Source: Felis catus (lineage: Eukaryota). Taken from it: DNA of 64,000 nt. The stretch lies in the NCBI RefSeq assembly GCF_018350175.1, contig NC_058368.1:98334001-98398000 (forward strand). The letters are read 5' to 3'. The notes under the pieces were generated by a model. That model was given only the letters and a program-made list of their open reading frames with translations. It was not told the DNA's origin and did no database searches. The translations under genes and the position numbers were made by a program. The stretch's first letter is position 1; every line of letters starts with the position of its first letter. Shown one piece after another: positions 1 through 64,000 of the stretch.

Positions 1-200
1 CTCTATGGCTCATTTGGTTAAGCATCCGACTTTGGCTCACTCACAATCTTGTGTTTCGTGGGTTTGAGCCCTGCGTTGGGCTCTGTGATGACAGCTCAAA
101 GCCTGGAGCCTGCTTCTGATTCTGTGGCTCCCTTTCTCTCTGTCTGTCCCCTATTCATGCTCTGTCTGTCTCTATCTCAAAAATAATAATAAAAAATGCA
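1..200 (+). mobile_element. CAN-SINE (SINEC_Fc-type), 5' end at window edge
   Basis: tRNA-derived head (tggctca..ggttaagcatccgac..ggtttgagccc), ctctgtg.tgacagctca body, CT tract, A-rich tail. Confidence 0.9.
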
Positions 201-2377
201 TAAAAATGTATAAAGTGAATTCATATTGAAGACACACTATGCATAGCAATGGCAACTGATAATAGTTGGTTGCAATAGAAAATAAAACCTTGGATTGCAA
301 GTAACTTGTTCTGTGAGTGTTCCGCAAGATGAGCAAACATTTTAAATAAATTTTAAATTGACAAATGAGAGATGTCTTGCAATACGAGTGGTACGTGGTG
401 CTGAACATCATGTGATCACAAGTGACACAATTTACTTTGATATACGAGTGCTTTGGATTACAAGCATATTTCCGGAATGAATTATTCTTGCAAATCAAGG
501 TTTATTCTATACTCCAGTTTTAAATAATTATGTAGAAACAGTATTTAGTGGGGATATGAATGTATTTTGATGTTTGATATTATAGGCAGCACAGGGCATC
601 ACAAATAATTGCCTAGAGCCTAAGAAGTTCTTAGAATTTTCTCTCACTCTTTTTCTCTCCATCTTTCTCTGTCTGTATCCCCCTCCTCTATCACCCAGAC
701 AATGTCTTCTTTTGTGTCCTCCTTTTTCCGTTCTCCCCATTCTCATCCCAGGCGTTATAAGATAGATGGAGAGGGCTTTTCCACTCATGAAGAAGAAAAT
801 CATTATACATTCCTTGGACCTTTAAGACAAAAATATCATGGCCAGGTTTTAAGTGTTCTGCATCCATTAAAGACCCGTGTTATCTGGTTCCTTTTGGTAA
901 CCATTCTCTTAATCAGTCAAGTATTTTATTAGAGGACATGTGGGTGAGCAGTGCTGTTGGTTTCTTAATTATATCTACTCATCACTTGTATTTTGGGAAA
1001 TATTTTCAGGATATTTTTAACTTTTAAAAACAGAAACACACCTGACTGCAAAACCACTGAGAGCTTTTTGGAAATGCCAAAGAAAGTAGATTCTCACATT
1101 GTGCTGAAGTTTATTCAGAGAGTAGTTTACATTTTTGTTTCTATACATGCAAATGAGGATAAATCAAATAATTATATGAATAAATAATTGGATAAGGTAA
1201 TCAGTAGAAATTAATTTTACCAGGAGAGCTTTTTATGTTAAGATTCCTTGAGAAGCAATCTAGATGTAGCCATGCAAACTGAGTGCATACTACTCTAAAA
1301 GTGACAATTTCTTCTGTGTTCTAAATGATTTCATTATCATGAGAAACATTTCTTCTAAAGTTGGCATTATTTATTGTCAGTCAAATATAGCTAAGGGCAA
1401 TATAATACACATTTTGAGTTATGGGTCTCTGTTCCTCTGTATCACAATATAAAATTTCTGGCCACCATCATACTTTGTGAATCATCTGTGGCAGGTGTCA
1501 CTGAAGGTCATTCATAAACCCTATTTTCAAGTGATAGAGTCTCTTCTTTTGAAATGCTACTGAGCTAGATCATCTCTGATAATTTATGTGCTTTAATTAG
1601 ATCATAAAGTCAGAGAATATGCTACAAAATAATCTTTGGTTTAATTTTTTCTGTTCCTGTCGCTTCATTAAATGAAATATTTATTACATTTAAGTAATTT
1701 TAATACTTTATTAATTTTCATTAATATTCGTTACACACAGTATGCTTACAATCGCTAACTAGGTGATCATGTGGTCTTTAAGACTTTTTAATAAACCATA
1801 TGAGTATATTCAGTTAGAGCATGGTTATCTAATTTTGGAGAAAAAATGGACTTTTTGTTGGAATTTTTAATTTCCCAAGATGCGAAAGAAAAGGGTGTCA
1901 TTGTATAGTAAGTCAAATAGACATAAACTGAGATCTCTTTAAATATATGGAAAAGGCAGCTATCTTTTTATAATAAAAATTGGGTTGTTTTGATTCATCT
2001 ATGGCTGATAATGGTTAGGAGTCAAGTGCAATATGGAAATGGGACATCAGGATGGGCTGATGATACATATCCCAGATATAGCAGGGGGCAGAGATGAGGT
2101 TTGTTCTTGGTGTTCCCATTCATTGATAAAGTTTATTGTTTACGCAGTAAAATCACCAAGCTTTAGATTTACAAATCAATGAAATTATCATAGTTACTTC
2201 ACAAGGTTACTGAGAGGATTAAAAAAGACAATTAATGTCAAAGATGTTATAAGTTATATGAAATGCTATTCATTTCATATAACAAACACTACTGTTGACT
2301 AGGACCCACATGACATAATATATATTACGTACTTAGTAATATTTTGTGCTGAATACAACATTAAAGATTGAAAAAAA

Positions 2378-2583
2378 TGTTTTAATGTCTATTTATTTTT
2401 GAGAGAGATACAGAGTGCGAACGGGGAGGGGCAAAGAGAGAGAGGGAGACACAAAATCTGATGCAGACTCCAGGCTCTGACCTGTCAGCACAGAGCCTGT
2501 CACGGGGCTGAAACGCACGAACTGTGAGATCATGACCTGAGCTGAAGTTGGACGCTTAACCGACTGGGCCACCCAGGCGCCCC
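2378..2583 (-). mobile_element. CAN-SINE
   Basis: Ends ccacccaggcgcccc; degenerate TSD tgaatacaacatt (2350) / tgagtgcaacatt (2584). Confidence 0.95.
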
Positions 2584-3244
2584 TGAGTGCAACATTTTAA
2601 GTGCATAAATCTTTGGTAGAATAGTGATAATATAAAATGATAATTTATATTATATTAATTTACAAATGCAAGCTTGGCAGTAAAAAACAAGAATATATAA
2701 TTGGATTTTTTTTCTTCTTTCAGTTAGCCATCCTCCAGATTAAAAGTTGAAGTTATTCTGAGAAAAAAATACACACACAGGATTGAAAGTAAGCTTTTTC
2801 TGTTAATATGACTTACTTGAATATTAACCTCCTCCTTAGACATATGTTAATTCTGTTATATAATTTAGTAGGAGTTGAATTAGCCTGTCTCCCATTCTCC
2901 TTTTCTGTTTCTCTACCTTCCCCCCTTTCCACCCCTCCTGTGAGTTTTTGTAACTGTACTTCTTTGTAGTGTGAATATTTTCTTAATTGAAGTAATGTAT
3001 ACACTTGTGAATTATTTGTGATTTTTATGAGTTCTTCTGTAAAAACTACAAAAATTATATTTTCAGGAAAGAATGTTTTAATTTACTCACCCACCAAGTA
3101 CTTATTTGTGTGCCTACAATGTATCAGGTAGGTATTAGGAAAGGAATTTTCTAACAAAGCCATGTTGGGTTCTTTTCAGATGTAGGGAGAGATGAGATGC
3201 CTTATTAAATGCTCTAAAAATTCATTGACTCTCTGAAGCAAAAG

Positions 3245-4290
3245 AGTAGCAATGTGTTGAGTATTTATGATACATGTAAACATAAGATGTATGAAAACAG
3301 TAGTACAAAGAATGGAAAGTGAGAATTGGAATTATATTTTGTAGGGTTTTTACACTAAATGTGAAATAATATATTAGTTAAAGATACATATTGTAAACCC
3401 TATGAGACTCCAAACACAATTTTTAAAGTGGTGTAAATAAAAGTCAATAGAGGAAATAGAATTAAATCTTAAAAAATGCTTGATTAATTCAAAAGAAGGC
3501 AGAAAAAAAAGAACATATTGGAAAAAAGTAACAGGTAGGAAAATGGTAAATTTTAATCAATCATATTATATCAACCATATAAATATAAACACCCCAATGT
3601 AAAGACACAGATTATGAAATTAGACTAAATAAAGCATGAGCCAATTATATGTTGCCTATAGGAAACCTAAGTGAAACATAAAGTCACATATAGTTGACAG
3701 GTATAAGGATGAAAAAAGGTATACTATATAAACATAAAGTAAAATAAAGCCAAGGTAGATATGTCTATCTCAGATATGTAATCTTCAGAAGGAGGAACAT
3801 AACCAAAGATAATGAGGGACATTCCATTATAATAAAGGGGTCCATTCACCAAGAACATAAAACAATTCTAAATATGTATGCACCCAACATTCATTTAAAA
3901 ATGTATGAGCAGACCAAAAAAGGGGGTGACATTTCACATCCATCAAAATGCCTACAAACAGACTGATCATATTAAATGTTATCAAGAATGTGTAGCACTC
4001 AGAACTCCTATATGTTGATCATGTGAATATAAACTAGTACAATCACTTAGGGAACAAGTTTGGAAGTACTTACAAAGTTAAACATATATTTCTAATATGC
4101 AGCCATTTCACCTTTGGATATTAAGAATAAGAAAATAGAAAGCACATGTCTGTACCAAGACTTGTATATGAATGTTCATAGCAATTTTATTTGGATTGCC
4201 AAAACTTGGTAACAACTTAAATGTTGATCAACAATTGGCTGGATAAAAAAACATCGTGTGGAATATAACAGAGCAGTAAAAGGAATGAAC
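3245..4290 (+). mobile_element. Ancient L1M (L1ME-like) remnant: inter-ORF/ORF2 endonuclease region joined to ORF2 3' end
   Basis: Degenerate ORF2-start motifs (ataataaaggggtccattcaccaagaacataaaacaattctaaatatgtatgcacccaac), then ORF2-end motifs (aatgttcatagcaattttattt, aaaaggaatgaac). Confidence 0.75.
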
Positions 4291-5254
4291 ATTTTTTTTC
4301 AAATTTTTACTTAAATTCCAGTTAGTTAACATAGAGTGTAATATTGGTTTAAGTGGTACATTTTAGTGATTCATCACTCACATATAACACCTACTGCTCA
4401 ACAGGACAGGTGTCCTCCTTAATACCCATCACCCATTTAGCCCATCCCCTACCCACCTTCCTCCACCAACCCTCAGTTTGTTCTCTCTCATTAAGAGTCT
4501 CCTATGGTTTGTTTCCCCTCTCTTTTTTTTCTCTTCCTGTATGTTCATCTGTTTTGTTTCTTAAATTCCCCATATGAGTGAGATCATATAGTATTTGCCT
4601 TTCTCTGTCTAACTTATTTCACTTAGCATGATACACTCTAGCTCCATCCACATTGTTGCAAGTGGCAAAATGTCACTCTTTTTGATGGCTGGGTAATATT
4701 TCATTTTCATATCTTCTTTTTCCATTCAATAGTCATTAGACATGTGGGCTCTTTCCATAGTTTGGCTGTTGTTGATAGTGCTTCTATAAACATCTGGGTG
4801 GGTGTACCCCGTTTGAATCTGTATTTTTGTACCCTTTGAGTAAATACCCAGTAGTGGAATTGCTGGATCATTGGGGAGTTCTATTTTTAACTTGTGGAGG
4901 AACCTCCATACTATTGTCCAGAGTAGCTGCACTAATTTGCATTCCTACCAGCGGTGCAAAAGAGTTCCCCTTTCTGTACATCCTCACCAATACTTGTTTC
5001 TTTTGTTGTTAATTTTAGTCATTCTGACAGGTGTGAGGTGTTATCTCATTGTGGTTTTGATTTGTATTTCCCTGATGATGAGTGATGTTGAGGATCTTCT
5101 CATGTGTCTGTTAGCCATCTGGATGTCTTCTTTGGAAAAATGTCTATTCATGTCTTCTGTTCATTTCTTCACTGGATTATTTGTTTTTGGGGTGTTGAGT
5201 TTGATAAATTCTTGATAGCTTTTGGATACTAACCCTTTATCAGATATGTCATTT
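4291..5254 (-). mobile_element. Carnivore L1 3' end (host element, part 1)
   Basis: T-tail, 3'UTR, ORF2p C-terminal remnant (ORF 4726-4932, [23 protein letters not shown]); interrupted at atcagatatgtcattt. Confidence 0.92.
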
Positions 5255-5279
5255 TTTTTCTTTTTCTTCTTTTATATTT

Positions 5280-6260
5280 TTAAAATAAAGTTTTATACAT
5301 ATATAGTTTGAAAGGTCAAATCGCCTATGTTTTATTATTAAAAAAAAAAAAATTACTCCTCTGTGCTCCATTTCCTCCCCTCCCTGCAGACAACTGTGTT
5401 TACCGGCTTAAGTGGATTATTTTAGGATTTATTTCACATCTATAATTATCACACTTTTAATGCTACTTGATTTTCTGATTTTAGGCTTTATCAACAATCT
5501 ACTATCGTGGAGGGTAAGTATGTAGCTCTCCCCTCTCCACTTTCCTGTCCCCCAATTTAGGTTACGTTGTAACTCCAGCTGAATCAATATCCAGTGTTTA
5601 CGTTATGATAATGTAAACATTATTCACAACAAATATATGGAAGTACTTTCCTTTCCTTCACATTTTTTTCCCTTACAGAGTTAAAAATAGTCTTGATTTT
5701 TGTTTTGCTTAGTTTTGTATGTGCTCAGTACTAACTCACCCTCTCTCTCCCAGTTGTCCCTTATTTGAACTAAAGCTTCCCTCAAAACATTGTGACACAT
5801 CAGGTATTTCTAGTAATTTCTTCTTCCTGAAGAAGTCTTCCCAGGCCTTCTGGCTAGTTTCAGTCAAGTGTGGGTGCCCTCTGATGTGATGCAAGGTGTT
5901 ATCCTGGGATGGGTCTTCCCCATCATTCTTCTCCATCTCCTTTCATCTTTCTCCTGTGCTGGACTGTCCCTGTTGTATCTCATGCTGTCTTCTTTCTTGG
6001 TCTACTCTTTCATTTCGGTGGAGAGCATCTCCCAGTAGCTTGCTCAGAAATGTTATCTGGGGGGTAAAGATTTGAAGGCTTTTCTTGTCTGAACATACCT
6101 TCGGCCTACCTTCGTATTTGATTTTGATTGGTAGTTTGACTGGGTATAGAATATTAAGTTGTTAGTAGTTTTCCTTCAGAACTTTGAAGGTGTTATTCTA
6201 CTGCCTGTCAAACTTCTAGTTTTCCCATTGAGAAGTCATGCTGATACCTTATCTGGTTCC
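5280..6260 (-). mobile_element. HAL1 (half-L1) remnant, inside a transduced insert
   Basis: Resembles the recalled HAL1 3' consensus (acacatcaggtatttc, tcctgggat, ggtggagagcatctcccagtagcttgctcagaaa, gtttgactgggtatagaat, ttgagaagtc). Confidence 0.75.
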
Positions 6261-6755
6261 TCTTTTTCTTCTTTTTTTTTCTTATTATAAATTTATTTTT
6301 TAAGTTCTCAGTTATGCCATTAAAAGGAATAACATTAGTAACAGCAGTGAGGTTGTTGGATAAAAACAAAAAGAAATGGGGGATTACAGATAGACTTTTG
6401 GATCTCCATCAGCTTTTGATGATGCAGTTTATTTTGGTATTTTGTTTCAGTTTCATAGATTTAGAAGTAGCTGTACATGATCATAGTTTGTTATGCTCAG
6501 TATAGACTATTCTTAAATTAAGTTGATACTATTTTTTTAAAATGAAGAATGACAGGAAGTTCTTGCTTAGAGTTTAATTCCTAGCAATATGTTAACAATG
6601 GTCAAGTTCTTTTACCTAAATTTACAGGTTGAGTAAGTACCACCCAAGACAAGCATGCTGATACACAGTCCCTTGTGATCATTATCTACTTTGTGCCGTG
6701 AGGACAGCGTATGTCTCCTAGTGTCCTGAACCTTATGTGACAAGTGGGAGATAGA

Positions 6756-7401
6756 TTTTCTTTCTTTTTTTTTAAATTAACTTGTTTTATTTTTTTATTT
6801 TTTAATTTACATCCAGTTTAGTTAGCATATAGTGCAACAATGATTTCTGGAGTAGATTCCTTATTCCCCTTACCCATTTAGCCCATTCCCCCCTCCCACA
6901 AGCCCTCCAGCAACCCTCAGTTTGTTCTCCATATTTATGAGTCTCTTCTGTTTTGTCCCCCTCCCTGTTTTTATATTATTTTTGTTTTCCTTCCCTTATG
7001 TTCATCTGTTTTGTCTCTTAAAGTCGTCATATGAGTGAAGTCATATGATTTTTGTCTTTCTCTGACTAATTTCACTTAGCATAATACCTTCCAGTTCTAT
7101 CCATGTAGTTGCAAATGGCAAGATTTCATTCTTTTTGATTGCTGGGTAATACTCCATTGTATATATATACCACCTCTTCTTTATCCATTCATCCATCCAT
7201 TTGGGCTCTTTCCATACTTGGCTATTGTTGATAGTGCTGCTGTAAACATGGGGGTGCATGTGTCCCTTCGAAACAGCACACCTATATCATGTGGATAAAT
7301 GCCTAGTAGTGCAGTTGCTGGGTCGTAAGGTAGTTCTATTTTTAGTTTTTTGAGGAACCTCCATACTGTTTTCCAGAGTGGCTGCACCAGCTTTCATTCC
7401 C
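6756..7401 (-). mobile_element. 5'-truncated felid-type L1 3' end with poly(A)
   Basis: T-tail 6756-6803, 3'UTR, ORF2p C-terminus (ORF 7181-7387, [23 protein letters not shown]). Confidence 0.93.
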
Positions 7402-7874
7402 ATCAGATATGTCATTTGTAAATATCTTCTCCCATTCTATCGGTTGTTTCTTTAGTTTTGCTGATTGTTTCCTTTGCTGTGCAGAAGCTTTTTATCTTGA
7501 TGAGGTCCCAAGAGTGCATGTTTGCTTTTGTTTCCCTGGCCTACTGCAATGTGTCTAGTAAGAAGTTGCTCTGGCCAAGGTCAAAGGGGGGGCTGCCTGT
7601 GGTCTCCTCTAGGATTTTGATGCTTTCCTCTCTCATATTTAGGTCTTTTATCCATTTTGAATTTATTTTTGTGTATGGTGTAAGACAGTACTTTCTTCGG
7701 CATGTTGCTGTCTAGTTTTCCTAGCACCATTTCCTGAAGAGACTGTGTTTTTCCAATGGATATTCTTACCGGTTTTGTCAAAGATTAATTGGCCATATGT
7801 TTGTGTGTCCATTTCTGGGTTCTTGCTTCTGTTCCAACGATCTGTGTTTGTTTGTTTTTTGTTTATTTTTGTGT

Positions 7875-7913
<39 letters not shown>

Positions 7914-8633
7914 CAGTACCATACTGTCTTGATGATTACAGCTTTGTAATACAGCTTGAGGTCCAGAACTGTGATGCCTCAAGCTTTGGTTTACTTTTCC
8001 AACATTACTTTGGTTATTTGGTGTCTTCTCCCATACAAATTTTGGGATTGTTTCTTCTAGCTTTGTGAATAATGCTGGTGTTATTTTGATATGGATTACA
8101 TTGAATGTGTAGATTGCTTTGGGTAGTATCAACATTTTAACAATATTTGTTCTTCCAACCCATAGCATGGAATATTTTTCCTTTTTTTGTGTGTCTTCTT
8201 CAGTTTCTTTCATGAGCTTTGTATAGTTTTCAGTATATTGATTTCTCGCCTCTTTGGTTAGGTTTATTCCTAGGTATTTTATGGTTTTTGGTGCAATTGT
8301 AAATGGGATTGATTCCTTGATTTCTCTTTCTGTGCTTCATTATTGGTGTATAGAAATGCATCCAATTTCTCTACATTGATTTTGTATCTTATATCTTTGC
8401 TGAAATCATGTATCAGTTCTAGAGTTTTTTGGTGGAGTCTTTTGGGTTTTCCACATAGAGTATCATGTCATCTGTGAAGAGTGAAATTTTGACTTCCTCT
8501 TTAGTTTTCAGAGTACAGATATTTTACTTCTTTGATTAGACTTATTCTTAGGTACCTTGTTGGTTTTGGTGCAATTGTAAATGGAATTAATTTTTTTTAT
8601 TTCTTTTTCTGTTGCTTCATTATTGGTATATAG
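7402..8633 (-). mobile_element. Carnivore L1 ORF2 region (host element, part 2)
   Basis: Resumes the L1 sequence broken at 5254 (atcagatatgtcatttgtaaatatcttctcccattc); ORF2p-like peptide GRTNIVKMLILPKAIYTFN. Confidence 0.9.
7870..7912. repeat. (TG)n microsatellite inside L1
   Basis: Direct reading. Confidence 0.95.
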
Positions 8634-8970
8634 CTCTCCATGCAAGAAATAACATGGGAGAATCTAAAAAGAATTGAGTTGAATGAAAAAAAAAAACAAA
8701 AAATAAATAATGTCTACTTCTGTTTGTATGGAATTCTAAAACTGCAAACAATAACAATTCTAGAAAATGCAAACTAATTTATAGTGACAGTATGTTTATC
8801 AATGTCTCCCTGAGGCAAATGGAAGAGAGACACTAGGGATAAAAATTGAACATGAACTAACTTTGGAGGAGGGATGGTTTCATGGTTGTCTATACATTGA
8901 AACTTACATGATTGTACACTGTAAATATGTGCAATTTATTATATGTCAATTTTTCAAAGAGTGAAAAATA
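8634..8970 (+). mobile_element. Ancient L1ME-like 3' end, continuation of 3245-4290
   Basis: catgcaag..aacatgggagaatct..., aaatgcaaactaatttatagtgacag, tgtacactgtaaatatgtgcaatttattatatgtcaatt. Confidence 0.75.
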
Positions 8971-11239
8971 ACTCAGTTATTTAAACCTTTCACAATATTT
9001 CATCTAGAACTAAGGCTGGAACATTAACAAATCTAGAGGATTGACATCTCATGACTTCAATTTTATTATTAGGTTCAGCTTGCCACACTGTTTCTCTAGG
9101 ATGAGTCCTTATTTAGAAGGCTCTGCATGTAAAGGTGTTTTTAACTGCCTGAACCACCAGTATACTATTAAGAGGGAATGTGTATGAGTCCTAGTGGTCA
9201 GGCTTTGTACAGTTAACTCACTTGGGAAAATTAAAAGATATTAGTAAGCATGTAAGGGGCAATGTTTAATGAATACAAAATTAGGGGTTCTACAACTTGC
9301 TCCTAAATTCCTTTCTGGAACCAACTGTGGCTTCAGAGTCACCATTTCACCTCCGATCTTTTTATATCCACCTTTAAAAAATAAGGAACTAAACAAATTC
9401 TAAGGACACTTCCACTTCTAAAAACATGATTCAATAGCAATAAATACTTATGTACCCCTCTACTCTGTATCCACCACTGTGCTAGTTGTTAAAGATCTGC
9501 AGATAAAATAAAGGAAGCAGTAAGTAAATCATTATAATACAATGTGTTTTCTGCGACTATACACATCAGCACAGGGTGCTTAAGGAATACAGAGGAAAGA
9601 ATGCCCAACTCTGGGAACAAGAGAGGATATCTGTTGGTTATTCTCCCATTTTCCTCTGCCACTTTGCCACTGTCTAGCATTGCTGATTATCCCAAGTATC
9701 CCTGTGATTCTAGAGAGGTTGATGCCGCTGTGCTGCTATACTTAAAGCCTGAGCTTGTTCAGGCTAAATGTTTAGGACTTAGGCGGAGAATTTTGGAACA
9801 CACCCATAATGAATACAGGATAGGAATCATAAATACCTTCATTCTAATTTCTCCTCTGGACACGAATATACCAATAATTCAGGCATACCCTGTACAATAC
9901 CTCTACAGTTAACGTCTTCCAATATTTTATTCCCTTTAAATGTTTAAAACATTTGAGCCAAATGCTCATTTTTGCTACCTGAGTAGCATATTCATGTTAG
10001 ACCAGGCAAGGATATGTATGCAGTTCTTTAAATTGCTATGAGTGGTCATAAGCCTACTCATGTGCCTGCCTGTGTGAAGGCAGCTTGACTTGACTATGTG
10101 AACCAGTCTCATAAAGAGTAAATTATTACTTTCCAGTAGTTCAAAGGAATTCTTTATTTCTGTTTACATGACAACTTCTCTTCCACCTTTCTACCTTCTG
10201 GCCTATAAATATCAAGTTGATATTCTGTGTGCTTTAAAGAAAAAAAAGATAATTTTAAGGTAGACTCTGATTTTCTTTACCTCTTTTTTAACTTTAACTT
10301 TTTCTAGTATAAACTCCCATCTTCAATTATTTTATCTGTTCATTATTTTCATTTTTAAGCTTCCAGTGATTTTTTAATTTATGTAACATTCATGGATGCT
10401 TATTTACCTTTTAAAAGAGAGAAAATCACATATTTGGTTATTATTCAAAGGAGAAGATTAATATGGGCTTCCAGATCTCCATGGGAACACAATAAGTGTT
10501 CCCCACGATTTATTTTCTGGAAATGGAGAAAAAAATCGTTTCCATGGAGATGCAAAGGTGAACTAAACAGAGATGGCCCTGAGGGCATTGACATCAGTAA
10601 GCACTGACAATTCTGCCACCTCCCTGATCCCAAATATGAGGTGCTTCTGAATTCAACCCAAAATGACAATGAGTGACATAATTAGACATATTTTTGTGTC
10701 TTCTCAGGAATTAAAAAAAACTATTTGGGTTTGCCAATTAGAATGGGTAGGTCATATAAAATAATATGGGGGAAAAAACTTCTTTGGAAACACAATAATG
10801 AAGTTCAAGGCTCACTGTGGGGGAAAAAAAAGATGAAACAAGACACCCGTGAAATGACAATATGTCCTTGCTGTTGGAAAAAGAGAATTTCTTAATTAGT
10901 GGATTTTATCATAGAGGAGTTTTGAAATTAGGAGACAACTAAACCAGTACATATTTATTGCTTTCATGTAAGAATTCTCACACAAAACCTTTTTCCTTTA
11001 CATTTGGCTTCTATAGATCTAGGCAATCAGTATTCAATTTGCTGGTAGTAGTCTTGTTTCCAGTGAGGTAAAAGAAATAATTCCTTCCTTCTGTAGTTGT
11101 ATACTTGGTTAGTTTTAAAACATGGTATCTATATGCTTAAGTAAAAATGAAAACCATACTGTGTTTAACAAATTCAACAAAAAAGAGCATCACGCAGAAT
11201 AGAGCAGACTTGGTTTGTGTTCTGCTTCTTTAATGGGTT

Positions 11240-11750
11240 AATTTATTCAAGGAAACATTATTGAGTGTAATTGTGTGCCTGGTATTGTTCACAAAGTTGA
11301 GAAAACAGAAATAAAAGATAAGAAATTGCAATCTTGAGGGAGTACAAACAACATAATAAAGGACATGGAAGAAGTAGGAGTAGGGAATGGTAGGGACATT
11401 TAGGAGCATGTGCAGTGCAACTAAGACGGGGGGGGGGCAGGTGATGTGACCCATGCATTGGAGGTTGAATAAATGTAGGATGTAATCAAGTAGAGGAGGG
11501 AAGGGGAACAGTATACAAAACACCAGTGAGTGAGTTAGCCTGAGACATGAGGAAAATTGCAGTATAAGTGCTTCACCATGACTGAAAGGATGGAAGCAGA
11601 TGTGGGAAATGCTGGAGAAAAAGCTAGAATGTTGATTGAGAACACTTCTGCAGTGTTCTCAGCATTTAAAGCAAATTGGTGGAATCCAAACTGGGTTCTC
11701 AGAAGTAGCACCTTAGGCTATACTGGGGAGAGATTGGAAGCTCATGTGAT
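11240..11750 (-). mobile_element. L2 remnant
   Basis: atttattcaa..attattgagtg...tgtgtgcctgg L2 3'-end pattern; right boundary approximate. Confidence 0.55.
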
Positions 11751-12227
11751 TATAAGCAAAGAAACAAGTAGGAACCCACTAAAATATTATTCCAAGGAAA
11801 TAATTCATGTGAGTGGTTTCAGTATCCATGATGGATATAGATATTTTATCCTTGGAAAGAGGCTTTTGAATTGTATGGATACAGGTTGATTTTATATCAA
11901 TATATTGCACTAAGACAGATTGCAAAGTGACTTATGAGTACTATTTGGTCCAAATGTGTGCTGGTTCACTCTGATGAAAATAACCGAATTTGAATCTGTT
12001 TAGATTTACTGAGTAAGTGGAAACCAAGTTTGCCAGTGTCTACCACTTTGTATTATTTATTTCACATATTGGGGTTATCATCAAGAGTACTTAGATTTGA
12101 ACCACATTAGTCTGTAAGCACTCATTTAAAGGTAGTCCTGACTGTTAATTTTGGATGTCACATTATCCTTTTTGTGTACATCCTCTTAATTTTGTTCATG
12201 CTTGCCTTATATGTTCTGCTGAATTAT

Positions 12228-12445
12228 ATTTTTTAAATAATTTTTAAAAATGTTTATTTATTTATTTTGAGAGAGACAGTGTGAGCAGGGGAGGGACAGA
12301 GAGAGGAGAGAGAGAATCCCAAGCAGGCTCCGTTGCTGCCAGCTGCAGAGCCTGAGGCAGGCCTCTAACCCACCAACTGTGAGATCATGACTTGAGTGGA
12401 AACCAAGGGTCAGTCACCTAATGGACTGGGACACCCAGGTGCCCC
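12228..12445 (-). mobile_element. CAN-SINE
   Basis: Ends cacccaggtgcccc; TSD tgttctgctgaatt (12212) / tgttctgccgattt (12446). Confidence 0.95.
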
Positions 12446-12474
12446 TGTTCTGCCGATTTTTAAAGTAATTTTAT

Positions 12475-12657
12475 GGGAGTTCCTGGGTGGCTCAGTCCGT
12501 TAAGCGTCTGATTTCAGCTCAGGTCATGATCTCATGGTCTGTGGGTTTGAGCCCCGCATTGGGTTCTGTGCTGACAGCTCAGAGCCTGTTTCGGATTCTG
12601 TGTCTGTCTCTTTGCCCCTATCCTGCTCATTCTCTGTCTCAAAAATAAATAAACATT
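12475..12657 (+). mobile_element. CAN-SINE
   Basis: gggagttcctgggtggctcag head; TSD ttaaagtaattttat (12460) / ttaaagtaatttttat (12656). Confidence 0.95.
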
Positions 12658-13279
12658 AAAGTAATTTTTATCTTAGGATTTATCATTGATATTGACATAT
12701 TTGAAATTATTTGACAAATTTGACCACATTTTAAGGCTAGATCTTTATTAAGTATAAAAAGAATATCTACATAATCTAATATAGCCTGTTGATTTATGTT
12801 TATCAATAAGTAAATCAATAAGTAATAAAAGCATTTTCTTGGATAAGTTTTTTTGACATGAAATACTACCATTTGGTAGCTTTGAGATTTTACCTGTGTA
12901 GTTTTTGGTTACTGGGCCTCAAAGTGAATACAGTAGTCCTATCTGTGTTATCTATATATCATATATTTTGTTTTCTTTCTTTTTCCATTTATTTAGACAA
13001 TGTATGAGCCTGAATTAGTGTTTTTCTTTTCTCGGATTGTCTAAATTGCTTTTAATCTTTTGCCACTATTTCAAGAATTGAGCTTGGTAACTTAATAATA
13101 TAAACTTAGGGATTTATTGCTTCTCACTGTTACATAGAATAAGACTTTGAGTAACCAGATGATATTTAACAAGACAGGTAAATTGTGATTGTTGGAAGCC
13201 TAATAATCCATGGAGTAATTTGTCAGTATTTCTTATCTAAATGATGCACTTGGAGACCAAATATAACTATTGTCACTGC

Positions 13280-13690
13280 ATAATAAAAATAGCAACCAAA
13301 TATTTAGTATTTACAATATTCTGACTACTTCTAAGCAATACATGGGATGAACTCATCTAGTCATTGCAATAATCTTTTTAAAGATTTTTTTTAATGTTTG
13401 TTTATTTTTGAGAGAGAGACAGAGAAATAGAGTGTGAGTTGGGTAGGGACAGAGGGAGAGGGAGACACAAAATCTGAAGGAAGCACCAGGCTCTGAGCTT
13501 GAACTCACAAACTGTGAGATGACCTGAGCCTAAGTCAGACATTCAACTGACCGAGCCACCCAGGCACCACAATGATTGCAATAATCTTATAATGATTTTT
13601 ACAAATAAGAAAATCAAGACACAAAATGCTTAATTAACCTGGCTAATAAAACATAGCTAGTAAGCAATAGGGCTTGGATTTTGAATCTGA
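13280..13690 (-). mobile_element. MIR remnant split by a CAN-SINE
   Basis: ttttacaaataagaaaatcaagacaca...acatagctagtaagcaatagggcttggattttgaatc MIR core. Confidence 0.65.
13377..13570 (-). mobile_element. CAN-SINE (internally deleted)
   Basis: TSD attgcaataatctt at 13363-13376 and 13575-13588. Confidence 0.93.
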
Positions 13691-13804
13691 AAAATCTTAG
13701 AGTGAATTTGTATGATGATACAAGGAATTACTCTTCTATATGGACTATGATAGGTGATTTAGCCACTGATATTTGTGGATTTTTTGGTATCACATCATTA
13801 ACAA

Positions 13805-14050
13805 TTTTTATTAGAGAATATTTCAAATACATGCAAAAATAGTGGTAATTTCTTTGTACCCATTATGCTATTTCAGTAATAACCAACACCTGTCCAATCT
13901 TGTCTCACCTGTACTCCCATTTCTACCCCTTCAAAAAATGGAATTATTTTAAATAAAACCAAAATATTATAGTATCTTATCTCTTAAAAATAGAGAACAC
14001 AGATACCATTATCATAATTAAAAATTGTTAATATCATTTCATGTTTAGTC
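13805..14050 (-). mobile_element. L1MC4/5-like 3' end remnant
   Basis: atttcaaatacatgcaaaaatag, ccaatcttgtctcacct, attattttaaataaaacc, ataccattatcat. Confidence 0.6.
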
Positions 14051-15232
14051 ATTTATATCACATATATTTTGAGTTGCATGGAATCTTTCCCAAGCCTTGC
14101 AAACTAATATGAAATTATAATTTATAGTATTTCTGGAAAAATCCAGTAAAGGTGTATTTTTCTAAGACTGTAACTTCTAGAGCCTGGCCCAGTACCTGGC
14201 AATAGCAAGACATTCATGGAATACGTGTTGACCTCACCTTGTTTAAAACATGGAACAAAGATGTCAACTGTTGGTTTTCCTTCTCTTTTAATTGCCCTGT
14301 TTAATATGTAACCACATATTTTATATGTTTTTTAATACTAAAATCCATATTACATCCATTATTGAAAGTATAATTAATAACACTTTTTCCTATTAATTGT
14401 TAAGGACTTCTTCATAGTATTATGAACACCATCAGTATCATTGAAATGCTGTGTATTTGCCATCACCAACTCCTCTGACAACTTCCACCTCTGTTTCACC
14501 TTCTGGAACATTGAGATTCTTTGTGCTTTCAATAGAACAGTTTGGGGAAGACTGACTTCTTAGCAGAAATGAAACACTATTATAGAGTGCAGGTTTGTTA
14601 AGAAGCCTCCTGTACTTCAAAATGATGTGACAGGTGTGCTGAACTAAAAGTCATCCACTCTTTAGTTCACTTACAGTAAGCTCCTGTGATTCCCCAGAGA
14701 CAAGGTGCTATGAATATTATTTCACTATAGTGGCAAATACAAAGGAAAATAAAATTTAGGGGTGAGGGACTCATAGAATTTCTAAACTTCTGGATGTGTT
14801 ATTTGCACCTCAAGTTTTCCACTAGAATGAGCCAACGTCAAGTATATTACTTGGAAGAACCTGATAAAAGCTGTTTATTAGAATGAGTAGAAGGAAATGG
14901 GGAAAGAGGACCCACAGGAATTAACTTCCTAGCACATGTCATGCCTCAGGCAATTGACTTTTAGGTCACTGAATCTTCAAGACAACCCTAGGAGGAAGAT
15001 GGGATCCCCATTTGAAGGATATGGAAACAGATTTAGATCAAGTTACATATGTGCAGCGACAACGCCTGATGCAGGTGTTTCCACTGTAAAAGTTTTGAGT
15101 TTACCATCATACCATTTTTAACCCCAAAGACATCATATTACCCTTTTATATAAACAAAATAAGATATAGAAGGGTACTTTAGGGTATGATAATGTATTTT
15201 GTATCATTGGGAAAAAATTATTATTTTTTTTA

Positions 15233-15367
15233 TGGTTGGAAGTGGTTTATTATAAGTAACAAAAGATGTAACTGGGTTGACAAGAGTTACAGATTACAAG
15301 AGTTGTAGGAGCTCAGTCCCAGGAACCAGGAACAAAGATGAAATACATATTTGTTATAATATTACAA
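15233..15367 (-). mobile_element. MER21-like LTR fragment, inside a transduced insert
   Basis: aggagctcagtcccaggaaccaggaacaaagatgaaatacatatttgttataatattaca. Confidence 0.6.
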
Positions 15368-15495
15368 CTTCTATTAAATTGGTTATACAGATTAATTGTC
15401 CCAAATATCTGTGGAATCCACCCCTCCATTTCTGTTCTTCCACCACCATGTTGTTTTGGGTTCTTACCTTTCATCTAGGTCATTGCACTAGCCAT

Positions 15496-15498
15496 GTT

Positions 15499-15537
<39 letters not shown>

Positions 15538-15600
15538 TTACCATTTTCTTTTTAATTTACATCCAAGTTAGTGTATGGTGCAACAATGATTTCAGGAGTA
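15496..15600 (-). mobile_element. (TTTA)n tail and about 55 bp terminal stub of an L1
   Basis: ttttaatttacatccaagttagtgtatggtgcaacaatgatttcaggagta matches the L1 terminus at 6800-6855. Confidence 0.85.
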
Positions 15601-16249
15601 TGTTTCTTTTTTTGTTTTTCAATATATGAAGTTTATTGTCAAGTTGGTTTCCATACAACACCCAGTGCTCATCCCAAAAGGTGCCCTCCTCAATACCCAT
15701 CACCCACCCTCCCTTCCCTCCCACCCCCATCAACCCTCAGTTTGTTCTCAGTTTTTAAGAGTCTCTTATGCTTTGGGAATGCAAATTGGTGAAGCCACTC
15801 TGGAAAACAGTGTGGAGGTTCCTCAGAAAATTAAAAATAGACCTACCCTATGACCCAGCAATAGCACTGCTAGGAATTTACCCAAGGGATACAGGAGTAC
15901 TGATACATAGGGCCACTTGTACCCCAATGTTTATAGCAGCACTCTCAACAATAGCCAAATTATGGAAAGAGCCTAAATGTCCATCAACTGATGAATGGAT
16001 AAAAAAAATTGTGGTTTATATACACAATGGAATACTACGTGGCAATGAGAAAGAATGAAATATGGCCCTTTGTAGCAACATGGATGGAACTGGAGAGTGT
16101 GATGCTAAGTGAAATAAGCCATACAGAGACAGACAGATACCATATATACCATATGTTTTCACTCTTATGTGGATCCTGAGAAACTTAACAGAAACCCATG
16201 GGGGAGGGGAAGGAAAAAAAAAAAGAGGTTAGAGTGGAAGAGAGCTAAA
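15601..16249 (-). mobile_element. Young L1_Fc-type 3' end with twin-priming 5' inversion (inverted part about 15775-16249 reads on +)
   Basis: Minus part ends agagtctcttatgctttgg; plus part ends gagtggaagagagctaaa, and the two are contiguous in L1 sense; ORF2p C-terminus ORF 15768-16058. Confidence 0.93.
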
Positions 16250-16259
16250 AATTATTTTT

Positions 16260-17400
16260 CAATTCACTGGATTGGTGCAATTGTCCATTCACTTGGAAGA
16301 AGATAAACTTTGTCCGTATTTCACATGATCAAAAAAATTACTAAAAGTAGACCAAAACAGAAACTATAAATTCTGTAGTAGGGAAAGCTTTTCCATCCAT
16401 GACATAAACCTCAAAAACCATAAGGGGTGAGATGGACAGATTTGGGCACATTAGCATTAAAAACATTGAATGGTTAAAGACGGTTTAACAAAGTTAGAAG
16501 GGAAAATGGGTAGAAACATTTAGAAGGTAATTGAATAGGAAAAAGTGTAATACTTTCACTATATAGAAAAAGTGCAACAAAATATATGACAAAAAAAACC
16601 CTCAACAGCCTAGACCAAAAGTAGACAATAGTTAAAGAGTAACAGTTCATGTTTGAATTGGAGTGACTAAAAAACATCTGGGGTGCCTGAGTGGCTCAGT
16701 CATGATCTCAAGGTTCATGGGATGGAGCCCCATGTTGGGCTCTGTGCTCACAGCATGGAGCCTGCTTGGGATTCTCTCTCTCCCACTCTCCTACCCCTCC
16801 CCCACTTGTGCACTCTCACTCTCTCTCTCTCAAAATAAATAACCATTAAAAATTTTAAAAATCTTATAAAAATAAACACTATAAAATGCAAATCAAAATG
16901 ACAGCTTTTTTTCTATCAAAAATGCATAAATCCACTTAAGCATTATTGACATCAGTTTTGGGGGATTAATGCAATGGAACGCTACTCATATGGAAATGAC
17001 ATATATGTTTATATGCTGACTTGTAAAGATAGCTTATAATAAAGGCTTTATAACAAAGCATGTTGTAAAATTCCATTCTTTTGGTAGAAAACTAAACAAA
17101 ATTAGCTGTGTCCATATGTTTGTGTGTTTATTCTCATCTTTCTAAGTTTCTAGCTATGACATTAAACACAAAATGTGTTGATATATAAATACATAGATGT
17201 ATGGATAGAATAAGGTATTGATATTTCTAAATACCAATACTAAATACTAAATAACACTGGAGAAAGGAAAGAGGAATTTTTTTTTCTTACTTTTATATAC
17301 ATTTAAAACATGAAAGAATAATTGGATTATAAGTGATTTCTCTTTTAACTTGTTAATGTAATCCTCTTGTATAATCGGAAGAAATTAACATTAATACAGT
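16260..17400 (+). mobile_element. Ancient L1M ORF2/3' remnant, host of the 15223-16246 insert (left part about 15150-15222)
   Basis: Degenerate ORF2 motifs: tttagggtatgataa..tcattgggaaaa | ttcaattcactggattggtgcaattg, atgacataaacctcaaaaaccataa. Confidence 0.6.
16680..16870 (+). mobile_element. CAN-SINE with internal head deletion
   Basis: ggggtgcctgagtggctcagtc joined directly to atgatctc. Confidence 0.92.
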
Positions 17401-17418
17401 GATTTCAAATTTCTTTTT

Positions 17419-17650
17419 AAAAAATGTTTATTTATTTTGAGAGACAGAGAGTAAGCAAGCACAAGCAGGGGAGGGGCAGAGAGAGAGGGAGGGAGAGAGA
17501 GAATCCCAGGCAGATTCTGCACTGTTAGCGTGGAGCCCCCCCCACCCCTCACCCCCTGAACTTGGGGCTGGATCTCACAAACCACAAGATCATGACCTGA
17601 GCTGAAATCAAGAGTCTGATGCTTAGCTGAATGAGGCATTCAGGTGACCC
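17419..17650 (-). mobile_element. CAN-SINE with C-rich internal expansion
   Basis: TSD tcaaatttctttt (17406) / tcaaatgtctttt (17651). Confidence 0.93.
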
Positions 17651-17740
17651 TCAAATGTCTTTTGTAAATTGTGAAATATAGACTTCTGGAATTTTAGCTG
17701 TATTATATATTGTATATTGCTTGGGCTTATAAAAAAAACT

Positions 17741-17956
17741 CTTTTAAAATGTTTATTTTTGAGAGAGAGAGAGAAGAGAGAGACAGAGCATGAGTGGGGG
17801 GAGAGGCAGAGAGAGAGGGAGACACAGATTCTGAAGCAGTTTCTAGGCTCCGAGCTGTCAGCACAGAGCCCAAACCAGGGCTTGAACCCACCAACGGCGA
17901 GATCATGACCGGAGCTGAAGTCGGACACTTAACCAACTGAGCCACTCAGGCACCCC
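17741..17956 (-). mobile_element. CAN-SINE
   Basis: Full body, ends ccactcaggcacccc. Confidence 0.95.
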
Positions 17957-18449
17957 TAAAAAATATCTCCAAAAATTATCATACTCTTTACTTACAGTGG
18001 GGAAAAAATAGCAAACTGAAACATAAATACTAATGCCTTAAACATAGCATACATCTGTAAAACAATAAGGGTATATACCCTATCAAACATGAGAAAATGC
18101 ACCCAAATGAATGTTAAAGCATGGAAATACAAACTTCAGCCTACCAAGCATGCATGAACTCAGCTCGCATCCGTTTGTGTATGTATAATTTTACGTTGGT
18201 CACTGATAAGAACTGGGATAATTGCACATGTGTAGAAAAAGGTCTTGAAGGATAAATGCAAACTAAGAACAGTGCTTCTTTGTGGAGAGGAAAGGTGACT
18301 GGTATTAAGGTAGAGCTAAAGGAACTTAATTACCTTATTTGTAGTTGCATTTAATGAAGAAAATGTATTCATATATTAATTTGTATAATTCAAATTGCGG
18401 AATAAATAATACATTTGAAAGGTTTTTGAGGGTGATAGATCTCTCTTTC

Positions 18450-19160
18450 AGCCATGGGCAATTCCTGGGAAGGACTAAGTACTGACACCTGTCAGTAGGC
18501 CGTCCTCACAAAAGCAGGGACTTAGCTTTAAAGCCCTGCATGGGGGGATCTGAACGGGAGAACGCAGTGTTTGTTACAGTTTGTCCGCTTCTTCTCTGTG
18601 CAGCTACTCCAGCATTCTGGTGGGCCTCTTTTCCTGGTGGAGATGTCTAAGAGAGAGGTCAGTGGTACAAACTATAATCCTCACAACTGAAGACTCAGGC
18701 CTGCGAGTGGTAAGTAACATCTTCCTCTATTGACATTCTAGATTGCCCTCACTCTCAGAACTTTGCTGTCTTAAGTGGTTTACTCGGTGGAGTGATCTAG
18801 ACCCTCTACACTGAGGGCTCTGAGTTCTTGTCACATCCTTCTCAGGCTTTTGAGCTTTTCCATTTTACTTAAAAATGAAAAGAGGAATACCAAGAGATAC
18901 TCAAATGGTTCACTTTGGTGCCCCAAAATGGCTCCCCGCCCTCCTCAGGTGACAGAAGCTGTAACTTCTTCTGATAAGAGCCAGTGGTTCCTGCCAGCAT
19001 GATTATTCTTGCTCTTGCCCCCTAATCCCTTGGCACTGAGACCCCAACAGACGAGGGAGGTAGCTGTAACTTAAGGATCGGTGGGATTCTTGCTGTATCG
19101 TAATGCTCCTTTAAGAACCAATACTTGTAAACCTACAAAGCTCAGGACTGTCAATGCCCA
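18450..19160 (-). mobile_element. LTR16-like LTR fragment with ERV3-16A3/ERVL-type internal remnant
   Basis: gggcaattcctgggaagg...ggggggatctg...ttaca LTR end, then internal motifs tcctgccagcatg, cccttggcactgag, tgggattcttgctgt. Confidence 0.6.
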
Positions 19161-19269
19161 GATATTGAGAGTTATAGGTTTATGTGCACTATTGTGTGTT
19201 TACATAAACATATATATATGAATATGATTTTATATCTATGTAACTTTGCAAATAGATTACATATAAAAA

Positions 19270-20660
19270 TTATATATACACATATCTCTATAGCTCCCTG
19301 TATTTCCTCACTCTGTTTGCTGAAAGACCATGAACTGTGACACTCTATTAGTAATGTATACACCAAACACTTGGATTTGATTTCTAGAAATAATCTTCCA
19401 CTAAAAGGAACCAAGGCTCCTTGGATTATAGAGCTGGAGCCGGTGAGCATATAACAGGGGTATTAAGATTAGCATATAATGTTATGCATAAAATAATTAA
19501 ATGGTTAAAGGCTGATTGAAACATGGCAAAAAAAAAAAAACAAAAGCAAAAACACAGATGTAAGTTTGAAGGAGCTCACCAACCGTATGACAGTTTAAAT
19601 ATCAAAATAGATAATGAGAGTATGAGATTGTTACTTAATGAATAAAAGAGAAATCCACCACTCCACACTTGTATAAGTAGATAAATAAGGAAGAAGGAAA
19701 AGGACTTCAGAGTAGATTATCAATGATAGATAAAGAAGAAATGATGAAATACACAATCATTGTTTAGCAACTAGCACCTGGGTAGTAGGCACAGGTGAGA
19801 ACCATCAATTAAAGGCTTGCCTGTAGGGGTTTGATGAGGAACAGAATATCGATGTAATCAAAATACCTCCCCATGAGATAGTAATCAAAATACCTCCCCA
19901 TACAATAGTAACCATAACAAGGGGAGGAAGCTTTACTACAGTGCATGATGCTGAGAACAGCACTGCCATCCAACTCTGGGACCTCAACTTCTGTGATAGT
20001 ATTTCTTTATCCTTTCTGGCCCAGCCATCTGGTGCAAAAGTGGGTTTCCATTGAAGAAACTGGCAGAAACCAGGTGATAATTTGAATATTACCAGTGGTG
20101 GGACATTACCCGAGTGTGCCTCTTGATGCGATGCTCAGTCTTGTCATGAGGAAATGTCAGACACCAAGGGCTATCCTATAGCATGAAAGCCTTGAAGCCC
20201 CTCAAGCGCTGGCGAAATGAGGAGAAACTAATCAGATTGCAGGAATCTGATGAGACATGTCGGCTAAATGCAGTATTGTTGGGTAGGTTGCTGGAACTTA
20301 GTGGTTAAAGAGATATTATTAGGTTATGTTAAATTTTGGGATCTATGTGTTGGGTCAATGTTGTTAGCACTGTTATTTAACTGAATAAAAAGGGTGTGTG
20401 GTCATAACATATGGAGGTTTCTTTATTTTTGGAGAAAACACTACAGTATTTAGAGGTGATAGGGCATCCCATCCAACAGAAAAAAAAAAGTCCATATATA
20501 CAGAGAGAGAATGGGAAGGTAATGAGGCAAATGCAGTGAACCATTAACAATTGGGGATTTAGGTAAAGAGGACATGGGGGTTGCTTTTACTATTCTTGCA
20601 ATTTATTATGTATGTTGACCATTATTTCAAAATTTAAAACATAAAATTTCAAAAAAAAAT
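19270..20660 (+). mobile_element. L1MC3/4-like 3'UTR remnant
   Basis: ccactaaaaggaaccaaggctccttgga, tgatgaggaacagaatat..tacctcccca, tactattcttgcaatt. Confidence 0.7.
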
Positions 20661-21004
20661 TTTGCCTAAGATTTACTATTATATCAGAAGAATCCTTTTC
20701 CCCGAGTAGCTTTTTTTCTAATATTGTACATTGTACTTAAAGACTATAGCATGTGCATAATCTTTGGTAAAGAGTTAAACCTAAAGAAATTTAAAAAATC
20801 TGTTAGTGCTATGAATTAAATATTTCAGGAAATGGTTCTTTCATTAAATCGATGTGGTAGGTGGTGCTAATGGCCATTTTCTAACACTGAATACAAAGAG
20901 ACCAAAAGGCTAAAGGAAGCTGGCATGAAAGCCAAAGCAAACCAAACATTCTAATATACTCTTGATTTTCTCTGGAAGCCACATGTTTTCAATCTAGATT
21001 CAAG

Positions 21005-21640
21005 TTTTTATTTTACTGACTTATAGTTGATGTACAGTATTATATTAGTTTCAGGTATACAGCATAATTCAATATTTTTAGGCATTACAAACTTAGGAGT
21101 CTAGTTGCCATCTGTCACCCTACAAAGTTATTACAATATTATTGACTATATTCCCTGTGTTGTACATTGCATCTCCACGATGTACTTATTTTTTTAATTT
21201 TTTAAATGTTTATTTATTTATTTATTTTTTTGAGAGTGAGAGAGACAGAGCACAAGTGGGATAGGAACAGAGAGAGAGAGGGAGACACAGAATCCGAAAC
21301 AGTCTCCAGGCTCCGAGCTGTCAGCACAGAGCCTGAAGCGGGACTCAAACTCACGGACTGTGAGATCATGATCTGAGCCGAAGTTGGTTGCCTAACCAAC
21401 TGAGCCACCCAGATGACCCTACAACGTACTTATTTTTTAAGTACTTATTTTTTAAGAAGTTTGCACCTCTTAATCTCCTTCGCCTCTTACTCCCATCCCT
21501 CCACTTCCCTCCCTGCTGGGGACCACCAGGTTGTTCTACCTATGAATCTTTCTCTGTTTTGATGGTTTCATTTTTGAGATCCTGCGTATGAGTGAAATGG
21601 CATAGTATTTGTCCTTCTCTGATTTATTTCACTCAGCATA
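21005..21640 (-). mobile_element. Older L1 (L1MA/L1_Carn-like) 3' end split by a SINE
   Basis: atagttgatgtacagtattatattagtttcaggtatacagcata ... tatttgtccttctctgatttatttcactcagcata. Confidence 0.8.
21191..21419 (-). mobile_element. CAN-SINE
   Basis: Full body; TSD core gtacttatttttt on both sides. Confidence 0.95.
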
Positions 21641-22672
21641 GATTAAAAGTACTAAACTCTTTTTTTTCTTTTTACTGCTTTCCTGTATGTTTACTTTGTA
21701 CAAAAACTCTTCATTTTTTCCCCAGTGTTCTTTATAGCTTTTTCTGGGAGAGAGCTCTGTAACTTTAGTATGTATTTATAGTTGTGAAATAGCTCTTCTC
21801 TCCTTAATCCTTTTGTTTACTCCCATAAATGAGTCATTGACGTTTCCCAACAGTTACTGGGAAACAGAGGCCTGCTTCTTGTTAATGTCACAAGTAGTCT
21901 TTTCCTGGAAGTGAACATGTGAGCAAACCTAAGTCCAAAAGGAATTTAGTAAGTATCTCTTTCAGACCAACAGTAAGTAATGTTTTCTTAGAGAATATCA
22001 TGTATTCTTGGTTTTTTATTTTTAAATGTGCTTGTATAAATCCCACTGAAGAAAACTCAGACCCTCTGGCTATCTCTACTTTAATACAGTATTTTAAAAT
22101 ATAGCTTCAGTTAAAGGGAAATGTCGAGTTTTCACTTAGTACTTCCTAAACCAGATTTCATTCACTGTTAGTTCAGGTATTTAGTTCTAGTTCCTATTTC
22201 AAAGCCCAAATGATCATACTTACAGTATACTGACTTCTGTGGGAATGTATGTCTTTTGTCAATTTGCTTGCTAATTAGACTACATTTTTTTTTTTTTACT
22301 GGATCCTACTAGCTTCTTTATCAAAGGCACTCTGAATCCTAATACTTGGCTTCCCTAGCCCTTCCTTTTCCCTATCTTGAATCTTTTATCTTGCTCTCCT
22401 GCTGGGTGAGTGGTATTAACTATATGAAATTACCTACTTAGATCTCATTAGTTTTAATCTCTCCCAAACTGTCTGTGGCAGGTGGGGAGTAAGAAAGCTG
22501 GGAAGAAAAGGACTCTGCTTCCCTTCCCAGCATGATCCGGAAAACCAATGCTCTTCCTGTTCCTTCTGTGCTGTTGTATCTATCTTTGTAGCATGTCATT
22601 TAAAAAAGGTCATGGTGAGATCTCAGATAGGAAAAATGAAAAAAGACACTAATTTTTCTGGGAAGGAAACAT

Positions 22673-22673
22673 A

Positions 22674-22709
<36 letters not shown>
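22673..22709. repeat. (CA)n microsatellite
   Basis: Direct reading. Confidence 0.95.
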
Positions 22710-22712
<3 letters not shown>

Positions 22713-23269
22713 AAAAGTGGTCTTTTTTTTTTTAAACCTCATTACTTTGTGTGATAATCGGTTTAGGAAGAGAATTGAGATTTGCTCCAGGCAGGTGATA
22801 TTCTGCAGGTAAGCCAATATTCTTTTCCTCGGAGGCTGTCTTTGTTCATGTGCAGCTTGAGACGACTCTTGCTCAGGACTTTGACCTCAACTTTGTAGTT
22901 TCACTGACCCTACATTGTTTCATTTGCAAGTATAAAACACCTTCTTTGTAAGTTTTCTGGAATGCATACATATTTTTTGATAGTTGTTTTTCTTAAAATG
23001 TTACTTGTCTTCAAACAGTTTTGATATTGCCCCCCCTCACCGTGAGTAGATATGCAATTCTGACCCTCAGGGTGTATCAAGGAGGGAGCGTCAATGCAGA
23101 GATTTAGTGATGAGAGTGGGTATAGAGCCCTCACTGCGGAATGTGCCAGACTCATTTTCCCTAAGTTTTCTAGGTACCTTAGAGGACAGGCTTTGTCATC
23201 TTTTTCATGGACTTGGAAATGAGGTCCTTAGAGGTTAAGTAACATAGTAAGGCTGCCATTGTTCTCTCA

Positions 23270-23772
23270 GCTTAGAATGTCCTCACTTCTCAAGCATGAC
23301 CCTTGTTTGTTCAGTGTTGAGGCTCCCGTTCAAGGTCCCACTTTCCTGGCTCCATCAAAATAATTCCACTTGCTTCCTGAGCTCCAGATACTCATGGTGA
23401 CATTATTTCCTTCATAGCGTTTATCACCTCTTTTTTTAAATTTTTTAAAATGTTTTTATTTATTTTTGAGACAGAGAGAGACAGAGTGCCAGCAGGGGAG
23501 GGGCAAAGAGAGAGGGAGACACAGAATCTGAAGCAGGCTCCAGGTTCTGAGCTGTCAGCACAGAGCCTGATGAGGGGCTTGAACCTGTGAACCTTGAGAT
23601 CATGACCTGAGCCGAAGTCGGACGCTCAACCAACTGAGCTACCCAGGCGCCCCAATCACCTCTGACTTTTTTGAGCTTCAAGACAGAATAAAATTTGCTT
23701 GTCCTCTTGACTGTTGTATTCCCAGCTTGTAACATGGTGCGTCAGATGGCTGTTTTGGGTTGAATGAATGAA
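23270..23772 (+). mobile_element. L2 3' end split by a SINE
   Basis: ttcatagcgtttatcac..., ctgttgtattcccagc..., ends gttgaatgaatgaa. Confidence 0.65.
23432..23653 (-). mobile_element. CAN-SINE (well preserved)
   Basis: TSD atcacctct at 23423-23431 and 23655-23663. Confidence 0.96.
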
Positions 23773-24900
23773 CACACTCAGGTTGCATTCATCTTAGGCC
23801 CTAGTTTACAAGGCAGCCATGAGCCCTCTGCAGGAGTGTCAGGGCAACTACTTCAACAGACTTCCCCTAATTGTTGTGCCGAAGATTTGTTTTTTCTGAA
23901 TAAACCCTGAGGAATCAGATTCTGACATACTTTGAATACTGTGGACAATGTCTCCAACCCATTGATGAATCTCAGATGGGTCTGTTCTTGGCCTGCAGGT
24001 AGATTCTTAGCAAAATCCTGCTTCCTATTCATGTTACTGCTTAAGCACAATGTTCAGTCTCTTGTGATGTTAATATTGTATAATTCTTCTGTTCGTACTG
24101 TTGCCAGTAAGCATGTGCATAACATCAAAGGAATGCTGTTATGGATGATTATGGTCAAAAGGTAAAATCTTTGGCCACAAAAGGAAAGTTTCTCTTGGGG
24201 ACATAAACTGATCCAATACAGGAGGAACTGACATTTTCATTCCTGTGACACTGAAAACAACTGAAACAAACAACATAGATGCTTTCCACCCTTTTCAACC
24301 ACTTAGCGTAATTTGCACTTATGTGAAGGGAGTTGGATAAGACATGAAGTTCCCGTTTATATTTTATCTAATCCTTTTTTTTTCTTTTTATCCATGATTT
24401 ATAAATACCTAGGATCCCTTTTCACTTACAACACTTGTAGCTCATGATGGCATATTTGTTCAATCTTGATTATCTTGTCTCCATGTGTTTGTTGTGTGTT
24501 CTCCTTTATTTTGGGGTTGGGCAGTGAGTAAACAGAGCAAAACTTGTTTGCTAATACTCTTTATTTTATACCCTGTAACTTTCATATTTCTTTCTCACCT
24601 TGTAAATGTCTTTGGCATTATTGCTTCACCTATGGCTCTTCTTTATTGCTAAGTCTGTAAATACATAAACCTCTCTTATTCTGGAGAAACTATCTTTTTA
24701 TTATCTCTGGCTTAACTTCCCAAATGCTGTTTTATTATCTACATTGTTCAGTGAAATAAAATCTAAGTCTTGGGGGATCTGACAGAGACATCGTATGCAT
24801 TGAGTTGAATTGCACCTGAAAACTGGGTGGATGAATTTCCTGATGAAGTGGAATAGCACTCAGTAGTAAATAGGATAATATGCTATTAGGAATAACCTCA

Positions 24901-25105
24901 GGGCACCTGGGTGACACAGTCAATTGAGTGTCTGACTGTTGATTTCAGCTCAGGTCATGATCTCATGGTTCATGGGTTTGAGCCCTCCGTGTTGACAGTG
25001 CGGAGCCTGCTTGGGATTCTCTCTCTCCCACTCTCTCTGCCCCTCCCCTCCTCATTCTCTCTTTCTCAAAATAATTACATTAAAAAAAAAAAACAAAAAA
25101 AAGAA
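24901..25105 (+). mobile_element. CAN-SINE
   Basis: gggcacctgggtgacacag head, CT tract, A tail; TSD-like ataacctca / atgacctca. Confidence 0.93.
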
Positions 25106-25196
25106 ACAGCATGACCTCAGGATAAATTTCAAACAAAAAAGAATGCTGAAGAATTGTAAAAATGATTGCCTTTCTACTTAAAAAATTCTTCCTTGT

Positions 25197-25405
25197 GGGG
25201 CACCTGGGTGGCTCAATCGTTTGGGCGTCCGACTTTGGCTCAGGTCGTGATCTCACAGTTCATGGGTTCAAGCCCCGCATGGGGCTCTGTACTGACAGTT
25301 CAGTGCATGGAGCCTGCTTTGGATTCTGTGTCTCCTTCTCTCTCTGCCCCTCACCCACTTGTGCTCTGTCTCTCAAAAATAAATAAATGTAAAAAGAAAA
25401 ATGTT
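25197..25405 (+). mobile_element. CAN-SINE
   Basis: TSD-like aaattcttccttg / aaattctcccttg. Confidence 0.95.
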
Positions 25406-26288
25406 TTAAATTCTCCCTTGCTCTTGTATTCTTCCTATAGTTACATTTTTGGTTTCTACAGCAGTTAGCAAGCTGTTTATTTCATCTCTATATTAGAACA
25501 AATTGTTTTTCATCTGTCTCTGTCTCTACCAGAAATTTCTTCCCAGAATATCATGAGCTGTGGAGGAAACACGTCTTGCTTATAGTCCTGCTTGAATAAT
25601 TGCTGTTATTTCATTTTGATCTTGATAAACCAATAAAAATTTATTCCAAATGAAATTTCCTATCCTAATGTATCAGGAATCTTTTATAAAGTCTAAGTAA
25701 AAGCTACTTTTCTCCCTTGTGTATTTTAGTGATTCTTGATAAAATGATTCTCCATTTCTCCTATTTATGAGTGGTTAGCAAATCCATCCCATCGGTTACT
25801 CAGCGTGTCATTTCTGTTAAATTGCTTTCAGATATTATAGTTTTGCTTTGCCACAAAAGGTTACACTTTAGCCTTCTAGACAGCAGTAGTGAATACTAGA
25901 GCCCTGTTTGTATTATTACCCTGATTGATAAATTAAAAAGTTAAAAATAGCACAATTTTCTTTGAGCTAAAGCACTGTGTTGACATCTGCCACTCTGATG
26001 AAATGAATTGCTTTAGGAAAATATGCTCTGTATGTTTTAAAAATAGCATAAAAATTAGCTCTCAGTTCTTAAAATTTTTAATTGTGGTTTGCTATATTTT
26101 TTATTATAGGAATTGTATCAGAGGTTTACAAGATTTTTCTTAGATTTTTTAAAAAGGTAGTCTCTGTTCTTGTAAGTTGCAGAATTTGTGTTTTATTCCA
26201 TGAATTTGTGTTGGAGTCTTACAAAAATTTTTTCTCTCAATTACATTTGAAAATTACATCCTTTTCCTTTTCAAACAAAAGTTAAGCA

Positions 26289-26486
26289 GGGGCGCCTGGG
26301 TGGCTCAGTCAGTTAAGCATCCGACTCTTGATTTCGGCTCAGGTCATCATCCACTGTATGTGGAATCAAGGCCCGCATTGGGCTCCATGCTGACAGAGTG
26401 GAGCCCGCTTGGGATTCTGTGTCTCTCCCTGCCCTGCTTATGTTCTCTTTCTCTCAAAATAAATAAAATTACAAAGAAATTTTAAA
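26289..26486 (+). mobile_element. CAN-SINE
   Basis: ggggcgcctgggtggctcagtcagttaagcatccgactcttgatttcggctcagg. Confidence 0.95.
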
Positions 26487-26669
26487 AAGCAATGGCCTGA
26501 TTTTCAAAAGAATACACTAGATATAAATGAAAGCAAATTATCCGGAAGAGAAACCACAACTGAAAATCAGGGCTACATACTATAGCACATATATTTCTAT
26601 CAGGAACATTATCTGTTATAGACCCTGTTTTGTGTACTTTCTTTCTTAAAATTAAAAATCTTAACACAT

Positions 26670-27040
26670 TTGGTGGCTGAATGGATAAAGAGTGACTTAT
26701 TCATACAATGGGAATAAAAAAGAAATGCTAATGACATATTCAGCAACACGGATGATTTTTAAAATCCTTATGCTTAGTGAAGAAACTAGATACAACATAC
26801 AACATATTTTATGATTCTATTTATATGCCATTCTAGTGAAGGCTTAGCTACAAAGATAGAAATAAGGTCAGTGGTCACCATGGGCTAGGGTCAGGAGAAA
26901 GAATTTGTTTGTAGATGGGCACGTGGGATTTTTTTGGAGTGATGGAAATGCTTTATTATTTAATATATATGCGTTTATCAAAGCTCTTAAAACTATACCC
27001 TAAGTATTAACTTCACTGCATATTATATCTCATTGAAGCT
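26670..27040 (+). mobile_element. Ancient L1M 3' end
   Basis: tgaatggataaa, cagcaacacggatga, atgattctatttatatg, ggagtgatggaaatg. Confidence 0.75.
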
Positions 27041-27830
27041 TCCCTAAAGCTGACAAGTTTGCTTATAGGTGAATTTACTCAACTCTTATGAATATTTGAG
27101 AAGATACACTTTCTTAATCAGCTGTCTCATCAAATAAAATAAACTTTCTCTATAATTGAAACATGTCCAGCATCTTGAACAAAACCAACTTTCTTTTAAA
27201 TATGCAAGGTTAGCTTTCAGAGAACTAGAGGAACAACTTGGATGTGCCGAGGAAAGCATGCGTGTTTGTTAGCTAAGTCTTCATTTTCCAGAGCAAAAAT
27301 AAGTAGGCACTTTCCATAAGTCTAGAAAGAGGATTTTGATGTTATTCAGATGTTCAGAAGTCATCATTAGAAGAGCCCAAGTGTGAAGTGGTTTCACATG
27401 GTACCTTCACAGTCCAGACTTCGACACGGAGGATCGAGCAAAGGTTGTTGCTTTTTATTCATAAATCCCTGTGTGTTCCTAGATTGTTGAACTAGGTGGC
27501 CTCATTGGCATCATTTAATCAGCTGTGCTGGATATCTTCTGTCTCTTCACATCTATTTCCCACTGTTCCTCATGGCTCTCTTCTTATTAGGTTGATCTGT
27601 GTGGTTTGTGTCAACAGACTGTCACACCCTCAAGCCAATGGAGCTGTTGAAAGCAGGGGAGAGAGTGAGATCTGAGACTTCATCTGGTGGTTGCTCTGTA
27701 AGCTGCATCAGAACACCTGTCACATCACTAATTGCCACCCCTCCTATCCAGGTGGCTTTCTCTACTCAAAATCTCTTTCTTTCTCTGTTAAGATAACTTC
27801 TTCCTCTCCTCTTTTCACTGGGCTTGGGGA

Positions 27831-28035
27831 TTTTTTTTAAGGGTATTTGTTTTGAGAGAGAGGAAGAGAGACAGAGAGCATGAACAGGGGAGGGGCAGAG
27901 GGAGAGAGAATCCAAAGCAGGCTCCACACTTACAGCGCAGAACCCAATGTAGGGCTCAAGCTCTACAGATGATGAGATCATGACCTGAGCCAAAATTGAG
28001 AGTGGGACGCTTAACCAAATGTATCACGCAGGCAC
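27831..28035 (-). mobile_element. CAN-SINE (diverged)
   Basis: gagatcatgacctgagccaaaatt..gggacgcttaacc. Confidence 0.9.
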
Positions 28036-28329
28036 AGGTTTATTTCATTTTAACCCTATTTCCCCTCTCTCATTTTCCTGCTGTCTCTAGGCAATCATCC
28101 CAATGCACTTCATTTATCTTCATTACAGATGTAGAAACTGAGGCTCAGAGAGATCTCACAGCAAGTCATTACCAGAACTGGAATTCATACTTAATTCTCT
28201 TGGACTCCAAAAGCCATATGATGGACCCTCCCATAGTTGATTTTATCAGTTTCCTATCATAAATATGGAAGAAAATTTATACACATTTACTCATTGCATT
28301 TCTAAACACTGAACAAGAGATACTTTGCA

Positions 28330-28600
28330 AAATTTTTATGTAGGCAAAATTGACATAACATTGTATTCGTTTCAGGTGTAACAGCATAATGATTTGATAT
28401 TTGTACACAATGGGAAATGACTGCCACAATAAATTTAGTTAAGATCCATAACCATACATAGTAACATGCTTTTTTTTGTTGTTGTTATGGTGAGAACTTC
28501 CAAGATCCACTATCCTAGCTACTTTGAAATATGCAATACAGTATTCTTAACTATAGTTGCCGTGAGGCACTTAACATTACATCACCATGACTTACTCATT
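28330..28600 (-). mobile_element. L1MA-like 3' end
   Basis: aattgacataacattgtat..tttcaggtgtaacagcataatgatttgata, tgcaatacagtattcttaactatagt. Confidence 0.75.
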
Positions 28601-29138
28601 TAGCGAGAGCTACTTTGAAGGCAAAATAAAAAAATGCAAGTCTTACTGCCCTATGTTATCCTCTGATTTGGAAAACATACACAGCCAGAAAGACTTAAGT
28701 GAGTTGAGTGGGTACGGGATGAAGTATCATGAATTATTTTTTTTTTATGTGGACAAAAAAAAAAAATGAACTAATAGGTTCTTTCTAGAAATGAAACTAC
28801 ATAATTTTCATGATTATAATGAAAACGAATTGTATTGCATAAACCTCTTATTAATGGTTGATTATAACCCTTTCCAAACATTTGCCTATGTAAAAGCTTA
28901 CATGACTAAGCATACTCTTATGTTCCTAATATTTCTCCTCCCCCACCTCATAGTATTCTGCTTGTTGAAAAGGAAACAATGAAATTGAAGGGGTTAACAT
29001 GCAGAATTGTTAGAAGACTTTTTAAACATATACCAAATTAGATTTCTGAACATGATTTTTAGGGGAAACAGGCTGTGCATGTTCTAATTGGCCTATTTTT
29101 CCCTTTCTTCCTTCCTTCTATCCTTCCTTCCTTTCTTC

Positions 29139-29356
29139 TTTTTAAAGTTTGTTTATTTATTTATTTGTTTATTTAGAGAGTGTGTGAGCACAAGGGGAAG
29201 GGACAGAGAGAAAGGGAGAAAGAGAGACTCTAGAGCAGGCTCTGCACCGTCAGTGTGGAACCCCATGCAGGGCTCTAATTCATAAACCCTGAGATCATGA
29301 CCTGAACCCAAATCAGGAGTCAGATGCTTAACTCACTGATTCACCCAGGTATCCCT
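29139..29356 (-). mobile_element. CAN-SINE
   Basis: Body and cacccaggtatccc end. Confidence 0.92.
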
Positions 29357-32300
29357 GGACTTTTTTTTTTTTTTAACTCATCTGAGAGGACTGCCCAGAT
29401 ATCAATCGTGGAAACCCAAGGTATTCACAAATTGTGTGAGTGTTCATGGCTAATGTGGAAGCCAACCATGGTGTCCACCTGGAGGGAACTTTAGCATTAT
29501 GCTGTATGAAACTGAAGTGTCAGAGCCTCTTGCTTGGAAGGGCCCCTTTTCAAGTCCTGCACCTTAATTGTATTTATCATTTTATGTATTTTTCTTCCAC
29601 TTGCATTCCAAAAATATATTTTATAGAATTACAGTACACGTAGAACCCAAAACCTGGATACCTGAGTTCATTTTCTGGAAGTAGTGATACATGGGTATAG
29701 ATATAGACTGCGTATAGACTGTGTATAGACTCATTCTATCATGTTAGATTTTGATAAAAGTTTAACTTCAAAAAGAAGGTAGTCCAAATGTATTACCAAG
29801 AATGCTCATAAAACTACTTTCTTTAATAAAAATTTGAATTTATTTTTAAAGATAGAAAAACAAAGCTTCCCTTCTGTAGTCTTAGTATTGGTGAGACACT
29901 AAACATGAGAATTTAAATGTTAAAATAAGTGATCTATGTTAAGTCTGTGATTAAGCATTTAACTTCTGTGGACAGCAATTGCCAGTGTTCGTTATGGCCT
30001 GTCAAATTCTACTTGGCACCCATAATGTAACAACTATACTCCATTAAATGAGGGGTTCCCTCCTCCTTTTAAACCATACACATGGAATTCTACATGTATT
30101 GTTGTCACATTCCTGAGTTAGGTGTTTAGAATCTTTGTTATATTTATTAAATTCAGAAGTCACCATTTCTGAATATCCAGTCTCTCTAGTAATAGTGTTC
30201 AATAATGTATAACAGTATTTTTATTTAAAGAAATACATTATATAAATCTAAAGAAGGAAAAAAATTAAACTTGAGAAAATGACCAAATTTTTATTTTGTA
30301 TATACTATATATTATACATATATATGGCTTTTCTCTGACATTAGAGTGTGGAACCAGAGTCTTGGAATCTGATCAAAATGTTAAGGAATTTCAGAGGTAT
30401 CACACAGAAAGGAAGCATGAAGTCTCATAGATAGTGCCACCAGTAATACAGAGGGCTAATGAGGATTGCTGTGGATGGAATTTTAAAAAAAATAATGTCA
30501 AGCCTCAATTATGCCAGTAAAAAATTTATTTAAGTAAACTCGGTAAATGTTTTGCCCCTTTAACATGAGTGATTTAAGTAAATGGATAACTTTCCTCGGC
30601 ATGTCTGTTTATCAGAGAAGCCACCATAAACCTTCCACTTATGACCTTAGACTGGAATTGATTACTTTCTGAAGTGAATAATCCTGTAAGAAAAGAATAC
30701 ATGAGGCTCTAAGGACAAACAGTTCTCTCAAACCATGTGTATTTAACATCTGTGGTTTCTTCCCTCAATTTTATGTGCTCTTATTTAAGTAGCAGTGATT
30801 TCCCTTAGGTCTAGAGTAAGCCATTTACTTCAACACTTGGATTTCTCTGCGAGGAAGGTAGGTTGGGAGACACATTGAGAGTTTAGGGCTAGAGTCATGC
30901 CTTTGAATGCCCTGGGCAGTAAAAGAGCCCCAGACTACTGTAGGCACTAGGAGGACTATTTGTCAGGAGCATTTTAGGACACTGAGGCCATGTGGTTATG
31001 ATAAAGAAAGAATCTGGATAATAACGACTGATTGTATTATTGATGCTGAGCGCACTATGTATGTCCATATCTTTGTAGTTTGTTCATTGTCCTGTTTTAG
31101 GTCTTTCTAAACTCACTGTGCCCATGCTTGAGTCTAAACTTCAGATCCACTTCTCATCGAATTGCCTTCTAAATACTCAAGTGTACATTCAGGTTTTGAA
31201 TGTAGTTGGGTTCGAGAGCATGCCGTGGTCTCCCTTATATTTAGGTTTAAGTTTGTTGCAGATGCTAAACTAAGATGCTTCATTCACTCGTTATTAACTC
31301 ATTCACTCATTCATTCTCTAAATATCTGTGTTGTGTGTGTTGTGTTTCAGGCATTGTTCTGAATGCTGGAGAGATTTTAGTAGTTGATATCGACCACTGG
31401 AATTGATTTGCAAACAGCCAGTAAATGCCTCCTGAATGAATGAATCAGTGAATAAATAAGTAAATAAATGAGAAAGCACATGTACATAGAAATAGAACAT
31501 ACTGTAATAAGGGAACAAAAATTTAATTAGGTATCTACAGCAAGTACATATTCCACATCCTATGTTATTACGAAAGTCTCTTAGAAGGAACTTCCAACCA
31601 TTCGTGGTATGAATATAAGATATTTTATGAAAAAACTGAGGCACAGAAAATAGTGCTTTATTTTATGAGCTCTGGAAATAGTTTCCTTTTACAAGAAGGA
31701 AATAGTATTTTCGTTCCGTGAAAATATTTGAAAAATTGCAAACCTTGCCTTCACAAACCATATTTTTGGGGTAGAGAAGATCAAGCCCTGCCCTTCACTT
31801 TTGTTCTAATAAATGTGAGCCTATGATATTGTGAATCTTTACATTTGTCTGAAGTACACCCTTGTAGAAGATCAGCGCAAGCTCTTTGGTTATAGGAATT
31901 ATTGGTTGAATTCCTTTCTAAAAAATAAATTCGTCCGTAATGTGGATGTCCCAAATCTCACCTGTATTTTCCAAGCTACAGCCATTCTTTGCTAACACTG
32001 TTAGTAGCCACAATACTCAAGGAAGCCATGTGGGAAGACTAAATTTCACAACAGGTTTGCATATCCTCATAACCATGGCCCCACAGAGTGGCTGTGTATA
32101 ACATCTGAATCCTGTGTCCATCAGTTCTGAAATGTGATCTTGAGGAAGATTTTCCATTATCCTATTATGCTCCATTTCCAAATCTGTATAACATGAAAAA
32201 TGATGGCACCTATCAGTTAGTGGGTCATTTAATAGATATCCTATTATATTGGTCTCATGCAAACCAGTAACAAGGGATCTGAAAATGAGACCGGTGACCA

Positions 32301-32379
32301 AAAATTTTGAAGAAATTGAGAAAAAACCGAAACAGGCTCTGTTGTCTTGTCCAGTAGTACACATTAAAGGAGGAATTGA

Positions 32380-32588
32380 GGGGCACCTGGGTGGCTCAGT
32401 CAGTTAACTGACTGTGGCTGAGGTTATGATCTCACAGTTTGTGGGTTCTAGCCCTGTGTTGGACTCTGTGCTGACAGCTTGGAGACTGGAGACTGCTTCA
32501 GTTTCTGTGTCTCCTTTTCTCTGCCCCTCCCCAACCTGCTCTCCATCTCTCTCTTTCTCAAAAATAAATAAAAAATATTAAAAAAAAA
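32380..32588 (+). mobile_element. CAN-SINE
   Basis: TSD aaaggaggaattga at 32366-32379 and 32695-32708 (3' copy displaced by an L1 stub). Confidence 0.95.
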
Positions 32589-32601
32589 TGAAAGGAGGAA
32601 T

Positions 32602-32684
32602 CTACTCCTGAAATTATTGTTTCACTATATGCTAATTTGGATGTAAATTTTAAAAAATAAAAAATAAAAAATAAAATTAAAATT
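32602..32684 (+). mobile_element. Ultra-short L1 3' terminal insertion
   Basis: ctactcctgaaattattgtttcactatatgctaatttggatgtaaatt plus A-rich tail; reverse-complement match to the L1 terminus at 6800-6860. Confidence 0.85.
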
Positions 32685-32778
32685 AAAAAAAATGAAAGGA
32701 GGAATTGAAATGTGTTCAGCCTTAATAAATCTATAGGTGAATGACTTTGAAACTTGCATTTTAAAACTTAGCTTTTGG

Positions 32779-34322
32779 TTAGCATAATACCCTTCATTTC
32801 TACCCACGTTGCTACAAATGGCCAGATTTCATTTTTTCTCATTGCCAAGTAGCATTCCATTGTATATATAAACCACTTCTTCTTCTTTTGTTAATATGAA
32901 ATTTATTGTCAAATTGGTTTCCATGCAACACCCAGTGCTCATCCCAACAGGTGCCCTCCTCAATACCCATCACCCACCCTCCCCTCCCTCCCACCCCCCA
33001 TCAACCCTCAGTTTATTCTCAGTTTTTAAGAGTCTCTTATGGTTTGCCTCCTTCCCTCTCTAACTTTTTTTTTCCTTCCCCTCCCCCATGGTCTTCTGTT
33101 AAGTTTCTCAGGATCCACATTACAGTGAAAACATATGGTATCTGTCTTTCTCTCTATGACTTATTTCACTTAGCATAACACTCTCCAGTTCCATCCACGT
33201 TGCTACAAAAGGTCATATTTCATTCTTTCTCCTTGCCAAGTAGTATTCCATTGTGTATTATAAACCACAATTTCTTTATCCATTCATCAGTTGATGGACA
33301 TTTAGGCTTTTTCCATAATTTGGCTATTGTTGAAAGTGCTGCTATCAACATTGGGGTACAAGGGCCCCTATGCATCAGCACTCCTGTCTCCCTTAGGTAA
33401 ATTCCCAGCAGTGCTATTGCTGGGTCATATGGTAGTTCTATTTTTAATTTTTTGAGGAACCTCCACACTGTTTTCAGAGCGGCTGCATGAGTTGGCATTC
33501 CCACCAATAGTGTAAGAGTGTTCCCGTTTCTCCACATCCTCTCCAGCATCTATAGTCTCCTGATTTGTTCATTTTAGCCACTCTGACCGGAGTGAGGTGG
33601 TATCTCAGTGTGATTTTGATTTGTATTTCCCTGATGAGGAGTGACGTTGAGCATCGTTTCATGTGTCTGTTGCCCATCTGGATGTCTTCTTTAGAAAAGC
33701 GTCCATTCATGTCTTCTGCCCATTTCTTCACTGGATTATTTGTTTTTTGGGTGTGGAGTTTAAATGAAATGAGTCAGGCAGAGAAAGATACCATATGTTT
33801 TCACTCATATGTGGATCCTGAGAAATTTAACAGAAGACCATGGGGGAGGGGAAGGAGGAAAATAAAGTTACAGAGAGGGAGGGAGGCAAACCATAAGAGA
33901 CTCTTTTTTTTTTTAAACATTTATTTATTATTGAGAGACAGAGAGACACAGAGAGTGAGCAGGGGAGGGGTAGAGAGAAGGGGAGACACAGAATATAAAG
34001 CAGGCTACAGGCTCTGAGATGTCAGCACAGAGCCCAATGTGGGGCCTGAAGTCACAAACTGTGAGATCATGACCTGAGCCGAAGTCAGACACTTAACCGA
34101 CTGAGCCACCCAGGTGCCCCAAGAGACTCTTAAATACTGAGAACAAACTGGGACTTGATAGGGGTGGGGGAGAGGGGAAAGTGGGTTATGGGCATTGAGG
34201 ACACCTGTTGGGATGAGCACTGGATGCTGTATGTAAACCAATTTGAAAATAAATTGTATTTAATATAAGAAATAAAAAAATAAATAAAAAGAATGTGTAT
34301 AAAGAATAAAAAAAAATAAAAT
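32779..34322 (+). mobile_element. Composite L1 insertion with 5' inversion (32779-33761 inverted, containing a second L1 3' end)
   Basis: TSD aaaacttagcttttgg at 32763-32778 and 34323-34338; ORF2p C-terminal ORFs 33220-33549 and 33474-33731. Confidence 0.9.
33906..34120 (-). mobile_element. CAN-SINE inserted in L1 3'UTR
   Basis: Perfect TSD aagagactctt at 33895-33905 and 34121-34131. Confidence 0.97.
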
Positions 34323-35191
34323 AAAACTTAGCTTTTGGGTTAGCCCAATGCTAGCCACTGTTACCAAGAATCCTTAGCCAGGATAAGTCAATTTTTTTCT
34401 CACCCAGAAATCCAAGGCAGTTGTGACTTCTGTCAGGGACAGCTGTCTTCTCTGTTGTCTGTCACATAGATGCTCATAATAATGGAAACTCTGATGAGGT
34501 CTTGAGGACATCATGGTAGTCTAATCCTAGTGAAACAAATGAGGTCAGATTTTGAGACATTTTGGTTCGCTAGGCCTGGAAATTGCATTTTAACACCATC
34601 TCATGGTCACACGATAATGCGAGGAAGGCTGAAAAATTAGTGTCTGATTGTGTCCTTGAAGAAGAGAATATATATACTTGTGAATAGCAAGCAATTTTTG
34701 CCACAGGTTACCCTACTGCTTCTGAAATACTAATCAGTAGCCTTTGCCTCATATTTAAAGCAGACCCATCCTTTTTCCAGTGAGACTTCCTACAGCCCCT
34801 TCCATCACTGCCCCCCTTTCCTAGTCCTTCACAGGATATCTGGAGATGTCTACTTCTCTCAGTCAGGACCAGTCCTCTGTTACTATATTTTAAATCCTGT
34901 GACCTAGAAAATAGCATACTTTAGTAAAGCAGGTGCATAGTAATCATAAGAAACCTCTACTTTGACAATGTGTGAATGGGAAACTCATGGCTTACTTTAG
35001 TGCAGAAAAATGCTGGAATCATTCTGGAAAGGCAATCTTTAGACTTGTCTACACTGGCAGATGAGGAAGTTTCATGATTAGATATTGGTTCTGTGTTCTG
35101 GAAGAACTTCCTTGTGAGTTGATCTCCATGGACTTAGCTCCCGTCCTCTGGAAGGATCTTCCTTCTATATTTACGTCTGCAGACAGTTTTA

Positions 35192-35430
35192 TTTTTTTAT
35201 TTTAAAAAAATCTTTATTTATTTTGAGAGAGAGAGAGAAAGAGAGGCAGAGAGAGGGAAGCACAAGTTAGGGAGGGACAGATACAGAAAGGAGGTAGAGA
35301 ATCCCAACCAGGCTCCCAGTGCTATCGGCACAGAGCCCGATGCGGGGCTCAATCTCATGAACTGTGAGATCATGACCTAAGCCCAAATCAAGAGTCAGAT
35401 GCTTAACCCACTGAGCCACCTGGGTACCCC
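35192..35430 (-). mobile_element. CAN-SINE
   Basis: TSD gtctgcagacagtttta (35175) / gtctgcagacactttta (35432). Confidence 0.96.
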
Positions 35431-35462
35431 TGTCTGCAGACACTTTTAAAATGGGCCCTGGA

Positions 35463-35645
35463 GGGGTGCCTGAGTGGCTCAGTGGGTTAAGCATTGGAAC
35501 TCTGCTTAGGTCATGATCTGCATTGGGCTCTGTGCTGACAGCGATGAGTGTGCTTGGGATTCTTTGTTTCCCCATCTCTCTCCTCCTCCTCCACTCGAGC
35601 TTGTGTGCTCAAAATAAATAAATAAACTTAAAAAAATTTTTTAAA
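35463..35645 (+). mobile_element. CAN-SINE (internally deleted)
   Basis: TSD taaaatgggccctgga (35447) / taaaatgggtcctgga (35647). Confidence 0.94.
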
Positions 35646-36253
35646 GTAAAATGGGTCCTGGAGAATATTCTCTTAGGGAGCTGTGCAGTTTCCAAAGTCC
35701 ATTTCTTAATCTTATGCAATTGGGAGCCCAAGGATTGTTTTATATTCAGTCTTTTTTTTTTTTTATTTTAATTTTATTTTTTGGGCTAAACTCATAGTTC
35801 TTGACTGTAGAATTACCTCAAAAAAAGTTTTGGGGGGTTCTAATTTAGTGGTTTACGTATATTCCAAGTGCTAGTAACCACAGACAATGTCTTTTTCCTT
35901 TTTCCTTTAGGTTTACTTCTCTAGCTTGCTTTATTTCTCTGCTTCTTTACTTCCATGCTTATTTCTTTCAACATAGTAGTAGTTGCCATCTGAACAAGAG
36001 GTTTTGGTAAGAAGGCAGCATCCTTAATTTTTGCTGCGGGGCTCAGTTCCTTGTCTAATGGAGAAAGCTTACTGTGACTTTGTGCTCAAAGCCTTTTTTT
36101 TCCAGTTTTGACCCTTATTAGGGGGTTTGAAGAAATTGGCTTCTCCAACACTGCCACACCGACAGTGGGAAGTAGATGTGAAGAGACAGAAGATATCCAG
36201 CACAGCTGATTAAACGTTGCTAATTTGGGTGTCACCATTTTGGCATCCTTTGT

Positions 36254-36308
36254 GTTTTTATTTATTCATTTTGAGAGAGCAAACAAGCAAGTGTGTGAGT
36301 AGGGGAGG

Positions 36309-36346
<38 letters not shown>

Positions 36347-36457
36347 CCCAAGCAGGCTCTGTGCTGACAGCCTTACTCAGGGCTCGATCTCACAAACCAT
36401 GGGATCTTTACCTGAGCCGAAACCAAGGGTCAGATACTTAACCAATTGAGCCACCCA
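36254..36457 (-). mobile_element. CAN-SINE
   Basis: (GA)n tract, gaatcccaagcaggctc, ttgagccaccc. Confidence 0.92.
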
Positions 36458-36489
36458 CTTACAGCTTACTGTTTCTTACCCACTTACTG

Positions 36490-36747
36490 CTGCCATTTTC
36501 ACCGTAGTGGACTTCGGTAACACAACACTCCCCTCATTCCAGTCTGTCCTAAGTAGGAAAGAGCATGGAGATACCCTAGAGAGATTTTCAGACCAAGGCT
36601 GGAAGAAGCACACTTCACTTTGGTTCACATTTCCTATTCATGCACACAGCCAGAACTAACTGTATGGAGGCTGGAAAATGTAATCTAGCTATGTGCCTAA
36701 AAGAAGAGGAAGTTGATTTGGGTTAGGGCATCATGGGCTCTGTCACA
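36490..36747 (-). mobile_element. MLT1J/K-like MaLR LTR remnant
   Basis: taactgtatggaggctggaaaatgtaatctagctatgtgcctaaaagaagaggaa...ctctgtcaca. Confidence 0.65.
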
Positions 36748-36941
36748 TATTCTTGTGGATTTATTATGTACCTATATTCACTTCCTGTCATACTATTATA
36801 CCAAACCTGCAGTTTTTACTGAGGTCTCCGTCTGAAGGGGAAACTTCCCAAAACATGACACCACAGTCTAGGTATACAGAAAAAAAAGAATGAAAGATGT
36901 AATATCATGGTAGATTCTCACTCCAAGAATTGAGGGAACTT

Positions 36942-37152
36942 GGGGCACCTGAATGGCTCAGTTAGTGAGGCATCTGACTTCGGCTCAGGTCATGATCTCG
37001 AGGTTCGTGGGTTCAAGCCCCTCATCGGGCTCTGTGCTGACAGCTCAGATCCTGGAGCCTGCTTCAGATTCTGTGTCTCCTTCTCTCTCTGCCCCACCCC
37101 TGCTCATGCTCTGTCTCTCTCTCCCTCTTTCCCTCAAAAATAAAATTTAAAA
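36942..37152 (+). mobile_element. CAN-SINE
   Basis: Full body with head and A tail. Confidence 0.95.
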
Positions 37153-37872
37153 AATTTTTTGTCTGTCTTTACCTCTGAATCTCCAGCACTAGTTGAGGAC
37201 TGGGGAATTAGTAGGTGCTCAACATTAAATTGATGAACCGGTGAGTAAAATCATGATGCATGAATCAGAATCTGAGTTGCTTAAAAAGGGCCATGGGATC
37301 TCAAATTTTCCCCTGCAAAATTGTTAATTATGTGAGTCTTTAAAAATTTATGACCAATATATGGACATTTTTCCAAATAATAAGGTCATTGTTGCAATTA
37401 TGTAGTAATGGTTAAGCATGAATTAATTTAAAGTACTCAGAGGATACCTATCAAGAAGATCTAGTAACATTGTTACTTGATTTTTATATTTTCACTTTGC
37501 TGATTACTGAGCCAATATAGAAGTATTTGAGAAGTGTTGGAAGACTTGGGTAATATAACCATGGTAATGATTTTTAAAGCAAGATAGAAAATATGACCAA
37601 AGATGAAAGTGCATTAACACATTCTGTGTTTAAGATTATCATGAGGTGAAAGTCCAAGTATGGGTACGATATTAGAAATAGGAATTATGGCAAATTAAAT
37701 TGTGTTTTCCACTAGCAATTGTTTATCAGGTCAAATATGTCTAAAGTTTGATGTTCTTTTTCTCAGTGAGTACAAAGGGAGTGTATCTCTATTAATAATT
37801 TTGAAAATAACTTGAAATTGTTCTGGCTATGAAAATTATTCCAGAAAACCAAATTTAAAAACCGAGAAATGT

Positions 37873-38127
37873 GGGGCACCTGAGTGGCTTAGTTGGTTAA
37901 GCAACCGACTCTTGCTTTCAGCTTGGGTCATGATCTCACAGTTGTGGGATTGAGTTTTGCATCGGGCTCCATGATGACTGCACGGAGCCTGTGTGGGGTT
38001 CTGTCTGTCTGTCTCCTTCTCTTTCTCTCTCTCTCTCTGCCCCTCCCCAACTTGTGTGTGCACATGCCCATGTGCACACTATTTCTCTCTCTCTCAAAAA
38101 AAAAAATAATAAAATAATAAAAAAAAC
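37873..38127 (+). mobile_element. CAN-SINE
   Basis: Full body; TSD-like aaaaccgagaaatg / aaaacagttaaatg. Confidence 0.94.
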
Positions 38128-38837
38128 AGTTAAATGAGATAAGTTTTCTGGGACAGAACTAATAAAGTTAGTGGTTTAAAGGCGAGTTAAAAAATTGTTT
38201 TTGTATTTTCTATTATTTTGAAGGTAGGTGCTATTGAAAACATCACTAAAAAGATGAAGAGCATAAAGGGATTGCCAAAGGCTGAATCTTAATATTTATG
38301 GATTAACATTTTCAGAAATATTTCTATTATCATTAATACTGGGCAGTTTTAAATTAGCAAAGTATTTCTAACAAGACAATATTTCTAACAAGGGCATCAT
38401 CAGCCACATGCCAGGCATTATGCTTAGTACTAGGGTTAATCAGTGAGCAAGACCAACGAGGAGCTGATCTCTTGGTGCTAAAATTATAATGGAATTTTCC
38501 TCTATTTGATGAATTGAACTGCTCACCATGTGGAAGGACAGCAATCAGAAACTCCAAACCCTCCTCACTTTGACTTTCCTAAATGTTAGATATAACTTTG
38601 TGCATCTGGACACGTGTTCCTAATGTAGCTGGATACATTTCTTTCACTTTCAAATTATATAAGGTACAGTAGAATTATTTTTCCTCACTTTATAAATGAT
38701 CTTTGTAAAAGTGTGAGTCATTGGTACGGTAGCCATTAAAACCTGAAGGAAAAAAGCAAGAACATAGAGGTAGTATATGATGCGACCACCTGTGAATGGC
38801 TTAGTAAGTTAGGATTTAATATGCACATCAGTTTTTA

Positions 38838-38886
38838 AAATTAAAAACACATATTTGAGAGAGCAAGCAGGGGAGAGGGGCAGAGG

Positions 38887-38935
<49 letters not shown>

Positions 38936-39076
38936 AGAGAGAGAGAGAATGAATTTCAAGCAGGCTCTACACTCAGTTGGAGCCTGATGTGGGGCTCGAT
39001 CTCACAACCCTGGGATCATGACCTGAGCCAAAATCAAGAGTTGGACGCTCAACCAACTGAGCCACCCAGGTGCCCC
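38838..39076 (-). mobile_element. CAN-SINE with long (GA)n
   Basis: TSD tgcacatcagttttta (38822) / tgcatgtcagttttta (39081). Confidence 0.95.
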
Positions 39077-39797
39077 ACTGTGCATGTCAGTTTTTACACA
39101 TAGCAAAATTATTTTTTGCCAAAGAAAAGGATCACAAATATTGTACTCTACAGAATTGACTAAGTAGAATGGGATGACCTTAATAAGAAAAAAAGGAATC
39201 AGTGACAGATAAGTTGTATTGTACCATGCTGTAGAAAAGTGGAGAAAATTATTTTTGGAAACTATCAGTGAGTGACAGGCCTGGGAAAAAATGGAGACAG
39301 CATGTCTCATAGACATAACTATGGAGATAAAGTAGATGATCGAATAACTCTTCTTTTTCTCCAATTTCATTGTTTTTCCATTAGAGTGGAACACGAGTTA
39401 TAGAAATCCAAGCCCCCACTGTGCTCTGTTTGAAGAACGAGGCATACTGCTGTTGATAAATACTATATCTCTGTCAGAAAGAGTAGAAATCTTGACATCA
39501 CCCCATGGGTTTCATTTTAAAATGAATATAAATGGCTTTAAGTACTTTTTATTGTTCTGTTTGTGTTGGAAGTGTGAGCCATAGGTCTTCCTATATTGCA
39601 CTGTAAATAAACAGTATGTCACTAGCATTAGACTCACTGTGATGGATGGTGTACCTTTCTCAACCCTCAATTGTCTCATTATCCAAGTTCTATTGGGTCA
39701 TTAAACAAACATTAGATACTTGCTCTCCCTGGAATAAAATTGCTCGCTTGGGACTCAGCTCCAGAATTATTCAGTAACTAAAACCCTTTGCAAAATT

Positions 39798-39801
39798 GTG
39801 T

Positions 39802-39844
<43 letters not shown>
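39798..39844. repeat. (TG)n microsatellite
   Basis: Direct reading. Confidence 0.95.
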
Positions 39845-39845
<1 letters not shown>

Positions 39846-39936
39846 ATATATAATGTAGATAGATAACTACCTAGCATTAATTTCAGACTGTATATGTAGT
39901 ATGCTTTGGTTTTAGGGCATGGCTAAGCATATAAAA

Positions 39937-40041
39937 TTCCTTCCTTCCTTCCTTCCTCCCTCTCCCTCTCTCCTTTCCTCCCCCTTCCTTCCTTCCTTCC
40001 TTCCTTCCTTCCTTCCTTCCTTCCTTCCTTCCTTCCTTCCT
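39937..40041. repeat. (TTCC)n microsatellite, interrupted
   Basis: Direct reading. Confidence 0.95.
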
Positions 40042-41174
40042 TTTTCTTTCGTCCAAAGCCTTCTGATTTTGTATACAATGTTTGGATGTTGGCTAATGTC
40101 CATTAGTTTATTTGAGATTTGTGTTTCTGTTTGTAATTCTTTTCTTACTGCTGATTGTTAACTGAAATAAGAGTCTCTCTCTTACAGAATGTTTCAGAGA
40201 AAACTGTGTAGTTGTGGATTATAAGGAGCCTACATTTCACAGAAGTCTGCAAGTTTCGTCTAAAAAAACCTAAATGATTAGCTCTAAGAGCCGAAGTACA
40301 CAAGGAAGGCAGCATTAATGTCTTGGCCCCTGTTCTTTTTCTTCCGTGGCTGTGAGGCTTGTTTTTTCATCTCTAGCCATTCATGAATTTTGGTATCCTT
40401 GGATGAAGATTAATTAGAGAATTGAGAACTGAACAGCTCACAGTCTATGTAGATAGTTTTTGATGATTTTCACTCTATTTTAGAAGAAATAATGGTGGCT
40501 TTATATATATACATTCCAATTCTTGCTGAGATAGAGAATCATGAAAATTAGGATAAGACAATGCTGTACAGTAGTGTCCATTTGAAAGCAGAAAAAATAC
40601 ACTAATTTTATATAATCCAAACACAGTTGTGTACTACTAAGAGCTTTAAGTAAATAGTCACTCTTACATGTCACAGGACAGGGACTAGGCCTTTAAAACT
40701 TACGCAAACATTTCCATCTTACCCTGTTTTTTGTTGTTGTTGGTTTTTTTTGTTTTGTTTTGTTTTAACCACAGGCATTACCCAGAGGGTGGGGAGATAC
40801 TTTTCAGCACTGACAACCAATCAGTACTCAATCTATCAACAATATTTATTGAACCTTTTCTTTGTAAGTTACTAGGACAGGCATTTTGAGAAATAAAGAA
40901 AAAATAGAAACATTGGCTACTTAAACTTAAAATCTAGTTAAAAAACAAAACATAATAATTAAAATTAACATATTAATGACAACTCCATATTGACAGCATA
41001 TGGACTAATTACTTTTTAGAATAACGAGTCACGTACTTTCACAGTGATTTTTGCCAATTTTCCTGCTTTCTTTTCCCATTTCCATCCAGTTGTTAGGATT
41101 TGAAATATGATGGGAGAGATAGGAGATGTCATTCTTTTTAATCAAATGAACAGAGTCTCAGAAAAATCTACATC

Positions 41175-41780
41175 TTTTTTCAGAGTTACTGAGGAATAAC
41201 TGACATAAATCACTGTGTAAGTTTAAGGTGTATAACATGATGGCTTGATTTACGTACATTATGAAATGATTACCACAGTCCATTCAGCTAACTTCTATCT
41301 TCTTTGTAGATACAATAAAAAGAAAAGAAAGAAGGGAAAAAAGGAAAAAAGTTGTTCTCTTTGTGATGAGAAACCTCAGTATTTAGTCTCTTTTATATCA
41401 TACAGGAGTGTTAGCTATCGTACTCATAGTGTACCTTACATCCCTAGTAGTTACTTATCTTGTAACTGGATGTTTGTAACTTTAGACCACCTTCTTCCAA
41501 TTCCTCCTCCTCCCTCCCTCTGCCTTGTGTAATCAAAATTGTGCTCCTGTTTGTGTAAGTTTGGTTTTTTGTTTTTGTTTTGTAGATTACACATGTTAGT
41601 GAGATCAAACAGTATTTTTCTTTCTCTGTATCATTTCCCTAAGCATAACGACTTCACGGTCCACCCATGTTGTTAAAAATGGTAGGATTTTCCCACTTTT
41701 CATGGCTGAATAATATTCCCTTGCATATATGTATATCACAACATCTTTATTCATTTATCCTTTGTTGGTTGTTTTCATGA
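41175..41780 (-). mobile_element. L1MA-like 3' end
   Basis: actgtgtaagtttaaggtgtataacatgatg, tagattacacatgttagtgagatc, catggctgaataatattcc. Confidence 0.82.
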
Positions 41781-42429
41781 AAGATCTACATTTGGTACTC
41801 GTTTCCACCTATCTTAACTGGTTTGGTATCACAGTTACCCATTTTACAGAATTGGGTCCTTAATAGGCATCACACTGAGGAAACTTAATTGCTTTGTGCA
41901 CACAACCTGAAAATTTAACACTTTAGAAATTGTTTGACCCTAAGAAAGAGTTATTCTTGTTACCAGTATTTATAAGGTATTTCTATTCTGTAGTTCCTGA
42001 GCTACCACATTTTTGAATCAAGGTTATATACAAAGGCATGTCTTCTGTAGGACTGCAGTTTGAAAGTCAAAAGCTATCAGATTTCATTGGAGAACCACAT
42101 ATATCCAGTGAAACCATTGTCTTTCTTGAGTCCCTGTGTATAGGCTTATGAAAAGAATGTCAACAATGTGCTATAAATTTTGAACCCTTTCATTAACTTG
42201 ACAGATAGAAATGTTCCTGGTAAGCTCTTATTTTGAGAAGTCTAGAAAGAAGTCTAGAAAATAAAGTTTGATGGGTCAGAATGGAATGGAATTGAGGAGA
42301 AAGCATGGGCCAATATTCCTAGTTTTTTTTCTGAAACTTGGCTTTATGGCAAGTTTATGGTTCTGAGGTTTTCTGCTGTGTGCCATGAAAGGAAGAGACA
42401 TGGTGGGCAAATCACAAAATTAAATACAC

Positions 42430-42487
42430 TGAATGAATGAATGAATGAATAAATAAATAAATACACACACACACACACACACACACA
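42430..42487. repeat. Compound (GAAT)n(AAAT)n(AC)n repeat
   Basis: Direct reading. Confidence 0.9.
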
Positions 42488-42990
42488 GATAGTATTCAAA
42501 GGCAAGAAGGAATAGTGAAGGTCATCCATTTCCTTTGATCAGTGCCCTATGATGTAAAATTTGAATACATAATGTGTCACTTCACTTAAATAGTTGATGT
42601 CATTTACATATGGAGATCCTATGTATATACATTTTTTAATTACAAACACTTTTTGGGTTAATGAAATTACTAATTACAGTTGGCAAGCTTAATGTGGCCC
42701 ATGGCATTGAAGAAGATATTGGATGTTTTTGATGTATTTAGTTTGCTTTTAAATTTGTCCTATCTTTCATTCTCAAGTCTTCCTTGGAATAATTTTAATG
42801 TCGGACATATTTTAAAATAGGATTTTCTGCCAACTCTGTGTAATACTTTTGATTTCATATTTGAAAGTTTTAAAACTAAGTGAATTAATATTTTGACTGC
42901 TGGCCACTTTGTGCAAAGTTTGAGTGGACTACTGTTGGTACGCAGCAAAGTAATAGTTCTGTGTATAATATTAAAGTAAAAAAGAAACAT

Positions 42991-43112
42991 GATGTGCCTG
43001 GATAGCTCAGTTGGTTGAGATCTGACTCTTGAGTCTGGCTCAGGTCATGATCCCAGGGCTCTGGGATTGAGCCCCACATCAGGCTCTGCACTTAGAGTAG
43101 AGCCTGCTTGGG

Positions 43113-43152
<40 letters not shown>

Positions 43153-43245
43153 CCTCCCTCCCTCCCTCCCTCCCTCCCTCCCTCTCTCCCTCTCTCCCTC
43201 TCTCCCTCTCTCCCTCTCCCTCTCCCTCTCCCTCTCCCTCTCCCT

Positions 43246-43276
<31 letters not shown>

Positions 43277-43375
43277 CCTCTCCCTCTCTCTCTCCCTCTC
43301 CCTCTCCCTCTCTCTCTCCCTCCCTCCCTCTTTCCCCCACTCATGCATGCTCTCTCTCAAATTAAGAAAAAAAAT
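42991..43375 (+). mobile_element. CAN-SINE with greatly expanded pyrimidine tract
   Basis: gtgcctggatagctcagttggttgag head; (CT)/(CTCC)/(CTCTCC) array about 43114-43338. Confidence 0.93.
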
Positions 43376-46300
43376 AAGTGGAAATATCCTCTGAAGGATT
43401 AAACTAGTGGCTTTTATGCAGTCACAATTTTTACCCTATGAGAATATCATAGACTTTAGACCATGGTGACAGGTTAGCTTTACATACTTATGTTTTAGAC
43501 GTGAGGTAGCTGAGGCACAAACAGTTTATGTAAATCTTTTGGGATGACCCAGTTACTTACCGGGAGAACATGCCCTAACAGTTGAGGTCCCCCTGCACTG
43601 TGGGGATTCTCTTCTTACCCTGACCAAAGTGAAGCTCCTTTTGAATTCTTCTGACCATTCCCATCACAGACATTACTGAAACCTGCCAATTTTATGTCAC
43701 AAATTTCACAAACAAGCTTTGCATGTGCTTTTTATTTTGAGTGAGGGGATGATCTCTTCAAATCAGTCTTTCGGTGGTATTGAAGGAACGTAGCAGCAAA
43801 AATCACACTACATGTGCTCTTACTTTCTCAGTATCACAGTATTAATTTAAAAAGAGAAGTTTTGTTTCAAAGTGGTACATACATGAAATATGTTATATGG
43901 ACTTGAAACATAGCTATATGTTTCTGTCACCAATTTTTTAATATTAATCCAAGGCCTTTTAAAAAAGTACTCAAGAATGAATCCTCAGGTTAGAGTTCAC
44001 ATCTTCCTTGTAGAAACTCTCCTACTCAGAATTTTGTTTGTGTTTCTCCAAAGTAGAAGGAAGTGTATTTGTGAAAGCAACTGAGTGCAGAATCCTTTAA
44101 GAGTTGTACAGTTTTTCTTCAAACATTAACAGTTTCTCATCCCTGTCTGGTTCACTGTTCTCTTTTTAAATGCTTTTCTCTTAAGTTACTTTCCTTTTAT
44201 ACTCATACTGTAATTAAATTCCCTACTTGCAGTTAGGAGTGTACAACTACTGCCATAAACATACTTGGGGTGATGCCAGGTGAGCCCACCAGTCACCCAA
44301 CAGAACAGGCAGACGCGGGTACATTAATGAGTACTTCCAATCTAATTGATACTGTGGGTTGGTCACGACAGAGGGCACAGGGAGCTTTAGTATTTTGGTT
44401 AATTGTTTTGTTTTGATGTTGGTTCCAAGAGCCTCTTTTGAACATAACGTTCTTATGTCATGAAAAAGAGCAAAATGGTATTTTTATTAGAAGGCAACAA
44501 AAGGAGATCTTCAGGGTTAAATTTCCCAGTGCTTGACCGCTGTCTCTTTTGATACCTGGATCTTCCTATTGTAGATATGGAGTGTTTAAGTAAATCACCA
44601 AACTCTGCAGAAGTTTCTGCATCACAAACTTTTCTCAAGGTCTGCTGAATGCCATGAAATCGCTTACCCTCTCAAACACAGGCCATGTATACAGAAAAAC
44701 TGCTCAAGGAAATGAAATTGGATTTAAATTGTCTGCAATTAAAACATACTAACTCTGGGAAATTTATTGAATCCCTTTTCATCTATAAAATGGGTATAGT
44801 AATAGCAAGTATTTGCAAATTAGCTATTACCATTAAGCCCAGCCAGCCTATAAAGCGTTATACTCAATTTTCAGTTTGGAATAAGAGTTATTAGAAGGCA
44901 AAAATAAAAAAAATTAAGTTTTCAAAGAATTGTGTCTTATGAGTTAGTCCTTGTATTTAAATAATGCTGATGAACTACTTACATCTCAAGTAATAGAGTT
45001 GATAAGGATGATAGAGTTGTTTTTATTTTTATAAATTCCACATCATGCAAAAAGTGGAATTAAACTGAGATTGTGGAAATAAAGATGAAGCTCTCATTGC
45101 TCTCTAAAGTACATTGTAATGGAGAGATAGATGTTATTTGATTTGAAAATTATGAAATTTATATGATGAAATGGTCTCTGACATGGCGCTCTGCCTGCCA
45201 TTTTTGACTTCAAGTTACTTTTGATATTTTAAGGACAACAAATGACTTGGGAAGGTACCCTGACTCACAGGAGGTATAATCGAAACCACAGTTCCCCTTG
45301 TCAGAGTGCAGTGGACTCTGCACAAACAGAATTGTGCACGTTTCTCTAATTGATTCCTGTTTGGTCATTTTATTTCATCTCAGTCCATGGTGTTGTTTTT
45401 GGCAAGCAGTGATGTCCTCGGGTAATATGCAATCTGTCTGTACTGTGGAAGGCTGGAGAATGACTACGTCCCTAAGGGCCTGTTTTATGACTTCAGATCT
45501 ACACACCCAACTTATCTGTATGTCGGTGGTCTGTCCACATGGAACAATGAAATTTTTATAGAATTGGACACTTCTGCCCTGGGGCTGTGTTGGTGTCCAC
45601 ATAGTAGCTCTGCAGTCCAACTTACAATTAGCAGAGGGCAAAGCCACATGGGGCCTTTCACAGAAAGATGCTCAGTCTCTAGTTTGGCCATGCAAAACTT
45701 GGCTCTAAGAAATCTCAGCAAAAGTGTTTGATTTCTCCCTCTTGCAATATGCAAAAAGAGCTAGCCTCTGTTGATTTTTCCAATTCTGCTTTGCCGTGTA
45801 GTAGAACCACCACTGGACCAGGTTCACATAACTGGGCATTATTCCTGGCCTTTCCTTGCTCTGGCTTTTCAAAAATACTGAAACTCTTGGATTTTTTTTC
45901 CTTTTTGTGAAATAATAGCTGGTTCAAATGATTTGTAAGATCTGTCTGACTCAACAAATAAATATATTTGACCCTCTTTTAAAATCTAACTCCTAAAACT
46001 CAGTCCTATTGCTATTTGAACATAGTGACTTGTAAAGTAACTAACTGCCTGTGCAATTTTTAAGAGATAAAATTTCTGCATACTATATCTATTGGGTTTG
46101 CTTGGCTTTGCTTTATTTTATTATTTTGGCTTTTGACTTAAGACCCAATGGAGAGTCCACTTAGAACAGAATGCATCCTCTTTGCGAAGTCTTGATTTTT
46201 GCCTTGGCTGATGACATATTTATGTATGGGAAGGGTTTCTTAGATTGGCTATATACAGGATATATAGGAGAGCTTTGGAGAATGTGCTCTTTATTCTTTG

Positions 46301-46974
46301 ATCATATCACAATGGCACTGAACGTGTAGGCTATCATCAAAGAACTATTCTTAGCCATCCTAATGTTACCAATGTGGTAGGTCTTCAGTGGCATGTATGT
46401 TTTCCTTATCACCTGATTTCTAGATTATGTAGTCGGTCTAAGAGATGAATGTTGTTTAAAACTAGAGTATGGTAAAAGACAGACTAGAATTTGGGGGATT
46501 TTCTAATTTGCATCCAATTTACATGTGATTTCCAGCTTAGAGTAACTTGAGTCCCAAGAACTTCTGGTTTTAAGTAAATTAATACTTGGAATGAACTCCC
46601 TCAGTCCTGAGAACCAGTATCCATGGCCTGGGAGTGAAACTATAAAATAATCTGTGCTTTAGGAGAGAGTCACATCAGTGGGTTTATGGTGTAATAAGGC
46701 TTGCTCTTGTCACAGTTAAGGGCATTCGCAGCTCATTGGTTACAGCTCAGTAATGGAAGCTGACTTCCATTTTTCCTCCTTCCCAGACAGCATGCAAGAG
46801 TCTTAGACCATTCCCTAAAATATGGGTCACAAGCTCATACTGAAGCCACAAAATCACGGATTAGCTTTGCTTTTTGGAAATAAGCATAGTCATGGGGAGA
46901 GCAGAAGCCAATATTTGATGTCTCAGCCCTTGAAGACTTGATAATAGAAAACTTATGATCTTTTAAAGATAAAA

Positions 46975-47432
46975 ATCAGACACAGTCCCTATTCTGTTTA
47001 AATCTATTTAATGGTTTCTCATCTCACACTACATAAAATGGACTTAACTAGCCAAGACCAACAAGGACTCAGCTGATGTGATCTTGTGTAACCTTGACTT
47101 TCTTTTCCCTCATTCTGTTCCTTTGTCGGTAAGCTTTAGGTACTCCTTCCTTTTTATGTGTTACTAAGCTCTTTCGTGCATTATGGCTGAGTACTAATAG
47201 TTGCCTCTGCCTAGAACACTTCTCCCCAAGATTTTAGTATCCCAGGCCTCTCTGGATCACTCAGAACTTAGTTTAAATATCCCTCAATGAAGATCATCCA
47301 GTTTAAATTAGGGCTCCAGGCAAGTCATAACCTTGACTTATTTTCTTAGTTTTTTTTTTTTCAGTCTCTCACGTTAGAATGAGAGCATATAGCAACTCCT
47401 AAATAAATAATGTTAAATGAAGAAATGAATGA
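46975..47432 (+). mobile_element. L2 remnant
   Basis: gttgcctctgcctagaacacttctcccc; ends gttaaatgaagaaatgaatgaa. Confidence 0.65.
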
Positions 47433-47599
47433 ACAAAATAAATTGAAACTTTTAAGTTGCTTATGGGTCATATTTTTAAATCACAATGTATTTTTAGTGA
47501 ACATCTGAGTTCTCTAAGACTTCCTGTGTGGTTTTAGTACAAGGAGGACACTCTCTGCATAGAATGGGTTAGAAATGGATTGTAGTTACTGATGATGAT

Positions 47600-48010
47600 A
47601 AGATTTTAGAAGCACGAACAGAAACTGGATGTGTTTGAAATAATCTTAGCAAGAAATTATAATGATTGTAAGTAGAAGTATAGTCAGGTTTGTGATGTAT
47701 TTGTGAATAGAGCTGTTGGTATTTGGTGATGGATTAAATGTGGATGTGAAGGAATGAAGGAATCAGAGAGGAATTCCAAGTTTTTGGTCTAAGCAAATTC
47801 ATGGATGATCTTCACATTTCTGGGATCTTAGGGATTAGTAGAGTGATCAAAATTCCTAAGTCTGATAAACTTGAGGTTCTAAATAAATTTATAAGTTTGG
47901 GGCTCATCAGCTTATTCAAGGATCAGGATATCACCTAGGCAAAGAGGAGAAATAGAAATATCTTACGTCACTCTAGTATTTGGAGATAAATGATAGGAGG
48001 AATGGACAGC
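47600..48010 (-). mobile_element. L2 remnant
   Basis: tatttggtgatggattaaatgtgg..ggaatcagagaggaattccaagtttttggtctaagcaa. Confidence 0.6.
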
Positions 48011-51000
48011 AAAATACATGAAATAAAGTCCTTAATTTGAATTAGCTTGGATACAGTTGTATTCTAGTCTGAACATGAAACACTTTGTTTCTTAGCATCT
48101 TGGGGCTTTAAGAGAGAAAATAAAGCAAAGAAGACATGACAACCCTTTATCAGCATAATATCCCATGCCTTTTAAAATACACCAAAGAGTATATAGTTCA
48201 TGTAATGAGGTAGCTGTGGCTTTTTTGAACCACTCCTACAATTTTTTAGCCTGTACCCAAGGCTGTATGACCCCCACTGAACCTTTAATTCATAACTTAT
48301 GATATATTATTTGCTGAGTTTCCATACAATAAAACAAAACAGTAGACATTTTTTTTCTCTTCTCTAGGAAAAAAAAAATGGCCAATATCCAAAGCTGAAG
48401 ACAGATGCCCTAAAAGCAGACATTTATTTCCATGCAGGGCTTTCTAGAAGGCACCAGCACAGAAATGACTCTCAGAGTCCATATAAGAAGAGTGTTGAGG
48501 GAAAATTGGGTATTCTTGGTCTTTCAGGAGGTACAGCGTTCTTGGAGAAAGGTATTTACTCCCTCTTCTACTTGAATCCAAGGGAGTGGGCTTCAGGAGA
48601 ATCACTTCCAAAGGTCAGGGTACCAAAATAAGGAGAACTGACCATTTTTCCCCCAGATGGAATTTTTTTCTCACTGAACTTTTTGATTTGGATCTTGCCC
48701 TCATGCCTCCCTGAGGAGAGAGGGAAGAGAATTAGAAAGCAGTGAGGGTGTTAATGATCCCACCTTTTCCACGGCAATGACACAGAAGTTTCCTATGGAA
48801 TAGTTGGGCACTTGAGCACTTCTGCTTGGCACGGCATTCTTTAACTTTCTCTTAGGCTTAACATGAGGGTTATTTGAAGAATACTTTGGATTATTCCCTT
48901 CTGGTTAAGCCCACTTCTTCTGTAAAGTCTTGGTTTCCACATCTTACAACTCCCTTTCATATCCATAAAAGATAATCTGTCCCAAGTTCTTCATTATTGG
49001 TGCTCACATGTGTACCGTTCTCCTTCTGCATCACCTAAGCTCATTACACTCAGGATATGTTGAGGTCAGAAATGTGTACATAGAGAAGTGGGTGTCCTTC
49101 TTGATAAAGGAGGAGCAGATCTTTGGAACTTTGAGTCTGTGTAAGCAGGAGGAAAAGAAAGGGAAAATTCTGGGAGAAAGTACTCATGACACACTTTCCT
49201 ACCTGGTCATAACTAACAGCTGAAGTGAACCCAGACCTTGAGAACGTCAGCTTTTTCTGCAGTGGTTCCCCCTTGTGCCAGGAGCAGTGTGGTATTTATT
49301 CATAGTAAATAGCTAAAAGCATATTACTAGAAAACAGTCACTGACATAAAATAAAACACTTTAAAAAAAATTTTTTTCCCAACTCTTGTTGGAGAGAAAC
49401 GAGTGTCCAAAGTGTAAACTGAATTCTTTAAGAAAGTAATTCCTGAATTCATTCCACCTTAAGTTGCCAAATTTTATTTTTCAAGGAGGAACATTCAAAA
49501 ACATGATCTCTTGCCATTATTTAATTAAAAAGTAAATATGACTACTGTTAACTGATCCACCCACACACACTTAACACCTAACCTCACTTTTCTTAATCCA
49601 TTGCAAATCAGTGTACCCTGTCTTCATGACTCTTTGATCCTACACCAGCTCTTTGGATGGTTTGAAAATCTCTAATTTCACAGAATGTGCTGGCTTTCCT
49701 CATAATCAAAAAAACAGCTGGCAATTTGAAATTCTCTTAAAGTAAAGCTGTAGGAGTTTACAGGAAGGTTTTCAGAGTAGGAAGCTGGCTGAATTTTAGG
49801 TGGAGGGGTGTGATGGGTCAACCAGAGAACTTACCTAGAGACTTCACTTGCACAGCAAGCCAGTGGTTCTCCCAGAAGATTGGTGTCTTTGCAGTGGGAC
49901 AGAGGTGCTGATGGGCTAAAATCTCAAGTCCTTTCTGGGGGCTGTCGTGACTTACATCGTATTGATATACTGTCTGCATCTGTAATTGAGGTCTCTGTGA
50001 TATCCATTTTGCCTGCATGTGGAAACACATATGACCACATTATTTTAATATAGTTTTCAGAGACTCACACTTTGGGGTGGGCTCAAGGCACTAAGGAAAA
50101 GAACACTGAAATCCACAGTAAGTATCTGACCTTCACAAGGAAAATGTTATTTCAAAAATAAATTATTTCTGGTTGGGAAGTGATACCATTTTTTCATTAT
50201 ATGTGCTTGCTTGGAATTCTAAAAATATTGGTTGGGAGATGCCTGAGTAAAGGTTGAAACAACTTTTTATGAGCACAAAATGAATCTCTTTTTCATGCTT
50301 TCTTAATTCAAAAGCAAGAGATAGATTTTTTTTTTAGGATTGAAAGAAAAATTTCTTTTATGTTAACATGAAAAAGAAGTTTTAGCTCCTATAAACATTA
50401 CACAGGCGTCTTCAAAGCATATAAAAAGAAGTGTTTAGGTAGAATGGCTCTTTCACCTTTAAATTTAGCATTACCTCTGTTATTTCATAAAAAAAAAAAA
50501 TGAAAGGATCCTTTTCTGCAAAGGGTAGACATGCTTTATTTAAGCCCTTAAATTTTATTATCGATTGTTCAACTTGGTCTAAGTTCCAAGTACTGTTTCT
50601 AAAGTCTCAAGTGTGTGTGTGTGGAGATGGAAAATGGGATGAAAAGGTAGCTTGGTATCAGCTTACAATGACTGTGGTCCTAACTGAAGCTTATGTGTAT
50701 TGATGAATTATAGAAGTAGAATGGAGGGGGCAATTGGAGTCATGCCAAACTTTTCCTAATTAAACCTCACCAGGCAAGATTGTTCATCACATTTTTTTTC
50801 AGCTTCTTGGAGTTAAGTTTTACATCCTGAGCTAGATTTTCTCATTGTGAGTTTAAAGAAACAGACTAAGGAAATTTTTCCTGCCTTTCCGTTTTAAACT
50901 TTCTTTTTGAATTGGATTAAAATTTCTCCAGAATCCTAACTATCCTTTCCACTTTTTATCTAATCCCCATCAAACTGAACTGTAAGTGTTTCTCTGTACT

Positions 51001-51229
51001 CTGATAAAAAAAAAAAAAAAAAGTTTTGCCTCAATTATACATCAGATTGCCTTCAACATGTACTATTTAAAAAACTGTATGAGAGTTCAAAAATGATCTC
51101 ATTACACTGTTCTCTCAAGTATTGTCATCCTGGCTATAATTCAAAATAAAATTGGCATTACACCACATATAGATTGATTTATTGATTATATTTGAGTGCA
51201 CTTTGTATTTTGTCATGCACTGTGTTTTA

Positions 51230-51438
51230 TTTTTTCCTTTTATTTATTTATTTTTTTTAATTTGAGAGAAAGAGAGATGTGTGGCAGAGAGGCAGAGAGT
51301 AAGGGAGAGAGAATCTTAAGTAGGCTCCACACTCAGCATGGAACCTGATGCAGGCCTTGAACTCATAAACCTTGGGATCATGACCTAAGCCAAAATCAAG
51401 AGTCTGTCGCTCAACTTACTGAGCCACTCAGGTGCCCC
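51230..51438 (-). mobile_element. CAN-SINE
   Basis: TSD-like tgtgttttattttt / tgtgctttctttt. Confidence 0.94.
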
Positions 51439-51989
51439 TGTGCTTTCTTTTACTTCTCTAAACAGATCAATAATTCCATCTGTCTGGCTTAAGAGGGAAC
51501 TCCTGCTTGGGAATACAGGCCCTCCCTTTTCCAAGACATTTTCCCCCCGGTCTAGGAAGGCATTTACTTCCCATTCAAAAAGTCAGTAGACTCTCATTCT
51601 TTTATGCATTTACTTTGAAAATTTTCCCAATATTTTCACATTGGAGCACCCAAAAAATTATCTGACCAAGTTCTTCTCATAAGTAAGGAACATGTATATT
51701 AACTACACTTTGAAATTTTAGTAGTTCATTTATTTCTTGAAGTTCTAGAGGTGTAGTTTTCTGAAAATAACCTAATTAGGCTAACACGGACGTCTCTTTC
51801 TTCCTAGTAACTAAGGACCACTCCCGGTCTTGCTTCCGGTAACAAACAATCCAGTATTTGGGGAACGTGTGCCAGGTTCTACAGGGTCCACAAGAGTGTT
51901 TAAGGAATTTGGCTTTGCATTCAGTGAGCTTAAGTTGCAAAGACAAAATGAAACAGCATGACATAAAGATAAGATTACAGGCTTCAAAT

Positions 51990-52177
51990 CTGTGGTGTGA
52001 TGGTCACTGTTTAACGACTCGCGCTTGGTGGTAGTTTTGCTGATTACCGCTGGTGTCGGTACTCCTACCACGGCTGATTCCAAGCTGCTGATGGTTCAAT
52101 AACTGGTTGCCAAAATTCCTGAGAACTTAACAATGGGCTCCCTTGAACACGCAGGAACCAGCTGTAATACACCACCG
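51990..52177 (-). mobile_element. MER63A-like hAT DNA transposon fossil
   Basis: Terminal inverted repeats ctgtggtgtgatgg / gctgtaatacaccaccg; internal tactcctaccacggctgattccaagct, aaaattcctgagaacttaacaat. Confidence 0.8.
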
Positions 52178-52810
52178 ATTCATTGTCTTGTGATATAAAA
52201 TCTCCTCTGTGTAGCTACTATATTAACATGTGAACTTGTTAGTGATTGTCTTAGAAAAGTTGCCCTATTTTTTATTTTTTATTTTTTTTTTAAATAAAAA
52301 ATAAAAACAAGAAAAGTAGAAAAGTTGCCCTATCACATGCTGTAGTTCCTCAGTTCCTCATTGGTAATGAATAATACAAGAACCTTAGAATACTTATATT
52401 TGATTACCAAGCCTCCTCCTGACTTACATGCTATTTGTTGGCAAGCGTTGAGTCTTCTGTACATAAAGATGGGTGTCTTTTATCAATTCTAGAAGTGTCC
52501 TAGCCATTATCTGTTTTGTTTTTCTTTTCTCATTTTCTTTCTGCCTTTCTGGAACTCCAGTCAGATTCCCACAGGTCCTTTCCACTCTACTTTCCATGGG
52601 TTCTCTCGGCTTGTTTTTCTTATTTATTATAGTCTTGCCACCATCACAGTTTTTATTTATAATTTTTTATTGTTGCCTCTATAATGTGAGTGCTAGAAGG
52701 GTAGTGATTATTCTCTGAACCATCATAGCATCTCCCACAGTGTCTGGCAGCAAGTGGATGATCAATAAATATATATTTTTTGAAAGTAAAAAAAAAATGA
52801 GATGAGTTGC

Positions 52811-52868
52811 AGAGCTTGCTTGAGATTCTCTCTCTCCCTCTCTGTCTGCCCCTCCCCAGCTCATGCTT

Positions 52869-52908
<40 letters not shown>

Positions 52909-52934
52909 AATAAGCAAACTTAAAAAAAAAAAAA
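52811..52934 (+). mobile_element. 5'-truncated CAN-SINE
   Basis: gagcttgcttgagattctctctc..., CT tract, A tail. Confidence 0.85.
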
Positions 52935-53591
52935 GCAAGTCAACTCTGAGAGAGCACCTGTTCCTTCAAGTTCATCCTTTCTCCCCAAAACATACTGTAT
53001 TTATTTGGCACAATTTACTTTGATTCAACATATTTCAGCTCTTTTCTATTAATTCCAGATGCTTTTTATCCATTTCTTATATTGCTTCTTCTGTACCTAG
53101 AAAACTGACTTTATCAGCTTGAGTGCTACCTTTTCTTGGTGTTTAGATGCCAACCTTTTTGTTTTTTTTTGTTTTTTTAATTCATTCTTACTGTTTTTTC
53201 CCCCACCAAACATTACTGAATTACTTCAGCGGTTCATAATGTGAGTATGCAATTTACTTATTACCTAGACTGCAGTCACTTTCGACCTGCTGAGCTATAC
53301 ATGTTCAGATGTCCAAAGCATGGTTTTTGCCTTATGTTCTTTTTATTGTAGTTTTCCCCCCTAAGAGCTTCATTGTTGCTTAATCTTATAAGGTGAATTT
53401 GTCTTTTGTGTTAGTTCTTATTTTTCATTGTCTGTAAATACCTTAAGTTGTGAATTCGGAATTAATCAGCTTCCCTCTGTCACCGATCATTGTTCAGGCA
53501 GATATAGGGAGTAGAAAGTCAAGTGGCAGCTTCTTGAGAAGCCAAAAGGAAGAGAGAAGAAAGTGACACCTTATAGCTATCCGCTTAGTAA

Positions 53592-53775
53592 ATGGTTTAA
53601 TGGTTAGGAGCATAGGCTCTGGAGCCAAACTGCCTAGGTTCAAATCTTAGCTCTACCACCTACTAACTTCATGACCTTGGAGAAGTCTCTTAACCTTCCC
53701 ATGCCTCAATTTCCTCTTATAGATAGATAATAAAGATGATAGTAATAATCATTCTTGAGTTTGGTGTGAAGAACA
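53592..53775 (+). mobile_element. MIR
   Basis: ggttaggagcataggctctggagccaaactgcctaggttcaaatcttagctctaccac..atgaccttgg..tgcctcaatttcctc. Confidence 0.88.
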
Positions 53776-54633
53776 CTCCAAAGTAACTGTTACGATTGTT
53801 GCAAATTTATTACTCTATTATATTTGTATATTGCCTGTGTATACATCTATATTTTTTAAAGACTCTCACCTAGTCATTCTAGAAGCCTCTGGAAACCATG
53901 CCAAATTTATGCCTTAGGCTTTACCTTTCACCAGACTTCCTACCTTCTACCTTCCACTTGAAACCACATCGCTAAGATCTGGCTTCCTTGGCTCACACCT
54001 TTCTGTTTCCTACCAAGAAAGTTTAAGGGACTTCTCCAAGGTCCTAGAGCTAGTAGGGATGAGGTCTGAAATGGAAGGTAGAAGATAGGGACCCTGGTCT
54101 TCCTATCCTATCCCATATTATTGACTGCTCAGTTGGTCTTCTTGGCTCTGGTTTCTTTCTCTCCACACTTTCTTTTCAGTCTCCCTCCATGTCTCCATTG
54201 TGAGGCAACAGTGTGTGTCCAAATGGTGTAGTTCCCCCACCCTGGGTCACTCCTTAAAACTAGGCATTGGGAAAATGGGAATTTTTTTCTCTTGTACTTT
54301 CTCTTTAGACAGATTTAGACTCTATTTATATTATTAGTTAATGTGGCCCTAGGCTAAGGCAATTGACATATGTCCATGTATATAATTATCATTTCTTTCA
54401 GGATTACCTCAGGCAGTTGATTAATCTCTCTTATGTGATTTGTGCAATGCTATTTCTCTGCTGTGTCTCTTCTGCTCTGGCTCCCAAAGAGAAACCTAAA
54501 TTAACCACATATGCACTGAGGGTGTGTAAACTAGTCACTATGTAAATTTGCATTCATATTCTAGACTTAACCAAAATGGCTGTCAAGATTTTTAGTCCTT
54601 TCCACAAAATCTTCATAGCCTTCATTTTACCCT

Positions 54634-55151
54634 GTGGTGATTAATGCTCTATACCAGCTTGGTTGGGCTATGGTGCCTACTTGTTTGCTCGGATACTAGT
54701 CTTCATGTTGCCATATAGGTATTTTGTAGATGTGATTAGCATTTACAATCAGTTGACTTGAAGTAGAAGAGATGACTCTTGGTAACATGAAAGTCCTCAA
54801 CCAGTCAATTGAATTCCTTAAGAGCAAAAACAGGTTTTCCAAGAGAAAGGAATTCCACCTCAAAACTCTAACACCGAAATTCAGTGTAAGTTTACATCTG
54901 TTAGCCTGGTCTGAAGATTTTGAGTTCAAGACTACAATTTCAACTCTTTCCTAAGTTTCCTGCTCACTGGCCTGGCTTACAGATTTTGGATTTTCCAGCC
55001 CCCATCATCACTTGAACCAATTCCTTATGATAAATTAATCTCCCTTTCTCTCTTCTTTCCCCCTCATGCCATCCCTCTTCCCCCACCACTCCCGCCAATT
55101 TCTGTTTTAATGTATTCTGTTCTATTTCTCTGGACAGCCCTGATGGTTATA
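54634..55151 (+). mobile_element. MLT2 (MLT2D-like) ERVL LTR
   Basis: tgtggtgattaat..ttggttgggctatggtgcc, agatgtgattagcatttacaatcagttgact, ttctctggacagccctga. Confidence 0.82.
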
Positions 55152-55281
55152 GATTTTGGTACCAGGAAGTAGGGTGCGACTGTTACAAATTCCTAAAAAT
55201 GTGGAAGGGGCTTTGAATTCGGGTAATGTGTAGAGGCTGGAAGATTTCTGATTCACATGACAGGAAGAGTCTAGATTATCC
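55152..55281 (+). mobile_element. MaLR-type internal sequence start
   Basis: gattttggtaccaggaagtagggtgc..cctaaaaatgtggaaggggctttgaattcgggtaatgtgtagaggctggaaga. Confidence 0.7.
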
Positions 55282-55684
55282 TGTGTGTTGTAAATGACAA
55301 AGTAAGTCCTAATTGTGGGAACCACAGAAACTACACTTGAAAAGGCAGATGAAATTAAAGGATTTATTGTACTCCTAGATCCTGGAAGAGGCCAGGCATG
55401 TCACGCCCCCAGAGGGCCATATGGAAAGGGGACCAAGAGAGTGGGGACAGGGACAAGTGCCTTTACTGGGGATCCAGGAAGAACACACACGCAAAAGGCA
55501 GGAGCTAATTTCATTGGTGTATTTGAATGTCCTTGGGTCACATGGGAGGACAGGAAGGGGAACTTGTAGGAGGGACCAGCCCAGTCACACTGATGGATCT
55601 CGTCACCTGGGCACACTATTCACAGACTGCTTGTAGGGATGTTGAGGCATTAGGGGAATAGAAGTTCTGAAGATGTGCAGTACA
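55282..55684 (-). mobile_element. MER74/MER89-like ERVL LTR
   Basis: TG...CA termini; atttattgtactcctagatcctgg, agggccatatgg, caagtgcctttact. Confidence 0.55.
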
Positions 55685-55733
55685 CCTTGAAATGGCATCT
55701 GGTAGGAATAAAGATATCAAATACAGTTCTCAT

Positions 55734-55946
55734 GGGGTGCCGGGGCGGCTCAGTCAGCTAAGTGTCTAGCTCTTGGTTTCTGCTCAGGTCATGATCTTAC
55801 AGTTCATGAGTTCGGGCCCTGCATTGGGCTCCATGCTGACTGTGTGGAGCCTGCTTGGGATTCTCTGTCTCCCTCTCTCTCTGCCCCTCCCTGGCTCTCG
55901 TGTTCTGTCTCCCTCTCTCAAAATAAATAAATAAGCTTAAAAAAAA
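55734..55946 (+). mobile_element. CAN-SINE
   Basis: Full body with head and A tail. Confidence 0.95.
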
Positions 55947-56009
55947 GACAATTCTGGTGGGAGCTTACGGGAAAAAAAAAAAAAGGAGAGACAAAGGGAA
56001 TGGAGGCAT

Positions 56010-56165
56010 ATAATGATGGATGTGGAGATGGGAGTGTGTATCTAAAAGTCAAGCAATACTAAGTGCTTCCATCAGCCACCAGAAACTAGGACCAGGGCAT
56101 GAGACATTTCTTCCCTTAGAGCCCACAGAAGGACACAACACTACTGATGCCATGATTTTAGACTT
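56010..56165 (+). mobile_element. MLT1 LTR fragment
   Basis: cagccaccagaaactagg..cccttagagcccacagaagg..tgattttagactt. Confidence 0.75.
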
Positions 56166-56175
56166 AAAAAAAATG

Positions 56176-56261
56176 TTTTTAATGTTTATTTATTTTTGAG
56201 AGAGAGAAAGAGAGTGGCGGATGGGTAGAAACAGAGAGACACAGAATCCAAAGCAGGCTCC
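56176..56261 (-). mobile_element. 5'-truncated CAN-SINE
   Basis: T tail, gagacacagaatccaaagcaggctcc. Confidence 0.85.
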
Positions 56262-58856
56262 AAGGCAGCACTTTCATAATAAAATATAACCACATAATAA
56301 AATTTTGAGGGGTGGGAGGACTATGCATATCTTTGCCTTAGTGACAGAACTAAGTATAAATACTTCCGGAACATAAGTGGACATGATCTTAAATTCTACT
56401 TGTTAGAGAATTATTCCTGATGCATCTGTAGGAAATTAATAGAGGAATAAAATAATTTTATAATAATGAGGCTCTGTAAAAAGTGAAAATGGTATCAATG
56501 GTAGGACATGATTAACTCAAGATAATATTGATGATTGACTAGAAGAAAACAGTCTTCCCCCAAATTGTAAGAATTCCAACTAAATGCATGTGTGGGTATG
56601 CCCAGTAGGATTTCTGCATCTTTTCTAAATGCTAAAGATAGTAGGTCTTCTTAGAATACTGACCTGGAAAGAACAATCAAATCTATTAATCTATTAATAT
56701 TTATTTATGAATATTAATATTGCTGACCTTTTAATCGTTTACTTAAAGGATTTCTTGTAGTAGCCTTCAATCAGATGTAAAAATGAAAGTCATGAATTGA
56801 ATATTATTCACCCCTATTGAAGGATTTGCTGGTTTCATGCCTGTAAAGAAATCCCTCGTAGCATAAAGGCTACCATCAGAAACCTTCCAAAATGGATACT
56901 CCAATTACCATTTTTTGCTTTGAGGATTGTGCCTCAGGATGGTGGTATCTAGTTTTCCTGTCTCTCATCTAATATCTCTGTGAGAAGGTCAGATATTATT
57001 TAGAAGCACTTGGCAAATTACTGATAGAGGCTATGGAAACTCTTTTTCTGAAATAGTTTTAGATGTTATTGATGCCTCTAGTTACTTCGGTCATATATGT
57101 AGTGGGGATTCTGCAGTGTAGTCCAAAGAGCCTGAGAGTATGAATCCTATCGCTGGTACTTAATGGCTGTATGACTTTAGGCAATCAGTGTGATTGCTTC
57201 ACTTTAGTACAGTTCTTCTGGGCAACAAAGAATAAAGAAAGAAATTAATATCCAGGGTGTCTTGGTTATTTGTGAGGCTGTTTGACTTTAAGGCAGGTAA
57301 GTCTCAAGTGATTGTCACTACATCAGTGTGGGAATGGAGGGGAGAAGGGGACAGAGTGGAAAGGTTCTCACTGCTCAAGTGAAAGGTCAAACCATGGTAA
57401 GATATTGTTTCCTCTATGTGGGATTAGCCTCCCATTGTCTCTGAGAAATTTGTTGGTCTTTGTGAGTATGCTAACCTCTCCATGACTGTGGTAGGGAGTC
57501 TGAGTTGGGACATTATGTCTTTTGCTCATCTTTCCTCAATGGGAAAGATAGTTACCCCCTCTAAGCCTGTGAATAGGGGCAGAAAATAAACAAGTGTGAG
57601 CACTACTCACATTTTCAGTGGAAGGTTTGGAGTTTTCTTATGTAGGCTGCTGGAATTCTCAGGAAGCAGATAGATACAGATATGGGTGGGGCAAGAGTGA
57701 GGAGGCCAACCTTAGAGGCAGGTCAGGAATCAAACTCCCATCTGAGGAGATTAAAGTGTGTCCACACCTTTGGCCCTCTATAGAAGAATAACTAAGTTAA
57801 TTGGATTTTTTCTCTTAGTTAACTTTCATTTTATACCCATCTGAGATTACCTTGCCTTACTTAAAAAAAGTCCCAATATACTTTATGAACAGTATAGTTA
57901 ATCATAAATTGGTTAATTACGTTGGTCCAGTGATGATTCACAAGTCCCAGGGAGAATGTCTATTCCATGTCATCTCTTCTAAGCTCTGTCAGGCAATGGC
58001 AGAATAGCATCAATGAACCCTTTCTCAGAAAGCCCCAGGGAGGTCTTAAGCTGAAGACCCAATGAGGCTCAACTTCTAAATTAACCCATCAGTTAATGAA
58101 ACCCCCACAAACCTGTAAGAGAAGAAAATAGAGAGGACCCCCCCCAACCATGCTACTTGACAGTTACAGATAATATAATTAAAGCACCTCCTATAAACTT
58201 AGCACATTGTAGGCACTCATGATGATGATGGTGATTATGGGAATGATAATTAAGGCTATAAAATGCTCTCCATTCCAATGAGTCGGTTATTGGAACTGGT
58301 TGGATCAAAATGGAAAACCCTGAAGGAGAGCACACTTTTCTTTGCTTAGAGAATAACGTGCATAGCTCCCATGTGTATATTAATAAATGTAATGTTAATT
58401 ATGGGGAAGATGATATGATTAATTGTAATAACCAGTGATTGCCATGCAGAAAAATGGTACTGTAACAGGAAGCAGGATAAAGGGGAATTCCCAGAGAGCC
58501 CATATCCCAAATAAAATAAATGTCACGTTGGTGATTCAACAGCAGTTTTGTTTGGCTGCAGTATAATCCATGTGCACCCTTGAGAACTTACTAGGAGAGT
58601 TTTAGCAAAGTTTCTGTTTCTGAAAAAGGAAGTGATTAAAACATAAAATAGATTCCATGTTCTATTAAACAGATGTACATAAAACATGTCATCCAGAGAA
58701 AAACAGTAGCGTTTTGAATATTTCACACAAAAATTTTATTGCAGCATGGGCCAAACTTATGAGTAATTTAGAAAATATTTTCTCAAAATATTCTTTCAAA
58801 GAAAATTCCTATTTCTAAGCCTTGCTCATAAAATACAAGCCTTTATGACTCTGTTT

Positions 58857-58858
58857 CC

Positions 58859-58926
<68 letters not shown>

Positions 58927-58972
58927 ATTTCTATCTACCTATCTATCATCTATCTATCATCTATCCATCTAG
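58857..58972. repeat. (TTTC)n followed by degenerate (CTAT)n
   Basis: Direct reading. Confidence 0.95.
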
Positions 58973-60872
58973 ATATATTTTCACTTGTTTTGCAACTTTG
59001 AACAAATCTTTCTTTATAGCTGAGGATAATGGGTAATAATTCTTTTCATGTTTTACATGGAAACACTGGTAGCAACACATGGAAGTCTTAATACGTTACC
59101 ATAGCCATCTCTGAGGTCATGGTCACATCATTTATCTCCAGTCTACATAGTTCAAGTCCAGACAGTGGTGAGAGGAGAAGATCCTTTAGCAGGAATATGT
59201 GCAATAAGAGCATTGCAGTATTTTCTGTTCTTTCTTTTGGGTGGGTGTGGGGAAAAGAGCTGCTTCTTCTGAAGCAAAAAACCAAGAGTGACAAAAGAAC
59301 CCATTGGCAAGATGGCGTATCGTAGATTTCCAGATGGCATAGCTTATTTTCCATCTGGATGCTACTAAAATGTACACTCAGGGTGTTCTGACCTACTGTA
59401 GGAGGGTAGGAGGATATTATTGGGAAAATCAGACATGTGTCCCTTACAGTTTGTGGGTTAAAGAAAAGGCTGTATTTCATCTATAGACATGTGAATGAAG
59501 AAAGTTGACTGGAGCCACCTCTGATTTTAAGGCAAGAAGAACATCCATCCACCTTTGGAATAAGCTTCATTCATTAGCTGGGAGAGGGCATGTACCTTCT
59601 TATGGGCCAAGTGAATGCTTAAAAGGTAGCCAGACTACAACCATCTTAAAAGGACTTTGGCCAAGAAGAATGTTTCCTGGTGTGATGGGACCTCAGGAGA
59701 AAGACACAGTGTAGGATTTACTGTTGGAAGTCAAGGGTTTATTGGTAAGGAATCAGATGGTGAGCATATAGGCAGAGGTGGACGTCTCAGTGGGGAATCT
59801 CAGGTGTTGTCACTTGTGTGTCCCACAAGGAAACACATTTGGGCATTTGCCTCACAGAGAGCTGACAATCACAGGGTAAAAGCACAGGTGAAATTTTCCC
59901 TCTTTTCTCTAATTCTGTCTTTATCCCTCATCCAGGAGGAATCAGAAGCAGCCATTCTTAGGAGTGCATTTGGATCAAGAAAAGAGAGAGAACAGGACAC
60001 AAACCCCCTTCTTTCATACAGATGCCCAGATTTGTGTCCAGTCTGAGGATGAGAGAACTTTTATATTGGGTCTGAGATTATAGTACTGAGATTACCCTAG
60101 ATTCTTACCACTTGGAAGTGACTTCTGTTTACCTACAAGCAACCAGAAAGCAATGGGATCTATTAAAGGAATACCAAGGAACGGGGCAAAGAGGTTGACC
60201 AGGAAAAAAATGGACTGTTTTCTGCTTATATCCTACTTACTTTGGCCCATTTAATAGACCAATTATATATGCCACTTATCATCTTTAACCAGTGCCATCT
60301 CCCAGCCCTGTCTATGTGAAAACCATCCTCTTTAATAAAAAAAGTTTAAATCTTGGAGGGAGGAAGACAGAGAGAATGAATGACTATGAGAGAGAAGAGA
60401 CTGGGCATGAAGTGGCCCAACACTGTTTTCTGAATAAGAAGCTAAAACTGAGACTAAATTCGACAACTTTAGCATCAGCACAGACATATAAGACCATTAG
60501 ACGGAGCTAGTAATTTTCTGTATGATGATCTCAAGACCAAAAAAGTTAAAGTATTTGCTTAATGTCACATAGCTAGGTATAGCAAGAGAACACATCCTGA
60601 TGTTAATGTTCCTGACTCCTAGGCTTAACACAAGAGTAAATGGTTTTACATGTAATACCCCAGGAGAAACCTAACTATAGTATCTTTTTTTCTGATTATT
60701 TGTTCTGGGCTTTGGCGCCTTTGAGATCATTACATCTTCCTGTGAGTTGAAGTTGAAGGCAAGATACGAGCTCCAAGTGACATCTTTGTTATTGATTGGC
60801 CTGCTAAAAATTCGTTTAGATTTTCCTTACATGCTCCCAGATCCAATTACGTATTTCCCCAGTCTGCAAAAT

Positions 60873-60873
<1 letters not shown>

Positions 60874-60904
<31 letters not shown>
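60874..60904. repeat. (CA)n microsatellite
   Basis: Direct reading. Confidence 0.95.
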
Positions 60905-60908
<4 letters not shown>

Positions 60909-61399
60909 AAATAAGGAAAGAGAAAAATGGATAGAGTGTTTGGGGATTAATTTCCACATGATATTTTCCATTTTACTAAAAGAAAATTAATAGGAAGCTC
61001 GGAAGCATTGAGTCTCTTTCTTCTCTGGGTCCAATAGAAACAATGATTTCTCACAATGAATTTATTTCAAGAAAAACAATACTGAACCCAAATATTTGGA
61101 GTTCCCAGTTTAATTTATTATACACTGAGTTTATGCATATTTTTCAACTTGTAGCAACTAGATTACTAGGGGACAATACAAACATTTACCTTTTCTATGC
61201 CAAAAGAGTGAATTGCAAATAGATTTGACACAACCTAAGAATGATAAATTGCTACTTTTATTTCCCTGGGAGGCAAATATATTTGCCCTTTTGGTAAATT
61301 AAAGTGAGTAACTGTGAACTATCTTTAGCTCTTCTAAACATGAGGATGCTTTGAATATGCGAGTAGCAGAAAACGTGTTCATATCAGAATCAATAAGAA

Positions 61400-62340
61400 A
61401 ATTTATTTACCTTTGAATGTAAGATAAGAGGTCTTCAGGTTGGTGGATTCAGTGGCCCAGTGATGTGGCCAGGAAGTAACTTTCTTTCTCCTTTCTACAT
61501 TTCTTTTATTCTCTCCTTTTCCCTAGCTTGGGTCGTTTCTGAACCAGACCCAGCTAATGAAAGTGGTATAGCAAGACTGCCATTTGCCTATTCTTAGTCT
61601 ATTCTCCCTTGCCCTATAAATAACAAAAAAAATATTATTTTGTTTAGGGCTGCAACACACTTGTCTTAAAAATTACATTCTCCCTCGTGGATAGTTAGAG
61701 TTACATGATTAAGTTTTTGTCAAGCACAAGTAATGTGTGGAACTTTGAAGTACACTATGGAGAGGGAGCATTCACTGTTTCTAAGTCCTGTCAATAATGG
61801 GTAATACTTGGGGTGCCAGGAATGATCTGCAAAAGAAAGTGTATTGAACCCTTACTCTCCTGCTCCCTTTCTCCTTTCCAGTTCAAATAAAGTTTTAGCA
61901 AATGGAAATAAGGACATAAACTAGATCTCTGAAGACTTTAGAGTTGTGCCACACTATGCCTGGTTGGTCTACCAGCAGAATTTTGTTTTAAGTTGACAGT
62001 TGACACTAATCACAACTGATTCAAATACCATGTTTTGGTGGTTTCAACCCTTGGTCTGAATCAGTCACTGTTAAGGGAGCTGGGATTAGCATAGCTGGTT
62101 TAAAACAGTGGTTCTCAACATGGGCTGTAGTTGAGAGTCATGTGGGGAGTTTTAAAAACCTGGGCTCTACCTCAGACCAATTAAATCAGAATATCTGGAT
62201 CAAAACCCAGACATTATGTATTTTTTAAAAAGCTCCACAGGTGATTACACTGTGCATCTGGCTGGGTTAGACCATCCAGAGTTACCCTTGGTGGGTCCAT
62301 CCCCAAACCACACTGCTGTTACACAAATGGGCAGTTGAGC
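61400..62340. mobile_element. Nested ancient MLT1-type LTR remnants
   Basis: ggattcagtggcccagtgatg; ttttgtttagggctgcaac..tacattctccctc; boundaries approximate. Confidence 0.45.
62106..62262. mobile_element. MER5-type hAT-Charlie fossil
   Basis: cagtggttctcaa..., agaccaattaaatcagaat, tttttaaaaagctccacaggtgatt. Confidence 0.8.
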
Positions 62341-63204
62341 TGGAAGTTGCAAAGTCAACTCCAACTTGCCCTGGAAACTACTCTCAAGAATGTTACAGAT
62401 CAGTAAGAAAGGGACAGTTTAAAAAGAAATATGCATATAGAATGCTGAAAGGCTTAGCAATTCTGTTGTCCTTATTCTCTTACAAACAATCAGAAAAATT
62501 TAGAGGGGAGACAGGAAAACAGTTTTGAGCCTCTGTTAAAATGCCACTATTTTATTATTGCCCTTTCTTTTGATAAAGCTAAAAGCTTTTTTGCCCCATG
62601 CCAACAGTTCACACTGAGGGCTGCACAATTTCCCTTTTTTTGACTGATCTCCTGCTGTACAAGAGTCTGTCTTTGTTCCCCATTTTTCTGGAAAATGCAT
62701 CCTTGGCAACTGTCATGCTATAGAGAACAAAACCTTCTCAGTTTACAATGAACTCTAAGATGAGTTGGCCTCTCGGAATTCTAGAGAATTATTCTGTCAA
62801 TTTGGGGGCATAAATAGCACTTCCGGGTCCACCAGACATCTAAGAATAGCAGAAACAATGGAAGATAGTAAATTTTTCTGGTTTGGGTAGTATAAAATGA
62901 CAGTCAATAAATAGAAAATATGATATCAGAATATGGGAAAATGTAGAAACTATGCACAAAGACACACAGTGAAAGGCAAAATTTCAAAGCTGAAGGACAT
63001 CTTCACAATGCAGTAGTGGGATGAGATAAAGATCTTGAGCTGCTTTGGTGGAGGTGGTAATGCTTTGAAAGAGAACATTATAAATAGTCTGGATTCAGAA
63101 GCTGCTTCATATAAATGTTGGCTGTGGATATGATTTCCTGTCTCCATGTGGACTGTCATTACGATCACTTAGTTTGCTCACACCCGGGGGCTTCCCAAGA
63201 ATTA

Positions 63205-63505
63205 CAGTCAATTCTCATTATTCATGGAATCAGTATTTGAGAATTCACCTATGTGCTGGCACCTATGGTCCCGCTTGTGCTATCATTCATAAAAATTCGA
63301 GTTGCCTGATGAACGTATTCCCAACTGGGGCCAAGCAAGGCCACGCTTAGTGTTCATTTGTCATAGTGTAATCAAGTGCCCTCTTCAGGGTCTATTTAGT
63401 GCCATACTTCACATTTTTGTGCTTTTTGTTTATAGTTTAGCTGTTTAAAATGGCTCCCAAGCCTAGTGCTGAAGTGATGTCTGGTCTTTCCATGTACCAG
63501 AGGCT
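63205..63505 (+). mobile_element. TcMar-Tigger fossil (MER2B-like), truncated
   Basis: TA then cagtcaattctcattattcatgga; ggtctatttagtgcca, gctgtttaaaatggctcccaagcctagtgctgaagtg. Confidence 0.75.
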
Positions 63506-63574
63506 CTTCTGTTGACCTTTTATAGTTTCACCCTCACCCCCAATCAGTGACCTTTGGTGACCATTAATCTGTTC

Positions 63575-63826
63575 TATATTTCTGTCATTTCAGGAATGGT
63601 CCCTATTTTTTATATATATATATATATATATATTATATTTCTGTCATTTCAGGAATGGTCCCTATTATATATATATATTTATAATTTATTTATAATATAA
63701 TTTATTTATATAGAAATATATAAATTTACATAATGTATTTATCCAATAAATACTAAATATTTAATATATTTTAATATATATTTACATTTATATATAATAT
63801 GTATTATATGTGTATATGTATTTTAT
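63575..63826. repeat. 33-bp direct repeat, (TA)n and AT-rich low-complexity tract
   Basis: tatatttctgtcatttcaggaatggtccctatt at 63575-63607 and 63634-63666. Confidence 0.9.
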
Positions 63827-64000
63827 AGGCACTTCATTTGTTGAGCTGTTGCTTGTGGGCTGGGCGAGTGTGCATATTCAACATAACTTGTGTTGCCAAC
63901 ACCACTCAGGTGAAAGTGGGGCACTGCCTTGTTTCACACCATTCAGCCTCGCTCATGCTCTCTGGGGGAAAGCAGCCAAAGTACTTGCACAGACTTGTTG

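Follow-up and report, generated by a model that had tools for sequence, protein, structure and literature searches.

The closest described counterparts of the locus considered here are transductions of L1 and SVA, of which serial, concatenated and orphan forms have all been described in humans. In the partnered L1 3′ transductions used for comparison, the parts described in PMC4859970 and PMC13756887 are a truncated L1, the tail of its source, unique flanking DNA, an AATAAA signal and a second tail, with a nick site and a duplication. Serial 3′ transductions of L1 are described in PMC4859970, and nested SVA transductions bounded by poly(A) tails in bioRxiv 2020.12.16.423102; together with the concatenated SVA cases of PMC12593883, these consist of tail-closed blocks of cargo within one outer duplication. 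Orphan 3′ transductions, as described in PMC12350158, PMC12593883 and bioRxiv 2024.08.27.596794, are made up of non-L1 DNA or dead repeats that have a tail and a duplication, without an attached active L1. The locus that we analysed, in a 64-kb stretch of Felis catus DNA (hereafter the window), has features of each. It is best described as an L1 that landed inside an older L1 with about 1.5 kb of foreign DNA, probably in two steps. The process itself is known and its mechanism is ordinary; the locus is a tidy example of it, and the block is an inert fossil with no function implied.

Read on the minus strand, the insert consists of a 5′-truncated L1, a first tail, 472 nt of non-L1 DNA, an AATAAA signal, a second tail, about 980 nt of DNA resembling HAL1 and a third tail. 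It is bracketed by a 16-nt target-site duplication, with one copy on its 3′ side (5239–5254) and the other on its 5′ side (7402–7417). The two copies are identical at 16 of 16 positions and extendable at neither end, and the 16-mer occurs at only these two places on the plus strand of the window. The host is, judging by its sequence, an older L1 of carnivore type, both halves of which lie on the minus strand and were assigned by identity and translation: the 3′ half (4290–5238) comprises the end of ORF2, the 3′ UTR and a tail near 4290, and the 5′ half (7418 to approximately 8645) the reverse-transcriptase region of ORF2. Over 848 nt the 3′ half is 75% identical to a further L1 (32922–33761), and it is 74% identical to the inserted L1. 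When the insert and one copy of the duplication are excised in silico, the ORF2-like frame of the host is unbroken on the minus strand, with no stop or shift at the junction. Chance homology between two L1s was considered as the origin of the outer repeat and ruled out, as the host frame is continuous and just 16 nt are doubled.

For L1 TPRT we looked for a duplication of about 4–20 nt, a nick at YYYY/RR or a known variant of it, and restoration of the target on excision, and found a 16-nt duplication, an endonuclease-type site and a restored target. The nick site, ATTT/GT on the plus strand, is non-canonical; Table 1 of PMC4859970 gives the same site for a disease insertion. Because the duplication brackets the whole block and the host ORF2 reads through the empty site, the cargo appears to have been brought by L1 machinery, and we regard it as highly probable that all of it arrived by L1-mediated insertion, which is the core common to the routes weighed below. 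The perfect 16-bp repeat splitting a single L1 and the order of parts in the insert, both reported in the preliminary description, are thus confirmed, the non-L1 cargo given there as about 475 bp being 472 nt long. Dating by perfect duplications was dropped as too loose, and the CpG content of the segments was uninformative as a marker of age.

The inserted L1 (6804–7401, minus strand), assigned by translation and a PDB match, is 5′-truncated near ORF2 codon 1146 and retains a frameshifted end of ORF2 and the 3′ UTR. Positions 7396–7199 of the minus strand match residues 1147–1212 of human ORF2p (PDB 8sxt, E 2e-20), while another frame of the element gave no matches in the PDB; the 3′ end is of the same type as in short copies at 32596 and 15545. 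Tail 1 (6756–6803, minus strand, 48 nt) is the tail of the source L1, probably including the start of that element's own duplication, and has no string of the 15-mer type discussed below in common with tail 2 or tail 3.

The 472 nt that follow (6284–6755, minus strand) have the character of a 3′ transduction: there is no second copy elsewhere in the window, and no L1 protein match was obtained in the three minus-strand frames, such searches being weak on decayed DNA. That this block might be upstream ORF1 sequence of HAL1 was rejected with moderate confidence, no L1 match having been obtained in three frames. A canonical AATAAA (6292–6297, minus strand) lies 11 nt ahead of the 9-A run of tail 2, and a second AATAAA within the cargo, at 6433–6428 on the minus strand, was read through. 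The structural parts of a partnered 3′ transduction are therefore all present, namely the 3′ end of an L1, a tail, non-L1 DNA, a poly(A) signal and a second tail. Unlike the described partnered cases, a third segment, with a tail, follows here; the defining proof of such an event is the mapping of its source. The cargo (5281–6755) was present in 20 of 24 listed runs, with a word share of 0.88–0.97 across 10 studies, in a search that covered presence and not junctions or copy number, and it is therefore real DNA and no invention of the assembly; 17 of these 20 runs are from organism A, one is from organism B and two are unlabelled, the other four rows of the listing being unindexed additions; no distant relative was among the listed runs. 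Rfam gave no matches over the whole window, and none of 10 ORFs of the cargo had an exact counterpart in a set of 15 billion proteins. One 22-nt cargo pattern had no matches in metagenome contigs, a blank that is expected for mammalian DNA and constitutes no evidence.

HAL1 elements, as described in PMC5753468 and PMC13756887, lack ORF2; after the C-terminal domain of ORF1 they have non-coding DNA and then an A-rich end. The segment at 5282–6260 (minus strand) is built in this manner, being 5′-truncated, with a decayed end of ORF1 followed by about 700 nt of non-coding sequence and no ORF2; it differs from HAL1 in that only the last 1 kb is found here, and in a much younger context. A PDB search identified the remnant of the L1 ORF1p C-terminal domain, with in-frame stops, at about 5994–6224 on the minus strand (2lr6, E 3.3e-5; 2ldy, E 6.4e-4; 2yko, E 9.5e-4), the best match being the L1TD1 domain. 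Between about 5300 and 5960, three frames covering 660 nt yielded no L1 matches that would indicate ORF2, in a search that is weaker on older DNA and that does find ORF2p in the inserted L1. Pfam, applied to 12 frames, returned no L1 family and two sub-threshold DUF matches that we ignored; such blanks weigh little, since the ORF1 and ORF2 pieces found through the PDB were missed by Pfam. The window holds no second copy of the segment. On the basis of its structure, we take 5282–6260 to be a probable HAL1. HAL1 was probably extinct before the carnivore L1s. Because its ORF1 carries stops, and in view of this extinction, the piece would not have been a self-mover, and the much younger sequence around it indicates that this copy was carried. 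The analysis thus agrees with the preliminary description both in recognising about 1 kb of HAL1-like DNA and in holding that this decayed, ORF1-only piece did not come by its own activity. No canonical polyadenylation signal lies close to tail 3; TATAAA, a weak variant (5292–5297, minus strand), is found 10 nt upstream of it and AATAAA 49 nt upstream.

Tail 2 (6261–6283, minus strand, about 23 nt) and the A-rich tail 3 (5255–5281, minus strand, 27 nt) have in common an exact 15-mer with three G, which brackets the HAL1-like piece. Its 5′ copy (6261–6275) makes up the last 15 nt of tail 2 and adjoins the HAL1-like piece, stopping at the first base of that piece as in the geometry of a duplication, and its 3′ copy, within tail 3 (5259–5273, minus strand), is a candidate second target-site duplication. 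The 15-mer occurs at only these two places in the window, both strands having been searched, and ungapped extension leaves 21 of 24 and 28 of 34 positions identical. This repeat is of low complexity and was spotted post hoc, and the tail boundaries used for shuffling were set by the analyst; with these qualifications, shuffles that kept the junction geometry reproduced it in 201 and 845 of 400,000 trials, and those that allowed a repeat anywhere in the tails in 68 of 20,000, or 132 of 20,000 for A/G cores. Among the 1711 pairs formed by the 59 A-rich tracts of the window, 19 share at least 15 nt with at least three non-A letters, and the pair of tails 2 and 3 is the only one of these with G. 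The shared 15-mer, though of low complexity, leans against the two tails being independent, and we infer that it is a target-site duplication.

The explanation that we tentatively prefer, giving it nearly an even chance, is a partnered 3′ transduction followed by a separate insertion of orphan type, in which the HAL1 piece entered the A-tail left by the first event. A source L1 would have read past its own poly(A) signal into the 472-nt flank, and the RNA would have been polyadenylated after the AATAAA at 6297–6292; ORF2p would have nicked the plus strand of the older L1 at ATTT/GT and reverse-transcribed the RNA as far as a point near ORF2 codon 1146, with the 16-nt outer duplication as the result. 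At a later time the A-tail, by then with three G, may have been nicked again, candidate sites being TTTT/TT, TTTT/CT or TCTT/AT. A different RNA, whose 3′ terminus coincided with that of a dead HAL1 copy and which was supplied by orphan 3′ transduction or some other read-through, would have been copied in with the same orientation and 5′-truncated inside ORF1, so that 15–24 nt of tail were duplicated and came to lie on either side of the HAL1 piece. The 4 A that separate the inner repeat from the outer duplication (5255–5258, minus strand) would be a remnant of the tail of the first insertion, and the 8-nt A-rich stretch at 5274–5281 (minus strand) would be the HAL1-like piece's own tail, as opposed to the start of tail 3 if the transduction was serial. 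The order of these events is our inference, as is the kind of RNA that entered second.

What recommends two separate insertions is that such an inner 15-mer is exactly what would be expected if tail 2 had received a second insertion, and the rarity of the G-type 15-mer, the presence of only 4 A after the inner repeat and a precedent in the same window were also counted in favour. In that precedent (32581–32705), a short L1 3′ end lies inside the A-tail of a SINE (32380–32590) and is accompanied by an exact 21-nt repeat (at 32581 and 32685) that begins in the SINE A-tail; it is one of 28 SINE-like intervals, judged by eye from their flanks. Like an orphan 3′ transduction, the segment proposed to have entered second (5274–6260) would have a tail and a duplication; unlike one, its own tail is about 8 nt long, supplemented by the A-rich repeat, and its only signal is the non-canonical TATAAA. 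The shortness of this tail and the weakness of this signal count against a second insertion, as does the fact that, when T-type matches are counted, 19 of the 1711 tract pairs reach equal length. Germline orphans do exist, 48 of them, with 466 L1 transductions, being given in PMC12350158 out of 5,311 L1 insertions, but on the same figures they are rare, at about 1 per 100 L1 insertions, and concatenated transductions are not, being found in 27 of 217 transduction-bearing human SVAs (PMC12593883).

The last of these figures speaks for a serial 3′ transduction, which stays close to the preferred account and is quite possible. A grandparent L1 would have transduced the 472 nt and landed in a HAL1, and a parent would have read through both earlier signals to the HAL1 3′ end, so that one final insertion displays three tails from three generations and the common 15-mer is due to chance. 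In keeping with such a lineage are the ordinary lengths of the tails (48, about 23 and 27 nt), the presence of two or more cargo blocks that each end in a tail within a single exact outer duplication, the spacing of AATAAA ahead of tail 2, and the L1 and SVA precedents cited above. So are the data of PMC2836564 on insertion of L1 into L1-type DNA, where sense is about twice as frequent as antisense and HAL1 is among the over-represented old targets. However, a serial lineage gives no expectation of finding an exact 15-nt repeat of tail sequence on both sides of the last block, and here this 15-mer (201 to 845 of 400,000 shuffles; sole G-type among 1711 tract pairs) would go unexplained. The parent must in addition have been a transcribed full-length L1 that skipped a signal which worked in the first step, and mappable transductions are uncommon in dog, at about 1.8% of the dimorphic L1s of PMC13141329. 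Because a serial model gives no reason for the G-interrupted 15-mer of tails 2 and 3, the succession from grandparent to parent to present copy that the preliminary description read from the three tails is not established, while its L1-mediated insertion into a split host L1 stands.

A single read-through of 1.5 kb, from a donor L1 through 472 nt of unique DNA into an old 5′-truncated HAL1, would need the fewest events but is unlikely. Tail 2 would then be a native A-tract, either the A-rich stretch of the HAL1 ORF1 or an ancient target site, and the inner repeat a matter of chance or a very old duplication. Tail 2 does translate as lysine/arginine-rich sequence, in frame with the ORF1 remnant and just ahead of it; PMC3415434 documents that priming can occur internally, on A-rich stretches of RNA, and older repeat fragments are present in 68% of the SVA transductions of PMC12593883. 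Against this, three coincidences would have to be accepted: that a canonical AATAAA stands at the distance proper to a poly(A) site, that an A-rich tract of 20 nt falls precisely on the break of the HAL1, and that an exact 15-mer is due to chance or has survived since the HAL1 era. Upstream of tail 2, searches that are weak on decayed DNA gave no match to ORF1. Two further routes, which taken together seem less probable again, both account for the inner repeat. The donor HAL1 may have been a duplication-flanked retrocopy with the read-through ending at most 4 nt from its 3′ duplication, but the transcript end must then fall almost exactly on the old duplication. Alternatively, a single reverse-transcription event may have jumped from one RNA to another, copying one and the same G-containing tail two times; ORF2p slippage can duplicate non-A interruptions in tails (PMC3415434) and chimeras of L1 with other RNAs are catalogued (PMC13174262), but two switches would be needed, and in the chimeras described in the latter source the foreign RNA lies 5′ of L1 and not between tail copies. 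Most improbable is that the HAL1-like piece is one copy of a young, non-autonomous family of the cat lineage, which arose when a HAL1 fossil was transcribed and which L1 mobilised in trans; an extinct half-L1 would in that case have been revived as a SINE-like element targeting A-tails, with the inner duplication as its own insertion scar. The 64 kb, with a single copy of the piece, lend no support to its being multi-copy.

If two separate insertions are the correct explanation, a serial lineage does not necessarily follow from the presence of several A-tails within one duplication, and as a practical caution an inner duplication should be looked for before a pipeline reports a transduction as concatenated. 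If the transduction was serial, the locus would show, in a carnivore, an L1 lineage that can be followed through three loci; among the papers listed by a targeted literature search, none dealt with L1 transductions in felids, which does not prove that there is none. By either route, dead repeat DNA has been moved by a younger L1 and can mislead the dating of repeat families by nesting. The importance of the locus would be greater only if the HAL1 piece were multi-copy, and is otherwise modest. The inner 15-mer, the AATAAA read through at 6433–6428 and the weak signal of tail 3 are additions to the preliminary description.

The block that interrupts the older, minus-strand host L1 (halves at ~4290–5238 and 7418–~8645) is bounded by an outer duplication of 16 nt, with 5239–5254 identical to 7402–7417 without possible extension, and this repeat occurs only at these two places on the plus strand of the whole window. 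When the insert and one duplication copy are deleted, the ORF2-like minus-strand translation of the host continues in a single frame across the junction, thus both halves belong to one L1. The insertion nick site is ATTT/GT, a variant that also occurs in Table 1 of PMC4859970, at a disease insertion in humans. Read along the minus strand, the inserted block begins with a 5′-truncated L1, in which 7396–7199 matches human ORF2p 1147–1212 (E 2e-20), and continues with tail 1 (6756–6803), 472 nt of non-L1 DNA carrying AATAAA signals at 6433–6428 and 6297–6292, tail 2 (6261–6283), a HAL1-like stretch of about 980 nt and, last, tail 3 (5255–5281). The preliminary description had the anatomy right in its exact duplication, continuous host frame and order of parts, and the insert is a real, well-preserved compound L1 insertion. 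Its cargo, the 472-nt segment plus the HAL1-like piece, occurs only once in the window. A run search, which covers neither junctions nor copy number, found the cargo, at word shares of 0.88–0.97, in 20 of the 24 runs that it listed (10 studies, two organism labels); it is thus real DNA and probably not a private event.

The piece between tails 2 and 3 presumably belongs to a HAL1 subfamily of great age. At ~6224–5994 it translates as the C-terminal domain of an L1 ORF1p, interrupted by in-frame stops; this matches the L1TD1 domain best (E 3e-5), followed by human ORF1p (E 6e-4). In three frames each, no ORF2 match was found downstream of this remnant and no ORF1 match upstream of tail 2, and a Pfam search in 12 frames returned no L1 family. 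An ORF1p domain with no ORF2 following it fits the ORF1-only definition of HAL1 in PMC5753468. Since this decayed ORF1-only fragment is enclosed by a duplication interrupting a younger L1, L1 machinery must have brought it in; we consider this very probable, in support of the earlier claim to that effect.

A feature overlooked in the preliminary description is that tails 2 and 3 have an exact 15-mer, interrupted by three G, in common (6261–6275 and 5259–5273); it is found nowhere else on either strand of the window. Its upstream copy ends where the HAL1 piece begins; the downstream copy is followed by four A and then the outer duplication; ungapped extension gives 21/24 and 28/34 identical positions. 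No comparable string is common to tail 1 and either of the other tails. When both tails were shuffled, a common string of at least 15 nt with at least three non-A letters arose in 68 of 20,000 trials (132 of 20,000 when only the A/G cores were used). With the match required to end at the junction, the counts were 201 and 845 of 400,000, rising to 403 and 1406 of 400,000 when its end was tolerated within 2 nt. Among the 59 A-rich tracts of the window, 19 of 1711 pairs reach 15 nt, and the other 18 lack G, being mostly AAAT-type SINE and L1 tails. These statistics concern a low-complexity repeat spotted post hoc, with tail boundaries chosen by the analyst.

Our best explanation, which we hold tentatively, is that two insertions are stacked. 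The first, a partnered 3′ transduction, would have brought in 472 nt and ended at the AATAAA 11 nt upstream of tail 2; later, a separate RNA, its 3′ end being that of a dead HAL1, would have inserted into tail 2, duplicating 15–24 nt of it. Tail 2 offers TTTT/TT, TTTT/CT and TCTT/AT as candidate nick sites, and a T-strand nick within the tail would, from the logic of target-primed reverse transcription, impose the same orientation. Tails do get hit in this window: at 32368–32705 (plus strand), a short L1 3′ end (32596–32684) lies inside the A-tail of a SINE (32380–32590), one of 28 SINE-like intervals. The accompanying exact repeat of 21 nt (32581 and 32685) begins in the SINE tail and overlaps with the 3′ duplication of the SINE itself. 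Against this account, the HAL1 piece has an own tail of just 8 nt, its TATAAA signal is weak, and orphans are rare in the germline (48 versus 5,311 L1 insertions; PMC12350158). We consider it very improbable that the piece belongs to a recently arisen family derived from HAL1 and mobilised in trans. The three-generation L1 lineage originally proposed accounts for three tails, all of ordinary length, and has precedents in serial L1 transductions (PMC4859970), nested SVA transductions (bioRxiv 2020.12.16.423102) and concatenation in 27 of 217 transduction-bearing SVAs (PMC12593883); however, it must put the inner repeat down to chance, and on that ground we rate it a slightly weaker possibility. 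In a rough weighing, a prior of 3–12% for serial events times a 0.05–0.35% chance of the repeat stands against a tail hit (a few percent, from 1/28) times the orphan share (1–2%) and times the probability of finding a short tail with an intact repeat. The two products appear to be of the same order of magnitude, so the routes are close and their order could be reversed.

One read-through of 1.5 kb would need the fewest events, and tail 2, translated in the frame of ORF1, does give a run rich in lysine and arginine, but this route leaves the 15-mer, the position of the AATAAA and the A-tract at the break all to coincidence, which makes it unlikely. If the donor already carried a retrocopy, or if reverse transcription switched templates twice, the inner repeat would be explained, and slippage duplicating non-A tail letters is documented in PMC3415434; other coincidences are required, and we regard these two routes, taken together, as slightly less likely still.

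In structure the insert resembles partnered L1 3′ transductions and is a further case of a known process; serial, concatenated and orphan transductions are all described in the literature. Nesting of L1 in L1 is sense-biased (21,559 sense versus 9,899 antisense; PMC2836564). In dogs, mappable transductions accompany about 1.8% of dimorphic L1s, and the majority are parentless (PMC13141329), so an absent parent L1 alone would not refute transduction. None of 10 cargo ORFs was present in the protein collection and one cargo pattern gave no match in metagenome contigs, blanks that are not evidence against a donor. Among the four papers listed in a literature search, none was on felid L1 transductions, judging by titles and abstract openings. 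A presence/absence method that tells sequential from contemporaneous insertions appears in PMC13174262, and PMC13756887, PMC4161310, bioRxiv 2024.08.27.596794 and PMC12016303 leave our reading unaffected.

The host L1 also contains, near its 5′ end, an internal duplication of 144 nt whose copies (8224–8365 and 8502–8645) lie 278 nt apart and are 78% identical; it further has a TG microsatellite at 7870–7912. Immediately to the left of the host L1, 3000–4280 is A-rich plus-strand DNA that by eye resembles the start of an old L1 ORF2 together with an L1 3′ piece in inverted orientation; within it, 4022–4267 matches other L1s at ~60%. Elsewhere, an L1 at 15494–16249 has an inverted 5′ part of twin-priming type (15606–15775 versus 15774–16249). 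Directly after it, another short L1 3′ end (15506–15611) carries a (TAAA)n tail; this may be a further case of insertion into a tail, although the shared flank is just 6 nt. The L1 at 32762–34338 has inverted segments (32876–33761 versus 33761–34322), a 17-nt repeat at 32762 and 34322 that is its likely outer duplication, an internal SINE (33909–34120) with an 11-nt duplication, and an additional 130-nt L1 piece (32753–32884). In each of two head-to-head SINE pairs (12235–12652 and 35204–35642), the members have opposite orientations, are separated by ~30 nt and have adjoining target sites, and a 63-nt inverted repeat (27504–27566 and 36162–36224; 94% identical, 8.6 kb apart) falls outside the listed SINE intervals. 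At 52252–52333, a 17-nt direct repeat, its copies 65 nt apart, flanks A/T-rich tracts of opposite direction and may represent a tail-only insertion.
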